Shown piece after piece: positions 1 through 64,000 of a stretch of 64,000 nucleotides of DNA. The notes beneath the pieces are model-generated. The model saw only the letters and a program-made list of their open reading frames with translations. It searched no databases and was not told the origin of the DNA. Each line of letters opens with the position of its first letter. The first letter of the stretch is position 1. The stretch spans positions 1 through 64,000 of IMG/VR virus record IMGVR_UViG_3300009034_000001; one strand, 5' to 3'. The position numbers were made by a program, and so were the translations under genes.

Positions 1-1865
<1,865 letters not shown>

Positions 1866-2512
1866 TTCGTTACCTCCTTTACAGGCTGCTTCCTTCTTAA
1901 TATAATTTGTGTCTTACTATTTTTACAATTTTGATTAACACATAATTTCTTGCCAAATTGAGGATGAAATTCAAGTGTGAAATTCTCACAAGATTTACAA
2001 TACTCCATTTCAATAGCACCTCCCTTTCCCAATCATCGAATATCTCATTTATCTTTACTTGTAACATAGGTACAATATAGCTATAACAGCTGCACCATAC
2101 AGCATACAATGTATAACCCTTTGCAAGACAGGTCTAATATCTATGACTTGAGGCATACTACTATACCCATGTATCATAATACGCTCTTTCTTCATTAATC
2201 TATTAATCATTTCCCTCCATCCTAACTTTTTCTTTTTATCCATATCCCCTACCCTCACTTGTAAAATTTTGCAATCTATCCACGGAGGAAACACGTCACA
2301 GGATTCTATAATCCTTCTTGCTTGCAATGATTTGCCTAAGAAGTCTGTAGATTTATAGGTCACAACAATATATTTACCTAAATCAAAAGTACTGCCTTTT
2401 CCATAAGTCTTGCACATTAATTATAACCTCCAACTCAATAATTACTTATGCTTCCTTCTGCGGAGCCACTTTTTACGTTTACCCCTTGTCTTCCAAACTG
2501 GCATAATCTCAC

Positions 2513-3121
2513 CTAAATACGAAACATCCTTTTAGTTTTCTCATAGTGATTCCTATCGCAATCTTGCTGAATTTCCGCGGCCCACTCCATATAACGCATT
2601 ATATCCTCTCGCTCCCACTCGGAATATGATCTGCCCGAGTCGTCCTGTAAGGGAACAACCTTTTCAATTCTGTCTCTTGATATACGTGGTGGTTCTGATG
2701 GTCGGTGAACTCTACACCCAACAATCCTGTTCCTCATAATCCTCCACCACCTTTCCAACTCGTTGGATTCCTCATAATAATTCACATCACAATTCCACTG
2801 CATTTCTGCAGCGAGTATCATGTACTCCACCAAATCCTCTCGCTCCTGTTCAGAGTACACTCTACTCGAACAATCCTCAAACGGGATAGCGTTCTGCATC
2901 CTGTCCCTGGTCAAAACCGACGACTTCTCCGGAACGTTCTCCTTACATTGGGCGCAAATTTTATCTAACTCATCATCGAGATTGCATTCACAACAGCTCC
3001 AAACATCATCCAATTTTCTTTTTCCGTAATGGCCTTGGCCTTCCGGGAGAGGCCTTGCATGAGTTACAGGACATATTTCACAACCTTGCCTTTTAATTAT
3101 ATCATACCATGTTTCTCTCAT
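2513..3121 (-). CDS. Hypothetical protein with Cys-rich N-terminus and an internally duplicated ~47-aa domain
   Basis: TRDRMQNAIPFED..YSEQERED..YM..AAEMQ..CD.NYYE repeats as SRDRIEKVVPLQD..YSEWERED..YM..AAEIQ..CD.NHYE. Confidence 0.8.
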   Translation of the reverse strand: MRETWYDIIKRQGCEICPVTHARPLPEGQGHYGKRKLDDVWSCCECNLDDELDKICAQCKENVPEKSSVLTRDRMQNAIPFEDCSSRVYSEQEREDLVEYMILAAEMQWNCDVNYYEESNELERWWRIMRNRIVGCRVHRPSEPPRISRDRIEKVVPLQDDSGRSYSEWEREDIMRYMEWAAEIQQDCDRNHYEKTKRMFRI

Positions 3122-3538
3122 CTTGTTCTCCTTCTTACTAGGTATAACTCTCTTACTCTACCTCCTTCAGTGCGCCATTGCCAACGCAAACAATCTTCTC
3201 AATATGAATTATTCTAATCTTCTCCTCGCCGTAAACCTGAACTCCAATACTATCTTTATAAAATCTTATTGCTAGTCCACCTTTGCCATCTTTCAACAAG
3301 ACAGGCCCATTACTTTCTATTTCATCTACTTTCATGCTATCCCCTTCTATTTATTGATATAGTTAATTTCTTCTAGTATCTCAATCTCTTCTAGCTTCTG
3401 TTCAACAAGCCAAATTACAAGTTCTTTCAAACTACAATATGATCTCGCTTACCTGACAAATCAATTGCTTGTTTGGCTCTCTTTAGCTCTTCTAAACGAT
3501 CTTTTATTTGCCATCTCTCCATCAGTTCAACAGCCCCA

Positions 3539-3802
3539 TTAATAAATTCTGCCTACAATTAGCTTATTCCACATAGCCCAAAACTTATCGCCAAATGACT
3601 TCTTTTTGGAATAGTACTGGCACTTTCCATCTCTATTATCTACCTCTGGGTCCAGCTGTCTGTACGTATTAGCAAATGAGTTATCAGGTACATGTAAGGA
3701 ACACCATTCTATTACATAGTAACCACAATCTTCACAATACTTCTTACCTGGTTTCTTTATCTTCGGTAAGTGTCTAGGTTCCCATGCGCTTCCTTTTGCC
3801 AT
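3539..3802 (-). CDS. Hypothetical Cys-containing phage protein
   Basis: GGAGGTGA RBS; CxxC motif. Confidence 0.65.
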   Translation of the reverse strand: MAKGSAWEPRHLPKIKKPGKKYCEDCGYYVIEWCSLHVPDNSFANTYRQLDPEVDNRDGKCQYYSKKKSFGDKFWAMWNKLIVGRIY

Positions 3803-4615
3803 TCTAATTCACCTCCTATTTTTCCAGATTTCAACACATCAAATATGATAAGCAGGATATTCTCTCAAACTGCCATTATCAAACCAAACGAAGAGAGTTC
3901 CATAATCAAATGGCAGGGCTTTGATCCTAAAGTAATACTTTACTTTCTTCAATACAATAACCCTACCTACGTCTTTGGGTATTAGTATTAGTTCCATACC
4001 TTTCTACCTCTTTAGCCTTCTCCGTCTAAGAAAGGCTTTCTTTGCTTCTAGCTTCGTATCGCAAATTGGAGATAAGTGTCTCTCCGCCTCCTCGCCAATT
4101 TTTATATCAGGTTTTATACATAAAAGGTCACTACCTGGTCCAGTCCAGTAACCATACGCCCACTTGTATGGCAGCGGACCGCCTCCACATCTCCAAAAGA
4201 CTGGCTTTACTTGTAATCCCTTTTTAGCTAATTGTGTAAACATAGCCTTACCTGTACATCTTTTCATAACCACAGTCAAATGGCTCTACAATGGCTTTAC
4301 TTCATATGTTGTAAGTAAAAGTTCATCTTGTTCTGTAAGTCTATTAACATTGATATCGGTTGGATGCCACCTTGTCAGGTGTTCCGCATGTTGCTTCGTG
4401 CCAGCTTCCACTAAATAAACTTTACAAATAGTGATTATCTCTCGGACTTTAAATTTTGGCATGATCTACCTCACTTTTTGTATATCCTTTTGTGCGCCCC
4501 TTCTTCTTAGTTGACTTCTCAAGGAGTTCACCTCTGTTCCACCAAAAGCCTCCTACAAAATATGTTCTCCAATAAGTTGGTTTCCGATTAATCATCTCTT
4601 TACTTTTCACCTCCT

Positions 4616-4948
4616 TTAATCAACGGTAAACAATAGAACCGTTACATGTTCCACATCATTAAAATCTGGATACGCCCTTTTCATAGCGTGTAACAATCCC
4701 TTCATATTGCGGCAGGCTCGGTCATGCTCAACCGCTAGCCACTCAGAAGGAATAAGTATAAATGGTATAAGAGCTAAACCTACAACTTGCCCGGTTGCAA
4801 TTCTATATGAGGGATGATCCTCATAGCCAGTTTTAAATATTTCTAATGTGTCATTAAGTCTAGCTTGTTTAAACCATTTATCCCCTCTCCTGACCGTCAT
4901 ATTTAGTCCTTCTCGCAACTCTGGGTTTATAAATAAAAGTTTCATCAT
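4616..4948 (-). CDS. ASCH/PUA-like domain protein
   Basis: TVRRG motif and ..LLHAMKRAYP..VTVLLF C-terminus typical of ASCH-like phage proteins. Confidence 0.5.
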   Translation of the reverse strand: MMKLLFINPELREGLNMTVRRGDKWFKQARLNDTLEIFKTGYEDHPSYRIATGQVVGLALIPFILIPSEWLAVEHDRACRNMKGLLHAMKRAYPDFNDVEHVTVLLFTVD

Positions 4949-4981
4949 AAGCCTCCCATATTGTTTTTTTAAACTATCTCC

Positions 4982-5278
4982 CTATATCCATTCCTCTCCT
5001 CGATCTTCAAACTCCTTCTTACATTCTTGATAGCGTTTTAAACCCATTTCTTCAAGTTTGAAATAATCAAGTTTTAGATCTCTTGAAAGTCTATAACTTT
5101 GATGAATAATATCAGCTAATTCAGTTTCAATAAACTCTAAAGAAGCATCCAGCCTATCCGTTTGACGAATATATTGAGTAATAGCTCCTGCAAGATTGCC
5201 AAACTGTCTGGCCATTAAAGCAATTCTTAATAGAAGTTTTCTCTCGTCAATAATATTATTCACTTCCTTTATCTTCAA
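4982..5278 (-). CDS. MazG-like nucleotide pyrophosphohydrolase fold protein
   Basis: Small helical protein with ETELADII (EExD-like) motif; the first acidic motif looks degenerate. Confidence 0.5.
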   Translation of the reverse strand: MKIKEVNNIIDERKLLLRIALMARQFGNLAGAITQYIRQTDRLDASLEFIETELADIIHQSYRLSRDLKLDYFKLEEMGLKRYQECKKEFEDRGEEWI

Positions 5279-5669
5279 TGACTATTTTCTTCACATCCCA
5301 AAAAGAAGTCAACCTTCCTAAATGAATCCACATTGGATCACATTCACACTTCTGGCAACCTTTTGGTTTTGGAATATGAACAATTCCCGACGTGAAGATT
5401 TCCTCAGAATCATAGCCTGGTAACGTAAGGACATAACCAATATCACAATCCAGGTTCTCGTCAAAATCAGGGTCTTCCCATTCATACGTCCAAAAGATTT
5501 TAACTCTGGAACCAGGACCTACCTTTTCAGCGTCACATTCTGTTTTTGACCAATCTTCTTCAAAATCAACGGTATACTCTCGCCTAACTATTATGCCACA
5601 AGAAAACAAGACATCCTCTATGAGTTCCTTCATGTCTTTATTGTTACAAAAATTTGCAACCGGTTTCAT
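5256..5669 (-). CDS. Hypothetical acidic protein
   Basis: 137-aa ORF with GAGGAGG RBS. Confidence 0.65.
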   Translation of the reverse strand: MKPVANFCNNKDMKELIEDVLFSCGIIVRREYTVDFEEDWSKTECDAEKVGPGSRVKIFWTYEWEDPDFDENLDCDIGYVLTLPGYDSEEIFTSGIVHIPKPKGCQKCECDPMWIHLGRLTSFWDVKKIVIEDKGSE

Positions 5670-5924
5670 GACTTAGATTCCTCCTCTTCTGTCTAACATC
5701 ATCAAGTATAATCTATCTCACCCGACTCTTCCTAGAGATGTGGATTTCCTTTAATCGATCATATAGTAATTCTAAACTGACTTTAGTATCAGAATCTTCC
5801 AATGTAGTCCAACCACGCACAGAATCTGCCCGATACAAAGCCAGGTGTGCCACTATACCTATGTAAAGAATTACCGCTACTCCTAAAATCCAAAGTTCAA
5901 ACATAAACTCTCCTTTATGGATTT

Positions 5925-6068
5925 TTAATTTATTTTTCGTATTATTCGTATTATTCGTATTATCTTTTCTACAGTCAAAATAATAGCGCCGGCAACAGCA
6001 AAGGCAAATTTTTCATACCACGTCCATTCCGCATAGTCCTTGAGCACTCTACGGGCTTCATTTTTCAT
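5925..6068 (-). CDS. Small membrane peptide (47 aa) with IIR x3 repeat
   Basis: Manual translation MKNEARRVLKDYAEWTWYEKFAFAVAGAIILTVEKIIRIIRIIRKIN; GGAGG RBS; 9-bp tandem repeat at 5936-5963. Confidence 0.6.
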   Translation of the reverse strand: MKNEARRVLKDYAEWTWYEKFAFAVAGAIILTVEKIIRIIRIIRKIN

Positions 6069-6327
6069 AATACCTCCTTCAAGGATAGTTCTAAACTATC
6101 ACTTTTATTTAATCTAATGCCCAGTCGTTTTCTAACTCTGCTTTAGTAAGCACAAATCCTTTACGCGACACTTGTATAAGGATCTTGTCATTATGATAAA
6201 TCCTTAATATACTTCCAAACTGACTTCCATACTTTGCTACATGCCATTCTAACGCACGTGGACTGGTCTCTTTACATTTTATATGACATCCTTCCCACAT
6301 TTAGCTTGGCTCCTTTCTATGTTCATT

Positions 6328-6573
6328 CTAGCTTCCATCTGGACTAACTGAAGATCGTCGAAGTAGAAACTTCGGACATTCCCAAACAGGTAATGTTAAA
6401 TCCTCTGCAAGACAAACAGCATAAACCAAATTGGCAATGCGGCACTTCTTTTCTGGAACATCGTTTGGATCAAACCTAGCACAGCTATAGCATAAACAAT
6501 GGGTTCTATGTTTGCCTTTGAGTTCCGTTCTTACCCAAACCTTCTTTCTGTGGTGTTCATACTCTTCAAACAT
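6328..6573 (-). CDS. Cys-rich hypothetical protein (probable metal binding)
   Basis: HCLCYSC...C...C...WECP; GGAGG RBS. Confidence 0.7.
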   Translation of the reverse strand: MFEEYEHHRKKVWVRTELKGKHRTHCLCYSCARFDPNDVPEKKCRIANLVYAVCLAEDLTLPVWECPKFLLRRSSVSPDGS

Positions 6574-6582
6574 AATTACCTC

Positions 6583-7317
6583 CTATTTAGACTTTTTTTT
6601 CAAAAACATTTCCAGAGCAGCTTGTTTAATACATTTGGTATATCTCGACCACATACCTTCTTTCTTACAATAACTTCGTACTTTCTTGATGTTGTCATCC
6701 TTTACTAAATGATGCTCACATCCTATGCACTTCTTAATAATCCTTTTGTGTCGCCTAAGACTGGATTCCTTGCACATATTAACAAAGTTTTTGAATATTA
6801 CCGAGCCGCATTTACTAAGTTCCGGATGAAACTGAACACCATATATGGGTAATGTTTCATGTTTTATGCCGGCAATTTGGCAACGATGTGTCTTGGCTAT
6901 AATCATGAAACGTTTAGGCTTCGTCAAAATACTATCTCTATGAAACATCCATACCACTTCGGTCTTATTCAGTTCTTTAAAGAGTGGAACGTGTACTATC
7001 ATGGATACATCAACATAGCCATACTCAGCCCTTATTCCAACATGGCTGTGATGCATAACTGCAACCAATTGAGCACCTAAACAAATACCCAATACCGGAA
7101 CATTTAATTTAAAAATTTTATGGTCAATCAAATGAGGTTGAACACTTGGAATATCACCAAGACTACCGGACAGGATGAGTCCTGCAACGTGATGTGTATT
7201 TGACAAAGGTGCAACTGGGTCAACAATCATAGGTTTTCCGCCTGCATGAAAAACTCGTTCTGCTACTAATTGTGCATAAACATTTGCAAAGTTTAAGACC
7301 AAAATATGTTTCTGCAT
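6583..7317 (-). CDS. GMP synthase-like class I glutamine amidotransferase subunit with Cys-rich C-terminal extension
   Basis: GICLGAQ nucleophile, AEYG, VWMFHRD and GVQFHPE (His-Glu); no ATP-PPase domain. Confidence 0.88.
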   Translation of the reverse strand: MQKHILVLNFANVYAQLVAERVFHAGGKPMIVDPVAPLSNTHHVAGLILSGSLGDIPSVQPHLIDHKIFKLNVPVLGICLGAQLVAVMHHSHVGIRAEYGYVDVSMIVHVPLFKELNKTEVVWMFHRDSILTKPKRFMIIAKTHRCQIAGIKHETLPIYGVQFHPELSKCGSVIFKNFVNMCKESSLRRHKRIIKKCIGCEHHLVKDDNIKKVRSYCKKEGMWSRYTKCIKQAALEMFLKKKSK

Positions 7318-7330
7318 ACTAGGCCACCAA

Positions 7331-8515
7331 TTAAGACCAATCCCAACACATTATATTTTGAGTAGTATGGTAGTCTTCCATATAATTTGGATCACTGCCT
7401 TTCCTAATAATTACATCACATGCTTGTTTATCTTCGGGTATTACAATCTCCCCTTCCTCTTTACCAAGTTTGTTCCTTTCCGCTTCGACATCTAAAACCA
7501 ACTTTTGAAACGAAAAGAAATTTGTGTTGTGTGTAGTACCAAAAGCGTGTCGCATCATATGGAATCCAACATGTCGCAAGAAAGCCCTACACTTTATTCC
7601 CTCTTCAAGTGATTCGGAATTTAAGTATGGCTGATGAGTACTACCTGCAGACTGCATAGCTGGAAGTTTGGTTACCTCCATATTTAGATGTGCCATCGCT
7701 GCATTCATCATTGCGTGCTGTATTGATCCAAACATCATATAATAATTCTTCGTGGGACAAGGAAAACCATAGTGAATACAAGTTACCTCCGGGCAGACCG
7801 TCTGAGCGACAACAATCATAAACAAGACTTCGGCATGGCAAAGAGTGAGAAGGCCCTCTGGCGTCTGCGGTGCGTTTGTCCCAGACATAGGCATAGTACT
7901 TAAACCCAGGTTAGCACCTAATCTTGCACTCCTAACAATGCCGCCCATCTTTTCTGGGATTTCAGTCAGCGGTGACTCAACGCCACAAAAGATATGAACC
8001 CAATCCGGACTAACAAATTGACTTACCTCTTTATCACCCATCTCTGCCATCGAAATACCTTTCAGGAAGTCATTTGGCAGGTTATCATGCATTATTCGAG
8101 CCATTCTATACAGGTTACCATTTGGCACTCCAATTGGGGTATGGCTAAATTTAATTACATCGGTATTATTAGCAATATAATCTACCGCCCATTTTAGATC
8201 TGTATAAGTCGCTGGACGAACTTCCTGATTTATAAAATAACCTTCTTCATGTATAGCAGGCTTCTCTTCAATCAATTGTAATCGACCACCAAGCCCAAAG
8301 GAGTTTCTGCCCGGATCAACTTTCAGTTTCTTTGGCGCTCGGTCTATACATTCCTGCGTATAATCTTTCAGTATATGGATGTGCCCCGTTTTCTCATCGT
8401 AGCCGGCCATACCAGTACCTTCTAAGATAGTTCTAATGTCCTTTGAGAACAGTTTGAAGCCTGCCTCTTCAAGGACTTTCTTTGCGTTACTGTGAATCCT
8501 TTCGTACGTTTGCAC
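7331..8515 (-). CDS. MttB (trimethylamine methyltransferase) superfamily protein, no pyrrolysine codon
   Basis: RIHSNAKKVLEEAG N-terminus, SPL, MPMSGTNAPQTPEGLLTLCHAEVL, FGS, FSFQKLVLD, YMEDYHT. No in-frame TAG. Confidence 0.82.
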   Translation of the reverse strand: MQTYERIHSNAKKVLEEAGFKLFSKDIRTILEGTGMAGYDEKTGHIHILKDYTQECIDRAPKKLKVDPGRNSFGLGGRLQLIEEKPAIHEEGYFINQEVRPATYTDLKWAVDYIANNTDVIKFSHTPIGVPNGNLYRMARIMHDNLPNDFLKGISMAEMGDKEVSQFVSPDWVHIFCGVESPLTEIPEKMGGIVRSARLGANLGLSTMPMSGTNAPQTPEGLLTLCHAEVLFMIVVAQTVCPEVTCIHYGFPCPTKNYYMMFGSIQHAMMNAAMAHLNMEVTKLPAMQSAGSTHQPYLNSESLEEGIKCRAFLRHVGFHMMRHAFGTTHNTNFFSFQKLVLDVEAERNKLGKEEGEIVIPEDKQACDVIIRKGSDPNYMEDYHTTQNIMCWDWS

Positions 8516-8655
8516 TTGGCTACTCCGCTAACGACTTACAAAGTGTTACGAACTCCTGTTTCGTCTTTACCTTCTTAACAACCTCTTCTAACCTGTCACC
8601 AACCCAAGCTTGTAGATAAGCCTTGTGTTTTACAAGTTCTTTTATTTGTTTTGTG

Positions 8656-9009
8656 TCACAATGCTTTTCCATCTTTTCCCTCCATAAAGTTTTTAATTTC
8701 TTTAGCAATAATGTTAGCCTCTTCGTATGCCTGTTCGCCTTTTGATCGGCTTTTCAAAAGAAACTTCACTGGTGACATAGCACAATCCGTCAACACAAGA
8801 ACATCCCAGGTGAACCCAACATGGCAGGCATCACAATAATAAAGTAAAATGGGTAGATTATTAAGAAGATGAACATCCGCCCGAAAATAAATCGTAAAAG
8901 GTTTTACCCCATGGCCACGACAACTATTTTCTGTCTTTAGACCCGGGATTTCATTTATAGCATCACACAACCGGATACATTCGTTTTCCATATTATCATC
9001 ATAATCCAT
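8656..9009 (-). CDS. SCxGH-motif protein (TYW3/Taw3 N-terminal-like), copy 1
   Basis: CIRLCDAINEIPGLKTENSCRGHG. Confidence 0.6.
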   Translation of the reverse strand: MDYDDNMENECIRLCDAINEIPGLKTENSCRGHGVKPFTIYFRADVHLLNNLPILLYYCDACHVGFTWDVLVLTDCAMSPVKFLLKSRSKGEQAYEEANIIAKEIKNFMEGKDGKAL

Positions 9010-9292
9010 ACAGAAAGAACCACCCCTGTCCTTTAACGGAGTTAATCATTTTATCAACTACCTTATCAACCTTTCTTGCAACCTTATAATCAGGACAAAT
9101 TATAAGCTCCCTCCCATCCTCAAGTACGATATTTCCAGGACGTTTCCCATGGCCACAGCATGAAGCAACCGTCTTAATGCCTTTCCGATTCAAAGCTAAT
9201 ACCAATTCCGAAATACATCGATCCACATTATATAGCTTGCCTGACGAACTTACTAATACAGTATCTCCCCATTTACACATTTCCGTAAACAC
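8999..9292 (-). CDS. SCxGH-motif protein, copy 2
   Basis: VDRCISELVLALNRKGIKTVASCCGHG. Confidence 0.65.
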   Translation of the reverse strand: MFTEMCKWGDTVLVSSSGKLYNVDRCISELVLALNRKGIKTVASCCGHGKRPGNIVLEDGRELIICPDYKVARKVDKVVDKMINSVKGQGWFFLYGL

Positions 9293-9319
9293 CTGCCTCC
9301 TTTTAACTGGAACAAAGTT

Positions 9320-10081
9320 CTATATCTTGCTCAGAATCTCAACGCCGTTTTCTGTTATAGCAACACAATGCTCAAAATGAGCTGACAAATTGCTATCTTT
9401 GGTCACCACCGTCCAGCCATCGGAAAGTATCTCTACCTCGCTCGTGCCAACATTTGCCATGGGTTCAATAGCCAAAATCATTCCATACCTCAAACGTGGT
9501 CCGTGTCCGGGCTTACCAAAGTTTGGAATCTCGGGTGCTTCATGAAGTGACTTACCGATACCGTGGCCCACAAATTTTCTCACTACTGAAAATCCTTTAG
9601 ACTCTATGTATTCCTGAATAGCAAATGATATGTCAGAAACTCTATTGTTATCTACAGCCTTTTCGATACCTAAGTAAAGCGCCTGTTCGGTTGCCTCTAT
9701 TAAAAGAGCAGTCTCTTTTGAAACTACACCCACCGGTACGGTAATAGCGGCATCTCCAAAATATCCATCGTACAATACGCCAAAGTCAAGACTAATAATA
9801 TCTCCATCTTTTAATATTCGTTTAGAAGGTATACCATGTACCACCTCTTCGTTAACCGAAGTGCATAAACTATGAGAGTATCCCATGTAACCTTTAAATG
9901 CAGGAAACGCACTCATCTCCATGCAAAGCCTCTCACAACGATCATTTAATTCTATTGTTGTAACACCGGGCTTTACTAAAGATTTAATTGCGTCCAGTAT
10001 CTCTGCAACAATAGCATTACTTTTCCTCACCCTCTCAATCTCCGAAGGAGATTTTAAGATAATCAGTTTCTTGGTATCCAT
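9320..10081 (-). CDS. map: Type I methionine aminopeptidase
   Basis: CTSVNEEVVHGIP, SLDFG, GDAA, GHGIG..LHE.P, AIEPM, SAHFEH; all metal ligands present. Confidence 0.97.
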   Translation of the reverse strand: MDTKKLIILKSPSEIERVRKSNAIVAEILDAIKSLVKPGVTTIELNDRCERLCMEMSAFPAFKGYMGYSHSLCTSVNEEVVHGIPSKRILKDGDIISLDFGVLYDGYFGDAAITVPVGVVSKETALLIEATEQALYLGIEKAVDNNRVSDISFAIQEYIESKGFSVVRKFVGHGIGKSLHEAPEIPNFGKPGHGPRLRYGMILAIEPMANVGTSEVEILSDGWTVVTKDSNLSAHFEHCVAITENGVEILSKI

Positions 10082-10484
10082 AGGCTTATCACAACTCTTG
10101 TGTTATCTTTTTACTTAAAAAACAAGCGATATCCAAACGGCTATAAGTATTGCACACACATAATAAGTCAAAGTTCGAATGCTAACACCTTTTGGTTCCA
10201 TTGGTTTGTACTGCTCTCCGCGTCTTCCATCACGGATAATATGTTTACCCTGAAACAATCTGGAATCATCTCCGTAAAGTCTATGGTTATAGTTTGGTCT
10301 TACTCTTCTCATTTTCCGAGCTCCATGACCGTAATCCCTTTATCATATAACTTATTATCCGCGTCAGTATGTACATTAAAATAATCATACAAAGCTAACT
10401 TTAGAGTTGATAGACTAAACCAACCCTGATGTGCGGAGTCATAAAATTTTTCTGCATCAACCAAAACTAAAAACGCTCTTGTTT

Positions 10485-10970
10485 TCATTTTTGTTCTCCT
10501 TTAGAACAACTTTGTTCGATAATGCTAGTGGTGGAAGCTCCCTTTACATAATGTAAGCTTATAACCTCGCCGCCATGATTCTTAACAACGTCGGCTCCAA
10601 TAATGTTCTCCACTGACCAGTCGCCACCTTTCACCAGCACATGAGGTACAAGCGACTCAACCACTCTCAGGGGATCCAATTCATCAAAAATTACCACACT
10701 GTCAACACATTGAAGTGCAGCCAATACCTCTGCCCGCTCATCTTGAGGAACCAAGGGTCTTCCCTCGCCTTTTATGGCTCTTGCGGAGCTATCACTATTT
10801 ATGGCTACAATCAGATGATCACCACAGGTCTTAGCTTCTGCAAGATATCGAACATGGCCTACATGTAAAATATCAAAGCAGCCATTGGTAAGAACGACGT
10901 GCTTTCCCTCACCCTTGAGTTGGACAACTAAACGTTTCAACTCTTCTAAGCTTTTAATCTTCTTTCTCAT
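10485..10970 (-). CDS. rfaE2: D-glycero-beta-D-manno-heptose 1-phosphate adenylyltransferase (HldE C-terminal domain)
   Basis: TNGCFDILHVGH, NSDSS..KG.GRP, LVKGGDW, GASTT. Confidence 0.92.
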   Translation of the reverse strand: MRKKIKSLEELKRLVVQLKGEGKHVVLTNGCFDILHVGHVRYLAEAKTCGDHLIVAINSDSSARAIKGEGRPLVPQDERAEVLAALQCVDSVVIFDELDPLRVVESLVPHVLVKGGDWSVENIIGADVVKNHGGEVISLHYVKGASTTSIIEQSCSKGEQK

Positions 10971-11997
10971 AATCTGAACAATAACCTCTTACACTTTTCA
11001 CACTTTTAAATTTTCCAAAACATGCGACGGCGTATTAGCCATTTCCATTTAGAAACTCGCATGCTAGTTCCTGGCTCAGTTGACCCACGTTGTCTCATTC
11101 TATAACGAATTGCAAGTCCTCTATCCTGTGTAAGTTTGTCCTGACAAATGACGGTTCGATGAGTTGTAATTAGACTTCCTCCTCAGTATGCCTGTGGAAG
11201 AAGTTTTATTGTCAACCTTATACCAACAGAATAAAAGTAGTCGACAAAGCCACCATTTCCACTTAGGCACAACATGATTATCAATGCAGTAAACAAAGTC
11301 ATATCCAACAAATTCAGGTTCACCTAAGCTCATATCTCATTTCCTCCATTTTTAGTGCTAGTGTGAGCGCTTTTTACAACGACCTTGTGATTCTTTATAA
11401 AGAAATGAATCACATCATTACATTTAGCACACTTAAAACTAATCCTTGTGAAGTCACCATTCATGTCACACGAGAATGGAATTAGAAAGCCTTTGCATGT
11501 AAATGGTGGCTTCCTCTCCACTATCCTCTCACAGACAGCATGATAGTAGTAAGTGTTCTCAACACTTTTTATGGGTTTGAAGTACATTTCTACATGCCTC
11601 CTTTATAATCAATGGTCTTATCTCAACTTTAGTTTAATAAGCCAGAACGGAACAACAATTGGCCACAGAAGAGGAATCAGTCCGAAGAATACAATTTTAA
11701 AACCTAACCTAAGATCGCCCGGACCAAGTGCTCCCCAGAGTATATAAAACAATAACAAGCAGCCCAAGGTCACGCAAACTCCGATACCATAGACAATTCC
11801 GCCTAAGAACAGTAAAGTTTCAAACATTCCGTTAATTCTCCTTTCGTTTACGACGCGTTCTTTTATCTTTTGAAACAGACCGCCCGGTAGAGAAATCCTT
11901 CAATGCACTAAGATCAGCCTGACGATAAAGATAATTACTTGAATTTATATCATCCCAAGTCAAATCCGTTGGACCTGGTTTTCTAACTATAAAGAAT

Positions 11998-12747
11998 CTA
12001 ATCATGACCAACAGCCTCCTTTAGATCTATACTTAGTCTATCCATGGTTACAAAGTACTCTCTTAAACAGTTGCCACAATGCCGACAGGCTGTTGTACCT
12101 AGTGCACCTTCCATCTTACCACATGAGTAAACCCATTTATTAAACTTATATCTCGACATCACACGTTCCCATGCCTTGGTTGTAATTGCCCAATAAGAAT
12201 TTAAAGTACGTTTACGGAATGTATAATTCCTTTTATGCCTAGCAGGAATAGTTTGAGTAAAGTAAGCCATAAAGGTAAGTATAATAGGTACTCCTAATAT
12301 GCCGTAGTAGCTTACTACCATGTCAACTAAATGTAAATTCCAAGTATTAGTTCTTACTCTAACAAACATTAAGTTCTTTGGAGGAACAACATAGTAAGCT
12401 TCACTATCGGTCATCTCCCCCGGGTTAACTGTAAGAACTACAGGTGCATCAAACTTGTCAAGGAAAAGAGGGATTGCAGTATTGTAGAATTTTTGAGGAA
12501 AGTGTGAAACATCCTTCATTACAAGATGCATATTAACAGAACTATCATTGCCATCATTCACTCTAACGACTCTATGTCCTACTTGTTCTAATGTTGGCAT
12601 GTTAGGTAAGTTTTCTGTAAGTGGTTCAAGGTAAGATCGTCCTGACTGAAAGAAACAATCTTCACACTTATTTGGACATGTTCCCTTTTGAGGAATACAA
12701 CAAATAATTCCACTGTCTACAGTCTTTGGATTCACTTTATAAGCCAT
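11998..12747 (-). CDS. Radical-SAM-like Fe-S protein
   Basis: CPNKCEDC (CxxxCxxC) near the N-terminus; second Cys cluster SC...CRHCGNC. Confidence 0.6.
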   Translation of the reverse strand: MAYKVNPKTVDSGIICCIPQKGTCPNKCEDCFFQSGRSYLEPLTENLPNMPTLEQVGHRVVRVNDGNDSSVNMHLVMKDVSHFPQKFYNTAIPLFLDKFDAPVVLTVNPGEMTDSEAYYVVPPKNLMFVRVRTNTWNLHLVDMVVSYYGILGVPIILTFMAYFTQTIPARHKRNYTFRKRTLNSYWAITTKAWERVMSRYKFNKWVYSCGKMEGALGTTACRHCGNCLREYFVTMDRLSIDLKEAVGHD

Positions 12748-12752
12748 AGTTC

Positions 12753-13166
12753 TTAATACCTCCTCTTCTTACAACCTTTACACGGCTTCTTTTTCTGAGC
12801 GTCAACTGCGGAAACATCCTCAATCAGATCTTGTTTTTCTAGTTCCTGTATGGATTCCTGCCCATGGTTAAAAACATTAACAGTAGTAGACGCTTTTCTT
12901 ATGCCTTCTACTACAGCTGATGTTATTAACTCACAAAGTTCTTCCTTTCCACATGCAAACTTATACTCAAACGTTCGACCCCCTGAAACATTGTAAGGCT
13001 TACTTGTAGGCGGTTGAGGCCGCGGATAATATTTTTGTAAATCACATTTGCTACAAGCTTGGGTTTGTAAACAACATTGTCTTCGAAAGTATCCTAGCAA
13101 CTTAGGTCTACTTTCCGAAAGACAGCTACCACTAACACCAAGATAGATACAGTTAATTCTTCTCAT
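12753..13166 (-). CDS. Hypothetical Cys-rich protein
   Basis: 137-aa ORF with several CxxC motifs. Confidence 0.6.
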   Translation of the reverse strand: MRRINCIYLGVSGSCLSESRPKLLGYFRRQCCLQTQACSKCDLQKYYPRPQPPTSKPYNVSGGRTFEYKFACGKEELCELITSAVVEGIRKASTTVNVFNHGQESIQELEKQDLIEDVSAVDAQKKKPCKGCKKRRY

Positions 13167-13468
13167 CGATATTCACCCCCGTTGGATTTCTGTCAATTAC
13201 TTTACTTACTACAACGGTCCTTCCAACATTTTCAAGTGGCATTAGAGGTAAGTTTATCAACAGGTTATCCTTATCTTCATCAATTACAATTACCTGTATG
13301 GCGTCTTCAAAACTCTTCGGTCCCCTACGGATCAACTTGGAGTACCGAGGAACGAAAAATGAAACCATACCATCATTTACGGTTGATATGGAAACGGCGT
13401 ACTCCTCTGGAAACTGACCGGAAGTAATTACACACCCTATCCAACTTTTTCTCATACAAAAAAACCTC

Positions 13469-13864
13469 CTAAGCGGGGGGACCGGAACTGTTGATACCCT
13501 CGAACGTATTGGATACTTTAAAGTTTGATCTTTCACCAATTCCAGGTTTAGACTCAAAAACTGACCTGACTTTCTTAACGACGGATCGGAACGCACATTT
13601 GCCAAGTGGAAGGAGTAACAACAACATAGTTACGCCTGTTATTATCATGAAGTATTCAAGATACAACATGGTATAATAAACCTCCGCATGAGCATACACA
13701 TAATCCGCGCCCGGATAAAACTTTGGAAGGTTCCAAAACCATGCTCCCCACTGAGATGCAGATACCCTTGCACCTGTAATGCCATAATGACAAAAGGGCG
13801 GGAAAATAGTGGCAGCAAAAAGTGGCGCTAAGTAAGCTAAAATAGCTAGTATTAATTTCTTCAC
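13469..13864 (-). CDS. Membrane protein
   Basis: Two hydrophobic segments; GGAGGTGA RBS. Confidence 0.65.
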   Translation of the reverse strand: MKKLILAILAYLAPLFAATIFPPFCHYGITGARVSASQWGAWFWNLPKFYPGADYVYAHAEVYYTMLYLEYFMIITGVTMLLLLLPLGKCAFRSVVKKVRSVFESKPGIGERSNFKVSNTFEGINSSGPPA

Positions 13865-14677
13865 TTCATCACCTCCTAAACAATTCCTTTATACCCTTCA
13901 GTAGCAAAGTACTTATGTTTAACTTTCCAAATTGCTTTAACTAGTTCATCACACGCAGGCTTGTTGGGACAGCCTTTACAGAAGTCGGGTGCCTTGCCAA
14001 TGTAAAATTCTCCGGCCAAGCACTTCAACAACTTCTTAAGCTTAGTGCTCTGACTTGGCCTACGGGGCTTAAGAACTCTCTCAGCCGTCATACAAGCTTC
14101 TTCACATTCTTCAATTAGTTGCTCATCTAATAGCTCATCCATCACTTAATAGCCTTTTCCTTAATTAATTGAGTTGCCATCGTCAATCATGGTTCCAACC
14201 TTCGAATGTGATCGGCAACGATATCAGCTAACTCATCAAACGAGATGCCAAAGTGTACAGTCAAATCCTTAAAGGTCATCTCAAGACTATGAATGTGACC
14301 ACATAGAACTTCGCCAAAATCGAAACTCCTACAGCCAATAACAGGTATTAAACAATTTCCATGTTCTTTTACAATTCTTTTTCTAAGTTTATCAACTCGT
14401 TTCATGTTTGATATCAGTTACATGCAACAAGGCATCACAGTAGATTTTCTGCAACCTTATTTTAATTGGACAACCTTTCAAGTGTGTGTTGAAGTGAATG
14501 CAACACTTCAAAGTTTCAAGTGAATCAATGGTACGCCTTCCTTCATAAACACTACAATTAAAGATTCTTCCAGCACCAATATGTGCTAAACATGTTGCAC
14601 GCCCATGATCGTCTTGATATGTACCTGGCAATTCACAATACCAACAGAATGCAGCTGCTATTTTGTTATCCATATAT

Positions 14678-15049
14678 TTACTCCTCCTTAGCATGCAGCC
14701 TTAACAATATATTTAAAAATTTAACGCCTTTAGCAAAGGAATAAGTGACAATATTACTTATTTCTTCAGCAAACTTGAGGTACTTATCATCCTTTTCATT
14801 AACGAAAATGATGAATTTTCCTTTAGCCTCCGCTCGGCTAATTTCAATACAAAGGCCATAGCCACCTGGATTTGACTTTTCCAAGTATGCAAATAAGATG
14901 TCACATTCATCAACACCCTTTAAATCCTTCCTGAAAAAATTACCTGATTGCCATGACCGAGGATCCAGAAAAATACAACCGGGAACAGCTGTCATAACAA
15001 CATCTTGCCAATTTGAATGTAACCCGCCCGACAAGAAAACCTTTTTCAT
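14678..15049 (-). CDS. Nucleoside 2-deoxyribosyltransferase/hydrolase-like protein
   Basis: VFLSGG, DL..VDECD.LFA, G...E...A...GK motifs. Confidence 0.8.
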   Translation of the reverse strand: MKKVFLSGGLHSNWQDVVMTAVPGCIFLDPRSWQSGNFFRKDLKGVDECDILFAYLEKSNPGGYGLCIEISRAEAKGKFIIFVNEKDDKYLKFAEEISNIVTYSFAKGVKFLNILLRLHAKEE

Positions 15050-15509
15050 TTGTAACCTCCCATACGTAGATTAGTCTGACCTTCCGGCTTGGTTCAATGA
15101 TTCTCCAATATAGGTAATTCCCAATAAATTAGCGGCCAAAGCTACGGTTAGACTCCAAAACTGCCAACTACCCATACTCATAGTTCCCCACACGGTAGCA
15201 ACAAGAACAGTAGACACGACAGTCAGCATTAAAGTTCCTGTGTTCATATCAAACCTCCTCATTAAATAGACAAAATTTGATCCCAAAAACTATCGGACTT
15301 TTCTCCAAGTAACTTTTGGACTTTCTCACAGATCTCTAAGATATACTCCTTTGGTACATCTTCCCCCCTAAGCATTTTCCACAGCATTAGGTCACCTCTT
15401 AATACCTTTGATGCTCTTAGGTCATCCGGATCTCCCGAACGTTCTGCCTTTGCAATAAACATTAAGAGCTGCTGACTTAACTGTACTCTAATTTTATATG
15501 GAATTTCCA

Positions 15510-15827
15510 TTACCTTTTCTCCTCCTTAACCCCTTGTAGTATATATTTGAGAATCGATGTGTCACACGTCTTTTCTTTATAATATACATCTGAAGTCTCT
15601 TTATCTAAAATAAGAAGTGTGCGTCCATCTTGCAACATTATATCTCCCTCCTGTACAAAGTGACCACAGCAAGAACCCCGCATGTCAATTCCAGATTTCT
15701 GCAAAGCACAAACAATATCTGCAATACAACTATCTACCTTTGCGTCCTTCCAACGGTCCTTACCGGTACATGACAAATCGGCTGGCACCTTAACTCTTAC
15801 CGGTTTTATAGTTCCACACTTACACAT
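15510..15827 (-). CDS. SCxGH-motif protein, copy 3
   Basis: VDSCIADIVCALQKSGIDMRGSCCGH..GDIMLQDGRTL; clear paralog of 8999..9292. Confidence 0.65.
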   Translation of the reverse strand: MCKCGTIKPVRVKVPADLSCTGKDRWKDAKVDSCIADIVCALQKSGIDMRGSCCGHFVQEGDIMLQDGRTLLILDKETSDVYYKEKTCDTSILKYILQGVKEEKR

Positions 15828-16687
15828 GGCTACTCTAACCTCCTGGGGGTCACTTTCCTGGTTATTGAATCAAAGGTCATTTCATACTCCGGGATCGGAC
15901 CGGAACCATTGTATTCCTCAAATTTGTTCCAGGTTGCAATATAAAACAACAAATCGTTCGGAAAACAAAAATGTAAAAATCTTTCAATAACTGAAATGCC
16001 ATTTTCCTCCAATATCTTTTCAAGTTCGTTGCCGCTTCCGTGAGTCAGAAAACACATGGAAACCTTAAATTTGCCAATTTTCATTTTACAACTCCTCTTT
16101 AGCTCTTCTCACGTTTGAGCAAATACTGTAACTTTGCAATACGTTTGAGCATACTGGTGAATTCTCTAATTACTTCCGGATAGTGCGTTATGAGTTCTGA
16201 AGCAATTCGACGTGCTTCACAAACGTTCTTGACATGATCAAGTGACAAGGATTGTTCCTTGCTCGCCTTGAACCTTGCTAGTGTACAGGCAATAATTTTA
16301 ATCAAAATTGGCTGATCTGACCAAAGTTCCGCATGATTTTTGTTAAGCACAATGGTGACACCTCTCTTCAACTTTTGTACAAATAGGCTTTCCTAGTACA
16401 GAAACAATGCTTTGAACATGAATAATAAATTTCCGTATCGGCAAAAAAGCTGTAAACGCCGCCTCGCCAGTTGAGTTTCCGCTTTAACACGGGACTACAA
16501 TACGCATAGCATTCATTAAGACAACAAAAGCACCATTTTTCCCATCGCCAGTGGAAGTTTTTTCCTATACACTGCTTAAATAAAGTTGGAAAGTACTTCC
16601 GTAAAACTCGTTGCCATTTTGGTGTGTAGCCACTACAACCCATATGTTTACCTCCTTATTAACACTCTGAGACTTAAGACTTAACCA

Positions 16688-16939
16688 TTAATCAATACAA
16701 ACAATACGACGACGTGATTCTTCAGCTTCCCTAACGCTTTCATTATGTTTATGATGTTCATACATCCGATTAGTATGATCTTTTTCTTCCTTAAGTAAGT
16801 GTTTAAGTGCGCTTATTCTCTGTTCAAGTTGTAAACATCGTTTATCTTTTTCTTCCTTAAGTAAGTGTTTAAGTTCTCTTATTCTCTGTTCAAGCTTTAA
16901 ACAACGTTTACAATTACTGTCTTTCATATCCATTACCAC
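16688..16939 (-). CDS. Coiled-coil protein with a 22-aa (66-bp) tandem duplication
   Basis: KRCLxLEQRIxxLKHLLKEEKD occurs twice. Confidence 0.7.
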   Translation of the reverse strand: MVMDMKDSNCKRCLKLEQRIRELKHLLKEEKDKRCLQLEQRISALKHLLKEEKDHTNRMYEHHKHNESVREAEESRRRIVCID

Positions 16940-18168
16940 CTTTCTAATAAGTAAGACTTTTCTTTCTCAAAGATTAAACATTCATCTTCAACAAACTCTT
17001 CCACCTGCTGAACTGACATACGACAAGTAGCATTAACGAAATGTAAGGTTTTTCCTAAGTACAACGGAATGAGCGAATTAGTAATATCTGTACGACTCAT
17101 TAAGTCTTTCTTGTAAGCAATGGCAAAATCAAACAATATTTTTGCCCACAAGGTTGTTGGGAAATTAAAACGCTTAAGAAGCCCCTTTATCTTTAATAAC
17201 TCATTATAATTGTTGGAATCAATCACCGTCGACCAAGTGTTCTCGAAATCGGCAAACCCTTGAACAAACTTCTTGAGTAAAATTTCCTTATCTACCTTCA
17301 CAACAGGGGGCCGTTCAATTTGGCCAAGTCCAAAACCAAAGATGGGCGTTGGCTTACTGGATTTAACCTGTTTCCAAACGTCCTCAAAGTGAGTCATTAA
17401 ATTAAAAAGCGTTCCTACCACCTCTTGGAACATAGCGCCTAAATGCAAGCCTGGATCCTTTGTATTATGAATCTTTGGTCTGCCTAAGAAAGTTTGACAA
17501 ACTTTTGCCCCTTTGTTAATAGCTAATGTGGTCATCCAAATATCAATTCCAAACTTTGAAACTCTTTCATTCCAACATCCCACCGAATGATCATCCAATC
17601 GGCACTCATTTACAAAGGCTTTAACAAGGTTCCCTGAGAAACCGAAGTCGCCAGCAATAGGTTGTCTGACTCTCATTCCATATAACATTCGAGTTAACGG
17701 ATAAGCAAGGTTATTTGTAATTGTGCCATCATACTTATGTCTAACATAAATTGGTATAACATAATCAAAACCGGAAAATAGTGGTCCACCTAAGTATTGT
17801 ATCCACCTGGGCATAATGCTCATTAGATCTGCATCAATCACAATTACAGCCTTAGCCTGTAACATATGTGCTTGAAAAAATAAGTTCTTCAGATTTATTC
17901 CTTTACCTTTAACCCCGGACTTTGTTGATAGATAAATCTTGGGGGTCTTTGTAGCTACTTTCAAGAACACGTCCTTAGTATTATCAAGCGAACAGTTATC
18001 ACAGTTAATAATAACAGCAGATTTGTCACCAAAGAATCTAACTAGGCCATCATCCACTCGTTTGGTTGGAAACCCTATTTTGTCAGCCTCATTAAATGAA
18101 GGTATGCCAACAACCAACTCAGCACATTCAATACCACTTGGATTTTCAATGTAATCCATATCATTCAT
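16933..18168 (-). CDS. GT-A glycosyltransferase, glucosylglycerate/mannosylglycerate synthase-like
   Basis: VVGIPSFNE, GKG, DAD, P.YVRHKYDGTITN, RQPIAGDF, FGIDIWMTT. Confidence 0.8.
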   Translation of the reverse strand: MNDMDYIENPSGIECAELVVGIPSFNEADKIGFPTKRVDDGLVRFFGDKSAVIINCDNCSLDNTKDVFLKVATKTPKIYLSTKSGVKGKGINLKNLFFQAHMLQAKAVIVIDADLMSIMPRWIQYLGGPLFSGFDYVIPIYVRHKYDGTITNNLAYPLTRMLYGMRVRQPIAGDFGFSGNLVKAFVNECRLDDHSVGCWNERVSKFGIDIWMTTLAINKGAKVCQTFLGRPKIHNTKDPGLHLGAMFQEVVGTLFNLMTHFEDVWKQVKSSKPTPIFGFGLGQIERPPVVKVDKEILLKKFVQGFADFENTWSTVIDSNNYNELLKIKGLLKRFNFPTTLWAKILFDFAIAYKKDLMSRTDITNSLIPLYLGKTLHFVNATCRMSVQQVEEFVEDECLIFEKEKSYLLERW

Positions 18169-18908
18169 GTCAGTTCACCTCAACTTAAAGGAACCATTTA
18201 ATAAATTTAACCGCATAGTAAAAAATACAGCAACAGGTTACAAAAGCGGCAGAAAGAAGACAAACAAACTTAAAGACCAATCGTGGATCCGATTTACATA
18301 ACTCTTTATATCTTCTTTCCTCCTCAGACTTTTTCACTTCCTATGGTACCTTCCAAACGCTTGTGTCAATACAATGTGCACCATACTCAATCAAGTTCAT
18401 TACAAAAATTTGACATAGCCAACTATCGTCACAATGTTTACACTTCTCTAAGCCAATTAAATCTTCCGATTCTATCATATATTTGACGCACTCAGTAAAG
18501 CAATCTTTTTTTTCCAAAAACGACTCCAGGCCTTGCTTCAAACAATATCTTCTAAATTCCTTACCTTCCATATGTCACACACCCCCGTCTGACAAAGTGA
18601 AATGACCTACCAGCCATGAAATTCCTCCAAAGGGTTGTCACGTTTAAACTCTTTCCCTTTGGTATGAGACTTTTTCTTAAGCACTACTAAGATACAATAA
18701 TTGATACTACCACAAGATAACATACATCTGTCGAAACGTAAAGCCACAATATTCCAATCACTTTTTAATTTAGCCAATTCAGACGCTGCAATACCCGGTA
18801 CTGTAGATTCAATTATACGTATATCATCAAAAGCAAAACCGTCACTGGACATAAAGAACCCCCTGATTATACTAATATGCAAATAAAAAAACTTGACTGA
18901 ATAGACAA

Positions 18909-19862
18909 TTAACCTACGGGTTTGAATCGTTGGTGCTCTAATGCTTCCTCTAATTCATTTTGAAACACAACAGACGTCATACCTTTCAATACCGCCAAAC
19001 TACCAGCCACAACTGCAATCTTAGTGGCATCACTTAAACTCTTTCCTGAGCCAATACTCAAAGCTAATGCAGCAACAACAACATCACCTGCGCCACAAAC
19101 GTTTGTAACCTCACTTGTAATAGATGGAAAATGTTTCGGATTGAAATTTGATTTCTCATGTAGATACAAACCATCCGCATTTGCCTTGACAATAACAGCA
19201 TCTAAACCCAACATTTCAATCAGAGCTTTCGGATTTGAAAACCCTTCAGAACAGGCAACAGTCAACTCTTTCCGATTCGGTGTCAACAAGTTAGCATTGG
19301 CATATTTGCTAAACTCAACTTTAGGGTCCACAATTACAAAATTGTTATTTCGTCTTGCACGCGTTGATGTATTAAAGCAGACATCTCTTGTGACTACGCC
19401 TTTGGCATAATCCGACACAACTACAATACCATCATTTATCATGTAATCCTCAACGCGTTGCAACATTTGTTCCTCTTCCGCTTCGGTCAGTACGCCGGGA
19501 CTCTCTTGATCAACACGGAGCAGTTGTTGCTGACGTGCTACAAATCTTAACTTACGGGTGGTCTTTCTGGTTGGACTGATAACACATCGGTCTACAATTT
19601 CACCATCATTTAGTAAACCTTTTAAAAGTTCTCCGTCGTCATCCGGACCCCTTAATCCAATCAGTTCAACTGACTCCGCACCAAGAGATATTAAATTTGC
19701 AGCAACATTTGCAGCTCCACCTAACATATAAAGTTGTGACTTTTCCCGGAAGACGGGCACCGGCGCTTCGGGAGAAATTCGATTCACTAATCCAAACGCC
19801 CAATGATCCAACATACAATCTCCAAGACACAACACTTTAATATTTTTCCTAAACAAACTCAT
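18909..19862 (-). CDS. rfaE1: D-glycero-D-manno-heptose 7-phosphate kinase (HldE N-terminal, PfkB family)
   Basis: GD.MLD, RISPEAPVPV, GGAANVA, QQLLRVD.E, SDYAKG, VDPK, TPN..E, GAGD. Confidence 0.92.
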   Translation of the reverse strand: MSLFRKNIKVLCLGDCMLDHWAFGLVNRISPEAPVPVFREKSQLYMLGGAANVAANLISLGAESVELIGLRGPDDDGELLKGLLNDGEIVDRCVISPTRKTTRKLRFVARQQQLLRVDQESPGVLTEAEEEQMLQRVEDYMINDGIVVVSDYAKGVVTRDVCFNTSTRARRNNNFVIVDPKVEFSKYANANLLTPNRKELTVACSEGFSNPKALIEMLGLDAVIVKANADGLYLHEKSNFNPKHFPSITSEVTNVCGAGDVVVAALALSIGSGKSLSDATKIAVVAGSLAVLKGMTSVVFQNELEEALEHQRFKPVG

Positions 19863-19876
19863 AACTTATACCTCCC

Positions 19877-20506
19877 TTATCCTCTATAACCAAGTTTCTT
19901 TAACGTTTTCCAACTCTTACGCACAAAGTAGGGTAAAGGCTTACCCATGTTTATTTGATCCTGTAGCCACGTCCTAGTCAATGGACTGGAAGGATAACCA
20001 GAGCCAAAGTCACCATAACGTTTATGTAGGTTTTCAACAATTGAATCGCGCGTTGTCTTTGCAAGGATAGAAGCGGCAGAAACAACAGGATACGTGTTAT
20101 CAGCGTTACTTTCAGCAACAATTTCCACATCAATATCAGACGGAAATAAAGATTCAAGCACGATCTTAAACCTTTTCGGATTGCCAGGAGCATCGATAAA
20201 GACTTTATCGGGTCTTAAAAAATAAATTATGCTTGACATAATCTGGGCTTCAAGTAAGTCCAACTGATGTTGTCTTACGAAATTATCAATCACAACAGGC
20301 CACACTGGTAGTATAATACTACCATCAGCAATCAATTCAATTTCTCCCCGCAAACTAGTTCTTCGTTTACGTGATAGTCGTTTTGAATCCCGGACGCCAA
20401 GTTTAACTAACTTTGATTCATCTTTAATATTTAAAAATACTCCAGACACGACTAACGGACCCAATACTGGACCACGTCCCGCTTCATCAATACCGCATAT
20501 AATCAT
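19877..20506 (-). CDS. rnhB: Ribonuclease HII, archaeal/eukaryal-like
   Basis: GIDEAGRGPVLGP, GVRDSK.L, IDA, VSAASILAK, GDFGSGYPS. Confidence 0.93.
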   Translation of the reverse strand: MIICGIDEAGRGPVLGPLVVSGVFLNIKDESKLVKLGVRDSKRLSRKRRTSLRGEIELIADGSIILPVWPVVIDNFVRQHQLDLLEAQIMSSIIYFLRPDKVFIDAPGNPKRFKIVLESLFPSDIDVEIVAESNADNTYPVVSAASILAKTTRDSIVENLHKRYGDFGSGYPSSPLTRTWLQDQINMGKPLPYFVRKSWKTLKKLGYRG

Positions 20507-20856
20507 TTTTGGTGTCCTTTCTTGTACCTATCAGGTACTTTTCTTTCAGAAATGCCCCGATTAATTTTTGCACAAAAGTTATTATAAGTATCCTTATAAA
20601 CCCACGCGTCATCAAATCCATACATTTCTAAGAAAGATTTCACCTTATTGTAGTTTGAACACATTACCTTCCAGAAAAATTGAACATGTTTGGGAGGTAC
20701 TTTGTCAAACCAGGCATAAATACTTAAGTTACCTTGTGAAGCAAACCGGACGGAATCTTCAAATTGAGCAAACTTAAAATACTTTACTTTTGCCCATTTA
20801 GAACATTTACTATCTGGTTTAGTTGTAATAATGTTTGAATCTTCTTTATCAGTCAT
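20503..20856 (-). CDS. Hypothetical protein
   Basis: ATGA overlap with rnhB. Confidence 0.65.
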   Translation of the reverse strand: MTDKEDSNIITTKPDSKCSKWAKVKYFKFAQFEDSVRFASQGNLSIYAWFDKVPPKHVQFFWKVMCSNYNKVKSFLEMYGFDDAWVYKDTYNNFCAKINRGISERKVPDRYKKGHQK

Positions 20857-21165
20857 AAAATTAACCTTATAATTTCAGGGACTTCAAACTTGGAAAGTTT
20901 ATACACTTAGCCCCTACCCGTCACTTGCCTATTTGGTAAACCGGGTGACAAGACCGAAATAAGACGTTTCTGGAAGTACAACACTGATAACAACACAGAA
21001 ATTATCATGTCGTCTTTGTCAAAATCCTGCCCACCTGAACAAACATGCTGCATAGCTTCCTCATATTCAGCATTCATTAATCTCCCACATCGCCAGCATC
21101 TAACCTTCTGTGTTGAAAAGCTTTTGGGTGCCATAAACTTATCCTCCTTATGTGCAAACCTTTTT

Positions 21166-23454
21166 CTATGCTTCCATCAGTCTTGACAATTGATCAATCA
21201 ACATTTTAAGTGACGTCCTCAGAGGGTGTCCCTCTGGCAACATGTCAATTGTAACTTCGAAGTATTGTCTACTTAACCTTAAGTAATAAAAGCCCAGCTC
21301 TTTGGCGGGGGCGTAAAATTGAGACTCCAAGCCTAATGCTTTCTTTAATAACTTCTCCGCTTCCGGGTCAAGCGAATTTTGTTCAATTAAATGTACGGCC
21401 ATGGAAAACCAAGGACGTGGATCCTTGGGAGACTTTTCGGCCATTTTCTGATACATGGACCAATAGTGATCAAGTTTCTTCCCAACGTCCACCTTCGGCT
21501 TGAGATATCCAAAATGATCCACCACCGTTCTTGATCGATGCACATCCAAATTCAACTTATGCGCGCAGTAGTCAACTGTTTCATGAACGTGGCCAGTATA
21601 TTCCATCTTTTGTGGATTCCTCATGAGCCTAATTGTTTCCGAAAAGGATGGCTTACTTGCTTGAGGTATCCAATTGTGTACACTGAAACAGAAACAATCT
21701 ACGTGTGGATTATCCAATTGTCGATTCAATATTCTTAAATCGTGTATCCGTTCGTCGATATCAAGATGCTGAAACCATGGAGTTGAAACCTCCTTAAGAA
21801 TTTTATTACGACAAACGTCAAAGCCATCATCAATTGATCCAGTTAAAATCCTTACATTGTATAATTGTGCTAACTCGATGGAGCCATCTGTACTTCCCGT
21901 ATCTAACAGAATAACTTCGTCAAAGAAAGCAGACGCAATTTTTAAATATTCATCAAGGATGCCAACTTCATTTTTCATTACCGATCCAACAGTACATTGA
22001 GCATCTTCCGAGAAGTGTGAAATTTTAACATCTGTATCAATCAAGAACTTGTAATCTTTATCTCCCGCCAACATTGGATCAGGATTTGGATCGAGCTTTG
22101 TATAAAAGTCAAATTTCTTCCTCCTCATTTCCTCGGTCAAGTATCCAAAATGTTTAATTCTAATTGAACTTTGTGCATGATACTCAATAGGATAATAAGG
22201 CACATTTCCTACGTGTATCTTTGTATTCTTGTGACCTCGGTCCTTCCACCAATCAATTTTACATCCTTTATACACTTTACAAATACGAGGCATATCTGCA
22301 AAACCAAAGTGCTTATCGGTTCGATAGTTATTTTCATCATTCCACATTGTATAATACTGTAACCTTAAACAAAGCGTCTCCGGCGAAAGTTTCCTTAACA
22401 TCTGTTCAATATACATTCGGTCAACCTTATCCTCAGGAATTTCATCTGCATCTATCGACCATAACCAATTGCAACTATGCTGAATAGTAGCCAAATCAAC
22501 CAAATCCTGCCGTTGATCAAGTTCATCTTTCCTTTCCTTATCCTTATAGTAGATAATATTATCATATCTCCGGAGGACCAAGGTGATATCTAATGGAGAA
22601 TCATCATCCAAGATAAATATCCAATCTCCAATTTGTGACATCTTTTTAATCGATTTGTCAAACAACTTCAACTCATCTTGGTCTTCAATCCTGACGCGGT
22701 ACATAACACCTAATACTAAAGGTTCTTCTTTAACCTTCTGTCTCCAACGTTTTAAAAACGGAATTCTTGAACTACCACCAATCATATCCCACTGTGGTGG
22801 CAATGCCACACCGCGCCTAAACACATATCCATCGGAACATACGTAGGAATGGAAACCAGCAAGGTATAAACGTAAAATGAAATCCACATCCTCAACACCT
22901 TCATAAAGTTCTTCAACGAAACCGTTAACAGCATCAAAAGCTGACTTCTTAACAAACATACAAAAACTGGTTAAGTAACCCACTTCCCAAAAACGAGGAA
23001 AGCCCTTTGAATGTAGCTTGTCCTGAACCGATTGCACATTATCTGCAGTTGCACCTCTCAAATCAAGTCGTTGCTGACCAGGTACGTTGTTGCACAACGG
23101 TCCTATTGCTCCAACGGGAGCACGTAGCTGCAAACCGACGTCTTCAATAGCCATTTCCAATTGTTCAACAATGCCGCTAGGAAGTACAATATCATCAGCA
23201 AGAAACAAAATGTATTCGCCTTGTGCCTCTTTCGCACCGGCATTACAAGCTCCAGCCCTATTAAGGTTGGTTGCTTTTATAACCTTACCATCCGGAAGTG
23301 TGCTTACAAGTGTTTCAATAACCTTAACATTGTCAGGAGTACAATCAGCACAAACTACAATAACCTCCGCGGATGTAGACTTTAAACTCTCCAAACACTG
23401 AGTTAAGTGTGAAACGTTGTTACATGTTGGAACTACAATCGACGTTTGATTCAT
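21166..23454 (-). CDS. Multidomain glycosyltransferase (three GT2-like domains plus TPR-like C-terminus)
   Basis: SIVVPT...LADD...EDVDF; LDD.S...IDADE...HFGY; KNE...DTGSTDGS...LDIDE...VHE...HFGY; helical tail. Confidence 0.85.
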   Translation of the reverse strand: MNQTSIVVPTCNNVSHLTQCLESLKSTSAEVIVVCADCTPDNVKVIETLVSTLPDGKVIKATNLNRAGACNAGAKEAQGEYILFLADDIVLPSGIVEQLEMAIEDVGLQLRAPVGAIGPLCNNVPGQQRLDLRGATADNVQSVQDKLHSKGFPRFWEVGYLTSFCMFVKKSAFDAVNGFVEELYEGVEDVDFILRLYLAGFHSYVCSDGYVFRRGVALPPQWDMIGGSSRIPFLKRWRQKVKEEPLVLGVMYRVRIEDQDELKLFDKSIKKMSQIGDWIFILDDDSPLDITLVLRRYDNIIYYKDKERKDELDQRQDLVDLATIQHSCNWLWSIDADEIPEDKVDRMYIEQMLRKLSPETLCLRLQYYTMWNDENNYRTDKHFGFADMPRICKVYKGCKIDWWKDRGHKNTKIHVGNVPYYPIEYHAQSSIRIKHFGYLTEEMRRKKFDFYTKLDPNPDPMLAGDKDYKFLIDTDVKISHFSEDAQCTVGSVMKNEVGILDEYLKIASAFFDEVILLDTGSTDGSIELAQLYNVRILTGSIDDGFDVCRNKILKEVSTPWFQHLDIDERIHDLRILNRQLDNPHVDCFCFSVHNWIPQASKPSFSETIRLMRNPQKMEYTGHVHETVDYCAHKLNLDVHRSRTVVDHFGYLKPKVDVGKKLDHYWSMYQKMAEKSPKDPRPWFSMAVHLIEQNSLDPEAEKLLKKALGLESQFYAPAKELGFYYLRLSRQYFEVTIDMLPEGHPLRTSLKMLIDQLSRLMEA

Positions 23455-23466
23455 ATTACATCCCCC

Positions 23467-23709
23467 TTAGTCTTGATAGTCCGTAGGGTGTTCTATAACT
23501 TCCAACACCACACGTTTCTTGAAAATTTTCATGATTTGTTTTTCGGGATTTCTAGCCGCCCAACTGCCAAGAGTACTTAACGAGTCGAATACATAGTAAC
23601 ACTGTTCCGAACCTGAACACTTATAGTATACCAAGTACTCCCATGTACTCAGGGGCCAGAAAACAAACATCCAGCATAGAAGTAAAGAGATTAAAAGGTT
23701 CTTAATCAT
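23467..23709 (-). CDS. Small secreted or membrane protein
   Basis: N-terminal signal-like hydrophobic segment. Confidence 0.6.
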   Translation of the reverse strand: MIKNLLISLLLCWMFVFWPLSTWEYLVYYKCSGSEQCYYVFDSLSTLGSWAARNPEKQIMKIFKKRVVLEVIEHPTDYQD

Positions 23710-23723
23710 TTTTTCCTCCTTGT

Positions 23724-23966
23724 CTATAGGTTCTTTGCTTTTTTGATCACTTCGTAAAGTTCTTTTCTTGTGGAAATCATCTGTGGATGTTCTGCCAAGA
23801 CCAATTTAACCATCTTGCCAAACACATCGTAATGTGGAATTCTTTTTGCTTGAAACCACACTCGTTTCAAACCAACACGTTGTGCAAACGCATGTAACTC
23901 GTTTAAACTTTCATCAGATAAAAGGTGGATACCATCAAAATAAATTGACATATATTGTATTGTCAC
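23724..23966 (-). CDS. DUF4031 family protein
   Basis: HLLSD...ELHAFA..VGLKR.WFQ...PHYD. Confidence 0.8.
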   Translation of the reverse strand: MTIQYMSIYFDGIHLLSDESLNELHAFAQRVGLKRVWFQAKRIPHYDVFGKMVKLVLAEHPQMISTRKELYEVIKKAKNL

Positions 23967-24082
23967 TAACTTATTAGTAGTTTATACTTGGATTATGTAC
24001 CCTAAATTAGTACTGTAGTGGAATTTAAACTAGTTTTTTTAGTCTACCTTTATGGTAGAGTTAATTTTAACACTCTATAGCT

Positions 24083-24111
24083 AGTTTAAACTCTTCTGAT
24101 AAATTTGTCAA
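24083..24111 (-). promoter_or_regulatory. sigma70-type promoter
   Basis: TTGACA-N17-TAAACT on the minus strand in an intergenic gap. Confidence 0.7.
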
Positions 24112-24696
24112 TTACTTTTTACAACATAATTTGGAAAATGCCAATAACTTCCTTTTGTAAACGTAGCGTGTACCTCCATCGTGCCACAGCTGATAGTCTA
24201 ATTTGAAAGTTGGAGAACCAAATACCGAAACTGCGTATGAAAACTCAACATCATTCATATCTACTAAAAGAATTCCATCCATTTCCAAACGTTCTTCGAC
24301 CATCCCTTTCAAGAACGAATCGACAAACAAACCTTTTACCAATCCTAATATTAAGATCACATTGAATGTATAATGTTCAAAATTGCAATCTTCAATTCGG
24401 CCGACATTAATCCTTACTGAACTATCCAAAAGTGCTGAGTAACTACATATAAATTGTTTTGCCGCGGTTTTTGATACATCGTTGTACATATAAAGTTTGA
24501 CGTCAGATTTAATAAGTGGAAGTATTGCCCCGGTACCTCCGGCAACATCCAAAACACGTAAAGGCTTTTTACAAACCCTGTTAATGAAAAAGTGGCACAA
24601 GTTAAACTTAATAGTAACAAAATCTGTTTTCAAATAGTCATATGCACCTCCAGACCACATCCTCTCCTGTGCCTTTACGTCACGCCACATTTTCAT
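24112..24696 (-). CDS. Class I SAM-dependent methyltransferase
   Basis: VLDVAGGTG motif I; NDVS. Confidence 0.8.
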   Translation of the reverse strand: MKMWRDVKAQERMWSGGAYDYLKTDFVTIKFNLCHFFINRVCKKPLRVLDVAGGTGAILPLIKSDVKLYMYNDVSKTAAKQFICSYSALLDSSVRINVGRIEDCNFEHYTFNVILILGLVKGLFVDSFLKGMVEERLEMDGILLVDMNDVEFSYAVSVFGSPTFKLDYQLWHDGGTRYVYKRKLLAFSKLCCKK

Positions 24697-25376
24697 TTTA
24701 ATTTCCTTATAAGTGAGAAACCTGCTTTCCCCGGAAAACGTATTATATCATAACAATTTAAAGCCTTACGTAGTTGATGTACCAACCGCGGTTCGTGATA
24801 CTGATCATCTTGAGCTGTATCATGAACCAAGATGAAACCACCTGGTTTTACAAACTTACCAATTTTTTTAAAATCAAACTCCACATCATCTTTTTTATCA
24901 GAACCATCAATAAAAAGTAAATCAATTTCTGGCGGAGCTTTACACAGTTCACTTTTTTTAAAGAACTCCCGGTTTGTAAGTTTGTAATGTGTAATCCAAT
25001 TTGTATTTAAGCCAACAGACTCAAACCGCTCCTTAACCTTGTGAGGATCAGACCAACAATCACTGCGGTGATAAGATGGATCAACGAAGTGGACACGGCC
25101 AACGTTGTTGTCTCTTGCAGCTAAAGCTAAGCACATTGGAACAAATCCAAAGCCACTACCAATACAAACAATCACTCGTGGTTTGTAAATTCGTACGATT
25201 CCGTAATAAAAATAGCCGTATCCCAAATTGTCAGTGTCACATTCATAACCCGGCTTCTCCGTTTCGGTTAATTGATTATATCTATATTTAGGTACACCCG
25301 TCTGATGGCAAAACGGACCACCAATATCCAAAAGTTTTAAACACGCCTCTTTGTCAAACAATTTCATATTTATCAC
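24693..25376 (-). CDS. Class I SAM-dependent methyltransferase (Methyltransf_24-like)
   Basis: IGSGFG, IDLLFIDG, KPGG.ILVHD. Confidence 0.85.
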   Translation of the reverse strand: MINMKLFDKEACLKLLDIGGPFCHQTGVPKYRYNQLTETEKPGYECDTDNLGYGYFYYGIVRIYKPRVIVCIGSGFGFVPMCLALAARDNNVGRVHFVDPSYHRSDCWSDPHKVKERFESVGLNTNWITHYKLTNREFFKKSELCKAPPEIDLLFIDGSDKKDDVEFDFKKIGKFVKPGGFILVHDTAQDDQYHEPRLVHQLRKALNCYDIIRFPGKAGFSLIRKLK

Positions 25377-25382
25377 CTTGAC

Positions 25383-26306
25383 TTACACAGGTAAAATCTC
25401 CGACTTTTTCAAAATACGAACCTTTGTTTTCCTTCCCTTCTTCTTCTTTTTCTTTTTTACGCCATTTTCAAACGCAATCCCAACAACGGGTTTGGGTTCC
25501 TTCGATATTTTTTTAGCTGTTTCAACATAATCAACACAATTAACATAATCAGTATAGAAAGTTTCTGGAATCCTATCAACAGACCCCCAAATAGGGTACT
25601 TAATATGATAGTCCTTCCACTGATCTTTTTTCCACTTTAACATATTTGAGGCTAATTGTGCATGTTTGCTACGTGGCGTAGTTCGGGGATGCCACATGTG
25701 AAACAAATCACACTTCGAAATACATTGAAAAGGCCAGCCCCAAGCTCGTAGTTTTGACCAGAGTCCATTATCCTCGCCACCCCAACCTTCAAAGATTTCA
25801 GGAAAACCTTGAACCTCAACGAAAACCTGTCTTGGAACAACTATAACACCGCCAGCCGCACTACCCGGAGTAGGTATCTTAAATTTACTGGTCCTAGAAC
25901 AATTCTTTGTATCAAAGTAAATTTTATTCTCGCTTTGTGACCAGACATAAATCTGACTCCATCCCGCTTTTGGAACCGTTGTTTCGCGAACCTTTGATAT
26001 ATAGTTTGTTGGAAAAATCAAATCTGCATCTGCAAGTACCAACCATTCCCTATTGGCAAGAAGTTGAACAGCAACGTTAAAGGCCCATCCTCGGTTAAAT
26101 AAGCCCGTTGACTTTACAAACTTATATCTAAAGGTGGTACAACCTTGTGGAATTGGAACATTATGTAACTCACGTTTTGGACCAATTTCAAGCAAACAAA
26201 ATTGTGCCCAGTCATTACCTGTAAAATGTAAACTGTCAATTGATGCCTTCAACAAAGGTAACCGAGTTTCATGATGTTGATAAATCATTACGAATGACAT
26301 ATCCAT
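25383..26306 (-). CDS. GT2/GT7C-like glycosyltransferase
   Basis: FNRGW..N, DAD, GFPE.FEGWGGED, H.WHP; paralog of 30529..31239. Confidence 0.85.
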   Translation of the reverse strand: MDMSFVMIYQHHETRLPLLKASIDSLHFTGNDWAQFCLLEIGPKRELHNVPIPQGCTTFRYKFVKSTGLFNRGWAFNVAVQLLANREWLVLADADLIFPTNYISKVRETTVPKAGWSQIYVWSQSENKIYFDTKNCSRTSKFKIPTPGSAAGGVIVVPRQVFVEVQGFPEIFEGWGGEDNGLWSKLRAWGWPFQCISKCDLFHMWHPRTTPRSKHAQLASNMLKWKKDQWKDYHIKYPIWGSVDRIPETFYTDYVNCVDYVETAKKISKEPKPVVGIAFENGVKKKKKKKGRKTKVRILKKSEILPV

Positions 26307-26321
26307 AAAAAATCCACCTCC

Positions 26322-27416
26322 TTATAATTGGCGACCTTGTGATTCCTCAATGTTTAAATCTGAAATAGTACCTAAAAGATGATTAGTAAATTTGGTTATA
26401 AATGATACGTGGAAATCATGTTTAATTTCAAACATTGGATCTCTTCCGATGACTTTACAAATTTCGTTTAGAAACTGTTTTGCACGTACTTCCATTGAAT
26501 GATACTTATGGATAAATTCCATTCCATTTAATACAATTCGTTCACGCTCTTTATCATGTGCTAACCACCATTCAACCTGCTCGGCAATATTCCTAACATC
26601 AAGACAAACCATATTCTCCTGAGGATCAAATCCAAGTATTCTTAACTCCGGAAACCAATCACCAATTAATAACGTATTACACGCCGGAATCTCAAAGTAC
26701 TTTAAAACTGGATAATGTAATTTACTTCCGGTTGTGGTACAAATCTTCGAGGAACTTAACAATTTTGCATACTGTCTACCTCTATAACTATTTGATCCGC
26801 GTTTACTTGGGTCCTCAGAAGGTCTGTCAACTGTATAAAAGTACGATTTACCCTGGAGATATCTAATAATTTGTTGTCGCATGGGGTAGTAAACCGGACT
26901 AGCAACCCCTGTATGTAGAACCTCTATACTTTTCCCTAGGCCGTAATCTTTAAATACGTCCATGTCTACAGCGTGAGGCAACCAGAAACACTTATGTCCC
27001 TTGCAAATAGTAGGATGGAAGGTTTGTAATGGAAGTTTGTACCTATGGAACACAACATCAAAATTAAACTCCTTTATCATCTCCACCTGCCACTTGACAA
27101 TAGGCCCATGTAAATCCTCAAGTAGTACACCTTTTGGACATCTGATTTCATCCCAGCCGTCATTTATAAATCCAAAGAGGGCATCAGTAAACACAAAATC
27201 AAATTCCTCTTTCGAACTTCTCAAATACGACAGCATTGTTTGTTTACGCCTTATATTTCCAGACATTGCCTGCCGACTAAACTGGCCAGCTTCTAAACCT
27301 TCCGTGGACTGTCGAATACATATCACATCAGTCAACCTTGACGCAGCATTTTGGAAGGCATCAAAGTGTTGTGCAACACGTGAACTTCTATCAATCGTAA
27401 GCCAAAGAATCTTCAT
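26322..27416 (-). CDS. GT-B glycosyltransferase (CgeB/Glyco_trans_1_2-like)
   Basis: WLPHAVD, YP.R, YA.LL..SKI, KYFEIPAC.TLL, ERERI..NG. Confidence 0.85.
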   Translation of the reverse strand: MKILWLTIDRSSRVAQHFDAFQNAASRLTDVICIRQSTEGLEAGQFSRQAMSGNIRRKQTMLSYLRSSKEEFDFVFTDALFGFINDGWDEIRCPKGVLLEDLHGPIVKWQVEMIKEFNFDVVFHRYKLPLQTFHPTICKGHKCFWLPHAVDMDVFKDYGLGKSIEVLHTGVASPVYYPMRQQIIRYLQGKSYFYTVDRPSEDPSKRGSNSYRGRQYAKLLSSSKICTTTGSKLHYPVLKYFEIPACNTLLIGDWFPELRILGFDPQENMVCLDVRNIAEQVEWWLAHDKERERIVLNGMEFIHKYHSMEVRAKQFLNEICKVIGRDPMFEIKHDFHVSFITKFTNHLLGTISDLNIEESQGRQL

Positions 27417-27420
27417 TCAA

Positions 27421-27852
27421 CTACTTCCAACAATTACAAATTTTTGTATCCATATTGTTAAAGTTCCAGCCTCTTCTCATTCCCAACGTAAAGCCAAAAA
27501 ATAGTGGTAGATAAACATACCATATAGGATATGCCAAAAACGAAGACAAATTAACTAACGTCAAGCCAAGGGTGTACTCATAGCCCATGAAGTGTTCCCA
27601 CTTCCCATTTATTGTGTTCTTTGTAAGCGGGAACGGTAACCCAACTCCACACCAACGTTTAATATGATGTAATATACATCCTACACCCAGCAATAAAGAT
27701 GTTACAGACACAATTATCCTCCAAGCAGGGAAGTCAGCAACAAAAATGTTGGAAAATGTTGCTAGTATCATGCCAAGTAAAATAAAGCTTGCAGAAGTAA
27801 TCAACTTGGCCTTTGATGTTGATTCCAAATACTTTAATAAAGCTGATTTCAT
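27421..27852 (-). CDS. Multi-pass membrane protein
   Basis: About four hydrophobic segments; lies inside the GT island. Confidence 0.7.
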   Translation of the reverse strand: MKSALLKYLESTSKAKLITSASFILLGMILATFSNIFVADFPAWRIIVSVTSLLLGVGCILHHIKRWCGVGLPFPLTKNTINGKWEHFMGYEYTLGLTLVNLSSFLAYPIWYVYLPLFFGFTLGMRRGWNFNNMDTKICNCWK

Positions 27853-27861
27853 CTCTTCCTC

Positions 27862-28674
27862 CTAATTTGGTGGGAAACCCCACTTTTGTATAAAATAGTC
27901 ACGACTACGTTGAGTAATATTTCTGTTGTACCGCGTCTTCATATACTCAGGAGGGCCGCCGCCATCATTCCAAGCATTTAATTGTGGAATTGACAAAATT
28001 GCACTTTTCCAACGAGCCTCTTTCATTTGAAGACAAAAATCAAAATCGCCCCATCCAATATAGTAATTCTGGTCAAGTTCGCAGGTATCAAAAACTTCAC
28101 GCCTCGTCAACTTTGTGGCTGATCCCATCGTGACTACATAATCTAATGGCCCTTTAATTGATCTACTGACAAGTCTGCCGTTAAATAAATTACATGCCAT
28201 AGGTGTTGGAGTACAACTTAACGAAACAGCCCCGAGCTCCTTATGCTGTTCCAACAATGTTACTAACGCTTCCAAGCCTCCACGTGGTACAATCATATCA
28301 CTATCAAGTGTCCATACATACGGAGTATCAAACTTTGTCAACGCCCTTTCAACAATATCATGTCGTGGTTTACCGGTACCAAGATTACCCATTGTAAATT
28401 GAATGTCACAAACGTGAAATTTTTGACCTAGATCCACAATTCGATCTTTATATTTCTCATCTAGACATTCTCGGCCCTGAACTCGCAAACACAAATTTAT
28501 AGGAATTTCAACGGCGGAAAGCGTTTTACCCAACGTCCTTACAAGTTTTTCGGGCCTTAACCAGGATAACATTGCAATCGTTACAAAAGGTGTCTTTGTT
28601 GAAAGTACCCTATCAAGTACTTCAACGTTAAACCCATCCCACAAGCCAGACAAGTATTTCGTTAGCTCATCCAT
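27862..28674 (-). CDS. GT2 family glycosyltransferase
   Basis: LDSDM (DxD), D..Y.IGWGD.DFC. Confidence 0.8.
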   Translation of the reverse strand: MDELTKYLSGLWDGFNVEVLDRVLSTKTPFVTIAMLSWLRPEKLVRTLGKTLSAVEIPINLCLRVQGRECLDEKYKDRIVDLGQKFHVCDIQFTMGNLGTGKPRHDIVERALTKFDTPYVWTLDSDMIVPRGGLEALVTLLEQHKELGAVSLSCTPTPMACNLFNGRLVSRSIKGPLDYVVTMGSATKLTRREVFDTCELDQNYYIGWGDFDFCLQMKEARWKSAILSIPQLNAWNDGGGPPEYMKTRYNRNITQRSRDYFIQKWGFPPN

Positions 28675-29286
28675 CTACCGCTTCCTCCATATACCAAGTC
28701 TTTGAAACTCAAGCCGGTCATGACCTAACTCTCTTATTTGTTCCCAAGTTGAAGGAATACTAAAATTGGAAAAGTTGCGTACTATAAAGTGTCCTCGTTC
28801 AGAGCCGACGTACTCGTTATTGGAACGTAAAAATGACAACGCTATGCCTCTCGATGAGCCGTTAAACAACCAATAAAGAAACCTTTGGCACAATTCATCT
28901 TCCACAATGTGAAATATAACATCGAAGCAGAGAAACATGTCAAAACGTGTATTAATATCAGACTTCACAAGGTCTGAGATCTTCATACCTACAAAATTTA
29001 TATCGGGAAACTTTACCTTACACATAGAAATGATTTCCTCGGAGCCATCCAAACCCGAATAACTAAACTCCCGATCTTTAAACGTTTTACAAGAAGAAAT
29101 CACTGACAAGTCACCACAGCCTATGTCAAGTAGTGTTTTGAAACCAATTGTGTCCCACGCAATCCTCAGCGCGTTGCACTTTTGTTCAGCCCACTGACCG
29201 AAGGAACCCCAACCACAATGACCATCCCGCTTATATCTTTGAGTCCAATACCTCAAGGCTTCATTTTCATTTTTTATCTTTTGCAT
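28675..29286 (-). CDS. Class I SAM-dependent methyltransferase
   Basis: YW..RY...G.GS, LLDIGCGD, GLDGS, DVIFH. Confidence 0.85.
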   Translation of the reverse strand: MQKIKNENEALRYWTQRYKRDGHCGWGSFGQWAEQKCNALRIAWDTIGFKTLLDIGCGDLSVISSCKTFKDREFSYSGLDGSEEIISMCKVKFPDINFVGMKISDLVKSDINTRFDMFLCFDVIFHIVEDELCQRFLYWLFNGSSRGIALSFLRSNNEYVGSERGHFIVRNFSNFSIPSTWEQIRELGHDRLEFQRLGIWRKR

Positions 29287-30001
29287 ATGGGAACCTTGAA
29301 AACACTCGTTTGCACAACTTTGTTAAAATTGAATTTGGATATCGTAAAAGCCAGCTTTCATCAATATGTAACCGATGTGTCATATTTCCAAAATAATGGA
29401 TTGAAAAGGAGTTTGGGAACACGTCGCCATCGTTTAGCAAAATTGGAATACCCCTTGTCTTTAAATTTTGTGAATTTTGTCCGCAGGAAAAGGGATGAAA
29501 AACTTCCTTTGGATGTGTTAATCCCAATCCATATCTTTTACAGGCATTGGTAAAGACATTGACGTTGTTCCACCCTGGCTTCCAATTTGCAATACACTCT
29601 TTAAATATGAGGTGGCCCTTAGGGGCTTTAATTATGCCTATAGCAAACATTCCCTCCTCGTCTTCTGAGTCCCTTGAAATTATCCATTCCATATTAGGGA
29701 AAGCTTTTAAAGCAATTAGATCGGTATCACAATATAAACCGCCACACTCATACAAAAATGTAAACTGCCATAAGTCAGATAGTGTTCTAACATTACCACC
29801 ACGTTGCAAGAAGCTGTCATCAACTATTGTGTGTGCATCAACAATTTCAACACCCTCATTATCATCGATCCAATACTTACTTTCTGGCGTTTGACCAGAC
29901 AACCAAACCTTTACACCATGGCCCGCCACTAAGTGACTCAAGATTGAAAGGCGATTTAAAAATTGAAAATCATCTCCATGCCAGAAAAAGTTGACTATCA
30001 T
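29267..30001 (-). CDS. DxD-motif glycosyltransferase (GT32/Gly_transf_sug-like)
   Basis: FFW.G, LSD..., GGLYCDTD. Start placed at the ATGA overlap (30001) rather than 30055. Confidence 0.8.
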   Translation of the reverse strand: MIVNFFWHGDDFQFLNRLSILSHLVAGHGVKVWLSGQTPESKYWIDDNEGVEIVDAHTIVDDSFLQRGGNVRTLSDLWQFTFLYECGGLYCDTDLIALKAFPNMEWIISRDSEDEEGMFAIGIIKAPKGHLIFKECIANWKPGWNNVNVFTNACKRYGLGLTHPKEVFHPFSCGQNSQNLKTRGIPILLNDGDVFPNSFSIHYFGNMTHRLHIDESWLLRYPNSILTKLCKRVFSRFPYAKDKK

Positions 30002-30513
30002 ACTTCCTCCAAACATAACTGCTTCTTTGACTTCCTTATCAACGACAGACCGCATTGTGGACCGGGTAACGTTACTATTTCAAACATGACCCTGTACTTA
30101 GGATTCACCCTTATTTCCCAAGCAGCTTCCCAAGCGTTTGAACATCGATCATCCTGTAACATAAATTCGGACATAGGGCAGGTGTCGTGTATTGCAATTA
30201 ATCCACTACCCTCCCTAACAAACCTTGAAAAATTGTCAAAGTCCATCAAAACTTGTTCCTTCCGGTGATCCGCATCGATAAATAGGAAATCAATGGGATC
30301 CGACCAAACTTCGGCAAATTTATCAGTACTCATTTTGTACATTTCGACGTGAGGTAAGTCTACAATATTTGAATGCTTTATATCAACCGCAACCGCCCTT
30401 TCTACGAGAGGTGCAATTCGGTTGAAGGTCACGCCTCCAAGGATACCAAGCTCCACGTAGGTATGCGGTTTCTGAATCTTAACAAGTAATTCTAAGAAAG
30501 CGGTATATTCCAA
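29998..30513 (-). CDS. Class I SAM-dependent methyltransferase (Methyltransf_24-like)
   Basis: YVELG..GG, IDFLFIDADH, IAIHD. Confidence 0.85.
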   Translation of the reverse strand: MEYTAFLELLVKIQKPHTYVELGILGGVTFNRIAPLVERAVAVDIKHSNIVDLPHVEMYKMSTDKFAEVWSDPIDFLFIDADHRKEQVLMDFDNFSRFVREGSGLIAIHDTCPMSEFMLQDDRCSNAWEAAWEIRVNPKYRVMFEIVTLPGPQCGLSLIRKSKKQLCLEEV

Positions 30514-30528
30514 ATGTGACCTCCAATG

Positions 30529-31239
30529 TCACTTGGGCACGGAACCCCAATCCTTGATAAAATCCAACCAAATTGACTTTGGCCACGCCGACATCTTAAA
30601 TGCATCATATCTATTTGACGCTTTTGGCCCCGTTTCCGGATGCCAAAGGTGCCAAAGTTCGGAGTTTATAAATTTGAAAGGGTAACCGAACGACTGCAAC
30701 TTCCACCAGAAAAGGTTGTCTTCACCACCCCATCCTTCGAACATCTCTGGGAACCCTTTAATTTCATAATAAACTTCCCTTGGAATTATACTAACCCCGC
30801 CACATGCACTTCTAGGCATAGGCATCCAAGTGTAATCCCCGTTACCAAGTTGACCAGAAGTAAGATATTCTTCAGTTTCCTTCCTTGTTAAACAATGAAG
30901 TTTCCTCCAACCGATAACAGGATAATCAATCTGTTTGACCACTTCAAGCCAATCGCGTGGAAATATCAAATCGGCGTCAGATAGAATGAGTTGTGCGCCG
31001 TTAGACAATTGAGTAACGCCTACATTCATTAGCCAACCTCTATTAAACGCCCGAGTCGTCGGGATAAACAAATACTTAAATCGTTTAATGAAATCAAACT
31101 CAAAAATTGTTTGAGTTTCGCCAACTTCAACTATACATAACTCAAGCTCATCAAGTGGTAGTGTCTTCAACATTGCTATTAGTAGTGGTAGACGTTTTGG
31201 ATGATGTTGATATGGTACTACAAATGAATATTTTAGCAT
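30529..31239 (-). CDS. GT2/GT7C-like glycosyltransferase
   Basis: FNRGW.MN, DAD, GFPE.FEGWGGED, HLWHP. Confidence 0.85.
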   Translation of the reverse strand: MLKYSFVVPYQHHPKRLPLLIAMLKTLPLDELELCIVEVGETQTIFEFDFIKRFKYLFIPTTRAFNRGWLMNVGVTQLSNGAQLILSDADLIFPRDWLEVVKQIDYPVIGWRKLHCLTRKETEEYLTSGQLGNGDYTWMPMPRSACGGVSIIPREVYYEIKGFPEMFEGWGGEDNLFWWKLQSFGYPFKFINSELWHLWHPETGPKASNRYDAFKMSAWPKSIWLDFIKDWGSVPK

Positions 31240-31248
31240 AATACTGCC

Positions 31249-31626
31249 TTAATGTATAAGTTCTGTAATATATGCAACAGACTTGGAAAACGTTCCGTTG
31301 GTTGCAACACTAACCAAAAGTGAAACAACGCCCATTATAACGGCAATAACAATACCAACTTTCAACCGCTTTGAAATATCCTTCTTATCATTTATCCAAT
31401 CGCAAATGACTTTTTGTTTCGTTTCCAACCTTGCAATTGTTTCACCATGCTTTCCAACAATGTCATTACAATGATCAAACTTTTTGAATAACCGATGTTG
31501 AATTCGAGCGGTGTCCTTCGTGAAGGTAGTATAAGCCTTAAGATGTGCAACCAGCTTTTCTTCAAGCCTAGCAGCAATTATCTTTGTCTCCATAATTTCT
31601 TTAAGAATCTTTTCTGAATTATCCAT
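31249..31626 (-). CDS. Coiled-coil protein with C-terminal TM helix (holin/XhlA-like)
   Basis: IARLET coiled coil followed by one TM segment; located at the end of the tail module. Confidence 0.45.
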   Translation of the reverse strand: MDNSEKILKEIMETKIIAARLEEKLVAHLKAYTTFTKDTARIQHRLFKKFDHCNDIVGKHGETIARLETKQKVICDWINDKKDISKRLKVGIVIAVIMGVVSLLVSVATNGTFSKSVAYITELIH

Positions 31627-31641
31627 TCAAGCACCTCCCCA

Positions 31642-32625
31642 TTAAGGCCACAACATTCCTCCAACAGAAACTGAGAAACCACCTTTCTTCTTTATATCAT
31701 AATAAGCTAAAAGATCCTTTATCTTCCAAACAGTATACCAAGCCTCTGAAGCACTCCAAGCACCCCAGGTTGGTTCTGGGTCAATAAACTTCCGTGCATA
31801 CACCCAATCCAATTTGAAATCACTTGCGTCATTTTCTGTTCCAACAAATGTCAAATACTTAGCATCTGCAATCGCCGAACCATGAGATTTACTTATCACT
31901 TCAGCACCGGCCATTGTTAAAATTTTCCAGGTATAATTAGTTGTTGTGTTTATCCATTTAACAATGTACCAAGTACTCAAACTAAGATTAAAACCTGTGT
32001 TACCATTCCAATATATTTCTGGACTGAAGATACCATAGTCGTAACCTGTCGGAGAACCGCCACTAAATGCTGTTGTTAGATATAACCGATTCCGGTATCT
32101 ACTAGGATGTTGATACTTTGCTTCAACAATAAAAGGCTCCACTACGTTCATTGCATCTTTTGTGGCAATTTCAGCGTCACTCCCTGATCTATCAAGTGTT
32201 ACAATACTCCCAGCTACAGATACCAATCCGGAAGGAGTCCACTTCGTCAAATCTAAACTAACACCTTCGAAGTCATCAAAGAATCGAAACGTAGCATCTC
32301 CATTACTTTCACTAACTGCTCCACTTTTACGATAGTACATATAAATTTTGGCAGTTCCAGGTGAAATAGGTATACTCGGGGCCTCAATCCAAACTTTAAT
32401 TGGATCGGCGGCTTTGTCTTCTATCCAGAAGTCAATTTCCGTGGCTCCGTCTGCGGAAGTAAAGGCAATATCCTCAGGGAAATTAAAACACTCCCCATCA
32501 CAATGAACATCACCGCCAGCGGATGCGCCGACCTCTAGTAACATTTGATAGTTTGAAACAGGGTCTGTTACACTCCCGGTAATATTAACGTTTTTTCGAT
32601 AAGAGTAATCTGTTAGCCAATTCAT
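31642..32625 (-). CDS. DUF2341 domain virion-associated protein
   Basis: W...YRK...I, YQ, DI.FT..DG...FWIE, IYMYY, F.FFDDF, DWVY.RK...EP. Confidence 0.8.
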   Translation of the reverse strand: MNWLTDYSYRKNVNITGSVTDPVSNYQMLLEVGASAGGDVHCDGECFNFPEDIAFTSADGATEIDFWIEDKAADPIKVWIEAPSIPISPGTAKIYMYYRKSGAVSESNGDATFRFFDDFEGVSLDLTKWTPSGLVSVAGSIVTLDRSGSDAEIATKDAMNVVEPFIVEAKYQHPSRYRNRLYLTTAFSGGSPTGYDYGIFSPEIYWNGNTGFNLSLSTWYIVKWINTTTNYTWKILTMAGAEVISKSHGSAIADAKYLTFVGTENDASDFKLDWVYARKFIDPEPTWGAWSASEAWYTVWKIKDLLAYYDIKKKGGFSVSVGGMLWP

Positions 32626-32628
32626 CTC

Positions 32629-33582
32629 TTAACTTATCCTTTGTCCCCAAACTTTATATGTAATTGATAGCCACTTAAACCTAAAGGCGTTGTCGCACTG
32701 AGCATTATCATTCCTTAAGTGCATTTGAATGGACTTACCTACATCAGCTGCAGCAAACAATGTTTGTCCAGTAAACTTTTGAATTATATAATCATCGGCC
32801 GTGCCACTGTCAAGTTGAACATCCAAGGTAACCGTACTGTGTGCCTGGTCTTGAACATCATCATCACCGTAAGCTTTATATCCCAGAATCAAACGGTTGT
32901 CGCCCGTCATAGTAGGGGCAACGCCACACACCACTATATCCACAGTACCTCCATCATAATTCTCCGGAAGCATGAACTCCATCCAATCATCATGTTTATC
33001 GGAACCAGCGGGGAACTCAAGATAGACAGTTGATTCATTAGTACCTTCAGTTTCAACCTTCGTTGGCTTGTTTGTATCAATTTGTAATGCAGAAGCGGCA
33101 AGTAACTGTATGGTCTGGTCAACTTTCGAACCAGTTAATTCAATCCCGCCAACAGGTAAAATGTAAGCTTCAGTGGCAGTTTTTGCAAAGCAAGCAATTT
33201 GTGCAAAGTCGGAGGGTTTTGCAGATGTTAAACCGCCCGGTGTTATGTCCGAAATATAATACCACATGCCAGGAATTAAACCTGAAAGACCAGTCATCCT
33301 ACCCGCAATTTGACCATAACCAGTATTGCCAACTGTCACATCGTCTCGAACAATTCCGAACGCGGGCATCGTTGAAGCTGAATCTGACTTTGCTTTGTAT
33401 GCCTTTTGGTCTGTAGTTTTAATGTAAAACCACTCATGCTGATCCAAATCTTCGCCCGCGGTAAAAGGGATACAAGTCGGAAGTTCATTTACCAACTTTG
33501 CAAGTAGATCGTTGAACACAGGACACCAATTACGAAGACCAGTGTCTATTTCCTCGAATCCATATGGTGGTAAAAAAACCAT
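32629..33582 (-). CDS. Tail fibre / receptor-binding-like protein
   Basis: Follows the central tail protein; AGEDL..AYKA...MPA.G..GLIPG.WYY.S..PG motif; PENYDGG beta-rich C-terminus. Confidence 0.6.
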   Translation of the reverse strand: MVFLPPYGFEEIDTGLRNWCPVFNDLLAKLVNELPTCIPFTAGEDLDQHEWFYIKTTDQKAYKAKSDSASTMPAFGIVRDDVTVGNTGYGQIAGRMTGLSGLIPGMWYYISDITPGGLTSAKPSDFAQIACFAKTATEAYILPVGGIELTGSKVDQTIQLLAASALQIDTNKPTKVETEGTNESTVYLEFPAGSDKHDDWMEFMLPENYDGGTVDIVVCGVAPTMTGDNRLILGYKAYGDDDVQDQAHSTVTLDVQLDSGTADDYIIQKFTGQTLFAAADVGKSIQMHLRNDNAQCDNAFRFKWLSITYKVWGQRIS

Positions 33583-33609
33583 TACCTAACACCTCCTATT
33601 TACTAAATT

Positions 33610-36003
33610 TTATATTTTTTGAGCAAGGAATTCAACATAAGGTCCGGTATAAGTGCCAACTTGATAAATACGTAATTTGAATGATACGGTCAAGCCGTCT
33701 GTCACTCTATCAGCATTAAGATAAGTCCATGTAGGATCGGTCGTGTAGTATGTATTTTTCACGACATTACCTACCGTAAGTGCTTCAATTTTAAATTGAG
33801 TAATCTCCCTTTCATTTTCATTACACGCTCTTGTACAAGAAAAGTCTAAACCAGCACCGCCAATCCTCGTTGTCTCACGCCAATTAAATGTTAAATCAGG
33901 ACTACCTGAAAAGGTATTATCATATCCTTGACTACCAATTTGAATATTCTGTACCGGTAATGGTGAATACTTAAGAGCTTGGTAGTTCAACGTTTTAGTA
34001 TCAATATGATCGTTATCAGGTTGTGGAAATCCACTATACATATGATAAGGTAAAATTTCAATATCAAGTGTACATGGCGCAAGTGATTCCGGATCTAACA
34101 AAGTGGCCTCGGCAAATATTCCAAGAAACTGAACACTCTTACCTGTGGAATGAGCAGAATTTGTTGTCCATTCACGCCCTCTAATCAAATTGGTAAATTC
34201 ATAACGATCGGAAAAAACTGTAACATCTTTACAATAAATAATTTCGCCGTCAATCCATAAAGCCAGTGAGCCCGAATACCAGCCCCACTTATTGGTTGAA
34301 GTAATTTCAATAGTATCAATGTTCCTAAGTACGGTAATAGTAGTTGTAGTATCAACTAAACCTGGACTCTGGGGAAGATCAAACTTTAAAGTACCCAACA
34401 CATTAGGAGGTAGATATTGTTGCTCGCTAAGTAAAATGTCATTGTAGTAAACGCCTGGAGCAATAGAGGCCAACTGTGGGTTAATATCTGACTTTTCAAT
34501 TGCAAGTTGAATACCTCTCAAGTAACCCTCCCAGACCTCAACGGGAACGTAATCAGTCACGAATACATCAGCATATTTAGGTATTTCAGGAGCTACAAAA
34601 TCGGCTACACCAGTTGAGTAAATTTCTTCAACTAATTGTAAATCCAGTACATCTTCTTCATGTTTAAGTTCAATGATTCTAAAATTGCGATTAATGTTCA
34701 TAGTAGTGTATTGAACGGTCACCACTTGTCCCTTACGTACATCCAACTTATCGGTCTTCAAACGCAATATGCCACGCGGACAACTAATTTCAAACAGTAC
34801 CCGAGGAGCAATCTTTTTGATTGTATCAAGGTCGGTGGACAAGCCAAACTGTATTCGTTGTATCCTTTCCGTTCCAGCAAGTTCATATGCAGCAGGGTCA
34901 TCAAGATAGTAAGCCACTCTATCATAACGTTTTTCAGCACTGTCGTATTCAATTATCAATGAAGTATAAGTTTTCATGTATGTTGGCCGACTTATTTGTA
35001 CACTCCCGGCCACAATTCTACTGTTAGGAATTGTATCCGATGCAGCTTCTTCACGTTTTATGCCCATTGAGTATTTACCATCGGAAGTCAATTCTGAATA
35101 ACCGCCAATAAAATCCAAAAGTAACTTAATTGCATCTAACAGATTTGCAGCACCTTCTCTGAGTGTTAATGAACAACCTAAACCTTCGGAACCTATAGTT
35201 TGGGCAACAGTTGTGATACCTGACGTGTCGACTTTGGTAACATCTAATCCAATTAACCTCTCATTTGTAACCACATCATAAATAATTTCAACAGGATTAG
35301 CATGTCTTCCAATTACATGTGAAACGCCATAAAGAAGTTGTGGGTACTTTTGTACAACCATAGTTATTGGACCCGGCGTCGTTTGTGCCGATAAATCCTG
35401 TCTATGTGCAAAATAACAAATATTTCTATAGGCAGGCGTCTCAGCTGTGTGCATTGCATCCAGGAGTGAATCAACAGTTTGTGTTTGTGTACCCCAATAG
35501 AAAGTACCCTGTCTAATCCCTTTGATCCAATCGTCACCAACATCCCACTTTGGTGAAGGTTTTGTGGTCTCGGCAGGAGGGATTTCTCCTGCATCCAAAA
35601 TTGGCTCTTTAACCCAGTCAGCTAAATCGGGAAGTGTAAGTGCTACGCCAGAGCGTTTATAATTCACAGCCTTATCCGATTGACCAAATCGTAGCCATAC
35701 TAATTTGTCTACAGGTCCAAGGCACACCATTGCAGCCATATCAATGGTATATGTATGCCAAACATACACCGGTCCCTTCTTACCTTTTGGTCTTCTTACA
35801 TGTTCTTCAGTTCGAAAGTTTCCCATTTCCAAGTACAAAGGTTGTACCAGTTGCTCGCCCCAAATTACTGGTATTGGTGTACCGTAATTAACCTTCGAAA
35901 ACTTAAATTCCGCAGGTTCAAAGGTAGTCTTCTGTCTCCTTCTGCCAATAAGGTTTGTCAGCATACTGACGCCAAACATTATTATTGGGAACCATGCAAC
36001 CAC
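33610..36003 (-). CDS. Central tail / host-specificity protein (Phage-tail_3, GTA-like)
   Basis: YG.PIPVIWG, PAYR, ANP..IIYD, RG...T...H; follows the BR0599 and NlpC genes. Confidence 0.85.
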   Translation of the reverse strand: MVAWFPIIMFGVSMLTNLIGRRRQKTTFEPAEFKFSKVNYGTPIPVIWGEQLVQPLYLEMGNFRTEEHVRRPKGKKGPVYVWHTYTIDMAAMVCLGPVDKLVWLRFGQSDKAVNYKRSGVALTLPDLADWVKEPILDAGEIPPAETTKPSPKWDVGDDWIKGIRQGTFYWGTQTQTVDSLLDAMHTAETPAYRNICYFAHRQDLSAQTTPGPITMVVQKYPQLLYGVSHVIGRHANPVEIIYDVVTNERLIGLDVTKVDTSGITTVAQTIGSEGLGCSLTLREGAANLLDAIKLLLDFIGGYSELTSDGKYSMGIKREEAASDTIPNSRIVAGSVQISRPTYMKTYTSLIIEYDSAEKRYDRVAYYLDDPAAYELAGTERIQRIQFGLSTDLDTIKKIAPRVLFEISCPRGILRLKTDKLDVRKGQVVTVQYTTMNINRNFRIIELKHEEDVLDLQLVEEIYSTGVADFVAPEIPKYADVFVTDYVPVEVWEGYLRGIQLAIEKSDINPQLASIAPGVYYNDILLSEQQYLPPNVLGTLKFDLPQSPGLVDTTTTITVLRNIDTIEITSTNKWGWYSGSLALWIDGEIIYCKDVTVFSDRYEFTNLIRGREWTTNSAHSTGKSVQFLGIFAEATLLDPESLAPCTLDIEILPYHMYSGFPQPDNDHIDTKTLNYQALKYSPLPVQNIQIGSQGYDNTFSGSPDLTFNWRETTRIGGAGLDFSCTRACNENEREITQFKIEALTVGNVVKNTYYTTDPTWTYLNADRVTDGLTVSFKLRIYQVGTYTGPYVEFLAQKI

Positions 36004-36429
36004 TTATATTCCTCCAACCCTTAAATAGTACCTAATTCTGTCTTTATGGTCTTGTGTGAATACCGACGTATGACAACCAGCACCAAACGAACAAGAAAAG
36101 AGTTCATCTTTGTCAAGCAGTATTGCAAAAGTCACTCTACTTCTCTTGCCTCTGCCGAAGATAAAGACGCAAAGGTCGCCTGGTTCAGGGGTATCAACAA
36201 AGGTCAAATCATAATGTTCTAATACCCATTTACTAGCTTCCTCAGGCGTTCTGTTCAAAATTTCATCAAAACTAGGGTGTTTCAGTTCCGGTTTGACTAC
36301 CTTGAAGATCTCAATTACAACGTTGCCACAATCTCCGCCAACGCCCTTTTTACATTGGCCAAACCAAAATGGAGTACCCTTCCAGGATTCCGCTTCCATT
36401 CTAATTTTCTGAAGATTGCCCTCAGTCAT
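36004..36429 (-). CDS. NlpC/P60-like tail tip protein
   Basis: A.SW.GTPF...G.DC, PGDL..F; synteny. Confidence 0.8.
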   Translation of the reverse strand: MTEGNLQKIRMEAESWKGTPFWFGQCKKGVGGDCGNVVIEIFKVVKPELKHPSFDEILNRTPEEASKWVLEHYDLTFVDTPEPGDLCVFIFGRGKRSRVTFAILLDKDELFSCSFGAGCHTSVFTQDHKDRIRYYLRVGGI

Positions 36430-37257
36430 TTACTTCTTTTTGCCCTCCTTCATGTAGCTCTCTCTTCCTACAAATACTTGGTCCTCGTAGGGCGCCCAGG
36501 GGAAACCGATAAAGTTATCTGCGTTGCTAAACTTATTTTTACATGTATCGATTTTCTTATCACAACCGGCATAAAACACAATGCCATCGCCAACCTCAAC
36601 AGAAATAAACGGCCAAAACAATGTGATCTTACCCGAATTATCCTGACTAACAATCATACGAGCCTCGCCTCGGTCAGCAACTTTGGCAAAGCCATACTTA
36701 AACCAATCCGTTGTAGAATACCAAGGGTCAGGAACTTGGATTCCTTTTCCTGCCAGTGTTATTGTTAACTCCTTCTTGTTTGTATCAATCCAACTTACAA
36801 CTCCAGAAACAAAATAGTCAGCCCTACTAAGCGCACAACGGGTACTGAACAATCGTAAGGTACAATTTGGTGTGGCAACGTGACCGACAACAGATAGTGC
36901 TCTTTCTGCCGTTTCAGCCAACACACTTACCGAAACGTCTAAATCATCAGCCGTTACTTCGGAAACAACACCTCTGAACAAATCTTCTTCCGTCGCTGCA
37001 TACGGATCAACAAGCTTAACCTCTACATCAAATTTGTTGCCAAAAAAGTGGATAGCGTAATCCGATAAAAACTGTACAAACTTTCTTTGACATTTAAACG
37101 AGAATTCATCCCGGTCTTCCAACTCACTTAACTCCAGTGCACCAAGATCAATCTTAACTGGTTCGTAAGTTATAGCACCTACCGTAACCTGGATATTGGT
37201 ATTAATTATGGCCTTTACTTCACTTCCATATCTAAATATGATTCCAAAGACTTTCAT
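36430..37257 (-). CDS. Baseplate hub protein (DUF2163/Phage_BR0599)
   Basis: C...LFS.RC and GCDK..DTC.NKFSN..NF.GFP. Confidence 0.9.
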   Translation of the reverse strand: MKVFGIIFRYGSEVKAIINTNIQVTVGAITYEPVKIDLGALELSELEDRDEFSFKCQRKFVQFLSDYAIHFFGNKFDVEVKLVDPYAATEEDLFRGVVSEVTADDLDVSVSVLAETAERALSVVGHVATPNCTLRLFSTRCALSRADYFVSGVVSWIDTNKKELTITLAGKGIQVPDPWYSTTDWFKYGFAKVADRGEARMIVSQDNSGKITLFWPFISVEVGDGIVFYAGCDKKIDTCKNKFSNADNFIGFPWAPYEDQVFVGRESYMKEGKKK

Positions 37258-39110
37258 TAGTTTTCAATTAACCTCGCAATTATATTACAAACAGGAGATA
37301 ACTTGAAATCAAGTTCCAATGTGTCTTCCACAAAGTACCCTGACACTTTAAAATGAATCTGTAAACTACTCGTCACCGCTTTTGTTAATCCAGCGGAAAG
37401 TTGTAGTCTCAAGTAAGTTGTGAAATCTGATACATTGGTAACGGTCACCACTTGTTGCGTCCTTCTATCATGTTGGATTATTAATGTTGGATAGGTAGAC
37501 CAAACATCCTTGTACCATGTTGGAGTGACATCAAGGAACGTACTTCCAATAAGAGCATTAGAATGTACACGCAACTCACCGCGCCATGTACAAAACTTTA
37601 CAGTGCCACCATGCACAGAAGTAAAAAATGCATTTCTAATATTCCTCCAACTATTTACATCTATAAGTTGAAACTCAAGTTCAGAAATTACAGGTGGCCT
37701 TAATCTATAAGTAACTTGAGATGAAATACCATACTCTTTTCCCTTTCTCCTCACTGTAGACATTAGACCGCCGCCAGTTCTTGGACCAGTGGCTATAATA
37801 TTTGAAATATCCACTTCGCTAGCAGGTTGTGTAAAGGACGTTACAACATTCTCTAAACAGTCAATTTCAAGAACGTCTACTGTGCCAACAAGTGTAGGAA
37901 GTTGTTTTACAGTAGCAAAAGTACTAATTGCAGGTATAATCCATGTGTCAGATTGGACATAGCTCTTATCTAACCTCCTAGCAAGTGTAATCTTATTTCC
38001 CAAAATTGAAAAAATTCGTCTCACTTCCCATCGACGCAATCTGCGTTCCCACACTGCAACGAGATTTTCAACCTCAAATTCCGTAATATCATCCACATCA
38101 ATTTCAAGTGCATAACTAGGATCGGTAGTTGGATTTGCATACAGTGGCCAGATTGGCACTATTACAGCCTTGACTGCTGTATCAATAAATGTATTAAAAT
38201 CCTGACGTCCCTCGACGGCATCACAGACGGTATAAGAGATTTGTCGAACCGGACGTGCAGTGTGTAGGAATCTCTTTGTAGTTCCATCCGCAAGTAATCT
38301 TCGCTTTGTTTGTGCAGCGTATTTAATCTTTAGTCGAGTGGATGGAATGTTATATAACAGCCAATGAAGGAAAACTGAAAAAACCGCGGTACATGTAAGA
38401 GTTTTGGTAACCGGAGAAAACGGCGCCGGTGGAGTCACGCCTGCATCCATCGTTTCGCTGACTTCAACTCCTTCCGGAAGTACAACAGTAGGAATTAAGG
38501 CAAACTCTTCCGATGGAGCAAGTGTGTAAGGAAGTGCCGGAATTTGCATATTAAAGATCGTTCCCTGAGTAGCAGCAGTCCAACTTACAGATTCGTCATA
38601 TCGATTTATCAAGTATGACTGTTCTTGATCACCCATTATGGCATATCCAAAGTCAACTAAAGCGGGAACAATGTAAATTCCCCAATAGTAAAACGAAACC
38701 GGTCGTCTTTCCAACACTCCACCCCAGGTGTACATGTAATAAGAGGGATTGGCCCAAGCAAACGGTCCACACGGTGGACAATCACAAAACCGGAAGTCGT
38801 TGGTATGTCTAAAACAAACAATCACACCTTTATCTAGGCCTCTTCCAGTCATAACATTTGAGCCAGGATCCATAAACCAAGAGAAGTCCACACCTGTTGG
38901 AGGCCCAAGTTTTGCATTGACTTCCCCTTCATCAACATCATCCCAAAGTGGTATCCACCAATCAGGATGTGCAAAGATACCAAGTTTTGAAACAATACTG
39001 TAGCCGGCTTGTAATACAACACGAATAGCATCAAGGATAGCATAATCCGCTTCGAAATCCTTACGAATCGTTACTATAGCATAGTTTGCTTGTAGTTCCT
39101 TGTTAGCCAT
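37257..39110 (-). CDS. Tail tip / distal tail virion protein
   Basis: 617 aa, directly upstream of the BR0599 gene. Confidence 0.6.
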   Translation of the reverse strand: MANKELQANYAIVTIRKDFEADYAILDAIRVVLQAGYSIVSKLGIFAHPDWWIPLWDDVDEGEVNAKLGPPTGVDFSWFMDPGSNVMTGRGLDKGVIVCFRHTNDFRFCDCPPCGPFAWANPSYYMYTWGGVLERRPVSFYYWGIYIVPALVDFGYAIMGDQEQSYLINRYDESVSWTAATQGTIFNMQIPALPYTLAPSEEFALIPTVVLPEGVEVSETMDAGVTPPAPFSPVTKTLTCTAVFSVFLHWLLYNIPSTRLKIKYAAQTKRRLLADGTTKRFLHTARPVRQISYTVCDAVEGRQDFNTFIDTAVKAVIVPIWPLYANPTTDPSYALEIDVDDITEFEVENLVAVWERRLRRWEVRRIFSILGNKITLARRLDKSYVQSDTWIIPAISTFATVKQLPTLVGTVDVLEIDCLENVVTSFTQPASEVDISNIIATGPRTGGGLMSTVRRKGKEYGISSQVTYRLRPPVISELEFQLIDVNSWRNIRNAFFTSVHGGTVKFCTWRGELRVHSNALIGSTFLDVTPTWYKDVWSTYPTLIIQHDRRTQQVVTVTNVSDFTTYLRLQLSAGLTKAVTSSLQIHFKVSGYFVEDTLELDFKLSPVCNIIARLIEN

Positions 39111-39130
39111 GTATAAAGAAAATCTCCAAT

Positions 39131-39835
39131 TTATGCATTTTCAAATGCTAACTTGAAGTAGTCTGATGGATATCCTGCACCGGCAGCTGTCACAACTCTC
39201 TTAATCCAAATTGCGGCAAACTCATCCGGACCTAAAGTTCCACAATCCAATACATCACCATGTACTTTCGAACTTGGCTGTACAAAGGTACACTGATCAA
39301 TACCTGCAACTTTACCCGCGGCAGTTGCATTGGTTGTGCCTAAGTAATTTGATGCAAGATACAGAAGTGTAACACCAATAATACTTTGTATTTTAACAGC
39401 ATCGCCTTCAACGTCATCGGTAGAATTAAAAATTTTCTCGCCCTTGGCAAGTTCGGTTATGAAATCAGTACCATTTCCAATTACAACCGTGGAGCCATTT
39501 TGGAAATTCAATAAGCCCGTCAATTGAACAGGCTCGCTTGTTGTACTTTTTGTTCCACCTCTCAGGATCGAAATTTCATCATTTGGAGCCGGCGTAAATT
39601 CTGAAATCCAACACTTTACGTTGGACCACGTAGCCGACGGGTTCTTATTTGCGATATAAATTTTACGATATTCAGTATCACCAGCTTGACGTTCAGCATC
39701 ACTTACATCATCAAAAACGTTTTCGTCAATACCACTTGTAATCTCATCAGACCAGTCAATTCCGCCACCGTGAGTATCACCTTCCGGCCAGACTACACAC
39801 TCGTAAAATTTTAATAAACTAGGATCAACAGGCAT
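39131..39835 (-). CDS. Virion tail-associated protein
   Basis: FDDVS..E...G..EYRK.Y..N and AIWIKR motifs; synteny. Confidence 0.65.
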   Translation of the reverse strand: MPVDPSLLKFYECVVWPEGDTHGGGIDWSDEITSGIDENVFDDVSDAERQAGDTEYRKIYIANKNPSATWSNVKCWISEFTPAPNDEISILRGGTKSTTSEPVQLTGLLNFQNGSTVVIGNGTDFITELAKGEKIFNSTDDVEGDAVKIQSIIGVTLLYLASNYLGTTNATAAGKVAGIDQCTFVQPSSKVHGDVLDCGTLGPDEFAAIWIKRVVTAAGAGYPSDYFKLAFENA

Positions 39836-39846
39836 CTTACACCTCC

Positions 39847-40761
39847 TTATTCATAATTCCTTATAATATACCACCGTGAATACTCATCCGTCAAGGCATC
39901 AGGAAAAGCAATATACGCTTTTGTATCAATGGTCACAATATCTTCAGCACTTAAACCCTTACCTTGCGTTTTCCATATCCACTTATAAGCACCTCTCATT
40001 CCATGTGGCTTCTCTTCGCCCAACATTAGTGGAAAGAGTGTATACTTATCGTTAACATTTCTTTCAAAATAATTACAATATGGCATAAACCACACCGAAC
40101 CCCTTCCCGAACTTGGCTCATCTTCATTGACATAATACCTCCGGCCAAACTTCCAAGCGGTACCGTCATACAAGCACTGAGGTCCACCCACACTAGTATT
40201 AGACCCAAAAGCAATCTGTTCGCTCGAGAACGCATAAGAAGCAGGCTGGTCACGTTTTCCAGAGCCATCAACTAACATTGGATAGGGATCTTGGGTTCTC
40301 AACGCAAACCTTCTAATTAGTCCGGCATAGAATGCAGGATATGAAGATACAACTCTTATCACGGCAATAATTACATCTTTATCACCAAAGAACCAATATT
40401 TCATATTGCTATCGTGGAGACCAGCGTAAGGTACATTTACATATGCACCGTTGACTACAGATGGAATAAATGAAATCGCTCCAGGTTGATCTTCAAATCC
40501 GTTCCCAGCCAAGTAACCGGTATATCCATTAACTTGGATCCCACAAATATCTGTATTGCCTGTCAAATACTTCGTTATACCAAGATAAATTTCTTCCTGA
40601 GCAGATTCACCAGTAGAATAGTATATTACATACTCTTGACCATTGGTTCCAGTTCCAACTTTCTTCTGCGTCCACCCAACCGTGGTGTTAATAAATGTCT
40701 TCAACTTTGTAAATAAATCACCCAAATCTGTTGCAGTTGAAGCTTCTTTTTTAAAAGCCAT
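39847..40761 (-). CDS. Virion structural protein, paralog A
   Basis: Shares STGESA.E..Y.G, DQPGA, YW.FG.KD, FY.G and DPYPM with 40774..41724. Confidence 0.7.
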   Translation of the reverse strand: MAFKKEASTATDLGDLFTKLKTFINTTVGWTQKKVGTGTNGQEYVIYYSTGESAQEEIYLGITKYLTGNTDICGIQVNGYTGYLAGNGFEDQPGAISFIPSVVNGAYVNVPYAGLHDSNMKYWFFGDKDVIIAVIRVVSSYPAFYAGLIRRFALRTQDPYPMLVDGSGKRDQPASYAFSSEQIAFGSNTSVGGPQCLYDGTAWKFGRRYYVNEDEPSSGRGSVWFMPYCNYFERNVNDKYTLFPLMLGEEKPHGMRGAYKWIWKTQGKGLSAEDIVTIDTKAYIAFPDALTDEYSRWYIIRNYE

Positions 40762-40773
40762 CTCAATCCTCCT

Positions 40774-41724
40774 TTAAGGTTCCTTTACAGCAACCCCTCC
40801 ATTGTAGACAACGGGACGATGATCAGGAAAAGCTCTGTAGAAATCGCCCCAAACTTCAATTTGTTGAGCTGGTGCTAGACCATAAGTACTCACACTATAT
40901 ATATATTTTAATGAGCCTCTAATTTCTGCGTTTACATCTGCAATAACTATGGGACTTAAGATGTAACCACCCGATCGTGAATTAGGCTGATTTTCCAACA
41001 AATTTATTTCATATAATCCAAAGCACCCAGACTGTATTGGATAATAGTTTATCAACGCATTTGAGCCCATACCTTGTAGCCAACCATCGTTAGTGTGCTT
41101 CCGGATAAAGTAAGCACTTTTCTTACCGCCATAGGTAGGCCAACCACTTATAGCAAAGTATGGACAAGGTCGTGCCCAACCGGTTCCACCAAAGTCATAA
41201 TATGCAGATAAACTGGGGCCATATAAATGATTCATACCCAAACCGATCATTGGATATGGATCACTATCCAAGTAACTTGAAAACTTACCAAGATAGAATG
41301 GCATGTGGTAAGTACTAACCTTAACGAAACCCATAATTACATCTTTACTACCAAACAGCCAATACGATAAACTTAAAGTCTTTGCTAACCGGATAGCCGG
41401 GAGAAAGTAAGAATTGGCATTTGGACTACACTCAAAACAGAAAGCACCTGGTTGATCAATAAAATCCTTCCCAACATCAATACCTGTATAACAGTTAAAT
41501 TCTAAACCACAATGATTGTCATCATTATAATACTCATGGACTCCAATATATAAATTTTCGGCAGCCGATTCGCCTGTTGAGTGAAAACACGAATATGATC
41601 CACCCGCCGTTGGATCAACTCCGGAGTGTTGCTGCGTCCATCCACATGTAAGAATAAATGCAACAAGAGCTGCATACAAATCATCTAAATTGGTCACCGT
41701 CCCGTACGACTTTTGATATGACAT
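40774..41724 (-). CDS. Virion structural protein, paralog B
   Basis: Immediately downstream of the tape measure; paralog of the adjacent gene. Confidence 0.7.
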   Translation of the reverse strand: MSYQKSYGTVTNLDDLYAALVAFILTCGWTQQHSGVDPTAGGSYSCFHSTGESAAENLYIGVHEYYNDDNHCGLEFNCYTGIDVGKDFIDQPGAFCFECSPNANSYFLPAIRLAKTLSLSYWLFGSKDVIMGFVKVSTYHMPFYLGKFSSYLDSDPYPMIGLGMNHLYGPSLSAYYDFGGTGWARPCPYFAISGWPTYGGKKSAYFIRKHTNDGWLQGMGSNALINYYPIQSGCFGLYEINLLENQPNSRSGGYILSPIVIADVNAEIRGSLKYIYSVSTYGLAPAQQIEVWGDFYRAFPDHRPVVYNGGVAVKEP

Positions 41725-41744
41725 CTTACTTAAAACCTCCTTCT

Positions 41745-44700
41745 TTAAATCATTCTACGTACTAACTTCTTTCCAATATTGTTAGCAACGATTTCACCGT
41801 ATTTTTTTGATCCGAAATATTGATCAAGTTGTTGTTCATCAAAAATATTCACAACAGTTAACTTTGGAGGTTCAACTCCTCTACCTGGCACTATCCCACC
41901 TTCTTGGAAGAATTGGCCTAATGGCGATAGCTGCGTTGATACAGATTGTAGATTTGATACATAACCACCAAGTTGTCTTGAGATGAATTCAGATACAGGC
42001 ATTAAGCCCTGATTAAGGGAACTTAGAAACGCTAAGCCATACTTTCTTACCGCCCGAGACTGTAATACATACTCGCCTTCATGTAATATTGCAGGTACTT
42101 CGCCACCTCTTTGGAAACCTTTTGCACCTGTGAGGCCTTTAAATAATCCCCCAAAGACACCGCCAACCAAATTCTGAAGTAACTGAAGTATGGATCCTAA
42201 GCCTCCGCCCGCGGTTCCACCAAGTGTACCTAAAATGTTGCCAAAGAAACCTTTTTGTGCACCTTTTGGTTCGCCAATAATGCCCTTAAACAATGAACCA
42301 AACAACGTTTCCATGCCACGTAATGGGAACCCAAGCCCCTTACCAAACAAGCCTGCTCCACCACCTAACAAAGTTGGCAAGAGCGACACAAGTCCACCAA
42401 GTTGAAACCTTGATACATATCCACCTTTAGCGCCTCCAAATAAGCCTTTTAACCCACCAGCTATTTGTTCAAATCCACCTTTCATGAAGCTACCTAACTG
42501 CTGTATTCCGCCAAATGCTTTTGTTATAAGTCCATATAAGAAATTAAATGGTCCCATCATTGACGACCATTGTTTCTGTCTCAACCCAAGTGTTGCAGCC
42601 TCTTTAAATTCTTCGGGTGCCTTCTGCCATACCGGAGGAGCTTGTTCACCTCCAGAGGTAGTTCCCGTTCCAAACATGCCGCCAACACCTTTAAGTAATC
42701 CCATTGCTGGTCCAACAAATTTCAAAGCGGTCAATACGCCGCCTATCCAGAAACTAGGAGAGCCAATTGTCTTGAAAAGATGTACTAACTGTGACGAGCC
42801 TGTTTTTGCAATTAAGCCGCCGTGTTCAAGTCCACCAATTGCTTGTAAGAAGGCTGTAGGCGCACCACCAAGGCCGCCACCACCTTTTCCGCCGCCTAAC
42901 ATTGCACCGAGTCCCCAACCTTTTAAACCGCCTCCAAGTTTTCCAGCCCAATCTAATAACTTACCCCACCACATAGGTGTAAAACCTTTCTTTGCAAACA
43001 ACACTCCACCAAGTTTTTCTAATAAACCTTCTGGACCAAGTGCACCTCCCGCGAAGAGTGGCAAAAGTGCGCCCAATACGGGTCCACCAAGTTGATACTT
43101 TCTGACTGAACCGCCTACTTGATGCCGTAATGGAACCAAGCCCGAATTTAGCGAATCAAAGAACGACTTACCATACTTACTAACGGCCTGTTTCTTCATA
43201 ACAAATTCGCCTGCATGTACAATTGCTGGTACCGCACCACCTTTTTGGAAACCAAATAAACCTTTGACCGCACCAAACAATCCCCCTAATTTGCCTAATC
43301 CGCCTAATATTTTACCGCCCAACCATTGTGAAGACAGCCAAGTTTCCCGACCTAACCATTTGAACCCGCCGGTAATTTCACCGGGTATTCTTTGTAAAAA
43401 ACCTAACGTTCTTGACCAAAGTCCAGGTCCCGCAGCCCCAACGGGTGCCACACCAGGAGCCACACCAGGAGCCACACCAGGAACACCGGTCACAACACCA
43501 GAGACGCCGGGACGGTACCCAGCAGCAGCAAGCTTCTTTGCAATATTAAGTTTAATATAATCAAGAGTTAGGCCTTGAACTTGCTTCCTTTCCTCTTTCA
43601 CCGTTGCAACAGTATCTTTCATGAAGTCAAGACCCAGGGCTTCTAATGCCTTTGTAACAGCCCAACGCGTTGCAATGGTAACCAATGCCTTTACAAATTC
43701 AAATTTGAAGCGTTTTATAATATCACGCCATCTTAATTCAAAGTTTTCACCATACACGATCCACCTAGCAACCGCATCTCCTACTTCTGAGGTTAGATCA
43801 TTCCACACTTGTGATATCAGTTCACCAGCTTTAACTGCAAAGTCTTGAACTGCTGCCCAAGCGCCACGGGAATAATCAACCATCCAATCAGATGACGTCT
43901 TGACTTTCGCCATTAAGATATCCCAGAAACTGTGCTGTGACTTCATGCCCGCTTCAGCTTCTTTAACAATGTTTTCCCACATTTCCTTCTGGACTGAAAC
44001 AACCGCTTCAGAGTAAGCACGATGATATTGTTGCGACGTTCTACTAAGTTTCAGTTCGTGAACCAAATAGTCATCAATTTGTTTCATCCGAGCTTGGAAA
44101 TACTCTTTGTTATACTTTCCACTTAACCTTAATCTTTCAACTTCCTCTTCAAGCATCTTCTTCCAAGATTCTCGTAATCTTACATAAACGGCTTCGCCTA
44201 ATTTCACAAGTCCTTCTACTTCTTCCGCGTGTTCTCTTACTTTTTCATTAGTACTTGCAAGATCTGCTTGATGTGCCCTCAGCCAAACGCCCGCTGCTTC
44301 TAACGAGCCCATTAAATCGTCCTCAGAACCTACAAATCCAATATTTGCTTCCGTCAATGCAGCAACAACTTTCCTTGCGCGTTCTTGAGCGTTTCCATAA
44401 ACTAAAGTTGCTTCGCCAACGTCCACCAACCTTTTATCAACTTCCAGCAATGTTTCCTCGAGCGCAAACTGTTTCTCCAACCACTCTAATGTAGACAGAC
44501 CCGTGTCTTTTAAAGTCTTGTTATAGTTCCGTGTTTCTGTTGTCACGATTACAAGTCGGTTGATTAATTCTGTAAGTACCTTTTGCTGGGCTTCTGTAAG
44601 TTTGTTCCAATCGATATGAGTTTGAATTAACTCTTTTATTCTTTCCGGCGTGGTTTTAATGGAAATGTTTAAATCATCAATTATCGTCCTCAACGTTGAG

Positions 44701-47700
44701 TCTGACTTCCTCATTTTGTCTATCCATTCAGTTGCATGCTCCTGCGCTGCAACTAAATCCTTAAGTTTATCATCTTCGTCCTTAAGGGCTTTAACCACTT
44801 CAATTTTCCAGTCAACCAATTCCATATGTTTCGAAATCAATTCATCTAAACCTTTTATATTCTTATCCTGAGAAGCAGTGTAGTTGTCCAAACTGCTACT
44901 TAATAAATCGATCCAGAATAGCAGTTTTGCAGCAACTTCACCGCCTGTTTCCCTTGCCACATTGAGTTTGTCTTGTAACTGAACTTGAGTCATACTTTTT
45001 ACTTCAAGTTCTGGATATAACTGATGAACTACAAATCGAAGTACTCTCAAATACCCTTCCAATGCAGACTTTTGTCTCTTCTTAGCTTCAACATCCTTAT
45101 CTCCAGCTGCCAAAAGTTTGTCAAAGAACGACGCTTCCTTATCTTGAATGGCTATCACGGCCTTTGACAGGTTAATTCTTTTGGTATTTGCATCGGTAAA
45201 GGCTTTCACATCTGCGTCGGTTGCTGCAACTTTTTCATCAATCAACTCGGTATACAAATCGGTGGATCTCTGTTCCCAATAGTCACGAGCCTTAATCATT
45301 TCTTCTAACGTGGCCGTTCCCATTGCATATCTTAATTCAAACCTTTCCATATCAGACAACAGACCTTCAAATGTGTCCCCCGTTCTCTTTGCCATCTTTT
45401 CGGCTGCGTCGCCAACATCTCCCGTCCCAGTTTTCACTATATTTTTAATCCGTGACCAAGAGTCCTTATGAATTGCATGAATGTCAACCAATGTATCAGC
45501 AACGCTATCGGCAAATTCCTCATATCGTTTTGCGGTCTCCTTATGAGCTTCGCCAATTATTGGAAGCAAACCAATCAACTCGTGATACATTTGCATAAGT
45601 TTTGCCATTCCCCACGAAACCAAAGCAATAGCGCCAGCAAACGCGGTCAAAGCAATGATTGTTGCTTCAATAGCAACGTTTAAAACCCCGACTAATACAA
45701 GACCCGCAGTTCCAAAGGCCCGTGAAAGTAAACTTACAAGGTTTGCGTGTTCTTTTAGCCAATTGTTGACAACAGCCAAAACACGTGAAAATACATTAAA
45801 ACGTTGTTCCAACTTGGATACTGCTTCTACAAGGAGGTAAATTAAAATTAGAGGCCAAACTCGTTGTAGGACGAGAAATGCAGTACGTAACGCTCTGGTA
45901 GCACCAGCTAAGGTAAACAACGACCCGGCAGCCATAACAGCAGACACAGCCATTCGACCTAGCCACATTCCAAAGCCCTTAAGCGCGGCGATTGTAGTTG
46001 CCAATATTGCACGCAATATAACCAATGACTCAACAACTAAAACTTTCAAAAACCGTCCAAGTATAACAACAGCTCCGCCAGTGCCTCGAGCCGTCTTTCC
46101 AAGTTTGAACAACAAGAGGTACAAAGGAAACGATACTTTCGACACCCACTGCATAGTCCGAGCCAAATACTTGTATACACCAGATAAGTGAGCGGTAGAG
46201 GCCAATGAAAGTACCATGGCCTTGTTTAATGCAGTAAGTAATATTGTAAGACCCTGAATTGAAATCCGGACTGAAATTACCGTTGCGGCCAATACCAATA
46301 ACTTCCCTATCCATGTAAGCGTCAAACCAGTTATAAATACCATAACGCCAGCTAATGCTGTCACCTGTTGACCTAAGAATAATGTCGCCTGTGCTTTTGT
46401 ATATAACAGTTTAATAACAGGTTCTAAACCCCGCTTTATATACTCACCCAGTTGTTTTTGGTAAACGAATGTTAAAACTTGAATTCGCCGTAGCGTACCA
46501 CCATAGGAATCCATAAATTTATTTACTTGTTCAACACGAGGTCCCAACACTTCAAATGTAGAACTAAGTCTTGCCATTGTTAACGCTTGTCGTTGCTGAA
46601 TAGGGTTCATTTCGTCGGTTACTTTTAACAGGCCTTTTGATTCAAGAGCGTCCTTTCTTACTTCAATACCATAACGTCTTGCTGCACGAACGTTACCGGA
46701 AATTGCGGCCTCTAACGATTGTGCTACCTCAGTCACAGAACGACCTTCTGCAGCAAACGATAAAATTCCTTCCACAAATTCCATAACTTGTTCTTCAGCA
46801 ACGCCCATAACGCCCAAGAAGTCAACAATAGGACTAATAGCATGAATTACTGTAGGTGGTAAAATTCCAAATTGAACAGATAACTCATCCACAGCCTTCG
46901 TCCACTGTGCTGTAGTCCAAATAGCTTTTGCGTTAACTGTTCTATAAACCTCAATTGCTGCAACTAATAAATATGCGGATCTTTCCATTTCGACAGAAGC
47001 ATGAACCCACCTGCCCGCAGCCTGGACCAAACCTATTCCAATGGCTTCAATTAATCTACCAACACCAGCAAATAACCGTGCCCAAACAAGTTCAACAAGG
47101 ATTGCAGACGTTGTAACTCTTCTCAGTGCTGGAACCATTCCTCTGTTAAGCGCTTGTGATGCTTGTCCCGTAGCTGCAGTAAATCCTTTCAAACCCGTTG
47201 ACACTTTTGCCGTTGCAGAACCAGCACCTGCCATTGCTCTTCCAACTCTACCGCTAACTCCAGCAAGGTCTTGCATTACGGCAGAACCTGTGATTGTAGC
47301 CCGGCGTAAACCTTTAATGCCAACGCCAAATCTATCTAGTATGCCACCGGCATGGTAGAGGCCACGTGAAAGCATTGAAAAGACGCCAACACCGCCCGAT
47401 ACCGTTCCAAAGAACCTGGCAAAGCCACGTGAAATACTAGCGGTACTGGTCAGTACCAAACCAAAGACTTTTGCAAGTTTTAAACCTGTTTCGCCAAGTG
47501 TGCCCGTTCCCAACATTAAATCGCGAACCATTAGTTTTGCTGTTGCCATGACGGGGGCCAGCTTTGCAACAACAGCTGTATATGTCGCAGTATTCCTAAT
47601 AGCAGATGCAATTCCGACGCCCACACCGGCAAAGGCAATTCCTACGGCTTTAACAATACCTATGGTGTTCATCCAAACAGCATTAAGAGCACTTGAAGAC

Positions 47701-48257
47701 CTCGCGGTAGCTCTGAAAGCTCTACCAACCGAAGCGCCGGCGATTCCAATTTCCATAAAAGCAGGTATCAATCTCCGATATAAAATTTGTGATTGCACTA
47801 CTATCGTACGACCAAGGACGGTAAATGCCTCGCGGAGTTCCGCTGTTTGTTTATATCCTGATCTTACATGACGACCCATGACAACAATAGCTTTAACAAA
47901 ATCGGTGCCAACGACTTTACTGACATCCCTAACAGCTACTCCCATCAGTCCAACTTGAGTCACGAATGTTTTGGTAAGTTTACCTACTTCGGGTGCTAGT
48001 CTTTTTATGGTGGAATGTATATCACGCCAATGTCTAACAACAAGGGCCAAGCCTGCGGCCGCTGTGGTAACCTTTACAATGGTGCCAATATAGCTTTTTG
48101 TAGCTTGTACGGCGCGATCAGTTTCCAATTGTGCTTGTTTAAACGTAGCCTGGATCTTCGGCTGCAACTGGGCACATTGAGTCTCAACTTTCTGCAAACC
48201 TTGACGGATCTGACTAAGATCCCATTCTACAGAAATACTATAAGTTTCTAGTGGAAT
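41745..48257 (-). CDS. Tail tape measure protein (~2170 aa, probable ATT start)
   Basis: Longest ORF; Ala/Gly-rich helical; C-terminal FQxGG and GE(F/Y)V..AV.KYG motifs. The frame is open 20 codons upstream of the annotated TTG, to an ATT preceded by GGAGGTGA. Confidence 0.9.
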   Translation of the reverse strand: MPLETYSISVEWDLSQIRQGLQKVETQCAQLQPKIQATFKQAQLETDRAVQATKSYIGTIVKVTTAAAGLALVVRHWRDIHSTIKRLAPEVGKLTKTFVTQVGLMGVAVRDVSKVVGTDFVKAIVVMGRHVRSGYKQTAELREAFTVLGRTIVVQSQILYRRLIPAFMEIGIAGASVGRAFRATARSSSALNAVWMNTIGIVKAVGIAFAGVGVGIASAIRNTATYTAVVAKLAPVMATAKLMVRDLMLGTGTLGETGLKLAKVFGLVLTSTASISRGFARFFGTVSGGVGVFSMLSRGLYHAGGILDRFGVGIKGLRRATITGSAVMQDLAGVSGRVGRAMAGAGSATAKVSTGLKGFTAATGQASQALNRGMVPALRRVTTSAILVELVWARLFAGVGRLIEAIGIGLVQAAGRWVHASVEMERSAYLLVAAIEVYRTVNAKAIWTTAQWTKAVDELSVQFGILPPTVIHAISPIVDFLGVMGVAEEQVMEFVEGILSFAAEGRSVTEVAQSLEAAISGNVRAARRYGIEVRKDALESKGLLKVTDEMNPIQQRQALTMARLSSTFEVLGPRVEQVNKFMDSYGGTLRRIQVLTFVYQKQLGEYIKRGLEPVIKLLYTKAQATLFLGQQVTALAGVMVFITGLTLTWIGKLLVLAATVISVRISIQGLTILLTALNKAMVLSLASTAHLSGVYKYLARTMQWVSKVSFPLYLLLFKLGKTARGTGGAVVILGRFLKVLVVESLVILRAILATTIAALKGFGMWLGRMAVSAVMAAGSLFTLAGATRALRTAFLVLQRVWPLILIYLLVEAVSKLEQRFNVFSRVLAVVNNWLKEHANLVSLLSRAFGTAGLVLVGVLNVAIEATIIALTAFAGAIALVSWGMAKLMQMYHELIGLLPIIGEAHKETAKRYEEFADSVADTLVDIHAIHKDSWSRIKNIVKTGTGDVGDAAEKMAKRTGDTFEGLLSDMERFELRYAMGTATLEEMIKARDYWEQRSTDLYTELIDEKVAATDADVKAFTDANTKRINLSKAVIAIQDKEASFFDKLLAAGDKDVEAKKRQKSALEGYLRVLRFVVHQLYPELEVKSMTQVQLQDKLNVARETGGEVAAKLLFWIDLLSSSLDNYTASQDKNIKGLDELISKHMELVDWKIEVVKALKDEDDKLKDLVAAQEHATEWIDKMRKSDSTLRTIIDDLNISIKTTPERIKELIQTHIDWNKLTEAQQKVLTELINRLVIVTTETRNYNKTLKDTGLSTLEWLEKQFALEETLLEVDKRLVDVGEATLVYGNAQERARKVVAALTEANIGFVGSEDDLMGSLEAAGVWLRAHQADLASTNEKVREHAEEVEGLVKLGEAVYVRLRESWKKMLEEEVERLRLSGKYNKEYFQARMKQIDDYLVHELKLSRTSQQYHRAYSEAVVSVQKEMWENIVKEAEAGMKSQHSFWDILMAKVKTSSDWMVDYSRGAWAAVQDFAVKAGELISQVWNDLTSEVGDAVARWIVYGENFELRWRDIIKRFKFEFVKALVTIATRWAVTKALEALGLDFMKDTVATVKEERKQVQGLTLDYIKLNIAKKLAAAGYRPGVSGVVTGVPGVAPGVAPGVAPVGAAGPGLWSRTLGFLQRIPGEITGGFKWLGRETWLSSQWLGGKILGGLGKLGGLFGAVKGLFGFQKGGAVPAIVHAGEFVMKKQAVSKYGKSFFDSLNSGLVPLRHQVGGSVRKYQLGGPVLGALLPLFAGGALGPEGLLEKLGGVLFAKKGFTPMWWGKLLDWAGKLGGGLKGWGLGAMLGGGKGGGGLGGAPTAFLQAIGGLEHGGLIAKTGSSQLVHLFKTIGSPSFWIGGVLTALKFVGPAMGLLKGVGGMFGTGTTSGGEQAPPVWQKAPEEFKEAATLGLRQKQWSSMMGPFNFLYGLITKAFGGIQQLGSFMKGGFEQIAGGLKGLFGGAKGGYVSRFQLGGLVSLLPTLLGGGAGLFGKGLGFPLRGMETLFGSLFKGIIGEPKGAQKGFFGNILGTLGGTAGGGLGSILQLLQNLVGGVFGGLFKGLTGAKGFQRGGEVPAILHEGEYVLQSRAVRKYGLAFLSSLNQGLMPVSEFISRQLGGYVSNLQSVSTQLSPLGQFFQEGGIVPGRGVEPPKLTVVNIFDEQQLDQYFGSKKYGEIVANNIGKKLVRRMI

Positions 48258-48258
48258 A

Positions 48259-49545
48259 TTACTTCACCTCCGTGGTTACACGAGTATAACAAATTGGTCT
48301 ACGGACCGATTGTGTCGTCACCCCGGCTTTAAGTGCTTGTATTACTCCCGCAGCTTCTATGTAAGTATTCACTACAAAGAGTTTACCATCTTTAAATGGC
48401 AGATCTTCTAAAGTATTCTTCATTAAATTCTTATTCTCTTTAACAGCAATCACCGGAATACCTTGTTCAAGACAAGCCAATGTTGGTAGTCCAACGCATC
48501 CATAAGGAATAACTAAACATGAAATATCCTCTACACTGAGACCAAATTTGTGATTCACTATCCTTGGACTCCGGTATAAACCTCTTAGTATACAATGTAA
48601 ATAAGTAATTGATGACGATTCCGGAGCCTTACGTGGCTCAACAATGCCCACTTCTAATTCCATAACTTCCCTTGATGCCATCATCGGAGCGTGAGCACAC
48701 GGAATTTGATAAACTTCAGCTATACTATGCGTCAGCATCGCTTCAATTCCGCCCCATGGGTTAACCATATCATTTTCGTCATTAAAGTATTCCTTGTGAA
48801 AATGTTCAGGAACTTGAATGAAAGTTGACAAGCCAACAGCATCATATTGAGCTTTATATTTATCTATTATTTTAAATAGTCTTTCCAAATGATTCACGGT
48901 ACCAATAGCCCTCCCTGATTTAGCATATAACGATGCCATTTCCATAATATTTTCCATGTGCACAACATCACAATCTAAACCTAAGGTCACACGCGCTGAA
49001 GAAACGGCATTAACTATCTCATTGTTAAAAAAGTTGTCAGGGTGTTTATCAGCTAGCATAAGAACCCTGTTTGATCTCACTTTCTGTAAACCTAACTGTC
49101 CCATTAACAGCCTAGTAATTATACTCCCTTCAACATATAATCCATTTTCCGGTAACGTGTTAATATCAGAAGCATTTACTACGTTAGGATGTGTAATTAG
49201 TGCATCACACGAACTTGCCATCAACCTCGCAACCGCGTTTCCATCTCCACAATGTCCACCAAGTTCTGCCCCAATACCGGTTGGTATCAAAAGGACGGTT
49301 GTAAACTTGTCCGTATGCTCATATTCACGTTGACGGAAGTTGAAAATTGAACCCAAAGCAAGATCGTAGCCACTACCAGCAGGATCAAGAAAGTCTACTT
49401 CACAGTTATGCCCTGCCGGGAAAGTTTCAGTAATAACAAAACGGATAGGTTGTGCACGAATGGATTCAAGACGCAATGCGTTAACGGACCCATTAAGTTC
49501 CAACTTACCCGTTGGTAAAAAGATTTCCTTCGTATATACCCTCAT
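48259..49545 (-). CDS. DUF3326 family protein
   Basis: IPTGIGAELGGH.GD, LITHPNVVNA, YVEG, GG.EA, P.AHAP, IAV.EN. Confidence 0.8.
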   Translation of the reverse strand: MRVYTKEIFLPTGKLELNGSVNALRLESIRAQPIRFVITETFPAGHNCEVDFLDPAGSGYDLALGSIFNFRQREYEHTDKFTTVLLIPTGIGAELGGHCGDGNAVARLMASSCDALITHPNVVNASDINTLPENGLYVEGSIITRLLMGQLGLQKVRSNRVLMLADKHPDNFFNNEIVNAVSSARVTLGLDCDVVHMENIMEMASLYAKSGRAIGTVNHLERLFKIIDKYKAQYDAVGLSTFIQVPEHFHKEYFNDENDMVNPWGGIEAMLTHSIAEVYQIPCAHAPMMASREVMELEVGIVEPRKAPESSSITYLHCILRGLYRSPRIVNHKFGLSVEDISCLVIPYGCVGLPTLACLEQGIPVIAVKENKNLMKNTLEDLPFKDGKLFVVNTYIEAAGVIQALKAGVTTQSVRRPICYTRVTTEVK

Positions 49546-49913
49546 AGTCTCTCAATTACATGCTTAGAAATCACTTTGCCTCCAAACCATCCAACAGAAA
49601 GTTCTGTGGCAACATCTGCATCAAACACGCCGCATGCAAATATATTCAAATAAACTCTCTTTAAAGTTTCCAGAGTATGAATTGTAACGTTACTAGTTGT
49701 AATAAACTGTACAGCAGTCACACCTCTTAAATGTGGAGGAGAAGTCTTGTACTCCTCCGGTTGACCATGATAATCCCACCAAACCAATTTTTCCCTTACC
49801 ATATTTATTTGGTCACAAAGTGCTTTGAAGTAAGCTTTAATGCACTTCCTGTTAAAGGTTGCTGGATTACAACCGTGTAAATCAAGAATTAACTCCATGC
49901 CGTAAGTTTTCAT
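49542..49913 (-). CDS. speD: Pyruvoyl-dependent S-adenosylmethionine decarboxylase-like proenzyme
   Basis: YG.ELILDL.GC, GVTAVQFITTSN.TIHT, IFACG. Start uncertain (49913-49976). Confidence 0.85.
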   Translation of the reverse strand: MKTYGMELILDLHGCNPATFNRKCIKAYFKALCDQINMVREKLVWWDYHGQPEEYKTSPPHLRGVTAVQFITTSNVTIHTLETLKRVYLNIFACGVFDADVATELSVGWFGGKVISKHVIERL

Positions 49914-49990
49914 CTCGAACCCCCCACTAATTGAGCTCCGTTTCATATCTCCTTCCCAACTGTGCAACAGCAACATTTTACTTCCAACAT

Positions 49991-50028
49991 CAAATAGAGA
50001 GAGGTAATTAAAAACCTCTCTCTATTTG
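49991..50028. terminator. Perfect 15-bp inverted repeat, terminator-like hairpin
   Basis: CAAATAGAGAGAGGT-N8-ACCTCTCTCTATTTG overlapping the stop of the chaperone extension. Confidence 0.6.
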
Positions 50029-50360
50029 TCTTTTTTCTTTGATACGCCAACGGTCTCCATCAAGCCTTTCTTACTAAGTGAATCGAGTGTTCGTTCAACA
50101 TCGTATTGCTTACGTGGTTGAGTACTTGGTACACCTTTCAACTTTTGACCATGTAAGCTTGCTTCAAATTCGCGGTCTAGCCGTAACCTTCTTGTAGCAG
50201 CTTCCATCAGAAACTTTAATTGATCAAGTGGTAAATCAAGTATCTGATCAACCGACCAACCGTAATTATTGGCAAAGAAGTCAACTACTTCTGAGAGGCT
50301 GGTTTCACCGCGATATTGAACTTGGCCTTTATCAACTCGCCATACGTCTTGAAGAAAGGG
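50022..50360 (-). CDS. gpT-like extension reached by a programmed -1 frameshift
   Basis: C CCT TTC heptamer at 50354-50360; the -1 frame is open to 50022 and encodes EVVDFFANNYGWSVDQILDLPLDQL. Confidence 0.8.
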   Translation of the reverse strand, partial: PFLQDVWRVDKGQVQYRGETSLSEVVDFFANNYGWSVDQILDLPLDQLKFLMEAATRRLRLDREFEASLHGQKLKGVPSTQPRKQYDVERTLDSLSKKGLMETVGVSKKKDK

Positions 50361-50752
50361 ACTAGAATTTCAATTAAATCCTCCAGTACCACGTTTTCTT
50401 CAACCCACTTTTCATCCTTATCCAAAATTAAACCACCAATTTCCACAATTGCATCTGGAACCTCAGTTAGAATATCCGGTAGAACGGTAACAACATCTTT
50501 CCAGGTGAAAGCATCAATATTGATGTCTTTAACCTCTTTTAAATCTTTTAACGTCTGTCCAACTTTCTTGATAATCTGAATTTGCTTCTTCAGTCCAGGC
50601 TTCTTAATAGCAATAGTGTCACCGTTGTCAAGTGTAAAGTCGTTCCCGAAGAAAGCCTGTTGTTCAGCCGACTCCTTAGGAGTTGGTTTAGCAGCTACCT
50701 CAGTTTTTACCTCTGGCTTTGGAGTTACTTCCTCCTTTTTCTTTTCGGTCAT
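50285..50752 (-). CDS. Tail assembly chaperone (gpG-like)
   Basis: Lies between tail tube and tape measure; contains a slippery site near its 3' end. Confidence 0.8.
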   Translation of the reverse strand: MTEKKKEEVTPKPEVKTEVAAKPTPKESAEQQAFFGNDFTLDNGDTIAIKKPGLKKQIQIIKKVGQTLKDLKEVKDINIDAFTWKDVVTVLPDILTEVPDAIVEIGGLILDKDEKWVEENVVLEDLIEILVPFFKTYGELIKAKFNIAVKPASQK

Positions 50753-50843
50753 GATAAAACCTCCTCATAGAATTTTGTCCCGCGTGTTTGTTTTAAAAAA
50801 CTGGTCAGAATCATAAATGTCAAATCCCACTTGACATTCCCCC

Positions 50844-51227
50844 TTAATGTTTATCTTTTATCTCACTCTTTTTATAGTACCACACTTCAGTGCCACATAA
50901 ACGACCCCCCGAATAAATAGTCTTTATTTCCACAACCACAATATCTTTCCGGCTTACAAATGCTTGAACTCTTCCGGTAAACTTTTTTGGTATTTCAAGT
51001 AAACCCATGGAAAAAATCTCAAGATGTGGAACGCCTTCAACATGACCGGAAATTTCGTTCTTAGAGGTTGTTAATGTAGTTACAGGTTCAGAACAGGCAA
51101 AAAATAGTATAAGAACTAAACATATCGAAGCGGTTAAAATAATACTTGATTTAAGAGATGATTTAAGAAGGGAAGCGTTAAGGCGGGGAAGTTTGTCTTT
51201 GTTTATGTTAAACCGTTGAAACGTCAT
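50844..51227 (-). CDS. Putative lipoprotein
   Basis: Hydrophobic stretch ending in lipobox-like FFAC. Confidence 0.55.
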   Translation of the reverse strand: MTFQRFNINKDKLPRLNASLLKSSLKSSIILTASICLVLILFFACSEPVTTLTTSKNEISGHVEGVPHLEIFSMGLLEIPKKFTGRVQAFVSRKDIVVVEIKTIYSGGRLCGTEVWYYKKSEIKDKH

Positions 51228-51246
51228 AGCACTTCATTCTTTCCTT

Positions 51247-51858
51247 TTAACTAGGTGTATATCTGGTTATTCTAAAGATGTCTTTCCCACTTGGTAAAGC
51301 TGCACAATCCCAGTTCACAGTTGCAGTTAGCGCTCTAAACACGAATGGGAACTCAGAAAGATCGTCACCAAAGGTAACTGTAAGTTCCGCTGCACCCTGC
51401 GCTCTCCATATCCTAATAGCAATTGTGTGTCCAGCAGGTGTTTCGTGCACAAACAGTACGCCAACTTCATCGATGTCCAATGCGCCACCAAAGTCAAATG
51501 TTTCAGGCGGACCTGAATCTTGTATACCAGAGCCAAGCACGTACTTTAAATTAGTCAGATTCCATTCAATTCCTGTTACGGTTAACTGAACGGATTCCAT
51601 AGTAACGTACTGTTTAACTAGCGTTCTAGGAGAACCTTGAAAGACTTCAAGTCTCTCTCTGGTAATTGCAAATTCAGCACCAGATCTTACTGCACCAACA
51701 TCAAAGAAGTCACCATAAGAGCCACCAGCATCGCCTTTAATAGGTAATGTTGGGGAACCTTCACTTGGGCAAGGTAACTTGTCAGCTGGGCAAAGAAGCA
51801 GTACACCAGGACCGAAACTAAAGTTGTCCGTATCGTATACCGGCATGTTCCAGGGCAT
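51247..51858 (-). CDS. Major tail (tube) protein
   Basis: Synteny, strong RBS, FSFGPG.L, G...G..F, EW...NL, P..F.AL pattern. Confidence 0.8.
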   Translation of the reverse strand: MPWNMPVYDTDNFSFGPGVLLLCPADKLPCPSEGSPTLPIKGDAGGSYGDFFDVGAVRSGAEFAITRERLEVFQGSPRTLVKQYVTMESVQLTVTGIEWNLTNLKYVLGSGIQDSGPPETFDFGGALDIDEVGVLFVHETPAGHTIAIRIWRAQGAAELTVTFGDDLSEFPFVFRALTATVNWDCAALPSGKDIFRITRYTPS

Positions 51859-51919
51859 TCGTTTTCACCTCCTCTTCGTTTATTTTATTCTATTCAATCC
51901 TTAATGCTCACTTGTTCAC

Positions 51920-52957
51920 TTAGTCTGGCAAAACAAGTGATTTGAATATGCGGTCATATACACCTACAACAGCGATCCCGTTGTCAACGCCAACTATTAC
52001 GCGTATCTCTTTAACTGTTGGAATAGTCCAGTCAAAATTTGTCACATCAGACCATGTTAGTCCAAAGTCGGTTGATCGTTTTAGCGTGCTGCCATAACCA
52101 CCAGCAAGCACAACGCCAAAATCAAGATAAGAAAGAGCGTAAAATCCACCTTCACCTACCGTAACACCAAGATCGGTCCATGTTGTTCCATAGTCGATTG
52201 ATCTCAATAATTTGATCGGATTTATTGTGGCAGCGATAACAATTCCACCTTCCACATACGTAAGCGCGTATATACGTTGTACTCCAGCTTGTTGACCAAG
52301 ATCGGTCCAAGTCGCACCGTAGTCGGTTGATCTCAGAATCTTGCCATTGAAACCCGTTCCGGCCAAAGTGATGCCATTCCCGAGATAACAAAATGAAAAG
52401 ATCTGAGTCTCGCCTGCTTGTTGACCAAGATCGGTCCAGGTCTTGCCATAGTCGGTTGACCTCAAGATTCTACCGCTCATTGTTTCACCGGTTCCAGCTA
52501 AGGCGATTCCTTTCTCAAGATAAGCAAGTGACGTAATGGGTTCCGCGACAGGTGAGCCAAGATCGGTCCAAGTCGCACCGTAGTCGGTTGACCTTAGAAT
52601 TTTGCCTGGGCCTTTACATCCCGCCAGCACAATACCATGCTCACAATAGGTCATTGAATCTGCTCCCACTGGTCCAGCTTGTTGACCAAGATTTGTCCAC
52701 GTTTGGCCATAGTCGGTTGACCTAAAGATCAGTCCCCCACCTATACCGGCAAGTACGACGCCTTTAGTACAATACGCAAGCGATATTATAAGATTGGTTG
52801 AAGATAAAACCCCACAATCCTTATATGCCTTACCTGCTAGAGCCCTATGGATCCAAGCTTCTCTAATCTCGACAAACAAGTTGCCAAGCTTGTAACCCCA
52901 AGGTGACTGCCAATCCATATTTAAACATTCTATAATACGTCTTGGAAGTTTTCTCAT
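51920..52957 (-). CDS. BNR/Asp-box repeat beta-propeller protein
   Basis: Six RS(T/I)D(Y/F)GxTW repeats at ~42-aa spacing, with near-identical DNA repeats. Confidence 0.88.
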   Translation of the reverse strand: MRKLPRRIIECLNMDWQSPWGYKLGNLFVEIREAWIHRALAGKAYKDCGVLSSTNLIISLAYCTKGVVLAGIGGGLIFRSTDYGQTWTNLGQQAGPVGADSMTYCEHGIVLAGCKGPGKILRSTDYGATWTDLGSPVAEPITSLAYLEKGIALAGTGETMSGRILRSTDYGKTWTDLGQQAGETQIFSFCYLGNGITLAGTGFNGKILRSTDYGATWTDLGQQAGVQRIYALTYVEGGIVIAATINPIKLLRSIDYGTTWTDLGVTVGEGGFYALSYLDFGVVLAGGYGSTLKRSTDFGLTWSDVTNFDWTIPTVKEIRVIVGVDNGIAVVGVYDRIFKSLVLPD

Positions 52958-52983
52958 CTAAATTAGTACTCTCCACTTATAGT

Positions 52984-53187
52984 CTAAAATCCAAATTTCT
53001 TATCTTTCCAAAACTCTAACCGTTCGAGAAGCATCTGATTAGAAGGTGACTTTAACAAGGCACGGGTTATTCTCCGGATTTTGTTTCTGGCAGTTCTAAC
53101 CTCCTGTCTTCGGTACTTGCCAGTTTGGAGATTGTGCTCTTGCTGTCTTTCCTTCTTAGAGCCTCTCTTCCTATGTTGTCTAGTCAT
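52984..53187 (-). CDS. Small highly basic protein
   Basis: Arg/Lys-rich 67-aa ORF. Confidence 0.6.
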   Translation of the reverse strand: MTRQHRKRGSKKERQQEHNLQTGKYRRQEVRTARNKIRRITRALLKSPSNQMLLERLEFWKDKKFGF

Positions 53188-53230
53188 TACGCCATCATAA
53201 CTAGACCTCCTATTGAGTTAGAATTTTCCT

Positions 53231-53359
53231 TTAAATAAAAGGTATTATATCTCTAATAAAATCTTTCAAATAAGTCAAAGTTCGTTTTACGAATGCGGGA
53301 TCCGTAATAAGTATCCAAATAACAACGCCAACTCCAAGTGTACAAGCTACTAATTCCAT
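53231..53359 (-). CDS. Small membrane peptide (42 aa)
   Basis: MELVACTLGVGVVIWILIT...; re-started relative to the ORF track. Confidence 0.45.
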   Translation of the reverse strand: MELVACTLGVGVVIWILITDPAFVKRTLTYLKDFIRDIIPFI

Positions 53360-53369
53360 TAGAAGTTGT

Positions 53370-53594
53370 TTAGCCTTTCTTTTTTCCTTTGGCAGCCCAA
53401 ATAGCTTTATGTTGAGCCAATGCCTTTTTATAAGTTGGGAAACAGGCAATAACTGTACCTTTCTTTGGCCCACGGTGATGAATTGTACACCATTTATTAC
53501 CGCGCTTCTCAATCTTACGGCCTAACATCTCGCCAACGGCGAGTGATAACTTAATAGCAATTCACCTAAGTTGTTTCTTTAATTGTTCATCCAT
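53370..53594 (-). CDS. Small basic protein with an in-frame TGA at codon 11 (or a 52-aa gene starting at 53528)
   Basis: TAATG-coupled ATG; MDEQLKKQLR*IAIKLSLAVGEMLGRKIEKRGNKWCTIHHRGPKKGTVIACFPTYKKALAQHKAIWAAKGKKKG. Confidence 0.55.
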
Positions 53595-53817
53595 TATTCT
53601 TTCTTTTCCTTAAACTCCTTTGGAACCTCATCGGTTTCATAAACACAAGTTTCCAAAATTGTAAACATCTTCTTCTTATTCACTTCTAACTTACAAAGGT
53701 TACATTCCATAATGGGAGTACGAAGAATCTCCTTCATAAGCTTGATGTTATTGTCTGAAATTAGCAAAAATTTCATCTTCTATACCTATTTTGATCTTGC
53801 CATCTTACGGACCTCTT

Positions 53818-54081
53818 TTATAAAACTTCCAGAGGCGTTTCCGGTTGAGGCTGACCATTCGCTATGGTGTTGGTTGCGCCACAATTGCGACAAACTCTTG
53901 ATACAACACCGTTGAGAACGGACACATACAAGTCCTTGTATTTTATGCGAAGTACCTTCTTCTCACGGTCCGTAAATCCCAAAATGGCCCTGCACTCCCT
54001 ACAACGCCATACCTGATCTTCAGGTAAGAGTGACTGTCCTTTTGACTTCTTTGTAGCCTTTCCAAAGTCTTGCTTTTTCAC
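53818..54081 (-). CDS. Mu Com-like zinc-ribbon protein
   Basis: WRCRECRAILG...VCRNCGATN. Confidence 0.65.
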   Translation of the reverse strand: MKKQDFGKATKKSKGQSLLPEDQVWRCRECRAILGFTDREKKVLRIKYKDLYVSVLNGVVSRVCRNCGATNTIANGQPQPETPLEVL

Positions 54082-54172
54082 ATTAGACCTCCTTAACAGT
54101 CAGTTTATACTTCCGTCCATTCAGAACAGAAAAATTCTCCTTACGCCGAAACTAAAAGTCCTAGCTAAATAA

Positions 54173-54201
54173 ATTATATGAAATCTTCCCTATAAAGTCA
54201 T
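54173..54201 (-). promoter_or_regulatory. sigma70-type promoter
   Basis: ATGACT-N17-TATAAT, intergenic, upstream of the Com-like gene. Confidence 0.55.
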
Positions 54202-54216
54202 CACCATTAAACACCT

Positions 54217-54594
54217 TTATGTACTCTTCTTGACGCACTGCGCCTTCACATCCAAAATGGTATAGTAAGCACTTAGTTCTGCGTCAAACAAATTTGGTCC
54301 AGGTCCTTTCACGTCCTTACAAACAAGGTTAACAACCGAATTTTCGTACCTCCGTTGATGAAGAGTGGTGTGTACTTCCTCAGCTAAACTGAACAATTCA
54401 TCAGGACTAGAATGCCAAATCCAAACACGAAGTACTCCCGAAATATAATCATACTCGCGTTCCCTTGGCATGTACTTAACGGTTATTACAGGCACATCAG
54501 GATCTTCAAATTCACTGACCTCTCCAACCCGGGTGGGCACCAAAGTTGCATTTGTTAGTTCTTTAACAGCTATTGACAATAACTCATTTATCAT
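54217..54594 (-). CDS. Tail completion/terminator protein
   Basis: Size, synteny after the gp10-like gene, P.IT motif. Confidence 0.65.
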   Translation of the reverse strand: MINELLSIAVKELTNATLVPTRVGEVSEFEDPDVPVITVKYMPREREYDYISGVLRVWIWHSSPDELFSLAEEVHTTLHQRRYENSVVNLVCKDVKGPGPNLFDAELSAYYTILDVKAQCVKKST

Positions 54595-54605
54595 GTCGAA
54601 AACCT

Positions 54606-54935
54606 TTACCTCTTATGTTTAGCGCCGAGCTCACTTTCAATGATTTTTTCTATATCATCTTCAACTAAAATCAATGCTCGAGTTATAAAATCGTTAGAAG
54701 ACATCTTCCGCGTTCCAAATACAACATATCCAACGTAGTGTACTTTGTCTTCATCCACTCCAATACGGGTGATGAGTTTAGAACCGTCTTGGACCGTCTC
54801 CCTCTCAACCTTTTTACGCATGTAACCCGAATCCACAGGGCACTCTTCTTCCATTTTCAACTCCAACATACCTGTTGCCTTCTCTGTAGCTTTTAACAAC
54901 CTTTTAATTACCGCCTTTTCAAACTTCTTAAACAT
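54606..54935 (-). CDS. HK97 gp10-like neck protein
   Basis: CPVDSG.M, Y..YV.FGTRKM...F...A. Confidence 0.85.
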   Translation of the reverse strand: MFKKFEKAVIKRLLKATEKATGMLELKMEEECPVDSGYMRKKVERETVQDGSKLITRIGVDEDKVHYVGYVVFGTRKMSSNDFITRALILVEDDIEKIIESELGAKHKR

Positions 54936-54947
54936 ATCTAACCACTA

Positions 54948-55514
54948 TTATATATTATGAATTCCGGATTTAACTATAAGGACCTTTGTTTCATAATGAT
55001 GCACTCCGTTTTTATCAAATCCCATATTAACCACCGACGCGGAATACATCTCCCCTTCAAACTCAATCACATCACCCGGTAATATCTCATCCCTAGACAT
55101 TATAACTCCATCTGCGGGAATAAACTCTCCTGCTTGTGTTAATATACGAGCCTTGTCTGACTTATAGAAAAATACCTTAATACTGTCAAAAACTTTCTGA
55201 CTATCCGGCTTTGTATGTCCTAGTCGATCAGCAGCTAAGATAGTCACAGTTAAACCACCAGTTACAACTTCATCAATATTGTCAAAATCCTTCGCTCCAA
55301 GTCTGGAGCCAGCTTTAGAAAAAACGAAGTCTTCCGTAACGGTAGCCCCAACGTTTTTAACTGTAATGGTGCCAGCACCAGAGGCTTTTACGGATAGTAA
55401 CTTACTTTCCGAAAAGGTTATGCCAAGTGGCGAAGCGCCATCTCCGGCGGGGCCGTAGGCTTGACTTGCGTCTCTATATACATCAATAGTATGCTTTAAC
55501 CAAGCATCAAACAT
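54948..55514 (-). CDS. Head closure-like protein
   Basis: Synteny; GD.I...G..Y and HHYE C-terminal motifs. Confidence 0.6.
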   Translation of the reverse strand: MFDAWLKHTIDVYRDASQAYGPAGDGASPLGITFSESKLLSVKASGAGTITVKNVGATVTEDFVFSKAGSRLGAKDFDNIDEVVTGGLTVTILAADRLGHTKPDSQKVFDSIKVFFYKSDKARILTQAGEFIPADGVIMSRDEILPGDVIEFEGEMYSASVVNMGFDKNGVHHYETKVLIVKSGIHNI

Positions 55515-55573
55515 GTTGTCCTACCAAATTAGTTTGTGATAAGTGCGCTTAGTTAGCGTCATAACGCTATACA

Positions 55574-55873
55574 TTATGGACAAACTAGTTGATTGATATA
55601 ACCACTTAGCTCTATTTCGGTCAACAGTGGACATGTGTGTTTGTCCATCAGTTCAATTTCAGCTGCATCAAGATCCGTACAGTTTTGGATCTTTGTGCCA
55701 AGTTTAACATGAGAACATGGTCCACAAGTACAATTGTCTAGTAACTCAACCTGTCTGTTAGTTAAACCCCCGCCAGTTCCAACATTCAAAAGGTTGCCCA
55801 TCTTACAATCTGAAAACACAGGACAACATCCAATATTTAAGAGTTCCTTTTCACGATCAGTAAGCGTTAACAT
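55574..55873 (-). CDS. Cys-rich triple-repeat head-region protein
   Basis: Three LT.xExELL...xCP....(K/E)LG..I units. Confidence 0.75.
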   Translation of the reverse strand: MLTLTDREKELLNIGCCPVFSDCKMGNLLNVGTGGGLTNRQVELLDNCTCGPCSHVKLGTKIQNCTDLDAAEIELMDKHTCPLLTEIELSGYINQLVCP

Positions 55874-55889
55874 CTAATTTACCGCCCCC

Positions 55890-56699
55890 TTAAATTACCT
55901 TCCTATAATATTTGAGGATTGTCAAAACCTCTTGTTCTTGTTCCTTAACGCTTTGAAGACTGTACGAATAACTCAAAATTCTTTCAGAAGATAATCCCTC
56001 ATTCTTCTTCTTGTTCCACAACATAGCCCCAATCTTTAAACAACTTATTCTCAAATCCTCCGGTAACGCAGTAAATCCAGCCTGATAGGTAATGTCAATT
56101 GGCGTTGCTTCGTTGGTTAGTGACGATTCAAATGAAACTAAACCAGTAGCCGGATCATACCATTCTACCTCAAAGACAGTTTCCGTAACCCTATGTTTCA
56201 CTGTTGGCGTGGTAACAATTGGATAGTTCTGAAGAAAGAAGTGTTTATGCGGACCTAATAGCTGAACTTCTGAATATGATTCAATATTAAACCTTCGCTT
56301 GCAAAAGGAACTTACAAAATCGGTCACGCCCTGTGTCAAAATATTTAGTATATACTCATTCCCGGAAACTGAAATCCCAATCCAATCTGCAAGTTCTTGG
56401 TTGTCAATATATCTCAGGTCATATGGATATTCAATTACCTTGAAGGATTTTGAACTGTTAGCAAAGACTTGATTGCCAGCTTTCAATCCACTGGCAATAG
56501 TGAAGAAGTTATAGCCAACTTTAAATTCAACAGGAGATGTATCAACCTGTGCTGTATATTCTGTTGCAGTAATTTTGGTAAGCGAAACCGTGCAAACTAG
56601 AGTGCGGGCAATATCAAAAACAGTAGCAAATGGACTTGAGGGTTCGTTTAGGAAAGAGAAATCAAGTAGGATATTTTGTCCCTTAACAACTTGTCGCAT
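55890..56699 (-). CDS. Head-tail connector (gp6-like) with N-terminal beta extension
   Basis: YI...EL, FC.R.F, ITY.AG...LPEDL..., E....YSYS, IL..YR. Confidence 0.8.
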   Translation of the reverse strand: MRQVVKGQNILLDFSFLNEPSSPFATVFDIARTLVCTVSLTKITATEYTAQVDTSPVEFKVGYNFFTIASGLKAGNQVFANSSKSFKVIEYPYDLRYIDNQELADWIGISVSGNEYILNILTQGVTDFVSSFCKRRFNIESYSEVQLLGPHKHFFLQNYPIVTTPTVKHRVTETVFEVEWYDPATGLVSFESSLTNEATPIDITYQAGFTALPEDLRISCLKIGAMLWNKKKNEGLSSERILSYSYSLQSVKEQEQEVLTILKYYRKVI

Positions 56700-56723
56700 A
56701 TCTCCGATCCCCTATCAAACAAA

Positions 56724-56939
56724 CTACTCTCCTAATTTTCTGGCCTGTTCCCAAACCTTTTCAATTTGATCATCTGGGACTTCTCTTAAGAATTTATATC
56801 CAATTAATTGAAGGTTCTTAACTGATTGTTCGTTTTTACAAACAGCAATACCGTTTAAGACCGGAACCCTTTCAAAATAACAATCTTCTTCAAACTCACC
56901 AATCAGTTTATGCTGTGTAAAACCTAGCACATAAGCCAT
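56724..56939 (-). CDS. Hypothetical head-region protein
   Basis: AAGGAGG RBS; downstream of the capsid gene. Confidence 0.65.
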   Translation of the reverse strand: MAYVLGFTQHKLIGEFEEDCYFERVPVLNGIAVCKNEQSVKNLQLIGYKFLREVPDDQIEKVWEQARKLGE

Positions 56940-56984
56940 AATAATTTGACCTCCTTGGACCTTAATATAGCCTTAATAGACACT

Positions 56985-57003
56985 AAAAGCCGGGACGCCC
57001 CGG
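56985..57003 (-). terminator. Intrinsic terminator after the major capsid gene
   Basis: CCGGG-GCGT-CCCGG followed by CTTTT. Confidence 0.5.
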
Positions 57004-57072
57004 AATATCTTTTATCTTTCTTTGAAAAAAAACCCAGCCTCAAAAGACTTCATCCATAAGGTAATTTTACAA

Positions 57073-58044
57073 TTAGGCAATCTTTACGTTGATTATCCTA
57101 ACAACAGCCTGAGGATCTCGGCTAACCATAGTTTCATCACAGAAGATGTCAAATGCATCAAACTGTGAAGAAGTCTTAGCCAATGGCTGTACTGTTAGTT
57201 TAGTCAACTCACCAACAAAGACCTTTGTAGTGTCAATCACAAAAAGCACAGTTGTGTCTCCACCAGTCATGCCTGTAATGTTGGTTCCATTGGAAGTCAA
57301 CACATTAGAAATGTTGCTGGACACATAGATAGGCACGTCATTGTAGGCAGGAAGTTTGAAACCTCCTTTAACCTCCGTAACGTTCACCCACCTCTGCAGT
57401 GATTGTAACAACCCAATGATCGATCTGCGACAAGACTTAGAGCAAATGACCATATCAGGATTGCCTCCCCGCAAAGTGTCAATGGCTTCGTCCAACTTTG
57501 CTCTTGTCAGAGCAACACCGCCCATGTCTATGGTAAGACCGGCAAGTGCATTTAAGCCGTCAAATGCCTTTGCGTTCTTTGCTGGTTCACTGGCGTTGGT
57601 GTAGTTACCCCAAATGTAAGCATAATCCTCCTTGTCCTTAAACTCCATGGTCTTGTTCTCAATTACCTGAGCAAGCAAGTTACCGAAAGTCTGGCCTACG
57701 GCCTGAGCCTTTCTTGTAACCTTACCCTGGCAACCAATTGTTCTGTATGGAAAAGCATACTGATCATAAGAACCAGTACTTTCCTCCAAATCTTCGATGT
57801 CGTTAACAAATACACACGGGGTTTCGGATGGAGTCTTTCTTACGAGGTACCAAGCATCACCGCTACCGGGTCTCCTTGGAAGGTTAACTCTCAACGGATT
57901 AAGATACTCAACTAATTCAGTTACAACACGATCAATCTGTGGCTGCATTTTGGCGAAATGACCAGACAGGCCTTCACCAGTTGCTGGCCAATCAGGCATC
58001 TTAACCGCACGGATGACCTCTCTCAAGTTCTCTTTTGGATCCAC
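57073..58044 (-). CDS. Major capsid protein (HK97 fold)
   Basis: Follows the protease/scaffold; 323 aa; FDGL, LDEAID, YNDVPI, PLAKT; perfect RBS. Confidence 0.88.
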   Translation of the reverse strand: MDPKENLREVIRAVKMPDWPATGEGLSGHFAKMQPQIDRVVTELVEYLNPLRVNLPRRPGSGDAWYLVRKTPSETPCVFVNDIEDLEESTGSYDQYAFPYRTIGCQGKVTRKAQAVGQTFGNLLAQVIENKTMEFKDKEDYAYIWGNYTNASEPAKNAKAFDGLNALAGLTIDMGGVALTRAKLDEAIDTLRGGNPDMVICSKSCRRSIIGLLQSLQRWVNVTEVKGGFKLPAYNDVPIYVSSNISNVLTSNGTNITGMTGGDTTVLFVIDTTKVFVGELTKLTVQPLAKTSSQFDAFDIFCDETMVSRDPQAVVRIINVKIA

Positions 58045-58099
58045 TCAAAATCACCTCCTTCTATAGAAAATATTATGACCAAACGGTCTTCAAAAAAAA

Positions 58100-59797
58100 T
58101 TACTTAATCACCTGACAGAGCCTATTAAGCTTCTCAATCGGATTCATCTTCTGATAGTCAGCATCGTCTTCCAACCTAGGGATTTCCTCTTCCTTTTCAA
58201 CAAAAACACCTCGTTTAACAATGCCTTCAGAAAGAGTCTTGAGTAACCCAGCAACTTCATCCCACTGAGTAGTCAATCTTTCGATTTCATCAGCAACCCA
58301 GCCTCTTAGAGAATCGATATCCTCTTTCTTTGCTAGATCATCTGGGATGGCTTCAATTACTTCCTCTTCCTTAGGTTCCTCAGTCTTTTCCTCTTCCTTA
58401 GGTTCCTCTACTTTTTCCTCTTCCTTAGGTTCCTCTACTTTTTCCTCTTCCTTAGGTTCCTCAGCTTCACGTTTCTTTTCAGGAGCAGGATATGGATACT
58501 CACCAGCCAAAAGCGCGGACACCTTTTCTTTAATTTTCTGAATTATAGATTTTGCCTCTTCAGAGCCAACAACCTTAAGTAACCCATCAACCATTTTGAT
58601 TATACCCTTTAGCTGTTCCACTGTAGAAGCCTGTCTGTCAACTGCTTCAATCTTTTCTTCTTCCTTAGGTTCCTCGACTTCCTCGACTGGGATTGCACTA
58701 ATACCAAGCGCGTCTAGCTTGTCATTAAGAGCTTTCACCTGCTCAATCAATTCAGATGTTGATAAATCAATTTTCTCCTCCTTGGGTTCCTCGACTTTTT
58801 CCTCTTCCTTAGGTTCCTCGACTTTTTCCTCTTCCTTAGGTTCCTCGACTTTTTCCTCTTCAGGCTCGGTTATCCTCTTTACCTTTTTCCACTCTTTAGC
58901 ACACTCTGTCATGGATGTACCTTTTCCCATACACTCAGACATAAACTTTTGATAATCAGTCTTGGCTTGTGCAATAACTTCGTCAAGTCCTTCAAGAGGT
59001 TCTTCGCGCTCGACTTTTTCCTCTTCCTTAGGTTCCTCGACTTTTTCCTCTTCCTTAGGTTCCTCGCGTTCGATTACTTCCTCTTCTTTAGGCTCCTCAG
59101 TCTTTTCCTCTTCCTTCTTAGGTTCCTCTACTTTTTCCTCTTCCTTAGGTTCCTCAAGGGATTTCGACTTTTGGAGTACCTCCTTGACTTTCTTCACTTC
59201 CAAATCACCTCCTTCTTCAATAAGATCAAAATCTTCAACGAGATCCAACAATTCCTCTAATTGAGCATCTCGTTCAATCCACCAATCTATAATATCAGCC
59301 TGCCAAACACCAGGCACAGACACTAATGAACATTCTAACAGCAACAGTTTTGAAGCAACAGTAATCTGTTTGTTATATTCCTTACTCCACTTTGACTTCC
59401 TGTCAAGAATTTTACCACGGATTGAAAATTTAGAAATGACTCCTTCAGTGACCTTCTCCCAAATTTCCATCTCCGCGCATGAAATAAGAGCCTTAACCCA
59501 CAAGCCTTTTTCTCGAGCCTCAACTTCAATAACTCTGCCAATTGGTCTATCCGGATTGTGATTGAATAGCAATGTAGGACGATTTAACAGATCTTGAGCA
59601 GCTTCCTCCAGAGCCTCTTTCGTAATAATAATATCGTCAACCCCAAGATCAACAGTTGTCGCGAATCCTGACACAAACCACTTCGGCTTCTTTTCATCAT
59701 CAGGCTCCGCTTGTCTCTCAATTATATCAATTGGAAAAGTAAAACACTTTTCTCCATTACAAATCAGTTCAAAATCGTTTAACTGATCCAAAGACAT
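58100..59797 (-). CDS. HK97-type prohead protease fused to an EEPK-repeat scaffold
   Basis: GFATT.D, LLFNH, GLWV, FSIRG, ECSLV; acidic repeats. True start may be TTG 59791 by RBS spacing. Confidence 0.9.
   Translation of the reverse strand: MSLDQLNDFELICNGEKCFTFPIDIIERQAEPDDEKKPKWFVSGFATTVDLGVDDIIITKEALEEAAQDLLNRPTLLFNHNPDRPIGRVIEVEAREKGLWVKALISCAEMEIWEKVTEGVISKFSIRGKILDRKSKWSKEYNKQITVASKLLLLECSLVSVPGVWQADIIDWWIERDAQLEELLDLVEDFDLIEEGGDLEVKKVKEVLQKSKSLEEPKEEEKVEEPKKEEEKTEEPKEEEVIEREEPKEEEKVEEPKEEEKVEREEPLEGLDEVIAQAKTDYQKFMSECMGKGTSMTECAKEWKKVKRITEPEEEKVEEPKEEEKVEEPKEEEKVEEPKEEKIDLSTSELIEQVKALNDKLDALGISAIPVEEVEEPKEEEKIEAVDRQASTVEQLKGIIKMVDGLLKVVGSEEAKSIIQKIKEKVSALLAGEYPYPAPEKKREAEEPKEEEKVEEPKEEEKVEEPKEEEKTEEPKEEEVIEAIPDDLAKKEDIDSLRGWVADEIERLTTQWDEVAGLLKTLSEGIVKRGVFVEKEEEIPRLEDDADYQKMNPIEKLNRLCQVIK
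58360..59157 (-). repeat. ~27-bp EEPKEEEKV coding repeats in four blocks (13 EEPK units)
   Basis: Near-identical GAGGAACCTAAGGAAGAGGAAAA units. Confidence 0.9.
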
Positions 59798-59846
59798 ACC
59801 TCCTTAATAAAAAGACAAATGCGGCGTTTACGCCACCTTGTTTTCT

Positions 59847-59875
59847 ATTTTAACACCTTGCAGGGCACCTGTCAA
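59847..59875 (-). promoter_or_regulatory. Strong sigma70-type promoter for the head genes
   Basis: TTGACA-N17-TAAAAT. Confidence 0.8.
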
Positions 59876-59906
59876 CCCCAAAACAACACCATAACTCCTT
59901 TTAGGA

Positions 59907-60107
59907 CTACAAAAGGCCTCTGTTCCTCATTACCGCGGTGAAAACATCGGGCCACCAATCTCGATTGAAGTTCGCTTTCCCGTTGCAGGATCTACAGATC
60001 GTAATTAGATTGGTTGGAACACAATACATTGGATTATTGGGGCCTTTTATCTTGTCAGACCTTTTACGTTTGTGTTCTTCAGTTTGTCTGTAACCTTTAC
60101 GTGACAA
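59907..60107 (-). pseudogene. Internally deleted NUMOD3-HNH homing endonuclease remnant
   Basis: NUMOD3-like QTEEHKRK.S....G.NNPMY joined directly to the HNH C-terminal half NLITICRSCNGKAN; the first half of the HNH motif is missing. Confidence 0.65.
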
Positions 60108-60118
60108 TTTGTAACACC

Positions 60119-61411
60119 CTAAACGCTTTGTTCGCCAAGTGTTAAATCTGCGTTGTACTGGTATCGAATGTCTTCTTTCCCGATATTTACGAACTTCAAA
60201 TTTATTGGGAACCGCCAAGAAACACCTACTCTCTTGTGGATGCCCATGAACACCTGCTTCGGCTCTGCAGATGTAAACATTTTACCGAGGGAGTATTCGT
60301 TTCCACCGATGAAAGACCCGTTAATGATCTTTTCCCCTTTCACTCGATCGAGAAATGCGGTATTGTGAAAGTGGCCCATTGCGACATACTCGAAGAACTC
60401 ACCTTGACTAGCCAGCAGCTCCGATAAACGATGCACAGCCCTATCGATCCCGTACCACGGAATCCCTGCCCAACCTCTGATGTTATCTCCATGCAATATT
60501 AAAAACTTATGTCCATTAATTTCGCGTACACGGTAGAAACACTTCGGAAGATCAAACTTAACGTTTGATTGATCTTTTAGAGCCAATGTTAACATTTGGT
60601 ACAAGACATGGTCCCAGTTCACATATTGATTCTTATAACGTATCTCCTTTGTCATCCTCCCGTGATTACCAACCACGCCAACAAACTCAACCTCTTCGAA
60701 GTTTGCAGCCATATCTCTAATGAACTGTGAAATGACAGTTGCGCCACCAAGACACCATTCCATTACAGTTGTGTGTGAAGATTCAATTAACTCATTGTGA
60801 ATTGTTCCACAGACAAAATCTCCTAAACCTAAAATCCACAGTTTAGGAAGGTTGTAGTTCTTCAGATGTGTTCGTTTCAATTTTATTATGGTGTCTGCCA
60901 AAAACTGCAATCGTCGAACGAACTCACCAAAGTTGTAGTTGTTAATTCCGCCCACCTGTTCAAAACTGACGTCTTCACCAATATGAGGGTCGCCAAAGAG
61001 TAGTACCGAATGTTCCATTTCAACTGTCCTATCAACCGTTTGTATCGGAACGTATGGAGCAACCGGTAACACTTTCATACCATCACGTAACGTTTCCGTA
61101 ATTCGATCCTGCAGTGCCAGACGTTTAAATGCTTCCCTCAACTTTCTACGTGTTTGAACTAAATCTGCATTCAGCCGGAAGATTTCCGCCTCGAAGTCAA
61201 TAGATGTTGAATCGTTAGTAGTAGGATGAATAAAGGTTGACTTTGCCTTAGCGCGTTTAAACTCATTTAGATTAATTAGCCATATTCCCGGCTTCTCCGG
61301 ATCCTGTTGCATACTAACGTTATGTCGTTTTGCATACCTGACGATACTACTCTGATTAGCATAAGGATACAGCTCCATTAGTTGTTTTGAAGTTACCCAA
61401 ATTGGTTCCAT
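60119..61411 (-). CDS. Calcineurin-like metallophosphoesterase with N-terminal HTH-like and coiled-coil regions
   Basis: GDPH, LGD, GNHG, HGD, GHFH motifs. Confidence 0.88.
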   Translation of the reverse strand: MEPIWVTSKQLMELYPYANQSSIVRYAKRHNVSMQQDPEKPGIWLINLNEFKRAKAKSTFIHPTTNDSTSIDFEAEIFRLNADLVQTRRKLREAFKRLALQDRITETLRDGMKVLPVAPYVPIQTVDRTVEMEHSVLLFGDPHIGEDVSFEQVGGINNYNFGEFVRRLQFLADTIIKLKRTHLKNYNLPKLWILGLGDFVCGTIHNELIESSHTTVMEWCLGGATVISQFIRDMAANFEEVEFVGVVGNHGRMTKEIRYKNQYVNWDHVLYQMLTLALKDQSNVKFDLPKCFYRVREINGHKFLILHGDNIRGWAGIPWYGIDRAVHRLSELLASQGEFFEYVAMGHFHNTAFLDRVKGEKIINGSFIGGNEYSLGKMFTSAEPKQVFMGIHKRVGVSWRFPINLKFVNIGKEDIRYQYNADLTLGEQSV

Positions 61412-61509
61412 TTGGTACCTCCTATTTGGTTATTTTTGCGAAACGGTTTATTACACAGAATTTGTAAGTTTCCAATATATATAGAATTAAAATCATCACA
61501 ATGGTAATA

Positions 61510-61547
61510 ACGGAATGGCGGATCATTTACTGTTTCCACCATTCCGT
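61510..61547 (-). terminator. 13-bp stem-loop downstream of the Kelch gene
   Basis: ACGGAATGGTGGA-N12-TCCGCCATTCCGT with one G-U pair on the minus strand, followed by TATT. Confidence 0.55.
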
Positions 61548-61564
61548 ATTAATTAAATCTTAAC

Positions 61565-63904
61565 TTAATCACCAATACATTCTTCAATCATATCGCCTAA
61601 TTGACATTCTGTAGCAAGAGGACATGTACCTTGATTAAGCAATTCTCTCTCTGCATCGGTAAGTTTAACTTTATTTTTGATTTTCTGCCCAAGTTTCATG
61701 TTGGCAACTACCGGACAACTACCACAATCGAGTTCTAAAGCAGAAGCATCTTTCAATTCGGCATCTCCATCCAGCATATCATCAACCACTAACATATTAG
61801 CAATTGGGCAACCTGTCATTTTATCCTTTTTCTTGTGTGCACCTGCTTTCTTAAAATCAGGAACAAAATCATATTCCTGACTGATTTCGTCCACGACAGG
61901 TGTAGAACCGGGTTCGAATGTACACTCCAACTTAAGCCAACGTCCAATTCGTCTCACATCAACGGGGAAAGTTTCGTGGTAACCGTCTTTTGGTGTCCAC
62001 TGTACTTTATCAAAGTTCTTCTGTAATTGCGTTGTCTTAACTCTAACCTTGAGATTGGAATTGCCTCGTTCCGTACCAGTCACATTTAGAGTACCCCAAC
62101 GAGTATATGGTTTATCCGCTTTAAATTCAACGGTCCAAGTACCGGTATTGAAGTTACCTTCTTCAGTAATTGGCTGATAGTTTGCACCTAAGCCGTAATG
62201 CCATCCGCCAAAGCTTAAACCAGCGCCCTGAATCCCAGCACCAGCTAGTTGGTATCTAGATACATTTAAGTCGCCAATGTACAACCACGAAGTACCATCA
62301 AATTCCTCCGTCCAATAATGATACTTCGCAAGATATTCATATCCTCCGAAAGCTAGACCTGCATTTTGAGTGCCACAACCGGCTAAGTACGCACGAGCAG
62401 CAATTAAATTACCTCCAGCCGACCAAGAAGTTCCGTCATACGTCTCCGTAGTATTCAAAATTTGAATAGCGATGTCGTCCCAACCACCAAAGCTTAAGCC
62501 TGCATTCTGAGTTCCGCAACCAGCTAGCCCATATCGAAATTTATTAAGGTTGTTGCTAGCAGTCCATACCGCACCATCATATTCTTCAGTGAAACCAACA
62601 CGTGCGGATACATAACCACCAAAGCTCAAACCTGCATTTTGTACACCGCAACCCGCGAGGGTCCAACGAGCTGTATTAAGATTGCCCCCTAAAGACCAAT
62701 TTGTACCATCATATTCTTCTGCGGGCTGGGCCGGCGCACCAATAGAATATCCGCCAAAAGCCAAGCCTGCATTCTGAGTTCCGCAACCAGCACAAGCTTC
62801 CCGAGCAACGTTTAAATTCCCGCCAGGCAACCAACCTGTTCCGTCATACTCTTCAGTTGTTACGGAACGACCAGTACTTTCGACGCCACCAAAACTCAAA
62901 CCTGCATTTTGTAGGCCACAGCCAGCAAGGCCTCGACGAGCTGTATTAAGGTTGCCTCCTAAAGTCCAAACGTGCATTCCTCTTAAACTACCTGCTAAAA
63001 TTGGTTCCAGACCGGTATGAGGAGCATATTCTTCAGTTGTTCCTAAAATATTCAGTGTCGCATCATCGTGACCACCAAAGGATAAACCAGCTTGTGTGGT
63101 ACCGCACCCGGCTAAAGATGAACGTGCAACATTGAGATTGACCGAGCTGGTCCAACTTGCGCCGTCATATTCCTCCGTGGTTCCCATCGGGCCATAACCA
63201 CCAAAGGAGAGACCGGCATTTTGTGTGCCACAGCCAGCTAATCTGTTTCGAGCAGTATTCAAACTTCCACCAAGAGACCAGGTTGCGCCATCGTATTCTT
63301 CCGTTGTTGCCAACCATGATCCACCAAAACTAAGCCCCGCGTTCTGACTACCGCAACCGGCTAATGAGTCACGTGGTTGATTTAGGCTGCCACCAACGGT
63401 CCAAGTTGCGCCGTTATATTCCTCCGTGGCTCCCGACAAAGTGGCGCCATCCCAACCGCCAAAGGAAAGACCTGCACTTTGAGTTCCAGCTCCAGCTAGA
63501 TATCCACGGCCAGTATTGAGATTACCACCTAGTGACCATACTGAGCCGTCGTATTCCTCGGATAATGGGGAAATGCCGTTTGTATATCCGCCAAAGGAAA
63601 GACCAGCGACTTGGGTGCCACAACCGGCTAGAAACCTTTTTTTGTTGTTTAAGTTACCGCCTACAGCCCAAGAAGCTCCATTATATTCTTCCGTGTCCTT
63701 CACAAGAGTATATGCTGGGTATTCTCCACCAAAGGAGAGACCGGCATTTTGTGTGCCACATCCTGCGAGCCACTTACGCGCTTTATTCAAATTGCCACCA
63801 AGTGTCCAACCACCAACTATGTAACCAGTAGCTTTAAAATCAAGGTTATTTAAAACACCCTCATTAAAGTCTTCAATTTCTGTCCAAGTTTTTGTTTGAA
63901 TCAT
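61565..63904 (-). CDS. Kelch-like double beta-propeller protein with C-terminal Cys-repeat domain
   Basis: 12 repeats W..GG.LN..R..LAGCG.Q.AGLSFGG...TEEY.G, arranged as 6+6. Confidence 0.88.
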   Translation of the reverse strand: MIQTKTWTEIEDFNEGVLNNLDFKATGYIVGGWTLGGNLNKARKWLAGCGTQNAGLSFGGEYPAYTLVKDTEEYNGASWAVGGNLNNKKRFLAGCGTQVAGLSFGGYTNGISPLSEEYDGSVWSLGGNLNTGRGYLAGAGTQSAGLSFGGWDGATLSGATEEYNGATWTVGGSLNQPRDSLAGCGSQNAGLSFGGSWLATTEEYDGATWSLGGSLNTARNRLAGCGTQNAGLSFGGYGPMGTTEEYDGASWTSSVNLNVARSSLAGCGTTQAGLSFGGHDDATLNILGTTEEYAPHTGLEPILAGSLRGMHVWTLGGNLNTARRGLAGCGLQNAGLSFGGVESTGRSVTTEEYDGTGWLPGGNLNVAREACAGCGTQNAGLAFGGYSIGAPAQPAEEYDGTNWSLGGNLNTARWTLAGCGVQNAGLSFGGYVSARVGFTEEYDGAVWTASNNLNKFRYGLAGCGTQNAGLSFGGWDDIAIQILNTTETYDGTSWSAGGNLIAARAYLAGCGTQNAGLAFGGYEYLAKYHYWTEEFDGTSWLYIGDLNVSRYQLAGAGIQGAGLSFGGWHYGLGANYQPITEEGNFNTGTWTVEFKADKPYTRWGTLNVTGTERGNSNLKVRVKTTQLQKNFDKVQWTPKDGYHETFPVDVRRIGRWLKLECTFEPGSTPVVDEISQEYDFVPDFKKAGAHKKKDKMTGCPIANMLVVDDMLDGDAELKDASALELDCGSCPVVANMKLGQKIKNKVKLTDAERELLNQGTCPLATECQLGDMIEECIGD

Positions 63905-64000
63905 ATCTTAAATCACCTCCTTTTCAAAACGATTTATGCAAATTATAAGTTTCTTGACGTTTTAACCGCAGTCATATGCGTTGGCATCTTAATGAACATA

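What the first reader, a model, noticed from the sequence alone, without database searches (positions are those of the whole stretch)
55574..55873. Shared ~26-aa Cys motif links three virion-region proteins: candidate modular capsid-display anchor
Seen: this 99-aa protein is three copies of LTxxExELLxxxxCPxxxxxKLGxxI. The last ~85 aa of the Kelch protein (61565-61820) carry the same repeat (LTDAERELLNQGTCPLATECQLGDMI vs LTDREKELLNIGCCPVFSDCKMGNLL). The BNR propeller (52957) begins with one degenerate copy (LPRRIIECLN....P...KLGNL). Inference: the motif docks on three-fold capsid sites, with 3 copies acting as a single-chain pseudo-trimer and 1 copy trimerising. It would be used bare or carrying different propeller cargo, giving a plug-and-play head decoration system that may be metal- or disulfide-stabilised.
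Basis: partly seen in the sequence, partly recalled or inferred. Interest (0 to 1): 0.75.

Follow-up and report, generated by a model that had tools for sequence, protein, structure and literature searches.

The report
Orphan Cys-repeat module in jumbo phage
A small late gene of an uncultivated 241-kb marine or sediment phage encodes three cysteine-bearing helical repeats, and an old copy of that domain ends a large Kelch-propeller protein; the third claimed copy is not real, the domain occurs nowhere else in public data, and its proposed role as a capsid anchor remains untested.

Summary
The repeat is real, but it links two proteins, not three.

- **p99:** the 99-aa ORF (55574-55873, minus strand) holds three units of 31-33 aa, each with one invariant Cys.
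- **P0002:** residues 696-779 of the 779-aa Kelch-type propeller protein are a paralogue of the whole p99 domain (BLASTP 2e-10). Profiles built from one protein find only the other in the six-frame genome (1e-13 and 2e-15).
- **BNR protein:** its N-terminus is not a copy (-0.4 bits; shuffles do as well).
- **Age:** the duplication is old (third-codon identity 33%). The ORF has a good ribosome-binding site. A roughly 95%-identical marine variant shows 3 synonymous and 1 non-synonymous change.
- **Orphan status:** nothing similar was found among 1.84 billion representative proteins, GenBank phages, IMG/VR, metagenome or genome contigs, Pfam, PHROGs, NCBIfam or PDB. None of 193 related propeller ORFs carries it.
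- **Mosaic:** P0002 is built from three modules (propeller, beta-rich domain, Cys repeat), each with its own paralogue in this genome.

The fold could not be modelled with confidence (pLDDT 33-56, all-helical). My best guess is a Cys-cluster-stabilised helical docking module, at low confidence. Docking on capsid three-fold sites is neither supported nor excluded.

The parts
55574..55873 (-). p99 ORF (P0001, 99 aa; pI 4.6; 9 Cys): three tandem Cys-bearing helical units and nothing else
55787..55864 (-). p99 unit 1 (residues 4-29; Cys16, 17, 23)
55688..55765 (-). p99 unit 2 (residues 37-62; Cys48, 50, 53: C-x-C-x-x-C)
55595..55672 (-). p99 unit 3 (residues 68-93; Cys81)
55874..55889 (-). 16-nt spacer after the adaptor's stop codon, carrying a Shine-Dalgarno-like AAGGGGG. 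It reads AAGGAGGT in the ~95% marine variant.
61568..61819 (-). C-terminal Cys-repeat domain of P0002 (residues 696-779; Cys699, 727, 730, 761, 767, 776), a paralogue of the whole p99
61679..61756 (-). P0002 unit 2 (residues 717-742, C-x-x-C-P)
61586..61663 (-). P0002 unit 3 (residues 748-773), the copy closest to p99 unit 1 (46% identity, 82% positives)
61790..61819 (-). Partial, degenerate first unit of P0002 (residues 696-705, one Cys-Pro)
61820..61858 (-). Lys-rich linker (residues 683-695) between the body of P0002 and the Cys domain
   Evidence: sequence
61871..62143 (-). Beta-rich middle domain of P0002 (residues 588-678). Its paralogue is a 155-aa ORF at genome 95573-96040.
62144..63904 (-). 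N-terminal strand plus Kelch-type double propeller of P0002 (about 12 blades of ~48 aa). Its paralogue is a 651-aa ORF at genome 72418-74373.
52877..52948 (-). N-terminus of the BNR/Asp-box propeller protein: the claimed degenerate copy, rejected
55890..56699 (-). Head-tail adaptor gene directly upstream of p99 (context)
   Evidence: phrog_442, 7.9e-15
54948..55514 (-). 188-aa ORF directly downstream of p99, with no family match. The Neck1/tail-completion gene (54606-54935) follows it (context).

Best explanation
What it is (shown):
- A lineage-specific protein domain of about 85-99 aa, made of tandem 31-33-aa units.
- Each unit has one invariant Cys, followed by Pro in all but p99 unit 2.
- The domain is present twice in one uncultivated 241-kb phage. 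One copy is a free-standing late protein (p99), encoded between the head-tail adaptor and the next neck genes. The other is the C-terminal domain of a 779-aa mosaic protein (split beta-rich domain + Kelch double propeller + Lys-rich linker + Cys domain).
- The two copies diverged long ago, and both kept the motif.

How it most likely works (inferred):
- The units form short helix-loop-helix hairpins that pack into a small helical repeat.
- The loop cysteines come together. These are one per unit plus the extra C-x-C or C-x-x-C of the middle unit, so four thiols are conserved in kind in both proteins. They would lock the fold through a bound metal or through disulfides.
- The folded domain would be a protein-protein docking module. 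p99 is made with the head-completion proteins and would bind a virion or assembly partner. The same module on P0002 would tether a lectin-like propeller to that partner.
- A variant follows domain-fusion ('Rosetta stone') logic: free p99 would be the adaptor that recruits the unfused propeller or beta-domain paralogues.
- Which partner is bound (capsid, neck or another protein) is unknown.
For: - Repeat and paralogy statistics.
- Old duplication with the motif retained: 30% aa identity, third-codon identity 33%, and only 10 of 27 identical residues use the same codon.
- Real gene: a Shine-Dalgarno-like sequence 16 nt after the adaptor's stop. The ORF is kept in a ~95% marine variant with 3 synonymous changes and 1 non-synonymous change at a variable position, and a more canonical SD.
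- Late or structural context: MCP, protease-scaffold, adaptor and Neck1 lie around it. No promoter- or terminator-like site sits next to it.
- Cys enrichment: 9.1% and 7.1% against a genome median of 1.9% and a 95th percentile of 4.0%. One Cys column is invariant in all 6 units.
- All-helical predictions: AF2 gives helices in each unit, with pLDDT 65-74 for residues 41-80. The ESM-Atlas model's nearest neighbours are helical-repeat proteins such as PCI and TPR-like, TM about 0.5.
- Tether-like architecture: a terminal domain behind a Lys-rich linker. Related propeller ORFs (193 in 79 IMG/VR loci) have no such extension. The module is therefore an add-on, not part of the propeller.
- All three modules of P0002 also exist as separate genes in the genome.
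Against: - There is no direct evidence of binding, of metal, or of virion location.
- Both structure predictions are low-confidence (pLDDT 56 and about 33 for the domain).
- No homologues exist, so there is no co-occurrence or covariation evidence.
- The P0002 gene adjoins sugar-nucleotide and glycosyltransferase genes rather than head genes, so it need not be a virion protein.
- Small orphan ORFs inside neck cassettes can be non-structural.
- Only one Cys per unit is strictly conserved. The other Cys positions differ between the paralogues.
Confidence: 0.35

Rival explanations
1. Non-structural Cys-cluster domain. The module would be a small metal- or redox-active or ligand-binding domain with no role in the particle. 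p99 would be an accessory (moron-like) protein that merely sits in the neck cassette. P0002 would be a soluble or cell-directed lectin-like protein belonging to the glycan-enzyme island.
For: - P0002 lies next to epimerase, UDP-glucose dehydrogenase, methyltransferase and glycosyltransferase genes, and to a second Kelch paralogue.
- p99 has no PHROG or Pfam structural match.
- Cys richness and the Cys-Pro signature are typical of cofactor ligands (the link to cofactor ligands is my own knowledge).
Against: - p99 is packed 16 nt behind the adaptor gene with no promoter- or terminator-like site next to it.
- Its GC and GC3 match its neighbours.
- A terminal domain behind a flexible linker fits a tether better than a catalytic site.
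Confidence: 0.25
2. Homotypic pairing. p99 would be built into the head-tail junction, and the paralogous tail of P0002 would dock onto p99 itself (like binds like), rather than both competing for a third partner.
For: The two are paralogous helical-repeat domains, and p99 is encoded among neck genes. Repeat domains often self-associate (own knowledge).
Against: No computational support. This was the only pairing tested. Co-folding of p99 + Zn + P0002(685-779) gave no answer, which counts neither for nor against.
Confidence: 0.1
3. The motif would dock on capsid three-fold sites, with three units acting as a single-chain pseudo-trimer and one unit (BNR protein) trimerising. This would give a three-member plug-and-play head decoration system.
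For: - p99 has three units.
- Decoration proteins made of a small helical capsid-binding domain plus exposed cargo are known: pb10, Hoc and SPP1 gp12 (PMC5292684, read).
Against: - The BNR copy is not real.
- The P0002 domain has 2 full units plus a fragment, not 3 equal ones.
- p99 is not adjacent to the MCP gene. It follows the adaptor.
- Nothing addresses three-fold sites.
Confidence: 0.05
4. Chance similarity or a non-functional leftover of a partial gene duplication (p99 not expressed).
For: p99 is a short orphan ORF with no homologues outside this phage.
Against: - The similarity is significant and reciprocal within the whole genome.
- Synonymous sites are saturated, yet the motif and the open frame are kept.
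- The ribosome-binding site is good and improves in the variant, where most changes are synonymous.
Confidence: 0.04
5. The loop cysteines would be acceptor sites for a modification made by the phage's own glycan machinery (for example S-linked glycosylation of a helix-loop-helix, as in glycocin-type peptides), rather than metal ligands.
For: Only circumstantial. There is an invariant loop Cys between two short helices. A large glycosyltransferase and sugar-nucleotide island adjoins P0002. The comparison with glycocins is from my own knowledge, not a test.
Against: There is no similarity to any known glycocin or its transferase. p99 is encoded far from the island.
Confidence: 0.03

Closest known systems
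Two-domain capsid decoration proteins with a small alpha-helical anchor: T5 pb10, T4 Hoc, SPP1 gp12 (PMC5292684; review PMC7602432, listed, not read)
   Same: A small helical domain at one end, with an exposed, probably ligand-binding cargo (Ig-like domains there, a Kelch propeller here). Dispensable-looking accessory genes of the late region.
   Different: - No sequence similarity (Pfam and PHROGs found nothing).
- The anchor here is a Cys-bearing tandem repeat.
- It also exists as a bare, cargo-less protein.
- Capsid binding is not shown.
- p99 lies after the adaptor gene, not next to the MCP gene.
Dockerin modules of cellulosomal enzymes (own knowledge)
   Same: A terminal module of about 70-100 aa behind a linker, built from internally duplicated helix-loop-helix segments whose loops carry the stabilising ligands. 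It serves purely to plug varied cargo into a scaffold.
   Different: Dockerins use Asp/Asn calcium loops and 22-aa segments. Here the units are 31-33 aa with Cys. There was no Pfam match at E up to 10, and no cohesin-like partner is known.
Shared anchor domains of phage tailspikes and tail fibres (own knowledge)
   Same: The same short docking module sits on different proteins of one phage, so that they can share an attachment point.
   Different: Those modules are N-terminal, widespread and recognisable by sequence. This one is C-terminal, an orphan, and shared with a cargo-less protein.
Kelch-type beta-propellers (the body of P0002 only)
   Same: Blades of about 48 aa with the GG...Y-D...W...R signature. 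phmmer matches to solved Kelch propellers: 8pjx at 5.6e-13 and 9tsn at 7.5e-4.
   Different: No Pfam Kelch model matches, even at E up to 10. It belongs to phrog_27227, of unknown function.

Membership tests
The Cys-repeat family defined here (p99 units) | Significant match to a profile of the p99 units (L-T-x-x-E-x-E-L-L ... C-P ... K-L-G-x-x-I), in tandem copies | tested here: met
   P0002 residues 696-779: E 1.2e-13 with the profile built from p99 only. Reverse search 1.7e-15. BLASTP 2e-10.
The Cys-repeat family defined here (p99 units) | The same match for the N-terminus of the BNR propeller protein | tested here: not met
   Not listed at E up to 100. Score -0.4 bits, with 52 of 1000 shuffles as good. 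Pairwise p 0.05-0.42.
Phage capsid decoration proteins (pb10, Hoc, Soc, gpD, Dec types) | Sequence membership in a known decoration-protein family | tested here: not met
   No Pfam, PHROG or NCBIfam family for p99 or P0002 585-779. No PDB sequence match at E up to 10.
Phage capsid decoration proteins (pb10, Hoc, Soc, gpD, Dec types) | Physical presence on the outside of the mature capsid | not testable with these tools
   The phage is uncultivated, and no proteome or map exists. MCP oligomer plus p99 exceeds the co-folding size limit.
Dockerin | Match to the dockerin profile and a duplicated Asp/Asn calcium-binding loop | tested here: not met
   No Pfam hit at E up to 10. The loops carry Cys-Pro, not D-x-D-x-D.
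LuxR/GerE or sigma-70 region-4 helix-turn-helix (considered because of L-T-x-R-E-x-E-L-L) | Match to the HTH profiles, including the recognition helix | tested here: not met
   No Pfam hit at E up to 10. The unit is too short (31-33 aa) to hold a third helix.
Zinc-ribbon or zinc-finger domains | Two paired Cys/His knuckles and a bound metal | tested here: inconclusive
   Only the middle unit has C-x-C or C-x-x-C. The other units give one Cys each. Metal content is not testable. The co-fold with Zn gave pLDDT 35-40.
Kelch-repeat propeller (body of P0002) | Match to the Pfam Kelch models | tested here: not met
   No Pfam family at E up to 10 for residues 1-600 except a chance ACAS_N hit.
Kelch-repeat propeller (body of P0002) | Sequence similarity to solved Kelch propellers and the blade signature | tested here: met
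   8pjx (designed Kelch, 5.6e-13), 9tsn (Kelch protein, 7.5e-4), and many KEAP1 chains at E about 0.1. About 12 periodic blades are visible in the sequence.
BNR/Asp-box propeller (the 345-aa protein) | Repeated Asp-box motifs | tested here: met
   PF15899 at 2.1e-16, PF02012 at 4.5e-10, Sortilin-Vps10 at 7.1e-12.

The most novel reading that the evidence does not exclude
The Cys repeat would be a previously unseen, metal- or disulfide-locked docking module. One jumbo-phage lineage would use it as a universal plug. The bare form (p99) would occupy or create the sites on the head or neck. A fused form (P0002) would hang a glycan-binding Kelch propeller on the particle. That would be a dockerin-like system on a virion, assembled by intragenomic shuffling of three modules.
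Probability: 0.15. Interest if true: 0.6.

Novelty: new variant of a known kind. Interest (0 to 1): 0.3.

Why it matters
- **If it is a self-contained anchor:** an 85-99-aa tag that carries a 600-aa propeller onto a phage particle would be useful for phage display. It would also be an example of how jumbo phages build surface adhesins by shuffling their own modules.
- **As it stands:** this is a clean case of an orphan domain that is demonstrably under selection, because two ancient paralogues keep the motif.
- **Limits:** the phage is uncultivated and has no relatives in public data. That limits both the significance and the ways of testing it.

Tried and rejected
**Searches for homologues, all empty**
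- Word-indexed search of 5.8 billion proteins with p99, and with P0002 residues 600-779: only p99 itself, then nothing.
- tblastn of p99 against 50,697 GenBank phage records at E up to 10: no match.
- IMG/VR pattern scans: only the same phage, as a 173-kb contig.
- JGI metagenome and GTDB genome contigs: none. The repeat alignment A2 was too variable for a pattern scan.
- Full HMMER scan of 1.84 billion representatives with the 6-unit profile: only p99, plus four spurious low-complexity tandem-repeat translations.
- P0002 itself was not returned by that scan. It is presumably hidden behind a representative at least 50% identical that lacks the tail. Fusions onto abundant families can therefore be missed.
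- That blind spot was partly covered by scanning 79 IMG/VR loci holding 193 related propeller ORFs. None has the motif or any long C-terminal extension.
- Distant MCP relatives (27% identity) have no p99-like ORF.
- The adaptor protein also has no relatives, so the phage as a whole is isolated. The absence of p99 homologues is not special to p99.

**Family libraries**
- Pfam, PHROGs, NCBIfam, PADLOC and PDB sequences gave nothing for the domain.

**Structure**
- AF2 of p99 gave pLDDT 56. AF2 of P0002 585-779 gave pLDDT 45, and about 33 for the Cys domain.
- The ESM Atlas gave no feature hits, only generic helical-repeat neighbours.
- The models were too poor for a fold search, so none was run.

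**Complex**
- p99 + 2 Zn + P0002(685-779) gave no answer (score 0.00, own folds uncertain). This is evidence neither for nor against binding.

**Other**
- No DNA-level tandem repeat in p99, and no promoter- or terminator-like site next to it.
- The GenBank-phage tblastn of the propeller found nothing. No annotated or proteomically verified relative of P0002 was therefore available.

Full report
**Setting**

The window is the first 64 kb of a single 241,415-bp viral contig. CheckV rates it 98% complete, and IMG/VR classes it as linear. All genes in the window run on the minus strand. A 173-kb IMG/VR contig is the same phage. Fragments identical to it occur in two sediment metagenomes. A variant about 95% identical occurs in marine metagenomes.

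**Gene context**

Reading along the minus strand, the gene order around the finding is:
- P0002, 779 aa (61565-63904)
- a metallophosphatase-like protein (phrog_284)
- a 103-aa ORF
- the prohead protease/scaffold (58100-59797)
- an SU10-type major capsid protein (57073-58044)
- a 71-aa ORF
- the head-tail adaptor (55890-56699)
- p99 (55574-55873)
- a 188-aa orphan
- Neck1/tail completion (54606-54935)
- a 125-aa ORF and several small ORFs
- a BNR/Asp-box propeller (51920-52957)
- tail genes, including a 2150-aa ORF

**The observation**

p99 is three tandem units with periods of 33 and 31 aa. The units are similar to each other beyond shuffled controls, with p 0.002-0.006 per pair.

The last 84 residues of P0002 align with p99 residues 21-97 at 35% identity, BLASTP E 2e-10. 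A profile built only from the p99 units picks out P0002, and nothing else, from all 4032 six-frame segments of the genome (E 1.2e-13). The reverse search gives 1.7e-15.

The P0002 domain has two full units and a fragment of a first one. One Cys column is invariant in all six units, and Pro follows it in five of them.

The BNR N-terminus is not a copy. It has no BLAST alignment there and appears in no profile hit list. Its shuffle p is 0.05-0.42. It scores -0.4 bits, and 52 of 1000 shuffles do as well.

**Is p99 a real gene?**

- Its ATG lies 16 nt after the adaptor's stop, behind AAGGGGG.
- No promoter- or terminator-like site sits next to it.
- Its GC and GC3 match its neighbours.
- In the marine variant, codons 1-29 carry three synonymous changes and one non-synonymous change (I14S, at a variable position). 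Two changes in the spacer turn the ribosome-binding site into AAGGAGGT.
- The adaptor shows a similar pattern, 7 synonymous and 2 non-synonymous changes.
- Between p99 and the P0002 tail, third-codon identity is 33%. Only 10 of 27 identical residues share a codon. The duplication is therefore old, and the motif has been held by selection in both copies.

**Orphan status**

No relative was found in any of these searches:
- the 5.8-billion-protein index
- GenBank phages
- IMG/VR
- metagenome and genome contigs
- 1.84 billion representatives read in full with the unit profile; the four weak hits are low-complexity tandem-repeat translations

Pfam, PHROGs, NCBIfam, PADLOC and PDB sequences are silent.

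The propeller part of P0002 does have many relatives in IMG/VR: 206 matching stretches, of which 79 loci other than this phage's own were examined. Their 193 propeller ORFs are about 320 or 610 aa, end within 0-63 residues of the last blade, and lack the motif in the fetched flanks.

The adaptor of this phage also has no relatives. The only MCP relatives are 27% identical and have no p99-like gene. The lineage as a whole is unsampled.

**P0002 is a mosaic**

- **Propeller.** It is Kelch-type by similarity to solved Kelch propellers (8pjx at 5.6e-13, 9tsn at 7.5e-4), although no Pfam Kelch model matches. It is 51% identical to a 651-aa paralogue at genome 72418-74373.
- **Beta-rich domain.** Residues 588-678 are predicted beta-rich. 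They are homologous to a 155-aa ORF at genome 95573-96040, BLASTP 5e-12. That ORF, P0002 and the 651-aa paralogue all begin with nearly the same T-K-T-W-T...D-F strand. This suggests one beta domain into which the propellers are inserted (inference).
- **Linker and Cys domain.** These follow after residue 682.

Each of the three modules thus has its own paralogue in this genome (the beta domain and the Cys repeat as stand-alone ORFs), and neither the beta domain nor the Cys domain is found in the IMG/VR relatives. The simplest history is fusion of copies of three resident modules (inference).

**Where the P0002 gene sits**

The large terminase (genome 102918-104339) and a 1233-aa portal (99203-102904) lie about 40 kb upstream. 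Between them and P0002 is an island with nucleotide-sugar epimerases, UDP-glucose dehydrogenase, a methyltransferase, glycosyltransferases and the second Kelch protein. P0002 is at the island's edge, three genes from the protease. Calling it a 'virion-region protein' is reasonable but unproven.

In two IMG/VR contigs (L055, L062), arrays of related propeller genes lie next to 2OG-Fe(II) oxygenase genes. In L055 they also follow a protein with tail-fibre/tailspike-like similarity.

**Fold and mechanism**

AF2 predicts two to three short helices per unit, but with pLDDT 56 overall and 65-74 for residues 41-80. The P0002 tail is not modelled (pLDDT about 33). The ESM-Atlas models have only generic helical-repeat neighbours.

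Both domains are acidic (pI 4.6 and 4.2) and Cys-rich: 9 of 99 and 6 of 84 residues, against a genome median of 1.9%. In both, the middle unit adds a second Cys two or three residues before the invariant one. Four thiols are therefore conserved in kind.

From this I infer a small helical repeat whose loops meet at a metal site or a disulfide cluster. From the linker-plus-terminal-domain architecture I infer a docking role. Neither inference is demonstrated. Co-folding p99, zinc and the P0002 tail gave no answer, which is not evidence either way.

**Comparison with what is known**

It would work most like the small alpha-helical anchors of pb10, Hoc and SPP1 gp12 (PMC5292684), or like dockerins (own knowledge). 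It is a member of none of these families, because every sequence test failed.

What differs is the Cys-bearing tandem-repeat construction, the existence of a cargo-less paralogue in the neck cassette, and confinement to one lineage.

**Verdict**

This is a real, selected, orphan two-member domain family. The three-protein link and the pseudo-trimer argument do not hold. The anchor idea remains a reasonable but untested hypothesis. Interest is modest.

Noticed in passing
window 61565-63904; genome 72418-74373 (L083:8418-10373) and 95573-96040 (L084:9573-10040): P0002 is a three-module mosaic. The propeller, the beta-rich domain and the Cys repeat each have their own paralogue in the genome. P0002, the 651-aa paralogue and the 155-aa ORF share an almost identical N-terminal T-K-T-W-T...D-F strand, as if the propellers were inserted into one beta domain.
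   Followed up: partly
L084:9573-10040 (155-aa ORF), residues 27-55: A Cys-less stretch weakly resembles the last P0002 unit, including its terminal E-E-C-I-G-D (here E-E-W-I-G-D). Shuffle p is 0.0014 against that unit only, with no similarity to the other units. It may be a decayed copy or chance.
   Followed up: partly
genome about 64000-99000 (L083, L084): An island of about 40 kb lies between the portal/terminase genes and the protease/MCP genes. It holds nucleotide-sugar epimerases, UDP-glucose dehydrogenase, a methyltransferase, glycosyltransferases, a 629-aa protein matching both glycosyltransferase (4e-12) and radical-SAM (4e-05) PHROGs, and Kelch propellers. It is a possible glycan-synthesis or virion-glycosylation module splitting the head genes.
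   Followed up: partly
genome 99203-102904 (L084:13203-16904): The portal-like protein is 1233 aa. The stronger portal match (phrog_12, 1e-08) covers residues 6-243 and a weak one (phrog_2662, 2.8e-05) covers 613-669. The rest has no match.
   Followed up: no
window 58100-59797 (-): The prohead protease (S78-like N-terminus) is fused to a long scaffold-like region. That region is full of near-identical acidic E-E-P-K-E-E-E-K-V repeats.
   Followed up: no
window 53818-54081 (-): An 87-aa ORF with two C-x-x-C pairs (weak zinc-ribbon-type matches, E 0.006-0.03) sits among small ORFs between the neck genes and the BNR propeller.
   Followed up: no
L004-L082 (IMG/VR contigs), e.g. L055:2348-7350, L062:3899-6800: Relatives of the Kelch-type propeller (phrog_27227) occur as tandem arrays of two or three paralogous genes of about 320 and 610 aa. 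In L055 and L062 they sit next to 2OG-Fe(II) oxygenase genes, and in L055 also after a tail-fibre/tailspike-like protein. No relative was found in GenBank phage records.
   Followed up: partly
window 55884 and 55887: In the ~95% marine variant, two substitutions in the 16-nt spacer convert p99's ribosome-binding site from AAGGGGGCGG to AAGGAGGTGG, which is closer to the consensus.
   Followed up: yes
window 56990-57003: A GC-rich hairpin (CCGGG-ACGC-CCCGG) lies just downstream of the MCP gene. It is terminator-like on both strands and may be an attenuator setting the MCP-to-neck protein ratio.
   Followed up: no
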